NCBI GenBank assembly: GCA_035260745.1
Contig: DATFUQ010000054.1
Span: forward strand, 1 to 40,334
Source of the DNA: Lacunisphaera sp.
GTDB taxonomy: Bacteria > Verrucomicrobiota > Verrucomicrobiia > Opitutales > Opitutaceae
Length of the DNA: 40,334 nt
Direction of reading: 5' to 3'
Of the stretch, positions 1 through 40,334 are shown piece by piece. The stretch's first letter is position 1, and every line of letters begins with the position of its first letter. The notes beneath the pieces were generated by a model. The model saw only the letters and a list, made by a program, of their open reading frames with translations, did no database searches and was not told the DNA's origin. A program made the position numbers and the translations under genes.

Positions 1-1
1 G

Positions 2-562
2 GACTTCGCCCTCGTGCTCCGGCAAAGCCTGACCCACGGCCGGCGCACCGCCATCTGGAGCAGCATCGGCGTCGGCTGCGGCATATCCATTCACATCGTC
101 TACTGTCTGCTTGGCCTTGGCTTCGTGCTGAAAAACTCCGCCACCGCCTTCGTGGTCGTCAAATACCTCGGCGCGGCCTACCTAGCCTACGTTGGTTTGC
201 TGGCGTTGCAAACCAAGCCCCGCACCGGCGACCTCGACCTGGCCTCCAGTGTCGCGGCCCCCACCAGCCGGGCGGCGTGGACCACCGGCTTCCTCGTCAA
301 TGTGCTGAATCCCAAGGCCGCCCTCTTTTTCATCTCCCTCTTTCCTCTGGCGGTCAGCGTCACGACCCCAAAGCTCATCCAGGCCGGCTACGGCCTGTGG
401 ATGACGCTGGCGACGATGGCGTGGTTCAGCTTCGTGGCGGTCGTGTTCACCAAGTCCGAGGTGCGGAACAAATTCCTCCGCCACGGCCACTGGATCGATC
501 GCGCCCTGGGTGTGGTCTTCCTCGCCTTCGCCGTGAGCCTGGTGTTCGCGACGCTGCGGTGA
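2..562 (+). CDS. LysE/RhtB family amino-acid exporter (5' truncated by window edge)
   Basis: Frame is open from base 2 (DFALVLRQSL.., typical after the SPGP motif); contains KYLGAAYLAYVG and GFLVNVLNPKAALFF motifs and hydrophobic helices. Confidence 0.9.
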   Translation, partial: DFALVLRQSLTHGRRTAIWSSIGVGCGISIHIVYCLLGLGFVLKNSATAFVVVKYLGAAYLAYVGLLALQTKPRTGDLDLASSVAAPTSRAAWTTGFLVNVLNPKAALFFISLFPLAVSVTTPKLIQAGYGLWMTLATMAWFSFVAVVFTKSEVRNKFLRHGHWIDRALGVVFLAFAVSLVFATLR

Positions 563-568
563 TTCGCC

Positions 569-677
569 GCACGGCGAGGTCGTCATGCCTCAAGGTGGAG
601 CGCGGGCAACCCCGCTCGCGGGTAGGGGCCGTTGTCCTCAACGGTCCTCGGACGGTTGAAGGCAACCGTCCCTACCT
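569..677. repeat. Cluster of REP-like palindromes: degenerate hairpin 569-588, family D unit 594-621, family A doublet 621-676
   Basis: GTGGAGCGCGGGCAACCCCGCTCGCG and GGTAGGGGCCGTTGTCCTCAACGGTCC...GGACGGTTGAAGGCAACCGTCCCTACC lie between convergent genes; siblings occur elsewhere in the window. Confidence 0.85.
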
Positions 678-1151
678 TTTCTTCACGGACACTTTCTTGG
701 CCGAGGTCACCGCCTGGCCGGTCCCGAGGTCCACGATCCAGAAATCGCAATAGCTGTTCTGTCCGAAAATCTTCGCGTCGCTCGCAAACTTCACTTCGTA
801 GCTCGCGCCGGCTTTCGCGGTCAGCTCCAGATCCGTGCGCGCGAAAAAATTGCCGCGATTGAACTCGACCGTCAGCGTGTTGGTGCCGGCCGAGATCTCA
901 ACCAGCGTGTTCCAGCCGGCGCGACCCGCTGCCACCGGCAGACCGTTGACCGCTACGACAAACGCCGTGAAGTTGTCGAACAACGCACTCGATTCCTCGG
1001 AGCCTTTTAGCCTGGCCGTTCCCACGACCACCGGGTGCGAGGGTGCGGCGGCCGGCGCGGAAATATTCGCCGAGATTTTCGACACTGTTTCGCAACCCGA
1101 AAACAGGACGGCGAGGGCGCAGCAGACCGGGAGAATGATTCTTTTCACCAT
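672..1151 (-). CDS. Putative lipoprotein of unknown function (159 aa)
   Basis: Start reassigned to MVKRIILPVCCALAVLFSGC (signal peptide plus lipobox LFSG-C); beta-rich mature part. Confidence 0.75.
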   Translation of the reverse strand: MVKRIILPVCCALAVLFSGCETVSKISANISAPAAAPSHPVVVGTARLKGSEESSALFDNFTAFVVAVNGLPVAAGRAGWNTLVEISAGTNTLTVEFNRGNFFARTDLELTAKAGASYEVKFASDAKIFGQNSYCDFWIVDLGTGQAVTSAKKVSVKKR

Positions 1152-1179
1152 GGCGGAATAATTCCTGGACCAGCCAAAC

Positions 1180-3396
1180 TCATGAACGCGCGCTTGGCAA
1201 GCCGGCGGGGAAGGGCGGGGTGCTCGCCGCGATGGTGGACTGGGCGGCAAGCAGCATCGCGCTGAGCTCCGTGGCGCAACGGGCGAACTGGCTGTAGACG
1301 CTGTGCTCCAGCGGCGTGGCGCCCGCGGCATTCGGCGCGGGCAGGGCGAGCTGGTCGAGCGCATGACGCAGGGCCCGAATGCGATCCGCATCGGCCTGCT
1401 CGGTCTCGGTGACGATAGCCAGGGCCTCCAGGGTTTCGGTGCCCACTTCAACAAACCTGGCCAGTTCGGGGCGGCTGAGGGGCGCGCCGGGGGCCAGGTG
1501 CAAGGCCACCACGGTGAGCGCGCGGGTGAGGCGCTGGTTGCCGTTGGCAAGGGCGGCGGCCTCCTCGAGTCCGGCCTGCTGGTTCTTCGGGTCGCCCGAC
1601 ATGCGTTGCAGCGAGGCGAAGATCACGCTGTTGGCCACCTCCGCGGCGCGCTTGGCGGCGATGACGCCCGCATCGTAGCCGCTGCCGGAGGCGAGATGAT
1701 CGCCGAGCACGCGCAGAAAATCGCGGTTGGCGCGCAAGGCCCGGGCGAGGATGGCGGGGAAACGCTGGCGTTCCCACACCGGCCAGAACAGCTGGGCGGC
1801 GAGCAGCGCCAGCAGGCCGCCGGCGGCGGTGGCGGCCAGCCGCTCGACCGTGAAGGCAATGGTCACCTTGGTGGCAGCCTCGGTAATCAGCACCACGAAG
1901 AGTGTGATGAAGAAAACCGCGATGGTGTAGTTGCGCTTCAGCCAGAATGCGAAACCGAACATGGTGACCGCCATCGCCGCCAGCAGCACCGCCGGCGGCA
2001 GCGTCAGCCAGAGCAGCAGACTGGCGAACAGACTCCCGGCGAAAGTGCCGAGCACGCGCTGTCCGGCGCGCAGCCGTGTGGCGCCGTATTCGGGCTGCAG
2101 CACGACCAGGGCGGTCAGCGGCAGCCAGTAGCCGCGCTCGATGTCGCAATAGATGAACACGGCCACGCCGATCAGGAACACGACGGTGGCGCGGGCGATG
2201 AAGCGCACCAGTGCGGCGTCGGGCCTCCATTCCAAATTGAGGGCCGAGGCCAGCGGGCGGAGCGTCCAGGTCTGCAGGTCGAAAAGCTCGAGGGAGAACG
2301 CGGTGTGCTCGTCCGCCCGCTCGATGGTGGCGCGCAGGGCCTGCTCGGTGGCGGGGAGCAGCGCGGCAATTTGTTTGAGGATGAAGGTCAGTTGCGCGCC
2401 GTCGGCGGCCGAGTGCGTTTGGGTGAGCACGCGGTCCTGCAGGGCCTGCAGCAGGTTGCCCAGCCGGCGCAGGCGCACTTCGCAGGCCGCGAGATGGGAC
2501 GGCTGGCGCGAGACGACCGTGAGAGCGATGGTGCGGGTCGTGTTGGTCAACGAAGTCAGCACCGGCGCAAAGCTCGGTTCCAAGGCCGCGAAGTCGGGGC
2601 GCTCCATCAGAGTCTCGAGCGAGGTGTTGAAGCCCATGAAGCGTGTCGCGAGCCGTGCGGCGGCCATGTTGAGTTCCTCGAGCCGGCGCAAGTAGGGGCG
2701 CGGCCGGCCGGTCTGCGCGGCAGCGAGCAGCGCCGTGGCGTGGTCGAGTGCCGTGCGCAGGGCGGCCTGGCGCTCGGCAATCAGCCGGTGGCGTTCGGCA
2801 GCCACCGGATTAGCGTAGGGGGCCATGGCGGCCATCAGGTCGGATAAAGCGAGCCAGCTGTCGGCGACGGAGCGGCGCAGCGGATGCTGGGCGCGGAACG
2901 GCCACAGCGATACCTGCACCAGCACGCCCCACACGCCGCCCGCCAGCGCGGCGAGAAAATGCCGGTCGGCCTGGGCGGCGCCGTCCGGGTGGGCGAGGGC
3001 GATGAGGAAAAGCAGGGCCGAGGCGGTCGAGAGGGACGGACCGTATTCCGCGCTGAGGTGGCGCCACAAGCCGCTGGCGAGCATAATGAGCACGACGGCG
3101 CCGAGGGCGATCCCCAGCTGGCCGGCCGTGATGCTGCCGAGCCAGGTTGCGCCGGCCAGCACGGCCGCCATCACCAGGAGGAGGCTGAGCCGCAGCGGGT
3201 AGGAGCCGCGGATGTCCACCAGCGCGATGTTCTGTGCCGCGATGGCGGCGAAGGAAATCTCGAAGGGCAGGTGCCACCAATGTGCCGCCAGCATCGGGCC
3301 CATGAAACCCACCGTGCAGCGCAGCGCCCGGCTCAGGTCGGGCTGCAGCCGCTTCCGCTCGATGGCCTCGCGCATCCGCGCGACGAGTTCGTTCAT
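1180..3396 (-). CDS. FUSC family (YccS/YhfK-like) membrane protein
   Basis: Two TM blocks separated by a helical region; RGYWLPLTALVVLQPEYGATRLRAGQRVLGT motif. Confidence 0.88.
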   Translation of the reverse strand: MNELVARMREAIERKRLQPDLSRALRCTVGFMGPMLAAHWWHLPFEISFAAIAAQNIALVDIRGSYPLRLSLLLVMAAVLAGATWLGSITAGQLGIALGAVVLIMLASGLWRHLSAEYGPSLSTASALLFLIALAHPDGAAQADRHFLAALAGGVWGVLVQVSLWPFRAQHPLRRSVADSWLALSDLMAAMAPYANPVAAERHRLIAERQAALRTALDHATALLAAAQTGRPRPYLRRLEELNMAAARLATRFMGFNTSLETLMERPDFAALEPSFAPVLTSLTNTTRTIALTVVSRQPSHLAACEVRLRRLGNLLQALQDRVLTQTHSAADGAQLTFILKQIAALLPATEQALRATIERADEHTAFSLELFDLQTWTLRPLASALNLEWRPDAALVRFIARATVVFLIGVAVFIYCDIERGYWLPLTALVVLQPEYGATRLRAGQRVLGTFAGSLFASLLLWLTLPPAVLLAAMAVTMFGFAFWLKRNYTIAVFFITLFVVLITEAATKVTIAFTVERLAATAAGGLLALLAAQLFWPVWERQRFPAILARALRANRDFLRVLGDHLASGSGYDAGVIAAKRAAEVANSVIFASLQRMSGDPKNQQAGLEEAAALANGNQRLTRALTVVALHLAPGAPLSRPELARFVEVGTETLEALAIVTETEQADADRIRALRHALDQLALPAPNAAGATPLEHSVYSQFARCATELSAMLLAAQSTIAASTPPFPAGLPSARS

Positions 3397-3448
3397 GGCC
3401 CCCGCATTGTTGCGATGCGCGGCCCGGCGTCACGCGTTTTGCGCGGGG

Positions 3449-5533
3449 TCAGGCCGGCGCTGCTGCGGGCGCACGGCCCCGCCGATCCAGCATGAGGCAG
3501 AGCAGGCTGCCGGCGTAGGCGGCGATCACCAGGAATGTAAGATGGTGGCTTCCCACGACCATGCCGAGATATTCGGAGAAGCCGCCGACCATGGCTCCGA
3601 TCAAATTTGCCCCGAACAGCGCGGAGGGATTCGCGGACTCCCGGAATCCCGTGGAAAAAATCAGGCCGGCGAAAAAAACCGGGAGCGGCACGGCGAAGAG
3701 CGTCCACAGGAAGCGTCCCGTGAAACCGAAGGCAAGAATCTGCTCACGTGGCACCACACAGAGCAAGGCCAGTGCCCCGAACAGGGGCACGTAGAACCAG
3801 AATGAGAAGCGCGACACGCGGCCGGCAACGACATTGGACGCAAGCACCATCAGCAGGACGCCCGTGACCACGAGCAGCGTTACCAGCCAGGTGGCGCCGA
3901 AATAAAGCGAACAGTCGGTGATGCTCTTCGTCTCGAGCAGGAGAAAGCCCATGCCGAGCAGGGCGAAATGGGCGTCGCTGCGGCCGAACGAGCGTCCGCG
4001 CAGCGTGCCGACCACCAGCAGGGAAAGGGCGAGCAGCCCGCCGATCACGACCAGATAGTCGGTCGGAACGGTCTTGCGCGCGAGGTAAAGGAAGGGCCAG
4101 TCGTCGGTGGCGGGATCGACCTTCGGCATCCCGGGCATCATGGCGAGCTCAAGGCCGTTGATGGTCGGCGGCGGCGGAGTTGAGAGCTGGCCCCGTGGCA
4201 CGCAGAACACCACATGCCCCGGGCCCACGTAGAACACGGGGATGCGGCCGGTGGCTTCCACCACCATGCGGTATAGCTTCAGCAGCACGAAGTGCTGGCC
4301 GTAGCCAAAGGAGAGGGTAAGGATGCCCTGGTCGTTCAGCAGCCCGTAGGCGGCGCGGATGCTCTCGACCGTGTAGACGAATCCGTCCAGCCGCAGGTTG
4401 CTCATGGAACTGAACAGGGCCTGCGAATCGAGGTAACCGAACGTGACCAGGTCATAGCCCGGCTTCGCCTTGGAAATGAAGGAGCGGGCGTCATCGACAT
4501 GCAGATGGACGCGCGGATCGTCGTAGGGGGCATCGGCATTGAAGCGGCGCGAGATGGCCGCGACGACCGGGTCGATCTCCACCGCATCGATATAGGTGGC
4601 CCCAGCCGCCAGGGCGCCCTGTACGTCCGCCCCGCCGCCGGCACCCACGACCAGGACCCGCTGGCGCGGGCCGCCCAAGATGTAGGGGACGCGATATTGC
4701 GCGCGCTGCTTCGCGGCCAGCTCCGCGGCGGGCGAACCCGGGGTATAGCGTGCGGGATTCTGCGAGGCGTCGATGTGGTAGAAATCCTGGTTGACGCTGA
4801 CCACATAGATGGGCGGATCGCGCATGGTGGCCAAGGCAGGCGGGGCGGACGTCAAGGCTTGGTGCGTCGCCAAGTCGCGCACCACGATATGGTAATAGGG
4901 CGACCAGAGCGTGGCGCGGTCGTTGGCGGCAAACATGCCGAACAACACCAGGGCGAACACCGGGACGATCCAGGCCCAGCGCCGCCAGGGTGCCAGGCTC
5001 AGGTAGAGCAGCATAACACCCGCCATGCCTGGCACCGGGGAGAAATGGAGCAGCGAGAAAAGACCGAAGCACAGCGTGCCGCACAGGCTGCCCCCGAGAT
5101 CCCACGCGTAGGCGGTCAGGCGCGGCAGGGCGCCGAAGAGCGCGCCCATCTGCTGCCCCACCGGGACAAAAACCAGGGCATTCACGACAAAGAGCCCGAA
5201 CAGGATGGCGTAGTTCGTCAGCTGCAGATCCGTCGCGCCAAAGCGCATCTCCGCGCCACTAGAGCCGAGGGCCAGCTGGCGGCACAGCAGCAATGTGCCG
5301 ATGTAGACGGTCAGCAGGACCGGAAACCAGCCGAAGAGGCGCCACTTCCGACCGCTGGCCATCGCGCCGATCCCGAGCCCGAGAAACGAACTCAACAGCA
5401 TCAGGTTGGCGTAATAGGCGACCAGCCGCACGACGGACGGCACCCACCGGATCACCATCAATTCGAGGAACAGGGCGGTGAACGACAGGATGAACATCTG
5501 CCACTTGAGCGGTATTTTTTCCGATGGGTTCAT
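3449..5533 (-). CDS. Membrane-embedded spermidine synthase-like / class I SAM-dependent transferase
   Basis: N- and C-terminal TM bundles flank a Rossmann-like core: VLVVGAGGGADV, DAVEIDP, DDARSF, TDDWPFLY; start taken at MNPSEK. Confidence 0.75.
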   Translation of the reverse strand: MNPSEKIPLKWQMFILSFTALFLELMVIRWVPSVVRLVAYYANLMLLSSFLGLGIGAMASGRKWRLFGWFPVLLTVYIGTLLLCRQLALGSSGAEMRFGATDLQLTNYAILFGLFVVNALVFVPVGQQMGALFGALPRLTAYAWDLGGSLCGTLCFGLFSLLHFSPVPGMAGVMLLYLSLAPWRRWAWIVPVFALVLFGMFAANDRATLWSPYYHIVVRDLATHQALTSAPPALATMRDPPIYVVSVNQDFYHIDASQNPARYTPGSPAAELAAKQRAQYRVPYILGGPRQRVLVVGAGGGADVQGALAAGATYIDAVEIDPVVAAISRRFNADAPYDDPRVHLHVDDARSFISKAKPGYDLVTFGYLDSQALFSSMSNLRLDGFVYTVESIRAAYGLLNDQGILTLSFGYGQHFVLLKLYRMVVEATGRIPVFYVGPGHVVFCVPRGQLSTPPPPTINGLELAMMPGMPKVDPATDDWPFLYLARKTVPTDYLVVIGGLLALSLLVVGTLRGRSFGRSDAHFALLGMGFLLLETKSITDCSLYFGATWLVTLLVVTGVLLMVLASNVVAGRVSRFSFWFYVPLFGALALLCVVPREQILAFGFTGRFLWTLFAVPLPVFFAGLIFSTGFRESANPSALFGANLIGAMVGGFSEYLGMVVGSHHLTFLVIAAYAGSLLCLMLDRRGRAPAAAPA

Positions 5534-5637
5534 GATGGAATCAAACGCCTGGCCCAGTTCGGCGTGGCGCTTTTCTCGGGCCCCCCGGAACGAAAGCAAC
5601 ATTTTTCAGACGATCACCGTCCGGGCACCTTTGTGTT

Positions 5638-6774
5638 TCAGGCGAACACTCCCCCGCCGAGGAGTTTCTCGCCGGCGTAGAGCGCCAGAATCTGGCCGGA
5701 AGCGAGCGCGCGTTGGGGGGATTCGAATTTGATGGAGGCAGTTTTGCCGGCGCCGGGCGTGAACTCACAGAACACGCGGGGGTCGCGGTAGCGGACACGA
5801 CACTCAATGCGCTGTGTCGTCGCAATCGGTTCGCCGATGAAGCTGAGGCTATGCACGCGGCTTTCACTGGTCCACAAACCGGGGGCGTCGGGGCCGTCGA
5901 AGGCGACGAGCAACGCGTGGTCGCTTGCGCGCTTGCCGGTGACGACATACGCCTTGTCGTCGGTGTTCGACGGGATGCGGATGCCGCGGCGCTGGCCGAT
6001 GGTGTAATAGTGCAGCCCGCGGTGTTCGCCGATGATCTTGCCGTCGGTGGCACGGACGATCGGTCCCGGGTGATCCGGCACGTAGGTTTTCAGAAAGTCG
6101 GCCATCTTCACCTCGCCAATAAAGCAGATGCCCTGGCTGTCCTTCTTCTGCGCCGTGGGCAGTTTCGCATCGGCGGCGAGCCCGCGCAGCTCGGGCTTTT
6201 TCAAGTGGCCGATGGGAAAGCGCGCGGCACGGAGTTGTTGCTGCGAAAGCAAAGCGAGAAAGTAGGACTGGTCCTTGTTCTTGTCGGCGCCTTCGAGCAG
6301 GGAATAGATGGAACACGTTGCCTCCAACGCGCTTTCCTCAGTTAGCGCGTTGGGGGCAACGCACTCCACCACGTGTCTGGCGTAGTGTCCGGTGGCGACA
6401 GCCGAAAAACCCTCGGCCTGCGCATACTTGGCAAAGACACCGAATTTCATTTCGCGATTGCACATGACGTCGGGATTGTGCGTGAGACCGCGCTGGTAGC
6501 CGTCGAGCAGATAGTCCACGACCAGCCGGCGGTAGTCCTGCATCAGGTTGACGACCCGGAACTCGATGCCGATCTTCTCCGTCACGGCGCGGGCGTCGTC
6601 GATGTCCTGCCTCCACGGGCAGTGGCCGATGACATTGTCCTCGTTGATCCAGTTCTTCATGTAGGCGCCGACGACGGCGCAGCCCTGCTGCTTGAGCAGG
6701 AGGGCGGCGACAGAGCTGTCGACGCCGCCGGACATGGCGACGAGGATGCGTTCGGGTGGCATGAGGGAAGACAT
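5638..6774 (-). CDS. mnmA: tRNA 2-thiouridine(34) synthase MnmA (with in-frame palindromic insert)
   Basis: [53 protein letters not shown] motifs. Confidence 0.97.
6307..6370. repeat. Family A REP doublet inserted in frame in mnmA
   Basis: 27-bp imperfect inverted arms around a 10-nt loop; matches intergenic copies at 12837-12894 and 15257-15311. Confidence 0.85.
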
Positions 6775-6775
6775 T

Positions 6776-6872
6776 ATTGTTCAGCGTTCATTGTCCAATG
6801 TTCATTTGTCATTTGAATGCGCCCATGCCCGTCCAATGAAAATTGAACGCTGAGCGATGAACATTGAACAAT
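6776..6872. repeat. Tandem-inverted repeat, 7-bp period (ATTGTTC-like / GAACAAT-like arms)
   Basis: attgttc agcgttc attgtcc aatgttc atttgtc ... gaaaatt gaacgct gagcgat gaacatt gaacaat. Confidence 0.85.
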
Positions 6873-6888
6873 CCTCCGCTCTCCCTGC

Positions 6889-9405
6889 TTGCGGTGGCGC
6901 GGCAAGTGCTGGAAGGTGGTGCCGCCCTTGAACACCCGCGCACCATTCAACGTAGACCAATCCCAACGCATCGCCCGGGCGTGGCTGATGTCCGCCTCCA
7001 CCGGCATCATCGAGCTGGACGCCGACTGGACGGGCGCCTCGCTGCCGTTGCTGGCGCCGGGCGACAAGGCCTTCGCCTTCACCGACCTCAGCCCGGCGGC
7101 GCCGTCGCTCTACGCGGACGAGGCGGCCTATTATGTGGATGACGCCGGCGCGCTGGTCTTCGTGCTCGACCCGGCGGAGCACAGCTGGGTGGACTTCGGC
7201 TCGATGCCGGTCTACGTGGCGGGCGATTTCAACGGCTGGGAAAAGGCCGTGGGCGTGGCCGAGTGGTGCCTGGAACCGGGCGAGCTCAACGGCCGCGCCG
7301 TCTGGCTGCTACGCAAGCCCGCCGCGCCGCTGCTCACCGAGCCGCCGCAGCAGTTCAAGTTCGTCACGGGTGACAACCGCTGGATCGACCTGCCGCGCGA
7401 CGCGACGAATCTCGTGGCCGACGGCAAGGGGCACTTCAACCGCGCCATCCTCCGCTTTCGTACCGGGCGCAATCTGTTCCAGTTCACCACCACGGCGCCG
7501 GTGCTGCTCAACCAGACCTACTCGGTCGTCCACGTGCGCGACGGCCGCGAGGCGACGAAGACGCGGGTGCGGCTGGGGAAATTCTTCCATGAAATGCGCA
7601 GCGGCCTGCCGCTCGGCGCCATCGTGCAGCACGGGGAGACGACCTTCCGGCTGTTCGCCCCGCGCGCGAAGCACGTGCGGCTGTTCGTGTGCGAGAAGCT
7701 GGAGGAGCAGGCATCGGCCTTCGGCTACGAACTGGACCGTCGCGAGGAGGACGGCGGCTGGCAGGGCGTGTGGGAGGCGCACCTCGACAGCGACATGCAC
7801 GGCTGGTATTACTGGTATTCCGTCAGCGGCCCGCACGATGTGTTCGGGCATTTCCATCCCGGCCAGAAGGTGCTCGACCCCTACGCGCAGGCTGCGGTCG
7901 GCCGCGAGGGCCCGGGCATCGTGCTCGACCCGGCGTGGGTGGGATCGGCCGACCGCTCCTTCAGCACACCGGCGTGGCAGGACTTCGTCATGGCCGAGGC
8001 GCATGTGCGCGACCTCGCGGCGCACGCGCCGATCACGCTCAGCCCGGAGGAGCGGCTGGGTTTCACCGGCCTGACGAAATGGGTGGAGAGTCCGGATTTT
8101 TACCTGAAAAAACTCGGCGTGAACTGCGTCGAACTGCAGCCGGTGCACGAATTCGACAACAAGACCCGCGAGGAATACCACTGGGGCTACATGACGGCGA
8201 ATTTCTTCGCGCCGGCCAGCACCTACGGGCTGGATGCGGCGAAGGGCTCGCAAGTGAAGGAGCTGCAGGAGCTGGTGGCGGCGTTCCACCGGCAGGGCAT
8301 GGCGGTCGTCATCGACGTCGTCTACAATCACGTCGGCGAGCCGGCGCACCTGCTGTTCATCGACAAGCTCTATTACTTCGAGCTGGACGACGACGGCGCG
8401 CTGGCGAACTGGAGCGGCGTCGGCAATGACCTGCGCTGCCGTTCCGCGATGGCGAGGCGGCTGATCATCGACAGCCTCCTCCGCCTCATCGAGGTCTACG
8501 GCGTGGACGGCTTCCGGTTCGACCTGGCGGAGCTCATCGGCGTGGACGTGCTGCGCGAGATCGAGGCGGCGGTGAAAAAGGTGAAGTCCGACGTGATCCT
8601 CATCGCCGAGCCGTGGAGCTTCCGCGGGCACATCGCCGCGGCGCTGCGGCCGACCGGCTACGCGTCGTGGAACGACGGCTATCGCAACTTCCTCCGCGAC
8701 TACGTGCGCGGCAACGGCGCGGCGGACAAACTGGAGTATTACCTGAAGGGCTCGCCGTGGCACTTTGCCTACTGGCCGGCGCAGACGGTCAACTACACGG
8801 AGTCGCACGACGACCGCACCTGGCTCGACATGATCACGGAGAACGGCGCAAACAATGGCTTCCACCCGACGCAGAACGACCGGCAGCGCACGCACCTGAT
8901 GGCAGCCATCCTGCTCGCCTCGGTCGGCATCCCGCTCCTCGCCGAGGGCCAGGATTTCCTGCGCTCGAAATACGGCGTGAACAACTCCTACCAGCGCGGC
9001 GACCTCAATGCCCTCGATTACCACCGCCTCGCGCGCTACCCGGCGACGCACGCGTATTTCGCCGGCTGGATCGCGTTCCGGCTCTCGCCGCGCGGCCGGC
9101 TGCTGCGGCTGTGGTCGCGGCCGAGCGAGGGATTTTTCCAGTGCTTCGCCAAACCCGGCGCGCCGGGGCTGGTCGCCATCTACAATGCCGACGGCAGCCA
9201 GGGCCAGTTCCGGCTGATGTTCGCCGTCAACCCGCACCCGGATGACGCGACCATCCCGATCGGCGAGTTCGGCGAATGGGATTGGGAACTGATTGCCGAC
9301 CACGAGTGCTTTTATGAGAACGGCCGGCGTCCTCCGGGTCAGGTGGTGGCGCCCGACCTTTTCATCCCGGGGCTGGGCTGCAGCTTGTGGCAGACGGAGC
9401 GGTGA
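6889..9405 (+). CDS. Glycoside hydrolase family 13, pullulanase/isoamylase-like debranching enzyme with CBM48-like domains (start uncertain)
   Basis: VYVAGDFNGW, FRLFAPRA, LDPYA, WGY, DVVYNH, DGFRFDLA, IAEPW, YTESHD; catalytic D/E/D present. Confidence 0.88.
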   Translation: MRWRGKCWKVVPPLNTRAPFNVDQSQRIARAWLMSASTGIIELDADWTGASLPLLAPGDKAFAFTDLSPAAPSLYADEAAYYVDDAGALVFVLDPAEHSWVDFGSMPVYVAGDFNGWEKAVGVAEWCLEPGELNGRAVWLLRKPAAPLLTEPPQQFKFVTGDNRWIDLPRDATNLVADGKGHFNRAILRFRTGRNLFQFTTTAPVLLNQTYSVVHVRDGREATKTRVRLGKFFHEMRSGLPLGAIVQHGETTFRLFAPRAKHVRLFVCEKLEEQASAFGYELDRREEDGGWQGVWEAHLDSDMHGWYYWYSVSGPHDVFGHFHPGQKVLDPYAQAAVGREGPGIVLDPAWVGSADRSFSTPAWQDFVMAEAHVRDLAAHAPITLSPEERLGFTGLTKWVESPDFYLKKLGVNCVELQPVHEFDNKTREEYHWGYMTANFFAPASTYGLDAAKGSQVKELQELVAAFHRQGMAVVIDVVYNHVGEPAHLLFIDKLYYFELDDDGALANWSGVGNDLRCRSAMARRLIIDSLLRLIEVYGVDGFRFDLAELIGVDVLREIEAAVKKVKSDVILIAEPWSFRGHIAAALRPTGYASWNDGYRNFLRDYVRGNGAADKLEYYLKGSPWHFAYWPAQTVNYTESHDDRTWLDMITENGANNGFHPTQNDRQRTHLMAAILLASVGIPLLAEGQDFLRSKYGVNNSYQRGDLNALDYHRLARYPATHAYFAGWIAFRLSPRGRLLRLWSRPSEGFFQCFAKPGAPGLVAIYNADGSQGQFRLMFAVNPHPDDATIPIGEFGEWDWELIADHECFYENGRRPPGQVVAPDLFIPGLGCSLWQTER

Positions 9406-9414
9406 TTGCCTTGG

Positions 9415-9462
9415 GGTAGGGCCGTGGGTTTTGAGCGGCGCGACCAGCGGTCGCGCCCTACC
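9415..9462. repeat. GTAG-type REP-like element (family E)
   Basis: GGTAGGGC...GCCCTACC ends; the minus-strand unit GTAG-GGCGCGACC-GCT-GGTCGCGCC is a perfect hairpin. Confidence 0.75.
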
Positions 9463-9574
9463 ACTGTGCTGTCGTGCGATAAGACCCGCTGAACAATATG
9501 GCACTCATCTCTCTTGCCAAGGCATGAGGCCTGCTTTTCATTGCCGGCGATTGCCCGCATTTCCCGCGGGCTGA

Positions 9575-10639
<1,065 letters not shown>

Positions 10640-10654
10640 AAAATACTCAATCCT

Positions 10655-10729
10655 TCACCACGAAGGACGCGAAGCTCACGAAGCCGGAACCACCAGTTTC
10701 TCTTCGTGCCCTTCGTGTCTTCGTGGTGA
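10655..10729. repeat. Tandem-inverted repeat, 9-bp period (CACGAAGNN arms)
   Basis: tcaccacgaaggacgcgaagctcacgaag ... cttcgtgcccttcgtgtcttcgtggtga; sibling at 30699-30803. Confidence 0.88.
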
Positions 10730-10738
10730 TTCTGTTTT

Positions 10739-11983
10739 ATGCCCAAATTTAAATCCATCCGCGACCTCGACCTGGCCGGCAAGCGCGTGCTCATGCGCGT
10801 GGACTTCAACGTCCCGCAGGACAAGGCCACCGGCGCCATCACCAACAACCAGCGCATCGTCGCCGCGCTGCCCACGATCAACTACGCCCTGGAGAAAGGC
10901 GCGGCGGTCGTGCTGATGTCGCACCTCGGCCGGCCCGACGGCCAGAAGATCGCCAAATTCTCGCTCAAGCCCATCGCGGTGGAGCTCGAGAAGCTGCTCG
11001 GCCGGAAGGTGACTTTCGCGGAGGATTGCATCGGCCTCCGTGTGGAAGAGCAGGCCAAGGCGCTCAAGCCGGGCCACGTGCTGCTGCTGGAGAACCTACG
11101 CTTCCACATCGAGGAGGAGGGCAAGGTGAAGCTGGAGGACGGTTCCTCGAAGAAAGCCGACGCGGCCGCGGTGGCCGCGTTCCGCGAATCGCTTTCCAAG
11201 CTCGGCGATGTGTTCGTCAACGACGCCTTCGGCACGGCGCATCGTGCACACTCGTCGATGGTCGGCATCAATCTCAAGGAGAAGGCCGCCGGCTTCCTGA
11301 TGGAAGCCGAGCTGAAGGCCTTCGCGGCGGTGCTCGACCATCCACAGCGGCCACTGCTCGCCATCCTCGGCGGCGCGAAGATCGCCGACAAGATCCCGCT
11401 CATCAAAAACCTGATCGAGAAGGCTGACGAGATCATCATCGGCGGCGGCATGGCGTTCACTTTCAAGAAGGTCACCCAGAGCATGGAGATCGGCACCAGC
11501 CTCTTCGACGCCGAGGGCGCGAAGCTCGTGCCCGAACTGGTGGCGAAGGCCAAGGCCCGTGGGGTGAAGCTGATTCTGCCGGTGGATTACCTCTGCGCCG
11601 ACAAGTTTGACGCCAACGCCAACACGCAGACCGCGACCGATGTCACCGGCATTCCCGCCGGCTGGATGGGCCTGGATGCGGGGCCGAAGTCGATCGAGCT
11701 CTATGCGGCCGCGATCGGCCGCGCGAAGACCATCATCTGGAACGGCCCGTCCGGCGTGTTCGAGTTCGATAAATTCGCCGGTTCCACCAAGGCCATGGCC
11801 GCGGCTATCGCCGCGGCGACGGCCCGGGGGGCCACGACAGTCGTGGGCGGCGGTGACACCGCGACGGCGGCGAAGAAATTCAAGGTGGCCGACAAGGTCA
11901 CGCATTGCTCCACCGGCGGCGGCGCGAGTCTGGAGTTCCTCGAGGGCAAGGTGCTGCCCGGCGTGGCGTTTTTGGAGAACTGA
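10739..11983 (+). CDS. pgk: Phosphoglycerate kinase
   Basis: [46 protein letters not shown]. Confidence 0.99.
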
Positions 11984-11986
11984 TCA

Positions 11987-12051
11987 ATTCAGAAGCCAGG
12001 AAACCGGGAAGCTGTTTTGGGCTTCCTTTCTTGGGTTCATGGTTTCTGAAT
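11987..12051. repeat. Tandem-inverted repeat, 8-bp period (CCAGGAAA-like arms)
   Basis: ttcagaag ccaggaaa ccgggaag ... tttcttgg gttcatgg tttctgaa. Confidence 0.75.
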
Positions 12052-12064
12052 CCAACCCAACACT

Positions 12065-12838
12065 ATGTTTCGCAAAAAGGTAATCGCCGGGAACTGGAAG
12101 ATGAACAAGACGGCCGCCGACGGCGTCACGCTGGCGAAGGACATTGCCGAGGAGGTCGGCCGCGAGACCTCCGTGGACATCGTGCTCTGCCCGCCGTTCA
12201 CCGCATTGCAGAGCGTGGGCCAGGCCCTCGAGGGCGAGGGCCAGGCCATCAAGCTCGGCGCGCAGAACATGCACCCCGAGAAGAACGGCGCCTACACCGG
12301 CGAGGTCTCGGCGGAGATGCTGCGCACGCTTTACGTCACGCACGTCATCCTCGGCCACAGCGAGCGCCGCACCTATTTCGCCGAGACGGACGCCTTCATT
12401 AATAAAAAGGTGCTCGCCGCGCTGGGCCACCAGTTGAAGCCCATCCTGTGCGTCGGGGAAACGCTCGCCGAGCGCGAGGCGGGCTCGACCCTCGCGGTCG
12501 TGCAGCGGCATGTGGAAGGAGGACTGGCGGGGGTGGCCAAGGAGCAGATCACGAACGTCATCATCGCCTACGAACCGGTGTGGGCCATCGGCACGGGCAA
12601 GGTGGCCACGACGGCGCAGGCGCAGGAAGTGCATGCTTACATCCGCGCCCTGCTGACCAAGCTTTACGGCGCGCCGCTCGCGCAGAAGGTGCGCATCCTC
12701 TACGGCGGCTCGATGAAGCCCGCCAATGCGACGGAGCTGCTCGCCGAGAAGGACATTGACGGCGGCCTCATCGGCGGCGCATCGCTCGAAGCGAAGTCGT
12801 TCATCGAGCTGGTCAAGGCGGCCGACGCGGCGAAGTAG
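12065..12838 (+). CDS. tpiA: Triosephosphate isomerase
   Basis: AGNWKMN, GHSERR, AYEPVWAIGTG, YGGS, LIGGASL. Confidence 0.99.
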   Translation: MFRKKVIAGNWKMNKTAADGVTLAKDIAEEVGRETSVDIVLCPPFTALQSVGQALEGEGQAIKLGAQNMHPEKNGAYTGEVSAEMLRTLYVTHVILGHSERRTYFAETDAFINKKVLAALGHQLKPILCVGETLAEREAGSTLAVVQRHVEGGLAGVAKEQITNVIIAYEPVWAIGTGKVATTAQAQEVHAYIRALLTKLYGAPLAQKVRILYGGSMKPANATELLAEKDIDGGLIGGASLEAKSFIELVKAADAAK

Positions 12839-12894
12839 GTGGAGCGGCTTGTCCCCAAGACGCTTGAGCGCGTTGAGGGCAACGCGCTCCACCT
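12837..12894. repeat. Family A REP doublet overlapping the tpiA stop codon
   Basis: AGGTGGAGCGGCTTGTCCCCAAGACGCT-TG-AGCGCGTTGAGGGCAACGCGCTCCACCT. Confidence 0.85.
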
Positions 12895-12948
12895 TAAGAC
12901 ATTTCCTCGTTGCGACGGTGGAAACTCCTCCGATTAGATGCCGGCCCG

Positions 12949-13929
12949 ATGCGGCGATTCTCCGGCATGATCTGCCTCCTGCTGACCTGGGCTGCTCCGG
13001 CCCGGGCGGATTATGCGTTCGATACGGCCGGCTGGGCGATCGCGGCGCGCTTCGCCGCTCCGCCGTCGACCGACGCGGTGCTGACGCCCTCGCCGCAGGG
13101 TGACGTGCAGGCCACGCGGTTTTTCCTGGAGCAGTCGGGCGAACGCATGATGCTGGTGCGGTTCGTCTATCCCATGGCGATGCTGCCGGGCGGGGAGGCG
13201 GGGATTTACCAGAAGGCCACGGCCGATATGCTACGCTCGCGGCCCGGCGATATCCGCGCGCGAGGCAAATTCGCGCTCGGCCCCTACGACGGCGAGCGGC
13301 TGGTCATCGGCCAGCGCCGGGAGAAGACTATCCGCGAGGTGCGCTTGCTCGTTATCGGCTCCACGTTCTACGTCCTCAGCGCGGAGTGGCCGGAGCAGGG
13401 CACGGGGGCGGCGCGGGCGGAGCAGTTTTTCAACAGCGTCAAGCTGCGGACGGAATACACCGACCCGCTGGTGGTGGAGAACATGGAGCGCTGGCGCGAG
13501 CTGACCGCGGGGAATTTCCGGCTGCGCTATGACGCCACGCGCTGGTATCGCGACCCGGCCGACCGGGAGCCGGGGGTCTTCAACTTCCTCCGCACCGACC
13601 AGAAGGCCGAGGCTCAACTCATCATCGAGGACCGCGCCATCGAGGGCGACATCGAGACGGCGGTGCTCAACACCGCGCGGGAGGGGGCGGAAAGCGTGGT
13701 GGTGAAAAAGCGCGAAAAAAAGCTCCGCGGCGCCGTGGAGGTGGTGGAGCTGGAGTTCACGGCGCGCGTGGACAACGTTTCCTATATCAACCACGGCTAT
13801 TTCTACAGCGGGCCCGAGGGGGCGGTGCAGCTTCGCGGCTGGGCCAGCGAGCGGGAATACCGCGACGTTTCCGGTGACATCGGCGAACTCCTCGACGGGC
13901 TGACCGTCGGCGCCCCGACGGTCAAGTAG
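12949..13929 (+). CDS. Hypothetical exported protein (two-domain, possibly PsbP/Mog1-like alpha/beta folds)
   Basis: Signal-peptide-like N-terminus ending PARA-D; host-like codon usage; the fold is a guess. Confidence 0.6.
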   Translation: MRRFSGMICLLLTWAAPARADYAFDTAGWAIAARFAAPPSTDAVLTPSPQGDVQATRFFLEQSGERMMLVRFVYPMAMLPGGEAGIYQKATADMLRSRPGDIRARGKFALGPYDGERLVIGQRREKTIREVRLLVIGSTFYVLSAEWPEQGTGAARAEQFFNSVKLRTEYTDPLVVENMERWRELTAGNFRLRYDATRWYRDPADREPGVFNFLRTDQKAEAQLIIEDRAIEGDIETAVLNTAREGAESVVVKKREKKLRGAVEVVELEFTARVDNVSYINHGYFYSGPEGAVQLRGWASEREYRDVSGDIGELLDGLTVGAPTVK

Positions 13930-13962
13930 GCCTCAGCTTTGACGTCTGGTGGGACTCTTCAT

Positions 13963-14250
13963 TCATGGCTTGATGGAGTAACGCAACCGCGCGGCTTCAG
14001 GTGAAACGACCTCTAAGCGAGGCGGACCGCCACCATGCATCTCACCTTGCGGATAAGTGTGCTCCCACAATCGACCATCTTTGGGATTGCGAAAAAGTTT
14101 AGACCACCCATCCGCGCTAACGGCCATAAATACCAAGTGACAAGCGATGAGTTCATCGATGCGGGATGCTGCTTCATCGGCCACGACCTTACCGCCGGTA
14201 GCAAACCATCGCCCTTCGATGACCTTTTCGTCTGGTCGTAGTGGTGACAT
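13963..14250 (-). CDS. Imm27 family polymorphic-toxin immunity protein
   Basis: GWSKLFRNPKDGRLWEHTYPQGEMHGGGPPRL matches the Imm27 signature; visibly more AT-rich than neighbours. Confidence 0.85.
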   Translation of the reverse strand: MSPLRPDEKVIEGRWFATGGKVVADEAASRIDELIACHLVFMAVSADGWSKLFRNPKDGRLWEHTYPQGEMHGGGPPRLEVVSPEAARLRYSIKP

Positions 14251-14278
14251 CTTCTTTTGCCGAATAGTGTCGCTTACC

Positions 14279-15253
14279 TCAACTCGAACGCTTGGCCATG
14301 TTCTCCACCAGAGTGGTGATGAACGGGGCGCCGTCGGGCAGGCGGGCGAGGGCGGACTTGGCGGCGTCGGACTGCTCGCGGGCGTGGCGGCGTGAGGCGT
14401 CGAGCCCGTGGACTTTCACGTAGGTGGTCTTGCCGGACTTGGCGTCCTTGCCGGCGGTCTTGCCGAGTGTCTTCGTATCGGCGGTGGCGTCGAGGATGTC
14501 GTCCACGATCTGAAACGCCAGGCCGAGGTGCCGGCCGGCTTCGCGCAGGGTGGCGAGCTGCTTTTCATTGGCCCCGCCGCAAAGTCCGCCCGCGACCAAA
14601 GCGGCGGTGAGCATGGCGGCGGTCTTGTTGAGGTGGATGAACTCCAGTTCGCCAGCAGTGGTGTCGGCCTTCTTCTCGGCGAGCAGGTCCTCCATCTGTC
14701 CGCCGATGAGCCGCTCGCTGCCGGCGGCGTCGGCGAGTTCGCGGGTGAGGGCGAGTCCGGCGTCGGCGGGATAGTGGCGGGCGATGAGCTGGAAGGCGAG
14801 GGTGAGCAGCGCGTCGCCGGCGAGCAGCGCCGTGGCCTCGTCGAACTGCTTGTGCGCGGTCGGCCGGCCGCGACGGAGGTCGTCGTTGTCCATGCACGGC
14901 AGGTCGTCGTGGATGAGCGAGTAGGTGTGGAGGCACTCGAGGGCGACCGCCGCAGGCAGGGCGTCTTGAATTTTCGATTTTGGATTTTCGATTTTCGATT
15001 TGGACCCCGAGCCCGTGGACTGGGTGATTTGAGATTTGAGATTCCGAATTTGAGATGCCTTTTCGCCGGCCGGGGCGAAGAGGTCGGCGGCGGCGAGCAC
15101 GAGGACCGGGCGGAGGCGCTTGCCGCCGGCCTGCAGGCTGTAGCGCATGGCGGCGTGGAGGCGGGCGGGCCGGGTGCCGACGGCGGGCACCAATTCGTCG
15201 AGGCCGCGCTCGATCCGCTCACGATAGGCCTGTAACTGGGCGGTAAAATCCAT
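14279..15253 (-). CDS. ispA: Polyprenyl (farnesyl/geranylgeranyl) diphosphate synthase with in-frame heptamer insert
   Basis: GGKRLRP, SLIHDDLPCMDNDDLRRGRPT, ALLAGDALL, AFQIVDDILD, GKTAGKD; start taken at MDFTAQ. Confidence 0.92.
   Translation of the reverse strand: MDFTAQLQAYRERIERGLDELVPAVGTRPARLHAAMRYSLQAGGKRLRPVLVLAAADLFAPAGEKASQIRNLKSQITQSTGSGSKSKIENPKSKIQDALPAAVALECLHTYSLIHDDLPCMDNDDLRRGRPTAHKQFDEATALLAGDALLTLAFQLIARHYPADAGLALTRELADAAGSERLIGGQMEDLLAEKKADTTAGELEFIHLNKTAAMLTAALVAGGLCGGANEKQLATLREAGRHLGLAFQIVDDILDATADTKTLGKTAGKDAKSGKTTYVKVHGLDASRRHAREQSDAAKSALARLPDGAPFITTLVENMAKRSS
14966..15056. repeat. Two heptamer tandem tracts, (GATTTTC)n and (GATTTGA)n, inside ispA
   Basis: ttttcga ttttgga ttttcga ttttcga tttgga ... 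gatttga gatttga gattccg aatttga; translated as SQIRNLKSQITQSTGSGSKSKIENPKSKIQ. Confidence 0.9.
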
Positions 15254-15256
15254 GGG

Positions 15257-15311
15257 AGTGGGGCGCGTTGACCTCAACGCGCCAAACGGCTCGGGGTCAA
15301 GCCGCTCCACC
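15257..15311. repeat. Family A REP doublet immediately upstream of the ispA start
   Basis: Reverse complement GGTGGAGCGGCTTGACCCCGAGCCGTTTGGCGCGTTGAGGTCAACGCGCCCCACT aligns with 12838-12893. Confidence 0.85.
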
Positions 15312-15390
15312 AACCATTTAGCGCCGGATGGGTCAAGAAACGACTCGCCAAGCCGCGCGGCCCGAATCATACCATGGGTCACTTTTCCGC

Positions 15391-15669
15391 ATGCCCACCT
15401 ACGAATACGCCTGCGCCAAATGCGGCCATGAAATGGAAGCCTTCCAGTCGATGAAGGCCGAGCCGCTCAAGCTCTGCCCCGCCTGCAAGCGCCGCACGCT
15501 CAAGCGCAAGGTCGGCGGCGGCGGCGGGCTGATTTTCAAGGGCACCGGCTTCTACATCACCGATTACAAGAAGAAGTCCGGCACCAAGCCCGAGACCGGC
15601 GAGACCAAGGCACCTTCCAAACCCACCGAAAACAAGCCTGCGACGGCCACCGCCGCCGCGACCAACTAA
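15391..15669 (+). CDS. FmdB family zinc-ribbon regulatory protein
   Basis: MPTYEYACAKCGH...CPAC...FKGTGFYITDY. Confidence 0.92.
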   Translation: MPTYEYACAKCGHEMEAFQSMKAEPLKLCPACKRRTLKRKVGGGGGLIFKGTGFYITDYKKKSGTKPETGETKAPSKPTENKPATATAAATN

Positions 15670-15681
15670 CCACCACCCGCC

Positions 15682-16392
15682 ATGGCTGACAAAAAAATCG
15701 AAAAAGCGCTCTACGGTCCCAGTATGATGGAAGTCGCCCTCGGGGCGGTGCTGGGCCTGGTCCTCGGGGTGGTCGCCTGCTGCGTCTACCTGGTGTTCAA
15801 GCCGGTGGCGCTGGTGAAGGAAATGCCGGCCAAGGACAAGCAGTCCGTCAGTGTCGTCTATTACGTGCCCGGCGCGGAAAGCAGCGCCAAGAGCAAGGGC
15901 TGGCAGGCCAAGCAAAAGCAGTTCATCGCCGGCAAGAGCATCTCGGTGGTGGAGGACGAGCTCAACGCCTGGGCCGTCTCCGTCAGCCCGGCGCCTCCGG
16001 CTGCGCCCGCCAAGCCCGCCCCGGGCAAGCCCGCCGATGCGCCCAAGGCCCCGCCCGGGGAGGGCATCTTCATCCCTGGCACGCCCAATTTTCACATTAG
16101 CAACGGCAAGCTGCAGATCGGTTTCAAATGCACGCTGAACTGGTATGGCCTGATGACCGATGTCACGGTGCAGACCACCGGCACTTTCAAGAAATCCGGC
16201 GACCAGGTCGCGTTTGTCCCCGAGACGATTTTCCTCGGCTCCTGCCCGGTGCATCTGCTGCCCTCGGCCGCCGGCCCGCTGGTCGCCCACCTCATCGACA
16301 AGCGGAAAACTCCCGACGAGATCCGCGCCGCCTGGGCCAAGCTCGGCGACGTGACCATCGACGGCAGCGCGCTCAAGCTCACCGTGCAGTAA
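15682..16392 (+). CDS. Hypothetical membrane-anchored protein
   Basis: N-terminal TM helix, Pro/Ala linker, host-like codon usage, operon-like spacing. Confidence 0.7.
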   Translation: MADKKIEKALYGPSMMEVALGAVLGLVLGVVACCVYLVFKPVALVKEMPAKDKQSVSVVYYVPGAESSAKSKGWQAKQKQFIAGKSISVVEDELNAWAVSVSPAPPAAPAKPAPGKPADAPKAPPGEGIFIPGTPNFHISNGKLQIGFKCTLNWYGLMTDVTVQTTGTFKKSGDQVAFVPETIFLGSCPVHLLPSAAGPLVAHLIDKRKTPDEIRAAWAKLGDVTIDGSALKLTVQ

Positions 16393-16420
16393 GTTGCGCG
16401 GCCCCGTCCTCGCCGCGGCC

Positions 16421-18013
16421 GTGTCGAAAAACCTGAAAAACATCAGCGTGGTCGCGACGGCCACCGTGGTGTCGCGCGTGCTGGGGCTGGGGCGCGAGAT
16501 CCTCATCGCCGCGGTGTTCGGCACCAGCGCGCTGAACTCGGCCTTCGTCTCGGCCTTCACGCTGCCCAACCTGTTCCGCCGCCTGCTCGGCGAGGGCGCG
16601 CTGACCGCGGCCTTCGTGCCGACCATGAGCCACGAGCTGGAACACAAGCAGCGGGCCGGGGCGTTTTCGCTGGTGACCAAGGTGTCGAGCTGGCTGCTGG
16701 TCGTCACCACCGCCGTGGTGGTGCTGGCAATGCTGGTCATGGCCAACGCGGCGGCGCTGCTGCGGCTCGCCGGCGATTTCGGGATGGAGGCGGACACGGT
16801 GGAGCGGCTCCTGCTGGGCGCCCAGCTCGCGGTCATCCTTTTCCCCTACATGATCTTTGTCTGCCTCGCGGCGGCATTCAGCGCGGCGTGCCAAGTGCTG
16901 GGCCGCTTCACCGAGCCCGCGCTGTCGCCGGTCTGGCTGAACCTCGCCATCATCGCCGCGCTCGGGCTGGGCAGCTGGTGGGCGTGGGACGACACGGCGC
17001 GGATGAACCTGCTGTGCGGCGGCGTGCTGGTCGGAGGCTTTTTGCAAATGGCCGTGCCGGCGGTCGTGCTGTGGAACGAGGGCTGGCGGCCGGGCTTTGA
17101 CCTGCGGGCCGACGACCGCGTGCGCGAGATCGTCCGGCTGATGGCGCCGACCGTCATCGGCTCGGCGGTCTATCTCGTCAATATTTCCGTTTCCCGCCTG
17201 ATCGGGCTGTCGCTGAACGACCAGGCGGTCGCAGTGTTGAACTGGGCCACGCGGGTGATGGAGCTGCCGATCGGCGTGTTCGCCGCGGCCATCGCCACGG
17301 TGGTTTTTCCGCTCATCTCGCTCCATGCGGCGCGCGGGGACTGGGGCAAGCTCGGCGAGGATTACCACAAGGGGCTGCGGCTCGTGCTGGTCATCAACAT
17401 CCCGGCCGCGCTGGGGCTCGCCATGCTGAGTGAACCCATCGTGCGGCTGCTGTTCCAGCGCGGGCACTTCACCGCCGCCGACACGGCGCTGATGACCCCC
17501 ATCCTCGCGGTGTTTGCCCTCGGGCTGCCGTTCCTCTCGTTCACCACGGTGGCGCTGCGGGGCTTCTATGCCCTCAAGGATACCGTCACGCCGGTGCGCG
17601 CGGCCGGACTGAGCTTCGTCGTCAATATCATCCTGAGCGTGGTCCTGATGCACTGGTTCTCCACCGTCGGCCTGGCCGCGGCGAGCAACCTCGCGGTGGT
17701 GGTGCAGGCCTGGTATTTGCAGACCCGCCTGTCGCGCAAGCGGCCCGGCCTCGGCTTTGCGCCCCTGCTGCCCAACCTTGGCAAAATTGTCGTGGCCAGC
17801 GCCCTCATGGGCGCGGTGGTGTGGGGTGGGATGAAGCTGGTGACCCAACTGCCGCTGGCCGGCAAGGCCCACGACTTGGTGGTGGTCGCGGGGCTGATCC
17901 CGGTCGCGTGCGCCGTGTATGCCGCGTTGCTGTGGATGCTGAAAATCGAGGGGCGCGAGGACGTCGAGGCCCTGTTGGTCCGTTTGCGCGGCAAGGCCGC
18001 CACCGGAAGCTGA
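16421..18013 (+). CDS. murJ: Lipid II flippase MurJ (MviN)
   Basis: SRVLGLGRE, AFTLPNLFRRLLGEGALTAAFVP, ELPIGVF, FYALKDTVTPV; GTG start assumed. Confidence 0.95.
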   Translation: MSKNLKNISVVATATVVSRVLGLGREILIAAVFGTSALNSAFVSAFTLPNLFRRLLGEGALTAAFVPTMSHELEHKQRAGAFSLVTKVSSWLLVVTTAVVVLAMLVMANAAALLRLAGDFGMEADTVERLLLGAQLAVILFPYMIFVCLAAAFSAACQVLGRFTEPALSPVWLNLAIIAALGLGSWWAWDDTARMNLLCGGVLVGGFLQMAVPAVVLWNEGWRPGFDLRADDRVREIVRLMAPTVIGSAVYLVNISVSRLIGLSLNDQAVAVLNWATRVMELPIGVFAAAIATVVFPLISLHAARGDWGKLGEDYHKGLRLVLVINIPAALGLAMLSEPIVRLLFQRGHFTAADTALMTPILAVFALGLPFLSFTTVALRGFYALKDTVTPVRAAGLSFVVNIILSVVLMHWFSTVGLAAASNLAVVVQAWYLQTRLSRKRPGLGFAPLLPNLGKIVVASALMGAVVWGGMKLVTQLPLAGKAHDLVVVAGLIPVACAVYAALLWMLKIEGREDVEALLVRLRGKAATGS

Positions 18014-18107
18014 ACTGTTCGCGCGGTTCCGTCCGCGGCTGTGCCGGCCGCCTGGCAATGGAGACTCGCCAGTCCGAAGCGTGGCGTGAAGGATGGGCGC
18101 TGCTCCC

Positions 18108-18818
18108 ATGAAAAATCTGCTTTCAACCGCTGCGAAATTTCCCGGTTGGTCGACCCCGTTGATCGCGGACGCGTGCCTGCGGCTGAAGGTGCCGCTGCGC
18201 GTGGCCCCGCCCGGCCTGCGGCCGCTCGCGGAGGGGATGCGCGTGTGCGGCCCGGCATGCCCGGTCCGGCATTACGGGAGCGTGGATGTCTTTCTCGAGG
18301 CGGTGCAGTCGGCGCAAAAGGGCGACGTGCTGGTCATCGACAACGGCGGTCGCAGCGACGAGAGCTGCATCGGCGACCTGACCGTGCTTGAGGTTCAAGC
18401 CGGCGGGCTGACGGGAGTGGTGCTGTGGGGCTTGCACCGCGACACCGCCGAACTGTGCGCCATCGGGCTGCCGGTCTTCAGTTACGGCACCTGCCCGGCC
18501 GGCCCGCAGCGGCTCGACGCGCGCGAACCAGCGGTGTTTGATTCCGCGCGCCTGGGCCCGGTGCTGGTGACGCCGGCTGACTTTGTCTTCGCGGATGACG
18601 ACGGCGCGGTGGTCGTGCCCCGTGCCCGATTGGATGAGATCCTCCGCAGTGCGCGCGGCATTTGGAAGACCGAGCGGGCGCAGGCCGACGCGGTGCGGGG
18701 TGGCCGGATGTTGCACGAGCAATTGCGGCTGGCCGACTATCTCGCGAAGCGGCAGGCGAATCCCGCGCTCACGTTCCGCCAGCACCTGCGGGAGATCCGC
18801 GGGGCGATCGAGGAGTAG
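18108..18818 (+). CDS. RraA family protein (HMG aldolase/oxaloacetate decarboxylase-like)
   Basis: GDVLVIDNGG, IGDL, GLHRD, FADDDGAVVVP. Confidence 0.88.
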   Translation: MKNLLSTAAKFPGWSTPLIADACLRLKVPLRVAPPGLRPLAEGMRVCGPACPVRHYGSVDVFLEAVQSAQKGDVLVIDNGGRSDESCIGDLTVLEVQAGGLTGVVLWGLHRDTAELCAIGLPVFSYGTCPAGPQRLDAREPAVFDSARLGPVLVTPADFVFADDDGAVVVPRARLDEILRSARGIWKTERAQADAVRGGRMLHEQLRLADYLAKRQANPALTFRQHLREIRGAIEE

Positions 18819-18821
18819 CGT

Positions 18822-18849
18822 TTGCCAACAGCCCGCGGCCGGGTAGGGT
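18822..18849 (+). promoter_or_regulatory. Candidate sigma70 promoter giving a leaderless transcript of the GNAT gene
   Basis: TTGCCA-16 nt-TAGGGT then 6 nt to ATG 18856; no SD sequence. Confidence 0.35.
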
Positions 18850-18855
18850 GGCGTC

Positions 18856-19137
18856 ATGTCCAATGAGCCCGCAGTCCGGCACAACGCCACCGCGCACCGC
18901 TACGAGGCGGTGGTCGACGGGCACCTTTCGATCTGCGAATACGAGCTGGCGGGCGGGCGGATGGTTTTCACCCACACCGTCGTGCCACCGAAGCTGCGCG
19001 GCCGGGGCATCGCGGAGAAACTGGTGCGCGCGGCGCTGGCCGACACCCGCCAGGCTGGCCGCAAGGTCGTCCCTGAGTGCTCTTACGTGGCGAAGTTCAT
19101 CGAGCGGCACAAAGAGTATCAGGATTTGCTTAGCTGA
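18856..19137 (+). CDS. Small GNAT N-acetyltransferase (YjdJ/Acetyltransf_CG-like)
   Basis: FTHTVVPPKLRGRGIAEKLV...KVVPECSYV. Confidence 0.92.
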   Translation: MSNEPAVRHNATAHRYEAVVDGHLSICEYELAGGRMVFTHTVVPPKLRGRGIAEKLVRAALADTRQAGRKVVPECSYVAKFIERHKEYQDLLS

Positions 19138-19155
19138 TCCGCGGCGTGTGATTGG

Positions 19156-19355
19156 GTAGGGGCGCTTGCCCTCAAGCGCCTTGGGCCGTTGGGGGCAACG
19201 GCCCCTACTCCCCTGGAGGGCCCAGCTCCCGCTGGGCCGCAGCCAACCAGGAGGTCGGCTCTCCATACTTTTGGTTCCGGGTGTAGGAACCTGCTTGCAG
19301 GCGATTCAAGGCTCGGGCGACGGCGGAGATAATCGCCTGCAAGCAGGCTCCTACA
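19156..19355. repeat. Array of three different REP doublets: family A 19156-19208, family B 19214-19265, family C 19282-19355
   Basis: GTAGGGGCGCTTGCCCTCAAGCGCC..GCCCCTAC; TGGAGGGCCCAGCTCCCGCTGGGCC..CTCTCCA; TGTAGGAACCTGCTTGCAGGCGAT..ATCGCCTGCAAGCAGGCTCCTACA. Confidence 0.9.
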
Positions 19356-19388
19356 AAAGGATCCATCGGTGATAATAGTGACGGGCAC

Positions 19389-19416
19389 AAAAAAACCCGC
19401 AGCTTGCGCGGCGGGT
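19389..19416 (-). terminator. Rho-independent terminator of rpmB
   Basis: Minus strand ACCCGCCGC-GCAA-GCTGCGGG followed by T7, about 20 nt after the stop. Confidence 0.8.
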
Positions 19417-19437
19417 CGGAAAGGAGCGGGGAAGGGC

Positions 19438-19668
19438 TCAGGCTTTCTGGACGAGGCCGGCCTTGATGGCCTTGACCGAGACCCACATGCGCTTGGAGCC
19501 GCCGTTGGGCAGCTTGACCTTGATCCACTGCAGGTTCGGGCGGAACCAGCGCGTCGTCAGGCTGGTGACGTGCGTGCCGATGCCGCCGCTCTTCTTGGAC
19601 TGACCCTTGCGGTTGATGATCTTGCCCTTGGTGGGGCGTCGACCGGTGATGGCGCAAATTCGTGGCAT
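19438..19668 (-). CDS. rpmB: 50S ribosomal protein L28
   Basis: MPRICAITGRRP...GGIG...RWFRPNLQ...MWVSVKAIKAG. Confidence 0.95.
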   Translation of the reverse strand: MPRICAITGRRPTKGKIINRKGQSKKSGGIGTHVTSLTTRWFRPNLQWIKVKLPNGGSKRMWVSVKAIKAGLVQKA

Positions 19669-19753
19669 GGTGTTTCTTGAGTTAAAGGGTCGTGAGTAAA
19701 GGACGGGTGCTTCGCTTAGCAAGGGAAATTTGGAAAACGCGCGCGGGCCGCGG

Positions 19754-20740
19754 CTATTTGCGTAAAGCATGGAGTGCCTGAAACTTCTGCCCCATGTTGG
19801 CGGGGTGGAGGAGCTGGATGAGCATGCGTTTGCGCGGGCTGAAACTGCCCGCCTCGGCGGCGGTGATGGCGGCCAGCGGCCCGGCGGCGTAGCTCATGAA
19901 AAACGCCTCCTGCGAGTCGACGCGGGCCTCGCCAAAGCCGGCGCGGGCGAGTCCGTCCTCGAGCCAGTCCCAGCAAATGTGGCAGGTCAGGTCCTGCCGG
20001 CCGGGCCGGGCGAGCAGGTCGTTGCCCATTTTCTGCCGGTGATAAGTGCGGCCGGTGCCGCCGGGGATGTTCTCCGCCAGCTCCTGCCAGTATTTACCGT
20101 AGTCGAAGGCGAGGAACAGGCCGGCCCATTTCTGCCCGACGATGCGCTCCAGCATGGGGATCGTGCGCAGGGGGAGGTCGATGTGGTAATCCTCCTCCGC
20201 GGTCTTCGGCAGGCGGCTGGCGTGGGCCGCCACCTCGGCCGAGAATTCCGGCAGCACGACCTCGCGCAGGGTGCGGCCGGTCAGGGCGACGCCCAGCTCG
20301 CGCCACCGGCCACCGCGCCAGACCACGCGGTGAAAGGGCTGGGCGTCGAAGAGTTCGTTCGAAAACACCACGCCGCGCGGCGGCAGGGTGAACGGCTGGC
20401 CGAGGGAAATCGTCTGATAGCCGGCGAACGGATGCGGCAGCCCCCGCAGGATGCCACCGCCCGGCTCGGCGCCGATCTCGACAAAGACAAAGTCCGCCGG
20501 CCGGGCCGGGGCGAGCAGCTTCACGACGGCGGCGATCACCAGCTCGCCAAAGACCGGGCTGAAGGTCGTGGAAGTGAAGAAATCGGCCTTCTCGTCGCGG
20601 CCCACCCGCTTGAAATCGCGGGTGTAATACCCGGCGGTCGGGTGATACATCGCCAGCTCCATGAAGCGGGCGAAGGGCACGCCGGTGACTGCCGGCGGCT
20701 CGGTGGCGAAGATTTCGAAGAAGTCTGACGAGGAACCCAT
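19754..20740 (-). CDS. SAM-dependent methyltransferase, MidA/NDUFAF7 family
   Basis: FARFMELAMYHPTAGYY, DFFTS, VEIGA, FSNELFDAQP, FDYG, PGRQDLTCHI. Confidence 0.9.
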   Translation of the reverse strand: MGSSSDFFEIFATEPPAVTGVPFARFMELAMYHPTAGYYTRDFKRVGRDEKADFFTSTTFSPVFGELVIAAVVKLLAPARPADFVFVEIGAEPGGGILRGLPHPFAGYQTISLGQPFTLPPRGVVFSNELFDAQPFHRVVWRGGRWRELGVALTGRTLREVVLPEFSAEVAAHASRLPKTAEEDYHIDLPLRTIPMLERIVGQKWAGLFLAFDYGKYWQELAENIPGGTGRTYHRQKMGNDLLARPGRQDLTCHICWDWLEDGLARAGFGEARVDSQEAFFMSYAAGPLAAITAAEAGSFSPRKRMLIQLLHPANMGQKFQALHALRK

Positions 20741-20774
20741 TTGCCAAGCCAAGCATTTGCGGCCACTGAAAGCC

Positions 20775-22058
20775 ATGCTCAAACGTCTTCTGCTCATCGG
20801 GGTGGCCATCCTCGCCGGTTACGGGCTGGCCCAGTATGCGGCCGGCCCGGGTGGACTCGGCTCCTCCCGCGCCGGCGCGCCCAGCTGGTGGCCGGACCGC
20901 GAGCGCGACCGGAACGTGAAGTATTTCCGCGAGGTGATGCAGACGGTGAAGGAGAATTACGTGGGCGACGCCCCGGCGGGCTACGACGACCTCACCCGCG
21001 CCGCGCTCGACGGCATGCTCAGCCAGCTCGACCCGCATTCCTCGTTTCTCCGCGCCGACGAGTACCGCGAGACCGAGGAGGAACTGACCAACGCCTTTGG
21101 CGGGGTGGGCATCCAGGTGGAGCAGCGCGACGGCCAGATTGTCATCATCACGCCCATCGCCGGCACCCCGGCCGAGCGCGCGGGCCTGCGCCGCGGCGAC
21201 CGGCTGGTGAAGATCGACGGCAAAACGATCGAGAACCCGACCATCGAGAAGACGCTGCGTCTGGTGCGCGGCGAGCCCGACACCGAGGTGACGCTGACGA
21301 TCTTCCGCCCGAGCCAGAACCAGACCATCGACTTCAAGCTCAAGCGCGAGCACATCCAGCTCGACAGCGTGCGGAACGCCACGGTGCTGCCCGGCGGCAT
21401 CGGCTACCTGCAGATCACGGTCTTCAGCGAGCGCACGGGCGAGGAATTCCGGACCGCGCTGACCGGCCTCGAAAAGCAGGGCCTGCGCGCCCTGGTGCTC
21501 GATCTGCGCAACAACCCCGGCGGCCTGCTCGACGCGGCCATCGACGTGTGCAACGAGTTTTTCGAGAAGGGCGAGCTCATCGTCTACACCCAGGGCCGCA
21601 CGCCGGAGTCGCGGGAGAATTTCAAGTCCGACGGCGCCCACACCCGCCGCACCTATCCGGTGGCGATTTTGGTCAACGGCGGCACGGCCAGCGCGGCCGA
21701 GATCGTTTCCGGGGCGATGAAGGACACGAAGCGCGCGGTCATCGTGGGCGAAAAGACCTTCGGCAAGGGCTCCGTGCAGAGCGTGCTCGAGCTGCAGAAC
21801 GGCGAGGGCCTGCGCCTGACCACCGCGCGCTACTACACCCCCAGCGGCATCACCATCCACGAGAAGGGCATCATGCCGCACGTCGAGATCGAGATTTCGG
21901 CGGATGACGAGAGCAAGCTCCGCCTCCAGCAATCGCGGCCGGATCTCACCGCCTCGGTGGAGTTCAACGACCGCTTCGGCTTCCGGCGCATCGAGGACGT
22001 CCAGCTCAACGCCGCCGCGGAGGTTCTCACGGGAGTGCTGGCGGCGAAGGGGAAATGA
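20775..22058 (+). CDS. S41 family C-terminal processing peptidase (CtpA/Prc-like)
   Basis: LDPHS, PDZ domain, LDLRNNPGGLL, TASAAEIVSGA, FGKGSVQ, TTARYYTPSG. Confidence 0.95.
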   Translation: MLKRLLLIGVAILAGYGLAQYAAGPGGLGSSRAGAPSWWPDRERDRNVKYFREVMQTVKENYVGDAPAGYDDLTRAALDGMLSQLDPHSSFLRADEYRETEEELTNAFGGVGIQVEQRDGQIVIITPIAGTPAERAGLRRGDRLVKIDGKTIENPTIEKTLRLVRGEPDTEVTLTIFRPSQNQTIDFKLKREHIQLDSVRNATVLPGGIGYLQITVFSERTGEEFRTALTGLEKQGLRALVLDLRNNPGGLLDAAIDVCNEFFEKGELIVYTQGRTPESRENFKSDGAHTRRTYPVAILVNGGTASAAEIVSGAMKDTKRAVIVGEKTFGKGSVQSVLELQNGEGLRLTTARYYTPSGITIHEKGIMPHVEIEISADDESKLRLQQSRPDLTASVEFNDRFGFRRIEDVQLNAAAEVLTGVLAAKGK

Positions 22059-23122
22059 TGATCCTCGCGCTCGAGAGCTCCTGCGACGAGACCGCGGTCG
22101 CCGTCTTTGATCCCGTGCGCGGTTTGGTCGGCGAATGGGTGCACAGCCAGATCGCCCTGCACCAGGCCTATGGCGGTGTCGTGCCCGACCTCGCCAGCCG
22201 CGAGCACCTGTCGCATTTCGGTCCGCTGTTGCAACGGACGTTGGCCGCGGTGCCGGCGGAAAAGATTTCCCGGATCGCCGTGACCAGCGGCCCCGGCCTC
22301 GCGGTATGCCTGGCGATGGGTTTGTCCGCCGCCAAGAGCCTCGGTCTGGCTTGGGGCGTGCCGGTCGCGGGCGTCAACCATCTGCGGGCGCATGCCTTCT
22401 CGCCGTTTATTGCCCTGCACGCGGCGAACCCGCCGGCCTTCGACACGGAGTTCGCGAAACTGCTGCCGCATCTCGGGCTGCTGGTGTCGGGCGGAAACAC
22501 GGCACTGTTCTCGCTCGATGAGTCGCGGCGCATCCGGCTGCTGGCCTCGACGCTCGACGACGCGGCGGGCGAGGCGCTCGACAAGGGGGCCAAGCTGCTC
22601 GGGCTCGGTTATCCCGGCGGCCCGCAGGTCGAGAAACTCGCGGCGACAGGCAACGCCTCGGCCTTTGATTTCCCCAAGGCGTTGGCCCAGCGCTCGTCGC
22701 TGGAGTTCAGCTTTTCCGGATTGAAAACGAGTCTGCGCTACCAATTGGAGAAAATGCCGCCGGCGGAAATCGAGCGGCGTCGCGCCGATTTCTGCGCCAG
22801 TTACCAGCGCGCGGTGTTTGAGTCGCTCGTCCGCAAGTCGAAGCTGGCGCTGGAGCGCGGCGCCTACCGCAGCTTCGGACTGTCGGGTGGCGTGGCGAAC
22901 AACCAGACCCTGCAAGCCGAACTGGAAAGGATGGCCAAGGCGCAGGGCGTCGCGTTTTTCCGCGCCCAGCCGCAACACACCGGCGACAACGCGGGGATGA
23001 TCGCCTTCGCGGCCTGGGCCGAGCGCGAGGCGGACGGCGTCAAGTGCGGTAGCGCTGACGGCGTGAACAAAGCCGGCTACGCGCTGGAGATCGCCCCGAG
23101 CCAGCCGCTGGCGAACGCTTAG
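22055..23122 (+). CDS. tsaD: tRNA N6-adenosine threonylcarbamoyltransferase TsaD
   Basis: ESSCDET, GGVVPDLASREH, GPGL, NHLRAH, DDAAGEALDK, FSFSGLKT, GGVANN, DNAGMIA. Confidence 0.96.
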   Translation: MMILALESSCDETAVAVFDPVRGLVGEWVHSQIALHQAYGGVVPDLASREHLSHFGPLLQRTLAAVPAEKISRIAVTSGPGLAVCLAMGLSAAKSLGLAWGVPVAGVNHLRAHAFSPFIALHAANPPAFDTEFAKLLPHLGLLVSGGNTALFSLDESRRIRLLASTLDDAAGEALDKGAKLLGLGYPGGPQVEKLAATGNASAFDFPKALAQRSSLEFSFSGLKTSLRYQLEKMPPAEIERRRADFCASYQRAVFESLVRKSKLALERGAYRSFGLSGGVANNQTLQAELERMAKAQGVAFFRAQPQHTGDNAGMIAFAAWAEREADGVKCGSADGVNKAGYALEIAPSQPLANA

Positions 23123-23128
23123 GATTGG

Positions 23129-23180
23129 TGGAGGGCTCAGCTCCTGCTGAGCCGCGGCCCAGCGGAAGCTGGGCCCTCCA
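23129..23180. repeat. Family B REP doublet between convergent tsaD and uvrA
   Basis: TGGAGGGCTCAGCTCCTGCTGAGCC-GC-GGCCCAGCGGAAGCTGGGCCCTCCA; sibling at 19214-19265. Confidence 0.85.
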
Positions 23181-23181
23181 T

Positions 23182-26100
23182 TTATTTGCTCAGCTTTTCC
23201 CTTAGATACGGTGCGGTCGGGCTGCGCTTCACGTTGAGCAGTCCGGCGAGAGGGCCCTGGTAGAGAATCTCGCCGCCGTTGGGCCCACCGTCCGGTCCGA
23301 GTTCGACCACGTAGTCGGCCTCGGCCAGCAGGTCAAGGTGGTGCTCGATGACGACGACGGTGTGCCCTTGGTCCACGAGATTGTGCAGCACGCGGATGAG
23401 CTTCTCGCAATCGCTCAGGTGCAGCCCGATGGTCGGCTCCTCCAGCAGATAGAGATTGCGCACCGCGATGTTGTGCGAGCGCTCCCGGTAGGTGCGCAGG
23501 CCGCCGGCCAGTTCCGTGACGAGTTTGAGCCGCTGGGCCTCGCCGCCGGAGAGCGACGGGCTGCTTTGCCCCAGCGTCAGGTAACCGAGACCGCAATCGA
23601 CCATGAGTCGGCAGACCTGCGAGAGCTGCGAATGGAAATCGAAAAACACCGCCGCCTCGTCGAACGACAACCGCAGCACCTGGCCGATGGTCTTGCCCTT
23701 CCAGGCGATGTCGGACAGCTCTGCGCTGTAGCGCAAACCGCCGCACGCATCGCAGGGCAGGTAGGAATCGGGCATGAAGGCCATCTCGAATTTGATGCGG
23801 CCGGCCCCGGAGCAGGTCTCGCAGCGACCGCCAACCCTGCCGGACTTGGCGCCGCCCGCGGTGTTGAAGGAGAAGCGGCTGGCGGTGTAGCCGCGCATCC
23901 TGGCCTCGGGCAGCGACGCGAAGAACTGCCGGATGAGATCGAAGATGCCGAGATAGGTGGCGGGCGTGGAGCGCGGGGTCTTGCCGATCGGCGACTGGTC
24001 GACCTCGATGACGGACTTGAAGCCGTTGGCGCCGAGCAGCTCGATGAACGGGAGTGAACTGGAGCGCGGGCGACCTCGCTCGCGGGAATCCATGCGCGGC
24101 GGGGTCGCCGCGCCTCCATCGCTGGAATCAAAGCTGCCGAGCCGGACAAAGTCCTTGCCGGTCAACCTGGCTTTTCTCTGCTTGATGGCGCAGTTGACGG
24201 CGGGGTGGAGGATATCGCGGAAGAGGGTGGACTTGCCGGCGCCGCTGGGGCCGCAGGCCATGATAAGCCGGCCGTGCGGCAGCCGGAGCGTTTGGTCCCG
24301 GAGATTGCGGTAATTGATGCCGCTCAACTCAAGCCAGTCGAGGTGGAGCGCAGCCTCTTTGTGTAGGAGCCTGCTTGCAGGCGATGGGGCGCGCTTATCG
24401 CCTGCAAGCAGGCTCCTACAAGAAACCTCGCGGTATTCGCCGCGTAGCGGATGCAGGATGCCTTTCGCCAAAAAGAGCCCGGTGAGCGATGCGGCGTTCA
24501 GGCGCAGGTTGGCGGGGGTGTCGTTGGCCAGCACGGTGCCGCCGTGGATGCCGGCGCCGGGCCCGAGATCGATGATCCGGTCGGCGCGCGCCATGACGAC
24601 GTCGTCGTGCTCGACCACGAGGACGGTGTTGCCCTTCGCGCGCAGGGTGATGAGCGTGTCGATCAGCCGCTCGTTGTCGCGGGCGTGCAGGCCGATGGAC
24701 GGCTCGTCGAGGACATAGAGCACGCCGGAGAGGTTCGAGCCGAGCTGGGCGGCGAGGCGGATGCGCTGGGCTTCGCCGCCGGAAAGCGTCTCGGTGGGCC
24801 GGTCCATCTGCAGATAGTCGAGGCCGACCTGGCCGAGGAAGCGCAACCGCTCCTCGATCTGCGGGACGATGTCCTGGGTGATGAGCCTCCCGCGGCCGTC
24901 GAGCTGCAGGTTGCGGAGGCTGGCGAGCAGGTCGTCGGGCGTAAGGCGGGTCAGCGCGGGCAGCGAGAGCGGTTCGCCTTTCCGGAGCGGAAGTTTCACG
25001 GCGCGGGCGATGCGGTTGAGCCGCTCGCCGTGGCAGGTGGGGCAGATGGTGGATTTTTGATTTTCGATTTCGGATTTTAGATTGGCTTTCAGGTCGGCCA
25101 GCTCGACCGGGAGCTGTTCGTCGTCGTCCTTTTCCTCAAGCATCCAGTCATAGATGCGGCCGTGGCCGCGGCAGGTCGGACACCAGCCCTTGGGCGAGTT
25201 GAAGGAGAAATGCTTCGGCTCCAGTTCGGGAAAGGATTCGCCGCTCCCGATGTCGGTGCGCGTGGTGGAGAACCAGCTCAGGATTTCGCCGGCGGGAGTT
25301 AGGAGAAAGCAGGAGCCCTTGCCGAGCTTGAGGGCCAGCGCCAGTCCCGCGGCGGTTGTTTCCTTGCTGGGTTTGCCCTTCAGGTCGGCGACGACGGCCT
25401 CGATGTCGTGCTCCTTGTAGCGGTCGAGTTTCTGAAATGCATCGCTGCGCAGCAGCCGGCCGTCGGCGCGCATCAGTTCAAAGCCCTGCTTGCCGATCCA
25501 CCTGGCGATGGGCTCGTGGTGGCCCTTGCGGCCGCGGATAAGCGGGGCGCAGAGATAGAGAGGCTTCGCCTTTCGGGCCCTCGGCGAGGCGAGGACCTGG
25601 GCGAGCAGCGTGCGGAGCTGTCCGGCGGAGAGCGGCATCACCGCCCGGCCCGACTCGGGATGATGCTGCACGCCGAGCCGGGCGTAGAGCAGGCGCAGGT
25701 ATTGCGCGACCTCGGTGATGGTGGCGACGGTGGACTTGCGCGATCCCCGGGTGACACGCTGCTCGATGGCGACGGTGGGCGGGATGCCGCTGAGTCGGTC
25801 GATGTCGGGCCGGGGCAACTGCTCGACGAACTGCCGGGCGTAGGGCGACATTGATTCCATGAAGCGCCGCTGGCCCTCGGCAAAGATGATGTCGAAGGCG
25901 AGGGTGGACTTGCCCGAGCCGGACACGCCGGTGACGACCGAGAGCTGCCGGTGCGGGATGGAGACGGAGATGTTCTTCAGGTTGTTCTCTCTCGCCCCAA
26001 TCAGAGTCATTTCGCCCGGGGCCATGGACAGACCGGTTTGATAAGGTGCCGAATCCTCGGCGGCCGCCAGATTCTGCTTGTCAACTAATAGTATACTTGA

Positions 26101-29049
26101 GCCCAGGGCCTCCTTGAGGAAAGGTGACGTGGCAGTGTCGGCCCGCGCGATGTCCTCCGGCGGACCCTCGGCGATAATCCGGCCGCCCTGTGCGCCGGCG
26201 CCGGGACCGACCTCCAGGATCCAGTCGGCGGATTTGAGCACGTCGAGATTGTGCTCGATGACCACGATGCTGTGTCCGTGATCCACGATGCGCTGGAGCA
26301 CGTCGAGCAGGCGCTTCACGTCGTGGCGGTGCAGGCCGGTGGTGGGCTCGTCCAGCAGGAGCAAGGCTCCGGCTGGAATTGCGGATTGCGGATTGGCGAT
26401 TGCAGATTCGTTACCCGCGTAGTCAGCGAGGTAGCGGACAAGTTTGAGCCTTTGAGACTCACCGCCGGAGAGGGTATTCAGCGGCTGCCCGAGTGGCAGG
26501 TAGCCGAGGCCGACCTCGTCGAGCGCGGCGAGGCGACGGTGGATTTCCGGGTGGTCCGCAAAGATCGCCAGTGAGTCGGCAACGGTCGTGGCGAGCAAGT
26601 CGGCGACCGAGTGGCCGTGCCAGGTAATGGCCAGCGTCTCGGGCTTGAAGCGCCGGCCCTCGCAGATGGGGCAGGGCACAAAGACGTCGGAGAGAAACTG
26701 CATCTCCACCCGCTCGCTGCCGAGGCCCTGGCAGTGGTCGCAACGGCCGTCGCCGCTGTTGAAGGAAAAACTGGAGGGACTGAAACCGGCCGCCTGCGCG
26801 GCGGGCACGGTGGCGTAGAGTTCGCGAATGAGCTCCCAGGCTTCGCAGTAGAGCGCGGGGTTGGAGCGCGGCGTGCGGCTGAGCGGCGACTGGTCAACGA
26901 GCACGACCTCGGAGAATGCAAGGTCGGCTTTGATCGCCTCGATCTCGGCTGGATCCTCGGTCATCAGGCTGCGCTGGGTCAACAGGCCCTGGCAGATGAC
27001 ATTGTTGAGGAGGGTGGACTTGCCGGAACCGGATACGCCGGAGAGGCAAACGAGGCGCTGCAACGGCAGGCGGAACGAAAGGCCGTGGAGGTTGTGCTTG
27101 GTGGCATTGGTGAAGGAGAGCCAGTGTCCGGGTTTGGATCGCCGCTGGGCCGGGGCGTCAACGCGCTGGCGGCCGGAGAAGTAGGCGCCGGTGATGCTGT
27201 GCGGCGAACGCAGCATGCCGGCCACGTCGCCTTGGAAGACGACTTCCCCGCCGCGCGCGCCCGGCTCGGGGCCGATCTCGACCACGTGGTCGGCGGCGCG
27301 GATCATCGCCTCGTCGTGCTCGACCACGACGACGGTGTTGCCGGCGTCGGTCAGCGTGCGGATGATGCCGAGGAGACGGTCGATGTCGCGCGAGTGCAGG
27401 CCGACAGACGGCTCGTCGAGGACGAAGAGCGTGTCGACCAGCGAGGTGCCGAGGCAGGAGGTGAGGTTGACGCGCTGGACCTCGCCGCCGGAGAGGGTGC
27501 GCGAGGAGCGGTCGAGGGTCAGGTAGCCGAGGCCGACCTGTTCGAGGTAGTGCAGGCGGGTGACGATCGAATCGTGGGCGAGGTCGCGTTGGTGGTGCGA
27601 GGAATCGGACCGCAGCGGGGTCGCCGCGGTTCCATCGGACTGGACCAAGGTGAGGAGTTCGCTGATTGGCAGCTGATAGAGTTGGGGCAGGGTGTGGCCC
27701 TGCCATTTCCAGCAGAGCGCTTCGGGCTGGAGCCGGGCCCCGTGGCAGTCCGGGCAGGGGTTGTAGGCCCGGTAGCGCGAGAGGAAGACGCGCACATGCA
27801 TCTTGTAGGTCGTCTTTTCCATCCACCGGAAAAAGCCCTTCAACCCATACCAGTATTTCGGCCACTTCCGGCCGGGCACGAGACCGTAGTCCTTTTCACC
27901 GTCGATGACGAAGGATTTCTGCGCCGGGGTGAGCGCGGCGAAGGGGACATTGGTCGGGATGCCTTTTTTCCGGGTGAAAACGAGCAGGTCCTTCTTGGAT
28001 TCACCGTAGACTTCCCCTTCCCACGGCTTGATGGCGCCGTCGTCGATCGACACGGAGTGGTCGGGGATGGCGAGGCGGTAGTCGATGTCGATGACCCGGC
28101 CGAAACCGCGGCACTTGGGGCAGGCGCCGAGCGGGGAGTTGAAGGAGAAGAGCCCGGGCGTCGCCGGGCGGAAGGTGCGGCCGGTCCTGGGCGAATGCAG
28201 GCCGCGGGAATAATGGCCGGCGGAAGAGTATTGCGGATTGCCGGTTGCGGATTGCGGAGTGGCGAACAGGAAGGCCTCTCCCTTGCCAAAGTGCAGGGCG
28301 GTTTCAGTGGCTTCCAGAAAGCGTGACTTGTTTTCCGCGGTGATGGCCAACCGGTCCTGGATGACGTAAAGGAACGTCCAACGCTCAACGTCCAACTTCG
28401 AACCAGCCAATGCGGCCAGCACGTCGTCTATCTTGTGGAGCTCAAGCGTCTCGTTGGTGGAGGTTGAGCGTTGCTTGTTGGATGCTGGACGTTGCGCAAG
28501 AATTCGCGTGTAGCCTTGCCCCTTGATGCTGGTGAGCACCTCCGCCCACTTGAGGTTGGCGGGCTTGGCGATGCGGAAGCAGAGCAAAAGCGTGGCGGCG
28601 CTGTGCGCGGTGTGGGCCTTGGCCCAGATGGTCTGCGGGTTGTCGTCCTCGACCTTTTCACCGGTGGCGGGGTCGAAGCACTCCGCGACATGGCTGAACC
28701 AGACCTTCGCGAAGTCGGTCAACTCGGTCATCGTGCCCACGGTGGAGCGGGAAGTCTTGACCGTGTTGGTCTGTTCGATGGCGATGGACGGGCGGATGTT
28801 CTCGACGGTGTCGACCTTGGGCTTGTCGAGGAGTTCGAGGAACTGGCGGGTGTAGGCGCTGAAGGTCTCGACGTAGCGGCGCTGGCCCTCGGCGTGGAGC
28901 GTGTCGAACACCAGCGAGGACTTGCCGGCGCCGCTCAGGCCGGTGACGACGATGAATTTGCCCAGCGGGAGATCGAGGTCGAAGCCCTTGAGGTTGTTCT
29001 GGCGGACGCCGCGCAGGCGGATGGACTCGGGGGCGGGGGAGGTCGGCAC
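23182..29049 (-). CDS. uvrA: Excinuclease ABC subunit A, tandem-fused double UvrA (~1950 aa) with multiple in-frame repeat inserts
   Basis: Four Walker A ([16 protein letters not shown] x2, GPSGAGKS), four LSGGE signatures, CxxC zinc fingers, EGQRRY/FxE twice; GTG start assumed. Confidence 0.96.
24060..24120. repeat. Family D REP doublet in frame in uvrA
   Basis: TGGAGCGCGGGCGACCTCGCTCGCG...GCGCGGCGGGGTCGCCGCGCCTCCATC; left unit nearly identical to 596-620. Confidence 0.82.
24362..24420. repeat. Family C REP doublet (perfect 24-bp inverted repeat, 11-nt loop) in frame in uvrA
   Basis: TGTAGGAGCCTGCTTGCAGGCGAT-GGGGCGCGCTT-ATCGCCTGCAAGCAGGCTCCTACA; right arm identical to that of 19282-19355. 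Confidence 0.95.
25052..25086. repeat. Heptamer tract (GATTTTC-like x5) in uvrA
   Basis: gattttt gattttc gatttcg gatttta gattggc; peptide [12 protein letters not shown]. Confidence 0.85.
26376..26410. repeat. Heptamer tract (GGATTGC-like x5) in uvrA
   Basis: gaattgc ggattgc ggattgg cgattgc agattcg; peptide [12 protein letters not shown]. Confidence 0.85.
27608..27636. repeat. Single family D-related REP unit in uvrA
   Basis: Minus strand GATGGAACCGCGGCGACCCCGCTGCGGTC versus GATGGAGGCGCGGCGACCCCGCCGCGC at 24094-24120; peptides DGTAATPLR and DGGAATPPR. Confidence 0.75.
28228..28262. repeat. Heptamer tract (GGATTGC-like x5) in uvrA
   Basis: gtattgc ggattgc cggttgc ggattgc ggagtgg; peptide [11 protein letters not shown]. 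Confidence 0.82.
28372..28495. repeat. Inverted pair of heptamer tracts (CAACGTC / GACGTTG) in uvrA
   Basis: 28372-28404 gaacgtc caacgct caacgtc caacttc; 28461-28495 aggttga gcgttgc ttgttgg atgctgg acgttgc. Confidence 0.8.
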
Positions 29050-29151
29050 GGAAGGCACTGAATGATGACGAATCAGCGGAACGCAAACCGGCGTGGGTTT
29101 CAACCCATGCCTGCTGACATAACGCTGTCAGGAGCCGCGGCCCGGCGCCGG

Positions 29152-30237
29152 TCAGGCCTTGGTCAGCTCGCGGAAGAGATTCAGGTGCGCCTGCACCTGG
29201 TGCTCGGGCACGAAATGGGACTGGGCGTGCTGCCGCCCGTGATCGGAGAAGCGCTTCCGCAGGGCGGGCTCGCGGATGAGCCGGTCGAGTGCCGCGAGAA
29301 AGCCGTTCTGGTCATGGTTGGCGATGAGGCAGCCGGAGCGATCGGGCGCGAAGCATTCGCCGACGCCCACGATATCGTAGGCGACAGCTGGCAGGCCGTG
29401 CAATTGGGACTCAATGAGGAAATTCGAGAGCGACTCGCTCTGCGAGGCCAGGAGGGCGAGATCAGCCGCATGGTAGAGCGACGTGGGCTCGGGTTGGTAG
29501 CCAAGGAATTTCACGCGCGAGCCGAGCCCGAGGTCGTGGGCGAGGCGCTCGCATTTTTTCCGGGCCGGACCCTCGCCCGCGAGCCAGAGCTGCCAGTCGA
29601 CGTAGCCGGGCAGGCGCGCACAGATCTCGATGAGCTCGCGCTGGTTTTTCTCCGGCCGGAACATCGCCACGTTGAGCAGGACCACGGTGCCCTGGGTGGC
29701 GCCGTGGTAACGGCGCAGGGTCTGGTTGCGCGGGGCGGTGTCGTCGGTGAAGCGCAGCACGGGGTTGTGGATGACCGTGATCTTGTGCGCGGGGATGTCA
29801 TACACGTCGGCGAGCACGCGCTTGGCGACGTGGCTGTTGGCCACGACATGCTGGCACCGGCGCAGCGAGCGGACGAAGAGCGCGGGCAGCAGCTTGCCGG
29901 TGCGCATGGTGCAGATGATGGCGGCGCGGGGCAGCCGGCCCGCGATGAAGCTGGCGTAGCAGTTCGCCATGCGGCCCATGCACAGCACGAGGTCCGGGGC
30001 GGCCTCCTCCGCCGCCCGCAGGAGGCCGGGGGCGAACCAGTCGAGGCCGGTGTCGAACGGCTGCAGCGAGCGGAAGGCGAAGGGCTGCTGCTCGCCGTCG
30101 AGCGCCAGCACGCCGCGCGGGCGGAAGGTGAGGAGGGTGATCTCATGCCCCGCCCGGGCGAACGCCGTGGCCATGAAGACGGACTGGCGCTCGGTGCCGC
30201 CGCTGCGGAGGTAGTCCTGGACGATGAGAATTTTCAT
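29152..30237 (-). CDS. Glycosyltransferase family 4 (GT-B)
   Basis: SGGTERQ, IHNP, EKNQ, LAGEGP, SESLSNFLIE (EX7E), AYDIVGVGE. Confidence 0.9.
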   Translation of the reverse strand: MKILIVQDYLRSGGTERQSVFMATAFARAGHEITLLTFRPRGVLALDGEQQPFAFRSLQPFDTGLDWFAPGLLRAAEEAAPDLVLCMGRMANCYASFIAGRLPRAAIICTMRTGKLLPALFVRSLRRCQHVVANSHVAKRVLADVYDIPAHKITVIHNPVLRFTDDTAPRNQTLRRYHGATQGTVVLLNVAMFRPEKNQRELIEICARLPGYVDWQLWLAGEGPARKKCERLAHDLGLGSRVKFLGYQPEPTSLYHAADLALLASQSESLSNFLIESQLHGLPAVAYDIVGVGECFAPDRSGCLIANHDQNGFLAALDRLIREPALRKRFSDHGRQHAQSHFVPEHQVQAHLNLFRELTKA

Positions 30238-30279
30238 TGCTCCGCGGGGGGCCGCGGCAAAGGTTAAGGCCATCATTCA

Positions 30280-30687
30280 ATGAACAACGGATTCGTCAAT
30301 CTGCTGGTGCGGTGGGCGGTGCTGGCCCTCGGCGTGGTGCTGAGCACCGTGCTCGTGCCCGGCATCAGCTACGACACCGGCCTGACCCTTTTTCTCGTGG
30401 TGGTGCTGCTGAGTTTTTTCAACACGGTGCTGAAGCCGCTGCTGCTGCTCTTCACCCTGCCGTTCATCGTCCTGACCCTCGGGATCGGCATCTGGCTGAT
30501 CAACGCCGTGCTGTTCTACTTCGTGGGGCGGCTGGTGGCCGGATTCCACGTGGCGGGTTTCGGCTCGGCCCTGTTCGGCGCGTTGATCGTCAGCGTGACG
30601 AATATCGTGATGAGCCGGGTGCTAGCGCCGCCCCGGCCGCCGGCGGCCACGCGGCCGGCGAAGCGGGATGATGTGATCGATATCTAG
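30280..30687 (+). CDS. Phage-holin-family (YvlD/DUF360-like) 4-TM membrane protein
   Basis: FNTVLKPLLLLFTLPFIVLTLG...INAVL...GFHVAGFGSALFGALIVS; C-terminal DVIDI. Confidence 0.88.
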   Translation: MNNGFVNLLVRWAVLALGVVLSTVLVPGISYDTGLTLFLVVVLLSFFNTVLKPLLLLFTLPFIVLTLGIGIWLINAVLFYFVGRLVAGFHVAGFGSALFGALIVSVTNIVMSRVLAPPRPPAATRPAKRDDVIDI

Positions 30688-30698
30688 GCGGGCTTTTG

Positions 30699-30803
30699 AT
30701 TGAACCACGAAGTTCACGAAGGACACGAAGTGGGGAGGCGGGGAGCGAGGGATGCACTAATCTCATGACCTTGGAATTGGGCTTCGTGCCCTTCGTGGTT
30801 AAT
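30699..30803. repeat. Tandem-inverted repeat, 9-bp period (CACGAAGNN arms)
   Basis: aaccacgaagttcacgaaggacacgaag ... cttcgtgcccttcgtggtt; same family as 10655-10729 with an unrelated spacer. Confidence 0.88.
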
Positions 30804-30868
30804 TATCCCAGTTTCAATTTGACGAAGTCGCGGGCTGGAGTGACTTTGCCCGCTCACAGATTCCAACC

Positions 30869-32263
30869 ATGGCAGACGAAATTTACGACTTGGTGGTGAT
30901 TGGCGGCGGCCCGGCGGGCTACGCCGGGGCGATCCGCGCCGGCCAGCTGGGAAAGAAGGTCGCCTGCATCGAGCTCGAGCGCGCCGGCGGCACCTGCCTC
31001 AACTGGGGCTGCATCCCGACCAAGGCGCTGCTCAAGAGCGCGGAGCTCTACCGCACCTTCCAGAAGGCCGAGTTCTACGGCTTCAGCGTGTCGGGCCTGA
31101 GCTTCGACTTCGAGAAGGTCATGCAGCGCTCCCGCGGCGTCTCGGCCCAGATGTCCAAGGGCATCGAGTTCCTCTTCAAGAAGAACAAGGTGGATTACTT
31201 CATCGGCAAGGGGCAGGTCACCATCCCCGGCATGGTCGAGATCACCGAGGGGGAGCATAAGGGGAAATTTTTCCGCACAAAAAACATCCTGCTCGCCACC
31301 GGCCAGAAGCCGAAGGCCCTGCCCGGCCTGCCGGTCGACGGCGTGCGCGTGCAGACCTCGCGCGAGGCGCTCGTGCCAAAGGCACTGCCGAAATCCATGG
31401 TGATCATCGGCGCCGGCGCCATCGGCGTGGAGTTCGCTTATTTCTTCAACGCCTTCGGCTGCAAGGTGACGCTCGTCGAGATGCTCCCGCAGATCCTGCC
31501 GGTCGAGGACGAGGACGTGGCGAAGGCGCTGGAGCGCAGCTTTGCCAAGCAGGGGATCACCGTGCACACGAACACCAAGAGCGAAAACATCAAGGTCGGC
31601 GCCAAGTCGGTGAAGCTCGACCTGGTGAAGGATGGCGCCAGGACCGAGGTCGAGGCCGAGAGCGTGCTCGTCGCCATCGGCATCACTTCCGCGCTCGATG
31701 GCCTGCTCTCGACCAAGGTGAAGCTGGACCTCGACCGCGGCTTCGTGAAGGTCGGCGCCGATTACTCGACCAGCACGCCCGGCATCTACGCCGCGGGCGA
31801 CATCCAGGGCCCGCCATGGCTGGCGCATGTCGCCACCTTCCGCGCGGTCCAGGCCGTCAACGGCATGTTCGGCCACAGCCAGCCGAAGCAGGTCGGCAAT
31901 TTCCCGGGGTGCACCTACTGCCAGCCGCAGGTGGCCAGCACCGGCCTGACGGAGAAGGCCTGCAAGGAAAAGAAGCTCGACTACAAGATCGGCAAGTTCC
32001 CGTTCACCGCGTCCGGCAAGGCCGTGGCGTCGGGCGACTCCGAGGGCTTTGTGAAGGTCATCAGCGACGCCAAGACGGGAGAAATCCTCGGGGTGCACAT
32101 CCTCGGCAACGAGGCGACCGAGTTGATCGCCGAGTATGGCCTGGCGATGAACCTCGAGGCGACGGTCGAGGACATCCACCACACGATCCACGCCCACCCG
32201 ACGCTGTCGGAGGCGAACATGGAAGCGGCCGCCGCGACGACCAACGAGGCGATTCACATCTGA
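30869..32263 (+). CDS. lpdA: Dihydrolipoyl dehydrogenase (E3)
   Basis: GGGPAGY, GGTCLNWGCIPTK, GAGAIGVE, HAHPTLSE. Confidence 0.97.
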   Translation: MADEIYDLVVIGGGPAGYAGAIRAGQLGKKVACIELERAGGTCLNWGCIPTKALLKSAELYRTFQKAEFYGFSVSGLSFDFEKVMQRSRGVSAQMSKGIEFLFKKNKVDYFIGKGQVTIPGMVEITEGEHKGKFFRTKNILLATGQKPKALPGLPVDGVRVQTSREALVPKALPKSMVIIGAGAIGVEFAYFFNAFGCKVTLVEMLPQILPVEDEDVAKALERSFAKQGITVHTNTKSENIKVGAKSVKLDLVKDGARTEVEAESVLVAIGITSALDGLLSTKVKLDLDRGFVKVGADYSTSTPGIYAAGDIQGPPWLAHVATFRAVQAVNGMFGHSQPKQVGNFPGCTYCQPQVASTGLTEKACKEKKLDYKIGKFPFTASGKAVASGDSEGFVKVISDAKTGEILGVHILGNEATELIAEYGLAMNLEATVEDIHHTIHAHPTLSEANMEAAAATTNEAIHI

Positions 32264-32382
32264 GCGGTGGTTTTTCACCGGCGGACGGGTAAAGACCGGC
32301 GGGGCGGGCCGGGTGTTGGCGCTTGCGCCCGGGCAATAGAGGTGGATACTCTGCCGCCCCCGTCAGGCTAGCCTGATTTCGC

Positions 32383-32790
32383 ATGATAAACCGCGCCACC
32401 CCACTCAGGATTCTGCTGGTTGACGATGAAACCTATATGCGGGTTTTCGTCGGCCGGGTGCTGGGCACGGCCATCAATTGCACGGTGGTTGAGGCGCGTG
32501 ACGGGCAGGATGCCATCGCCCAGTGCGGGACGAGCGACCCGGAATTGATCATCCTCGACATCAACATGCCCCGCGTGGACGGAGTGAAGGCCCTGGGCGA
32601 GATCCGCGCCCTCAAGCCGGACACGCCCATCGTCATGCTCACCTCGATTTCGGAGGAGGCGGTGGTCGAGGAATGCGTGGCCAAGGGCGCCTCGTATTTC
32701 ATCCGGAAGGATGTCCGGGCGGACCTGCTGATGGCCGAATTGAAGGAGATGCTGCGGCAATTTTTCCCTGACGAACCAAAAACCCCATGA
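32383..32790 (+). CDS. Single-domain response regulator (CheY-like receiver)
   Basis: ILLVDDE, ILDINMPRVDG, VMLTS, GASYFIRK; no output domain. Confidence 0.92.
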   Translation: MINRATPLRILLVDDETYMRVFVGRVLGTAINCTVVEARDGQDAIAQCGTSDPELIILDINMPRVDGVKALGEIRALKPDTPIVMLTSISEEAVVEECVAKGASYFIRKDVRADLLMAELKEMLRQFFPDEPKTP

Positions 32791-32984
32791 GCACACCCCA
32801 ACCCCCCAAGCTTCCCTCCCTGGCGGATTATCTGGTGCGCTACGACCTGAAGACCATCCTGGAGGAGGCCAGGCTGGATTACAACCAGGCGTCGTCCGGC
32901 ACGCCCCGCCTGCTGAACCAGAAGGATATTGCCGCCCGTTTCCGCGCCGGGCCGCGTCACCCGGACAAGAAGCCCAATGAGTAA
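32787..32984 (+). CDS. Small hypothetical protein (65 aa)
   Basis: ATGA overlap with the upstream gene and 8-bp overlap with the downstream ATPase; host-like codon usage. Confidence 0.7.
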   Translation: MSTPQPPKLPSLADYLVRYDLKTILEEARLDYNQASSGTPRLLNQKDIAARFRAGPRHPDKKPNE

Positions 32985-34701
32985 CGTCGAGACATTTCTC
33001 GAGTCGCTGCGGCGGCTGGTCCCGGCGCAGACCCAGGTGATCGACGCGCGGGCGGCTTTGCTCAAGGGGGAGCCGATGCGGCTGCTCAAGGACTTGATGG
33101 AGCGGTCGGTGCTGCCGAAGGCCCGCCTGTGCCAGTTGTGGGCCGACACCCTCGGGGTGGCCTACGTCAATCCCACGACCGTGGCCATTCCGACCGATGG
33201 TTTTGAGCAACTGCCGGTGGACATCGCACGGCGGGTGGGGGCCATCGTGCTCAATTCGCTCGGCGACACCGTGACCGTGGCGCTGGCTGATCCCGTCAAC
33301 GCCCGGCAGATCGAGTCCCTGGCCAAGATCCTGGGCAAGCAGATCAGCCCCGTCTTCGCGCACCCCGACGAGATCACCACCGTGATCGACATGTATCTCG
33401 GGGCCGAGGGCAACATCGCCGCCAACCTGCAGAGCGTGTGCGACCAGCTGCCCGGCATGATCGGGGCACGGGAGATCAAGACGGCCGCCGACGTCGCCGA
33501 CCTCGTCGAGTCCAAGGCGGTGATCGAACTGCTCAACAGCATCATCCTGACCGCCTACCGGCGCCGGGCCTCCGACATCCATTTTGAAACGCGGGCCGAG
33601 GACAGCCGGGTGCGGATGCGCATCGACGGCGACATGCAGGTGGTCATGGAGCTGCCCCGCGCCGTGCATGTGACCCTGGTCGTGCGCATCAAGGTGCTCT
33701 GCCAGCTCGACCTCTCGCAAAGCCGGATGCCGCAGGACGGGGCGTTTGAGCTCAACTTTGGCACGCTCAACACCGCCTTCCGCGTCTCCACACTGCCCAG
33801 CCTTTACGGGGAAAAGGCGGTGCTGCGCGTCCTCGGCTCGCCACTCGACCAGTCCATGCTGAGCCTGGACAACCTCGGCTTCCCGCGCTCGACGCTCGAC
33901 GCCATCAAGCGCGTGGTGGCGCGCCCCAACGGCATCCTCATCGTCTGCGGCCCGACGGGCAGCGGCAAGACCACCACGCTTTACGGCTGCATCAACGAGC
34001 TCAACCGCCCCGACCTCAACATCACCACGATCGAGGACCCGGTGGAATACCGGCTGCCCGACATCACGCAGCACCAGGTCAACGCGGGCATCGGGCTGAC
34101 GTTCGCCCGGGTGCTCCGCAGCATCATGCGGCAGGATCCCGATGTCATCCTCATCGGCGAAATCCGCGACCTGGAGACCGCGCTCATCGCCACCGAGGCG
34201 GCGCTGACCGGGCATTTCGTGCTCACGACCCTGCACACCAACAACGCCCTGCAGGCCGTCACCCGGCTGGTCGAGATCGGCGTCGATCCCTACCTCGTGG
34301 CGCCGACCACGATGGGCGTGCTTTCGCAACGGCTGGTCCGCCGCATCTGCTCGTCGTGCAAGGAGCAATACCAGGCGACGGAGAAGGAGTTGTCCGAGTA
34401 TTTCACCGGCTACGAAGGCGTGCCCGTCACGCTTTTCCGCGGCCGCGGCTGCCCCAAGTGCTTCGGCTCCGGTTACAGCGGGCGCGTCGGCATCTATGAA
34501 TTTGTGGAGGTTTCGGAGAAGATGCGCGAGCTCATCACCGAGAAGCAGAGCGTGGCGCTGCTGATCGAGGAGGCCAAGCGCGTCGGCCACCGTTCGCTGC
34601 GGCATGACGGCCTGAAGAAGGCGCTCATCGGGTGGACCAGCCTGGAAGAAGTGGAGCGCAGCACGCTGCCCGACGTGGGCTTCATGCCGGTGGAGGAGTG
34701 A
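32977..34701 (+). CDS. GspE/PulE/PilB family assembly ATPase
   Basis: ASDIHFE, RMPQDG, GPTGSGKTTT, TIEDPVEY, RQDPDVILIGEIRD, TLHTN, CSSC..CPKC. Confidence 0.95.
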   Translation: MSNVETFLESLRRLVPAQTQVIDARAALLKGEPMRLLKDLMERSVLPKARLCQLWADTLGVAYVNPTTVAIPTDGFEQLPVDIARRVGAIVLNSLGDTVTVALADPVNARQIESLAKILGKQISPVFAHPDEITTVIDMYLGAEGNIAANLQSVCDQLPGMIGAREIKTAADVADLVESKAVIELLNSIILTAYRRRASDIHFETRAEDSRVRMRIDGDMQVVMELPRAVHVTLVVRIKVLCQLDLSQSRMPQDGAFELNFGTLNTAFRVSTLPSLYGEKAVLRVLGSPLDQSMLSLDNLGFPRSTLDAIKRVVARPNGILIVCGPTGSGKTTTLYGCINELNRPDLNITTIEDPVEYRLPDITQHQVNAGIGLTFARVLRSIMRQDPDVILIGEIRDLETALIATEAALTGHFVLTTLHTNNALQAVTRLVEIGVDPYLVAPTTMGVLSQRLVRRICSSCKEQYQATEKELSEYFTGYEGVPVTLFRGRGCPKCFGSGYSGRVGIYEFVEVSEKMRELITEKQSVALLIEEAKRVGHRSLRHDGLKKALIGWTSLEEVERSTLPDVGFMPVEE

Positions 34702-34716
34702 GTCCGCCGTCGAGCC

Positions 34717-35232
34717 ATGAGTCCCCCGCGGCAAAGTTTCCGGACGATGGAACGGGGGCGGGGCCGGCCCCGCTCCCGCGGTTTCACGCTGGTGGAGGTG
34801 ATGCTCGTCCTGCTCATCCTCGGGCTTGCCGGGGCGCTGCTGTTCACCGGGCTGGGCCGGGTCCGGCGCGGGCAGCGCGCCGGGCGTTTCATCGCCGACC
34901 TGCAGGTGTTTTCCGCCGCCTTTCAGGCCTACCACGAACAACACCATGCCTGGCCTCCGTCCACCAACGGGGAGGTGACTGTGCCGCGCGGGATGGAGAA
35001 CATCCTCGGGGAGACCAACTGGGCCGGCGGTTCGCCTTTTGGCGGCAACTATGGCTGGGACGGCCGCGGCCTGGTGGTGCTGACGGCCTTTTCTCCGAGC
35101 TTCCCGCTGGAACTCACCCGGGCCGATCTGCTCGAGTTCGACCGCCGGATTGACGACGGCGATCTTTCGACCGGCCGCTTTCGCACCGGTTTCAATGGCT
35201 GGCCGGTTTACCAGGTCGGGGACAAGCCGTGA
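34717..35232 (+). CDS. Type II secretion pseudopilin / type IV pilin-like protein
   Basis: Prepilin site RSRG|FTLVEVMLVLLILG; SPFGGNYGW and FDRRIDDGDLSTGRF C-terminal motifs. Confidence 0.85.
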   Translation: MSPPRQSFRTMERGRGRPRSRGFTLVEVMLVLLILGLAGALLFTGLGRVRRGQRAGRFIADLQVFSAAFQAYHEQHHAWPPSTNGEVTVPRGMENILGETNWAGGSPFGGNYGWDGRGLVVLTAFSPSFPLELTRADLLEFDRRIDDGDLSTGRFRTGFNGWPVYQVGDKP

Positions 35233-35238
35233 ACTCCG

Positions 35239-36027
35239 ATGTATAACGTCATCCTCGTCAACCTGGCGGCCGACGCCCGGTCGGTCGCCGCCCATTCGCA
35301 TGTCGAGCAGCGCGATGTGGGGAACGATGCGCTCCGGACCCTGCTGGCGAATTTTTGTGAGATCGATCCGATCGAGAACGCCGCCGCGGAAGCCGAGATC
35401 AGGGTGCAGGTCCGGCACGAAAGCTACTTGATCCGCACCGGGCAGAAGAAACTGATTATTTACGATACGCGCAATCGCGAGCTCCCGGGGCAGATCTTCA
35501 CCGTCGAACAGGTGATGAATGAGCTGGATGGGTCCGCCGCCACCGCCCGCAACGAGGCCATCATGCTGGCCCGCGCCGAGGCCGATCCCGGGGAGACGGC
35601 GACGATGGTGCCGGTCGTGGCGCTGCCCGCCGCCAACAAGTCGCGGCTGGCGGGTTTGGTGATCATGGCGGGCGTGCTGCTGGGCGCGATTCTCTACCTG
35701 ACCGCGCCGTTTGCGGCCGAAGCCCTCCCGGCTGAATTCACCGCGGTCGAGAACACGGAGGTGGCCGGGCTGCAGGCCTCGCTGGCGGGGGTTTATCTCA
35801 CCGGGAACGAACCCGGCCAGCACGGGATCGTGGTGACCGGCCCGGGTGAACTGAAATTGTTTGAGCTGGACGCGGTGGAGGCGCCGCGGGTCGTCTACGC
35901 GGGCTATAAACTGGGCCGGGTGGGCCCGAAGCTCTGCCTGGCGACGGACCAGCCGGGAGGAATAATTGAAGTCACCGCCGAAGGCGCCCTGCTTTACTGC
36001 GGCGAACTCTACCAGCGCATTCCCTAG
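35239..36027 (+). CDS. Hypothetical bitopic membrane protein
   Basis: Central hydrophobic helix LAGLVIMAGVLLGAILYL; 6 bp after the pilin gene. Confidence 0.7.
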   Translation: MYNVILVNLAADARSVAAHSHVEQRDVGNDALRTLLANFCEIDPIENAAAEAEIRVQVRHESYLIRTGQKKLIIYDTRNRELPGQIFTVEQVMNELDGSAATARNEAIMLARAEADPGETATMVPVVALPAANKSRLAGLVIMAGVLLGAILYLTAPFAAEALPAEFTAVENTEVAGLQASLAGVYLTGNEPGQHGIVVTGPGELKLFELDAVEAPRVVYAGYKLGRVGPKLCLATDQPGGIIEVTAEGALLYCGELYQRIP

Positions 36028-36048
36028 AGCCTGTCTTCAAAATCAATC

Positions 36049-36618
36049 ATGCATGATGACTGTCATTCTGAGCGAAGCGAAGAATCCACGGCAGCGAGCG
36101 TGGTGCCAAGTTCGGACGCATGGATCCTTCGCTGCGCTCAGGATGACAATGCAACTATAGATGATGTTCCCCGCTGCGCCTTCAGGCATTTCCTGATTCC
36201 ACGGCTCACCCGCGCTTTCACCATCGTGGAGGTGACGATGGCGGTGTTCATTCTCGCCCTCGCGCTCACCACGTCGCTCGCGGCGCTGCAGCGCGCGTTC
36301 CTGCAACTCGACACGGCGCGCAACCTGGAGATTGCCGCCAACATGCTGCAATGTGAAATGGAAAAGGAGCGCCTCTTCACCTGGGCGCAGGCCAGCAACG
36401 CCAGTTACGCGCCGGTGATCGACCCCAGCTTCGCGCGCAACCCGGCGATCGGCGGCCGCTTCACCCTGTCGCGTGCGCTGGCTTCCGTGCATTCCGGGCA
36501 GGTGGTGCAAATCACGCTTACCGTCACCTGGCACGGCTACGACGGCCGGAGCCTGGCGCGCAGTTATACCAGCTATTACACCCAGGGGGGACTTTATGCC
36601 TATTTCTACCGCCCGTAA
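36049..36618 (+). CDS. PilV/GspI-like minor pilin (start uncertain; leader appears to include a palindromic repeat)
   Basis: TRA|FTIVEVTMAVFILALAL; C-terminal ITLTVTW; the only in-frame ATG upstream of the cleavage site is 36049. Confidence 0.75.
   Translation: MHDDCHSERSEESTAASVVPSSDAWILRCAQDDNATIDDVPRCAFRHFLIPRLTRAFTIVEVTMAVFILALALTTSLAALQRAFLQLDTARNLEIAANMLQCEMEKERLFTWAQASNASYAPVIDPSFARNPAIGGRFTLSRALASVHSGQVVQITLTVTWHGYDGRSLARSYTSYYTQGGLYAYFYRP
36061..36148. repeat. TGTC/CGTC-type palindromic element, 28-bp arms
   Basis: TGTCATTCTGAGCGAAGCGAAGAATCCA-32 nt-TGGATCCTTCGCTGCGCTCAGGATGACA (3 mismatches). Confidence 0.9.
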
Positions 36619-37177
36619 GCGGGCCGATGCGGCGCGGCGCGGCTTCACCTTGATTGAGCTGATGGTGGCCGCGGTGCTGGGGAGCCTGGTCCTGACCGGG
36701 GTGCTGGCCACCAATCTCCAACTCATGCGCAGCGGGGTGCGCGTCACGCAATACGCCGAAATGAGTTCACAGGTGCGCCGGGGGATCGAGCAGTTGGGGG
36801 GAGACCTGAAAAGCGCGAGTGCCATCACTTGGAACGGCGCCAGCGACATCACCCTCACCATTCCGACCCTGGCTGGATCCACCCGCCAGGTGACCTACGC
36901 GTGGACGAGCGCCACGCAGAGCTTTTTCATGGTGCCCGGCGCCAACAGCGCCGTGACCGCCGGCCGGGTCTACTTGGTGAATGGAATACCCACGCTGTCC
37001 GGCGGTGCCGCCGGCCTCGTCTTCGCCCGCTATGACAAGGATGGCAACGCCGCGACCACCGACGCGGCGACCAAGAAGGTGCAGGTCAGCCTGAATGCCG
37101 TCCGCACGGCCCAGACAGCTGCAAACTCCACCGATACGACCGTGTCGGCGATTTTCATCCTGAGGAACAAGCCCTGA
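36596..37177 (+). CDS. PilW/GspJ-like minor pilin
   Basis: RRG|FTLIELMVAAVLG; ends with LRN as is typical; GGGGG SD-like run before the ATG. Confidence 0.85.
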   Translation: MPISTARKRADAARRGFTLIELMVAAVLGSLVLTGVLATNLQLMRSGVRVTQYAEMSSQVRRGIEQLGGDLKSASAITWNGASDITLTIPTLAGSTRQVTYAWTSATQSFFMVPGANSAVTAGRVYLVNGIPTLSGGAAGLVFARYDKDGNAATTDAATKKVQVSLNAVRTAQTAANSTDTTVSAIFILRNKP

Positions 37178-38550
37178 TGCGCCTCCGTCCGTCAATCCCA
37201 TCCGTGGTCCGCCACCGCCGCAGCGAACGGGGCAGCATGTTGCTCACGGCCATGCTGTTCGCCATCGGGATTGGCGTGGTGCTGGGCACCTACCTCAATC
37301 TCAGCCGCACTTCGCTCAAGGTCGCCCACCGCACGTTTTTTGCCAACGATGCCGCCAATCTCGCCGAGGCCGGCGTTGAGGAGGCGCTCTACTGCTTCAA
37401 CCAGATAACCGTCGGGACGGCGCCGGCGACCGCCTGGTCGGGTTGGACGTTCTCCAGCACCAATGCGATGAAGACCCTGCCGACGTTCAACCGCGATCAG
37501 AACGCCGTCGGCGTCGTAAAGGTTTACGTCAAGGGCTACGACGGCAGCGACACCGCGCCCTACGTCATCTCCCAGGCCACGGTCACGCCGTTCGACGGCG
37601 GTGCCCCGGTCACCAAGACCATGCACGTGGCAATCAGCCTGAGCGCCGGCCCCATTTCCCACGGATTGGTGGGGCTGAACGGAGTGTCCTTCAGCGGTGG
37701 CACTTCGGCTGACAGCTATGTCTCCAACCCCACCAACAGCCCCACCGGGCCCTGGTTGGTTTACTCCAGCGCCATTGCCCGCACCAGTGCCTCGGTCGTG
37801 GTGCTGGCCGGCTCGGTCTCCGTTGGTGGCGGGCAGATCAAGGGCAACCTTTATCTGGGCACCGGGGTGACGGTGCCCAATGCGAGCAAGGTCACGGGCA
37901 CCATCACGACGAACTACTCGGCAACTTTTCCGTTTCCGACTTATCCCACGGCGGCGGGTGTCAGTCAGAGCTATAATCTCGGCTCCACCATCCCCGCGAC
38001 CCTGCCCCGCGTCGGCGATCTGCCCGCGACGGACGGCCGTTATTACTATTTCTGCGCCAGTACCTCCGTCCGCAGCTTCAGCGTCACGGCCAGCCGCAAC
38101 GTCACGATTGTCGGCACCGCCAGTGTCGACATGCCCATCACCTCAACGACGACCATCACGCTGCCGACCACCAGCACGTTGTATGTCTACCTGACCGGGG
38201 CCTTCACGCTGAGCGGAGCCGCCCTCAATGCGTCCGGTTACGCCGGCGCCCTGCAAATCTACACCACGACGACCACCGCCTGCACCGTCGGCAACAACAG
38301 CCAGTTGGTGGCCTGTTTCCACGCGCCCAATGCCGCTTTTTCCGCCTCGGGCAATGCCACCGCCAACACCCTGAACGGCCGTTTTATTGCCAACAGCATC
38401 TCAACCGGCGGCGGGCATAATTTCCATTACGATGAGTCGCTGCAAGGCACGGCCAGCACGACGACCTACACCGTAACCCGGTGGCTGGACCTACAGACCG
38501 CCGCCGACCGGGCCATGGTCGCGGGCCTGACCGGCAATTACCTGCAGTAA
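37177..38550 (+). CDS. PilX/GspK-like protein with Thr/Ser-rich, probably beta-solenoid C-terminal domain
   Basis: SERG|SMLLTAMLF (no Glu5), ANLAEAGVEEAL, C-terminal FHAPNA...FHYDESL; TGATG coupling to the upstream gene. Confidence 0.8.
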   Translation: MRLRPSIPSVVRHRRSERGSMLLTAMLFAIGIGVVLGTYLNLSRTSLKVAHRTFFANDAANLAEAGVEEALYCFNQITVGTAPATAWSGWTFSSTNAMKTLPTFNRDQNAVGVVKVYVKGYDGSDTAPYVISQATVTPFDGGAPVTKTMHVAISLSAGPISHGLVGLNGVSFSGGTSADSYVSNPTNSPTGPWLVYSSAIARTSASVVVLAGSVSVGGGQIKGNLYLGTGVTVPNASKVTGTITTNYSATFPFPTYPTAAGVSQSYNLGSTIPATLPRVGDLPATDGRYYYFCASTSVRSFSVTASRNVTIVGTASVDMPITSTTTITLPTTSTLYVYLTGAFTLSGAALNASGYAGALQIYTTTTTACTVGNNSQLVACFHAPNAAFSASGNATANTLNGRFIANSISTGGGHNFHYDESLQGTASTTTYTVTRWLDLQTAADRAMVAGLTGNYLQ

Positions 38551-38632
38551 GCCGGCCTGGGGCGGTGGTGATTCAAGTTCTCCTTCGCCCCGGCTACGGA
38601 GGATATTTCTCAATCCGCTCCGAATTAAGAAA

Positions 38633-38707
38633 TGGTGCGAGTGCCGGGAGTCGAACCCGGATCATCAGCTTCGGAGGCGGATACACTATCCATTGTGCTA
38701 CACTCGC
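38633..38707 (-). tRNA. tRNA-Arg(CCG)
   Basis: GCGAGTG acceptor stem pairs with CACTCGC-ACCA; D-arm GCAC/GTGT; anticodon loop CTCCGAA; T-arm CCGGG-TTCGACT-CCCGG; 75 nt with encoded CCA. Confidence 0.96.
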
Positions 38708-38784
38708 AAGGAACCGAGCGGGTAGCTTTCGCGGGCGGCGCGGCTTTTCAAGCTGTTTGTGCATGACCCAACCAAGGCATTCTA

Positions 38785-38874
38785 AACGCAGAGCGCACAG
38801 AGATCTCAGAGAAGCCGGAAAATCATCAGGCAGGTGCAGTTTCCCAACCCCGCGTCCTCTGCGATCTCTGCGTT
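38785..38874. repeat. Tandem-inverted repeat, 9-bp period (CGCAGAGNN arms)
   Basis: aacgcagagcgcacagagatctcagag ... cccgcgtcctctgcgatctctgcgtt. Confidence 0.85.
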
Positions 38875-38881
38875 AAAAATC

Positions 38882-40111
38882 CTAATGCGCGGCTTTCACC
38901 GCGGCGGTGAGGGGCTGGCCGATGTCCTTCAGCAGCTTCTTGAACCAGGCCTGCCGGACATTGAAGGCCTTGCCACCCTTGATCCGATCAAACTCGATGG
39001 CGCGGAGCTCGCCGCCGCGCTCCTCGTCGTGGCCGATGAGACCGGTCACGCCCTGCCGGGCGCACTCCACGGCCTTGAGCACGCAGGTGTCAATCAGCTG
39101 GAAATCCTTCTTGTTGGCCGGGGCGGAGCGGGCGAAGTAGCCGCTCTTCTGCACCAGCACCTTCTCGGCCCCGAGCATGGACGCGAAACGCTCGGCGAAC
39201 CACTTGCCGGGGTTGATGGTGTCGAGCCGGACGTGGCCGAAGGCGTCGCGGTCGACCTGCGCGCCACGGGCGGTCATCTCGCTGATGATGCTGTCGAGGC
39301 CCGCGCCCTCGCTGATGAAGAGGTTCACGTTGCCCTGCGCGTCCATGATGGCGCGCAGGCGCTTGGCCTCGGCCTCGATGTCGAGCGCCAGCTCCGGCAG
39401 GTAGATGGCGTGGACGGCGTAGCGTTCGCGCACCAGGCCGATGCCGGGCACGTAGGTGTTCTTCGCGACGATCTTCTGATAATCGCGGGCCGTGGCGGCG
39501 GTGAGCCAGCCGCAGCTTCGGCCCATGACTTCATGGACGATGAGCATGCGCGCACTGGCGCCGAGCTCGGTGACCACGTTGGCGAAAAACTTTGCGCCCT
39601 GCTCGGCGGCGGTCACGGCGCCGAGGCTTTGCTTGATCGGGATGATGTCGTTGTCGATGGTCTTGGGCAGGCCGATGACATTGAGCGCGTAATTGTGCTG
39701 CTTGAGGTAGGCGGCGAGATCGGCGGCCGTGGTGTTGGTGTCGTCGCCGCCGACGGTGTGGAGGATGTCGACGCCGTCGCGCTGGAGCTGCTCCGCGGCC
39801 ACGGCGAGGGGATTCTGACCCTCTTTGACGAGGCCGCGTTTCACGCAGTCCTTGGCGTTGGTGAGCTTGACGCGGCTGTTGCCGATGACGCTGCCGCCGT
39901 AGCGCCGCAGGACGCCGGCCGCCGCGCGGACCTCGGGCGTGACGACGAGGTGGTCGCCGAGGAGCAGGCCCTTGTAGCCGGAGCGGTAGCAGATGATGTC
40001 CCAGTCGGGACACTGCGCCGTGTAATGGAGGATGAGCTGGCCGACGGCGGCGCTGAGGCAGGGCGCGAGCCCGCCGGCGGTGAGGATGGCGACTTTCTTC
40101 TTGGAACTCAT
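38882..40111 (-). CDS. pfp: Pyrophosphate--fructose-6-phosphate 1-phosphotransferase (PPi-dependent PFK)
   Basis: TAGGLAPCL, GGDDTNT (PPi-type Asp), PKTIDND, EVMGRSCGWL, QKSGYFARSA. Confidence 0.93.
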   Translation of the reverse strand: MSSKKKVAILTAGGLAPCLSAAVGQLILHYTAQCPDWDIICYRSGYKGLLLGDHLVVTPEVRAAAGVLRRYGGSVIGNSRVKLTNAKDCVKRGLVKEGQNPLAVAAEQLQRDGVDILHTVGGDDTNTTAADLAAYLKQHNYALNVIGLPKTIDNDIIPIKQSLGAVTAAEQGAKFFANVVTELGASARMLIVHEVMGRSCGWLTAATARDYQKIVAKNTYVPGIGLVRERYAVHAIYLPELALDIEAEAKRLRAIMDAQGNVNLFISEGAGLDSIISEMTARGAQVDRDAFGHVRLDTINPGKWFAERFASMLGAEKVLVQKSGYFARSAPANKKDFQLIDTCVLKAVECARQGVTGLIGHDEERGGELRAIEFDRIKGGKAFNVRQAWFKKLLKDIGQPLTAAVKAAH

Positions 40112-40178
40112 GGTGCGGCGCGGAGATGCAAACACCACCACCTTCCCGAATCAACCCTGAGCCGCGCGCCGATGCGGA

Positions 40179-40334
40179 TTATTTTTTCGCCGCCTGCATG
40201 TGGCGGTGGACGAAGAACCAGTAGACGGCGCCCAGCACGGCAAGGATACCGGCCGCCCAGAGCGTGATGGAGTGGAGCTCGCCGTTTATCAGCGCCTCGT
40301 CCTGGCCGGCCTTGATGCCGAGCCAGCAGAGCAC
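40179..40334 (-). CDS. 3' end of a membrane protein, possibly DedA family (truncated by window edge)
   Basis: Own translation: VLCWLGIKAGQDEALINGELHSITLWAAGILAVLGAVYWFFVHRHMQAAKK-stop. Confidence 0.5.
   Translation of the reverse strand: MLCWLGIKAGQDEALINGELHSITLWAAGILAVLGAVYWFFVHRHMQAAKK

What the first reader, a model, noticed from the sequence alone, without database searches (positions are those of the whole stretch)
23182..29049. uvrA as a sink for about eight in-frame insertions from several unrelated repeat families
Seen: one intact ORF carries two REP doublets (24060-24120, 24362-24420), a single REP unit (27608-27636), three heptamer tracts (25052, 26376, 28228) and an inverted heptamer pair (28372-28495). 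Most have a sibling elsewhere in the window, either intergenic or inside mnmA/ispA. All avoid the Walker A/B, signature and Cys motifs. Known: in-frame palindromic insertions exist in Rickettsia (RPEs). Inference: here two structurally different repeat classes (REP hairpins and short-period tandem repeats) both colonise loops of core enzymes, acting as a genome-wide peptide-insertion system. This is the best candidate for an undescribed system in this window.
Basis: partly seen in the sequence, partly recalled or inferred. Interest (0 to 1): 0.88.

Follow-up and report, generated by a model that had tools for sequence, protein, structure and literature searches.

The report
Repeat-filled loops of a repair gene
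A double-length DNA-repair gene (uvrA) of a soil bacterium carries ten pieces of otherwise mostly intergenic repeat DNA in frame; they are likely selfish repeats tolerated in a few flexible loops, an already reported phenomenon, here extended to 7-base tandem arrays and a 24-base insert not found in print.

Summary
The repeats are real, in frame and no assembly error. They are not one peptide-insertion system. In-frame REP palindromes in both uvrA genes of Opitutus terrae, the same family as this genome's relatives, were published in 2013 (PMC3733652). Against 29 orthologous loci, eight sites add length. The single REP (27610) and the 25052 tract do not; the latter replaced a conserved loop segment residue for residue. 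Relatives fill the same loops with other repeat families, even sister taxa. Heptamer arrays are about 11-fold rarer in ORFs than between genes, which points to tolerated selfish DNA. Beyond the literature I could search: (1) the heptamer tracts match inverted arms, typically five units, around four-helix-bundle (PF05635) genes; (2) a lineage-restricted 24-nt insert adds exactly 8 residues (5 of 5 testable) and sits in ORFs 10 of 10 times; (3) heptamer-bearing genes are skewed to DNA repair and replication (6 of 19 against 1 of 70). This scan already reported point 1, and heptamers inside uvrA, on other genomes. Translation and function are untested.

The parts
23182..29049 (-). Double (fused) UvrA, 1955 aa, intact; four Walker A, four LSGGE and four Walker B motifs
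   Evidence: 77-83% identity to full-length genus orthologues
28470..28495 (-). Site 1: first arm of an inverted heptamer pair, UvrB-binding domain of half 1 (ends approximate)
   Evidence: region 45 aa against 33 aa in L005, L006, L009; related arms in L002, L004, L008; position against 2R6F
28373..28403 (-). Site 2: second arm of the pair; ordinary uvrA sequence lies between the arms
28230..28261 (-). Site 3: ATTGCGG-family heptamer array, net +7 aa
   Evidence: 19 aa against 12 aa in 10 genus orthologues; L004 and L012 also +7 aa with other units; same unit flanks the PF05635 gene on C254; 9 copies
27610..27635 (-). Site 4: single TGGA-tagged REP-like hairpin; no length gain within the genus
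   Evidence: 5 copies
26378..26408 (-). Site 5: ATTGCGG-family array between the signature helix and Walker B of half 1; a hotspot loop
   Evidence: 21 aa against 13-14 in the shortest genus alleles; heptamers of other families or GTAG REP doublets in relatives
26080..26098 (-).
   Evidence: 36 copies, 33 intergenic, 2 at gene edges, only this one inside an ORF; 37 aa against 32 aa in L002, L008, L017
25045..25083 (-). Site 7: ATTTTCG-family array that replaced a conserved loop segment with no net length change; abuts CPTC
   Evidence: 31 aa against 30-31 in 19 of 19 genus orthologues; pLDDT <50 at model residues 312-317
24362..24420 (-). Site 8: GTAG-tagged REP doublet in the linker between the two ATPase domains of half 2
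   Evidence: 48 arms in the genome, 42 intergenic; pLDDT <50 at 532-556
24059..24119 (-). Site 9: TGGAG-tagged REP heterodimer; same family in L005, L007, L017, a heptamer array in L002 (sister of L017)
   Evidence: pLDDT <50 at 631-650
23829..23852 (-).
   Evidence: 11 aa against 3 aa in 24 of 24 orthologues; family of 10 copies, 10 in ORFs; hairpin weak (z -1.6)
6305..6371 (-). GTGG-tagged REP doublet in frame in mnmA (ends approximate); its family flanks a RAYT-like gene on C120
   Evidence: this loop has 27 aa or more in 36 of 80 named orthologues, mode 17
14970..15056 (-). Two heptamer arrays in frame in ispA, net +33 aa
   Evidence: (65 aa against 32 aa in 8 of 19 orthologues)

Best explanation
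Ten places in this intact double uvrA carry DNA of several repeat families, most of which are mainly intergenic elsewhere in the genome; they are likely selfish, non-autonomous elements that land widely and survive in genes only where the frame is kept and a loop tolerates them. Shown: identity with genome-wide families, depletion in ORFs, reuse of the same loops by different families in relatives. Inferred: the REP hairpins are likely placed by RAYT transposases; the heptamer arrays are likely gene-less arms of the four-helix-bundle cassette, whose five 4-nt cores would match a five-subunit ring; the 24-mer likely inserts precisely at GGCG-like sites by an unknown enzyme. The loops behave as slots in which one element is likely replaced by another, or shrinks in 21-nt steps, rather than piling up. 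The peptides are predicted to be near-neutral passengers.
For: Depletion: 30 of 84 heptamer arrays lie in ORFs although 85.6% of the DNA is coding, about 11-fold; 16 of 93 in 2.4 Mb of G009. REP units: 14 of 106 in ORFs; site 8 family 2 of 48, site 6 family 1 of 36. Turnover: L017 and L002 are sisters yet hold a REP doublet and a heptamer array at site 9; site 5 holds at least seven kinds of fill among 21 genus orthologues, read by eye; L028 looks like L004's site 3 array shortened by three units. Partners: 4 of 4 PF05635 genes and 8 of 8 PF13366 genes in G000 have inverted tandem arms, read by eye; 14 of 30 phylum-wide PF05635 loci have period-7 arrays on both flanks, against 0 of 26 and 2 of 28 far flanks; RAYT-like genes on C120 and C39 and two in G009 are flanked by REP families. 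All 14 genus genomes with a REP doublet in the mnmA loop have 2 or more RAYT matches; 4 of the 6 with a short loop have none (three of these four are one clade). Array length: median 32 nt, five cores in 51 of 84; closest solved relative 2GSC has five chains. Low pLDDT at sites 7-9. Host conserved at 79% against G009, genome median 76%.
Against: Insertions are more clustered than gene length predicts: 25 arrays in 19 genes (0 of 20000 simulations), uvrA 3 against 0.08 expected, and hosts lean to DNA repair, so tolerance alone may not be the whole story. No RAYT flanked by uvrA's own REP families was found in G000 (79% complete); its four RAYT-model matches are below the NCBIfam cut-off and one has a stop. 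G009 has 93 arrays in 2.4 Mb but one PF05635 gene. 16 of 30 PF05635 loci lacked two period-7 arms at my threshold, several having period 8; five cores are less dominant in G009 (37 of 93, four cores in 31). The 24-mer is not depleted in ORFs. Low pLDDT partly reflects missing alignment rows. Site 10 lies where 24 of 24 orthologues have no indel. Substitution patterns inside shared inserts were not measured.
Confidence: 0.68

Rival explanations
1. Insertion or retention is biased towards DNA-repair and replication genes, for example because elements move through single-stranded DNA exposed when damage-induced genes are transcribed, or because mRNA hairpins tune these genes.
For: 6 of 19 heptamer host genes (UvrA, DinG-like, MutL, DnaE, AlkZ-like, SMC; 11 of 25 arrays) against 1 of 70 length-weighted random G009 genes, Fisher p 0.0003; 5 of 18 without uvrA, p 0.001; G009 hosts 2 of 11, p 0.047. 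Di Nocera 2013 saw the same skew for REPs, a different class. Intergenic arrays prefer co-oriented gaps (45 of 50 against 912 of 1401) and have a position-dependent strand.
Against: The category was chosen after seeing the hosts, the background comes from another genome, and many background proteins had no Pfam hit at the cut-off used. Large multi-domain ATPases simply have many loops. A second, single uvrA (C31) may relax selection on this one and showed no element in my censuses. 4 of 11 G009 host genes are orthologues of G000 hosts, so they are not independent.
Confidence: 0.18
2. One dedicated, adaptive system inserts peptides into loops of core enzymes.
For: Essential genes carry inserts with frames intact. 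The C-rich strand is sense in 32 of 37 internal arrays against 61-65% for random coding windows, giving S/P/Q-rich peptides. The 24-mer is in ORFs 10 of 10 times.
Against: About 11-fold depletion in ORFs; different partner genes per class; no shared peptide; fills are swapped between sister taxa and many relatives have short loops. Intergenic arrays already show about 70% of the same strand bias. 10 of 10 is expected about one time in five from coding density.
Confidence: 0.05
3. The heptamer tracts arise on the spot by polymerase slippage and have no mobile origin.
For: Slippage of 7-mers has been proposed (Mrazek 2007 as summarised in PMC4679880); 21-nt contraction is suggested at site 3; no reverse transcriptase in 5 of 5 genomes and no nuclease known for PF05635 (recalled).
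Against: The same few units recur at many unrelated loci and as inverted arms around one gene family; copy number is fixed near five; short alleles lack the unit; site 7 replaced unrelated sequence.
Confidence: 0.08
4. The inserts are assembly artefacts.
For: The genome is a fragmented metagenome assembly (342 contigs).
Against: Separately assembled contigs match with 0 differences over all ten sites, and two other samples carry sites 8 and 10; relatives carry homologous inserts.
Confidence: 0.01

Closest known systems
Intragenic GTAG REPs of Opitutus terrae and others (Di Nocera, De Gregorio, Rocco 2013, PMC3733652; read: section 15, passages, part 1 of 3 of supplement 3)
   Same: Same bacterial family as the nearest named relatives (Opitutaceae), same gene (Oter_2709, 1995 aa, a single REP and a dimer in frame), singles and dimers of 7-30 aa, skew to repair genes, RAYT link.
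   Different: Covers only GTAG/CGTC palindromes. In the parts I read: no heptamer arrays, no 24-mer, no comparison of fills among relatives, two sites per uvrA rather than ten.
Rickettsia palindromic elements (Ogata 2000; seen only as cited in PMC3733652 and PMC3184786)
   Same: Palindromic DNA in frame in conserved genes.
   Different: RPE-1 is longer (about 150 nt, recalled); here 19-60 nt and several unrelated classes; no sequence comparison made.
Heptamer tandem repeats of Xanthomonas, Nostoc and Beggiatoaceae (Rehm 2015 PMC4692102, passages; MacGregor 2015 PMC4679880, abstract, introduction and passages)
   Same: 7-nt units, a preferred short copy number (four in Rehm), mostly intergenic between co-oriented genes, under-represented in ORFs.
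   Different: One unit per study; in-ORF copies mostly at protein ends (MacGregor); no link to four-helix-bundle genes in the passages seen.
23S rRNA intervening-sequence protein / Avd family (PF05635; Xcc0516, 2GSC; PMC10053308 and bioRxiv 2023.10.23.563531, passages)
   Same: Four genes in G000, each between inverted heptamer arms; one arm pair has the unit of uvrA sites 3 and 5; solved relatives are pentamers and Avd binds RNA with all five protomers.
   Different: Here in protein operons, not rRNA; no reverse transcriptase found; binding to the arrays untested.
Small dispersed repeats (SDR) of Nostoc (Elhai 2008; paper not held, recalled; one passage on SDR5 inserting precisely into HIP1 seen in PMC4390886)
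   Same: Very short element inserted precisely at a short GC-rich target; in-frame length.
   Different: Different phylum and target; sequence relation not tested.

Membership tests
UvrA | Passes curated HMM cut-off with intact ABC motifs | tested here: met
   NF001503 1755.7 against 1147; TIGR00630 1729 against 730; motifs
GTAG-superfamily REP | Terminal GTAG (or degenerate) tag next to a stem-loop | tested here: met
   Site 8: GTAG tag and perfect stem; mnmA doublet has GTGG, a variant named
GTAG-superfamily REP | Tag at sites 4 and 9 | tested here: inconclusive
   TGGA(G) tag with A or C where GTGG has G; hairpins fold
GTAG-superfamily REP | Multi-copy, mostly intergenic, singles and dimers | tested here: met
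   (42 of 48; 10 of 11 intergenic); site 4 and site 9 arm B less so (2 of 5; 3 of 7)
GTAG-superfamily REP | Same repeat flanks a RAYT gene | tested here: inconclusive
   Met for the mnmA family (C120) and for G009 families; no cognate RAYT seen for uvrA's families in a 79% complete genome
GTAG-superfamily REP | Mobilised by RAYT | not testable with these tools
   needs biochemistry
Four-helix-bundle (PF05635) cassette arm | Same heptamer forms inverted arms around a PF05635 gene | tested here: met
   Sites 3 and 5 match C254 arms; site 7 and ispA arrays resemble C175 arms; not shown for sites 1-2
Four-helix-bundle (PF05635) cassette arm | About five units | tested here: met
   median 32 nt, five cores in 51 of 84
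Four-helix-bundle (PF05635) cassette arm | Bound or moved by the protein | not testable with these tools
   no binding assay; a five-copy complex with nucleic acid could not be modelled
Diversity-generating retroelement (Avd plus RT) | Reverse transcriptase in the genome | tested here: not met
   PF00078 found in 0 of 5 genomes, four of them 96-100% complete
Rickettsia RPE | Long (about 100-150 nt, recalled) palindrome of an RPE family | tested here: not met
   elements are 19-60 nt
Rickettsia RPE | Retained in the expressed protein | not testable with these tools
   no RNA run listed; no proteomics
SDR-like small insert (24-mer) | Fixed length, precise in-frame insertion at a short target | tested here: met
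   net +8 aa in 5 of 5 testable cases; left flank ends GGCG in 6 of 10, right flank starts G in 9 of 10
SDR-like small insert (24-mer) | Sequence relation to Nostoc SDR families | not tested
   Elhai 2008 not held

The most novel reading that the evidence does not exclude
Pentameric four-helix-bundle proteins recognise five-unit heptamer arrays and help write them into transcribed DNA, sometimes overwriting host sequence at equal length. Together with RAYT-driven REPs and a 24-nt element, they preferentially hit DNA-repair and replication genes, so that fixed loops of UvrA, MutL, DinG and DnaE act as fast-turnover slots. This would tie the unexplained bacterial 7-mer repeats, an orphan protein family and the repair-gene bias noted in 2013 into one testable process.
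Probability: 0.15. Interest if true: 0.8.

Novelty: new variant of a known kind. Interest (0 to 1): 0.42.

Why it matters
The headline (REPs in frame in Opitutaceae uvrA) is published. What this gene adds is a natural test bed: ten sites, several element classes, short and filled alleles in close relatives, and one equal-length overwrite next to a zinc ligand. That lets one measure how much foreign peptide a core repair ATPase tolerates and ask why repair genes collect unrelated repeats. It also offers a concrete assay for the orphan PF05635 family (binding to a five-unit array) and a small new element whose mover is unknown.

Tried and rejected
Single-sequence AlphaFold of half 1 gave pLDDT 33 and was discarded; sites 1-6 were placed only by alignment to 2R6F. 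The first orthologue alignment picked antisense frames for two loci and was redone. A loose pattern for the 24-mer gave 82 hits against 43-60 in shuffles and was dropped for a tighter one (10 against 0-2). A loose REP pattern (11 in-ORF hits) likely includes chance matches; one search counts are used instead. A hydrophobicity test of insert orientation was not significant (17 of 25; 4 of 12). The p-value for strand bias used a wrong baseline; one search replaces it. An Avd-plus-RT retrohoming model was rejected for lack of an RT. No RNA holder was listed; this says nothing on expression. In the G000-G009 pair comparison (671 orthologues, 82 indels of 5 aa or more) my classifier called only 18 of the longer sides repeat-derived, so most loop length variation was not assigned to repeats. 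Only 2.4 of 4.2 Mb of G009 was examined. Literature searches that found no description of heptamer arms around four-helix-bundle or GxxExxY genes or of heptamer inserts in core enzymes; subscription journals and Elhai 2008 were not readable, and parts 2-3 of Di Nocera's supplement 3 were not read. The codon-position test on shared inserts was not completed, so neutrality of the peptides remains inferred.

Full report
Observation. The frame 23182-29049 (-) is open for 1955 codons and scores far above the UvrA cut-offs with four ABC stretches, so it is a fused double UvrA. The nearest named relatives of the window's mnmA are Opitutaceae. Period-7 arrays are in real excess: 132 against 20-22 for control periods. 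Contigs from two runs that may be the source match all sites with no differing letter, and two other samples carry sites 8 and 10.

Site by site. I aligned 29 orthologous loci from the genus and order. Eight sites add length: the inverted pair (+12 aa together), 28230 (+7), 26378 (+7 to 8 over the shortest genus alleles), the linker repeat at 26080 (+5), the REP doublets at 24362 and 24059 (32 aa against 6-15 in the shortest alleles; 34 against 15) and a 24-nt insert at 23829 (+8; absent in 24 of 24). Two do not. The single REP at 27610 sits in a loop of the same length across the genus. The array at 25052 has replaced a segment that is 30-31 aa and alignable in 19 of 19 genus orthologues, directly before CPTC. 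No Walker, signature or Cys motif is interrupted. An alignment-based model of half 2 (mean pLDDT 80) is unconfident exactly at sites 7, 8 and 9, partly because the inserts lack alignment rows. The mnmA and ispA inserts are confirmed too; the mnmA loop is expanded in 36 of 80 named orthologues, none with a stop.

The loops are slots. Relatives hold different families at the same places. L017 and L002 are sisters in the UvrA tree, yet one has a REP doublet and the other a heptamer array at site 9. Site 5 holds several heptamer families, inverted pairs or GTAG doublets. At site 3 three different units each give +7 aa, and L028 looks like an array that lost three units (21 nt). Between G000 and G009 several orthologous loops hold different arrays at equal length. 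The peptide is therefore not conserved; the tolerance of the loop is.

Genome-wide. With my own gene calls (2311 genes, 85.6% coding), 30 of 84 heptamer arrays lie in ORFs, about 11-fold fewer per base than between genes; in 2.4 Mb of G009 it is 16 of 93 (three very GC-rich arrays dropped in each). REP families are also mostly intergenic. This is the pattern expected from selection against most coding hits. The survivors are clustered: 25 internal arrays in 19 genes, among them UvrA, a DinG-like helicase (3), MutL (2), IspG (2), DnaE, SMC, an AlkZ-like glycosylase, NadE, MetH and two RsmB-like enzymes. Six of 19 are repair, replication or chromosome genes against 1 of 70 random G009 genes. That category was chosen after the fact and the background is from a relative, so it is a lead.

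Where the elements come from. RAYT-like genes in G000 and G009 are flanked by REP families, including the one in mnmA, and 19 of 25 genus genomes have a RAYT over the cut-off; no cognate RAYT for uvrA's own REPs was seen. All four PF05635 genes of G000 lie between inverted heptamer arms, and the C254 arms have the unit of sites 3 and 5. Phylum-wide 14 of 30 loci show two period-7 arms, others period 8 or none at my threshold. Arrays have a median of 32 nt and most often five 4-nt cores; the solved relative Xcc0516 is a pentamer and Avd contacts RNA with all five protomers. One core per subunit is my inference. No reverse transcriptase was found in five genomes, so a DGR-like route is unlikely, and how arrays move is unexplained. 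The 24-mer has 10 copies, all in ORFs, against 0-2 in codon shuffles, and adds exactly 8 aa in 5 of 5 testable cases. A stricter pattern matched in 4 of 25 genus genomes; in G021 and G016 it appears inside GTAG REP-like hairpins.

Comparison with what is known. Di Nocera and colleagues (PMC3733652) reported that O. terrae has the most intragenic GTAG REPs, that both of its uvrA genes carry two inserts, and that repair genes are frequent hosts. Heptamer repeats with a preferred short copy number are described in Xanthomonas, Nostoc and Beggiatoaceae. My searches found no paper linking them to four-helix-bundle genes or placing them in core enzymes. This scan has reported the cassette in at least 176 genomes and heptamers inside uvrA several times; those notes are not independent evidence. 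The 24-mer had no look-alike there.

Verdict. Real, and richer than first read, but best explained as several selfish repeat families surviving in tolerant loops, not as one peptide-insertion system. The REP part is known; the heptamer origin, the equal-length overwrite, the 24-mer and the repair-gene skew make it a new variant of a known kind. Translation, neutrality and mobility are untested.

Noticed in passing
G000 C83, C108, C281, C214, C58, C192, C102, C119; window 10659-10725 and 30706-30731: All 8 GxxExxY (PF13366, PD-(D/E)XK) genes lie between inverted arms of about three 9-nt units, read by eye; gene-less 9-mer pairs are common, one in the window. A parallel cassette to the heptamer one, here with a predicted nuclease.
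   Followed up: partly
G000 C39:2039-2407: A RAYT-like domain lies in the same 813-aa open frame as what reads as the end of a mutS-like gene, with a REP pair downstream; G001:C9 also has a RAYT match in an 813-aa frame.
   Followed up: no
window 23182-29049: Both halves lack the cysteines of the first zinc module of 2R6F, and half 2 lacks the insertion domain, replaced by a 30-aa acidic linker.
   Followed up: no
G000 C31:3191-5374: A second, single uvrA of ordinary length (955-aa open frame) with no element in my censuses; most relatives have both types.
   Followed up: partly
window 23129-23180 and 19214-19265: A TGGAGGGC-type REP doublet directly after the uvrA stop; the same family flanks the RAYT-like sequence on C39.
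   Followed up: partly
L257, L259, L261 (G016, G021): The 24-mer sits nested inside GTAG-tagged hairpins, an element within an element.
   Followed up: partly
window 26080-26098: The AT-rich family (36 copies in G000) has no copy in 2.4 Mb of G009; relatives L003 and L025 hold a different AT-rich palindrome at the same linker. No partner gene looked for.
   Followed up: no
PMC3733652 supplement 3, row Oter_3011: The listed REP peptide ends in a P/S/Q/N-rich stretch like the heptamer-encoded peptides here, so heptamer inserts may be present but unremarked in O. terrae.
   Followed up: no
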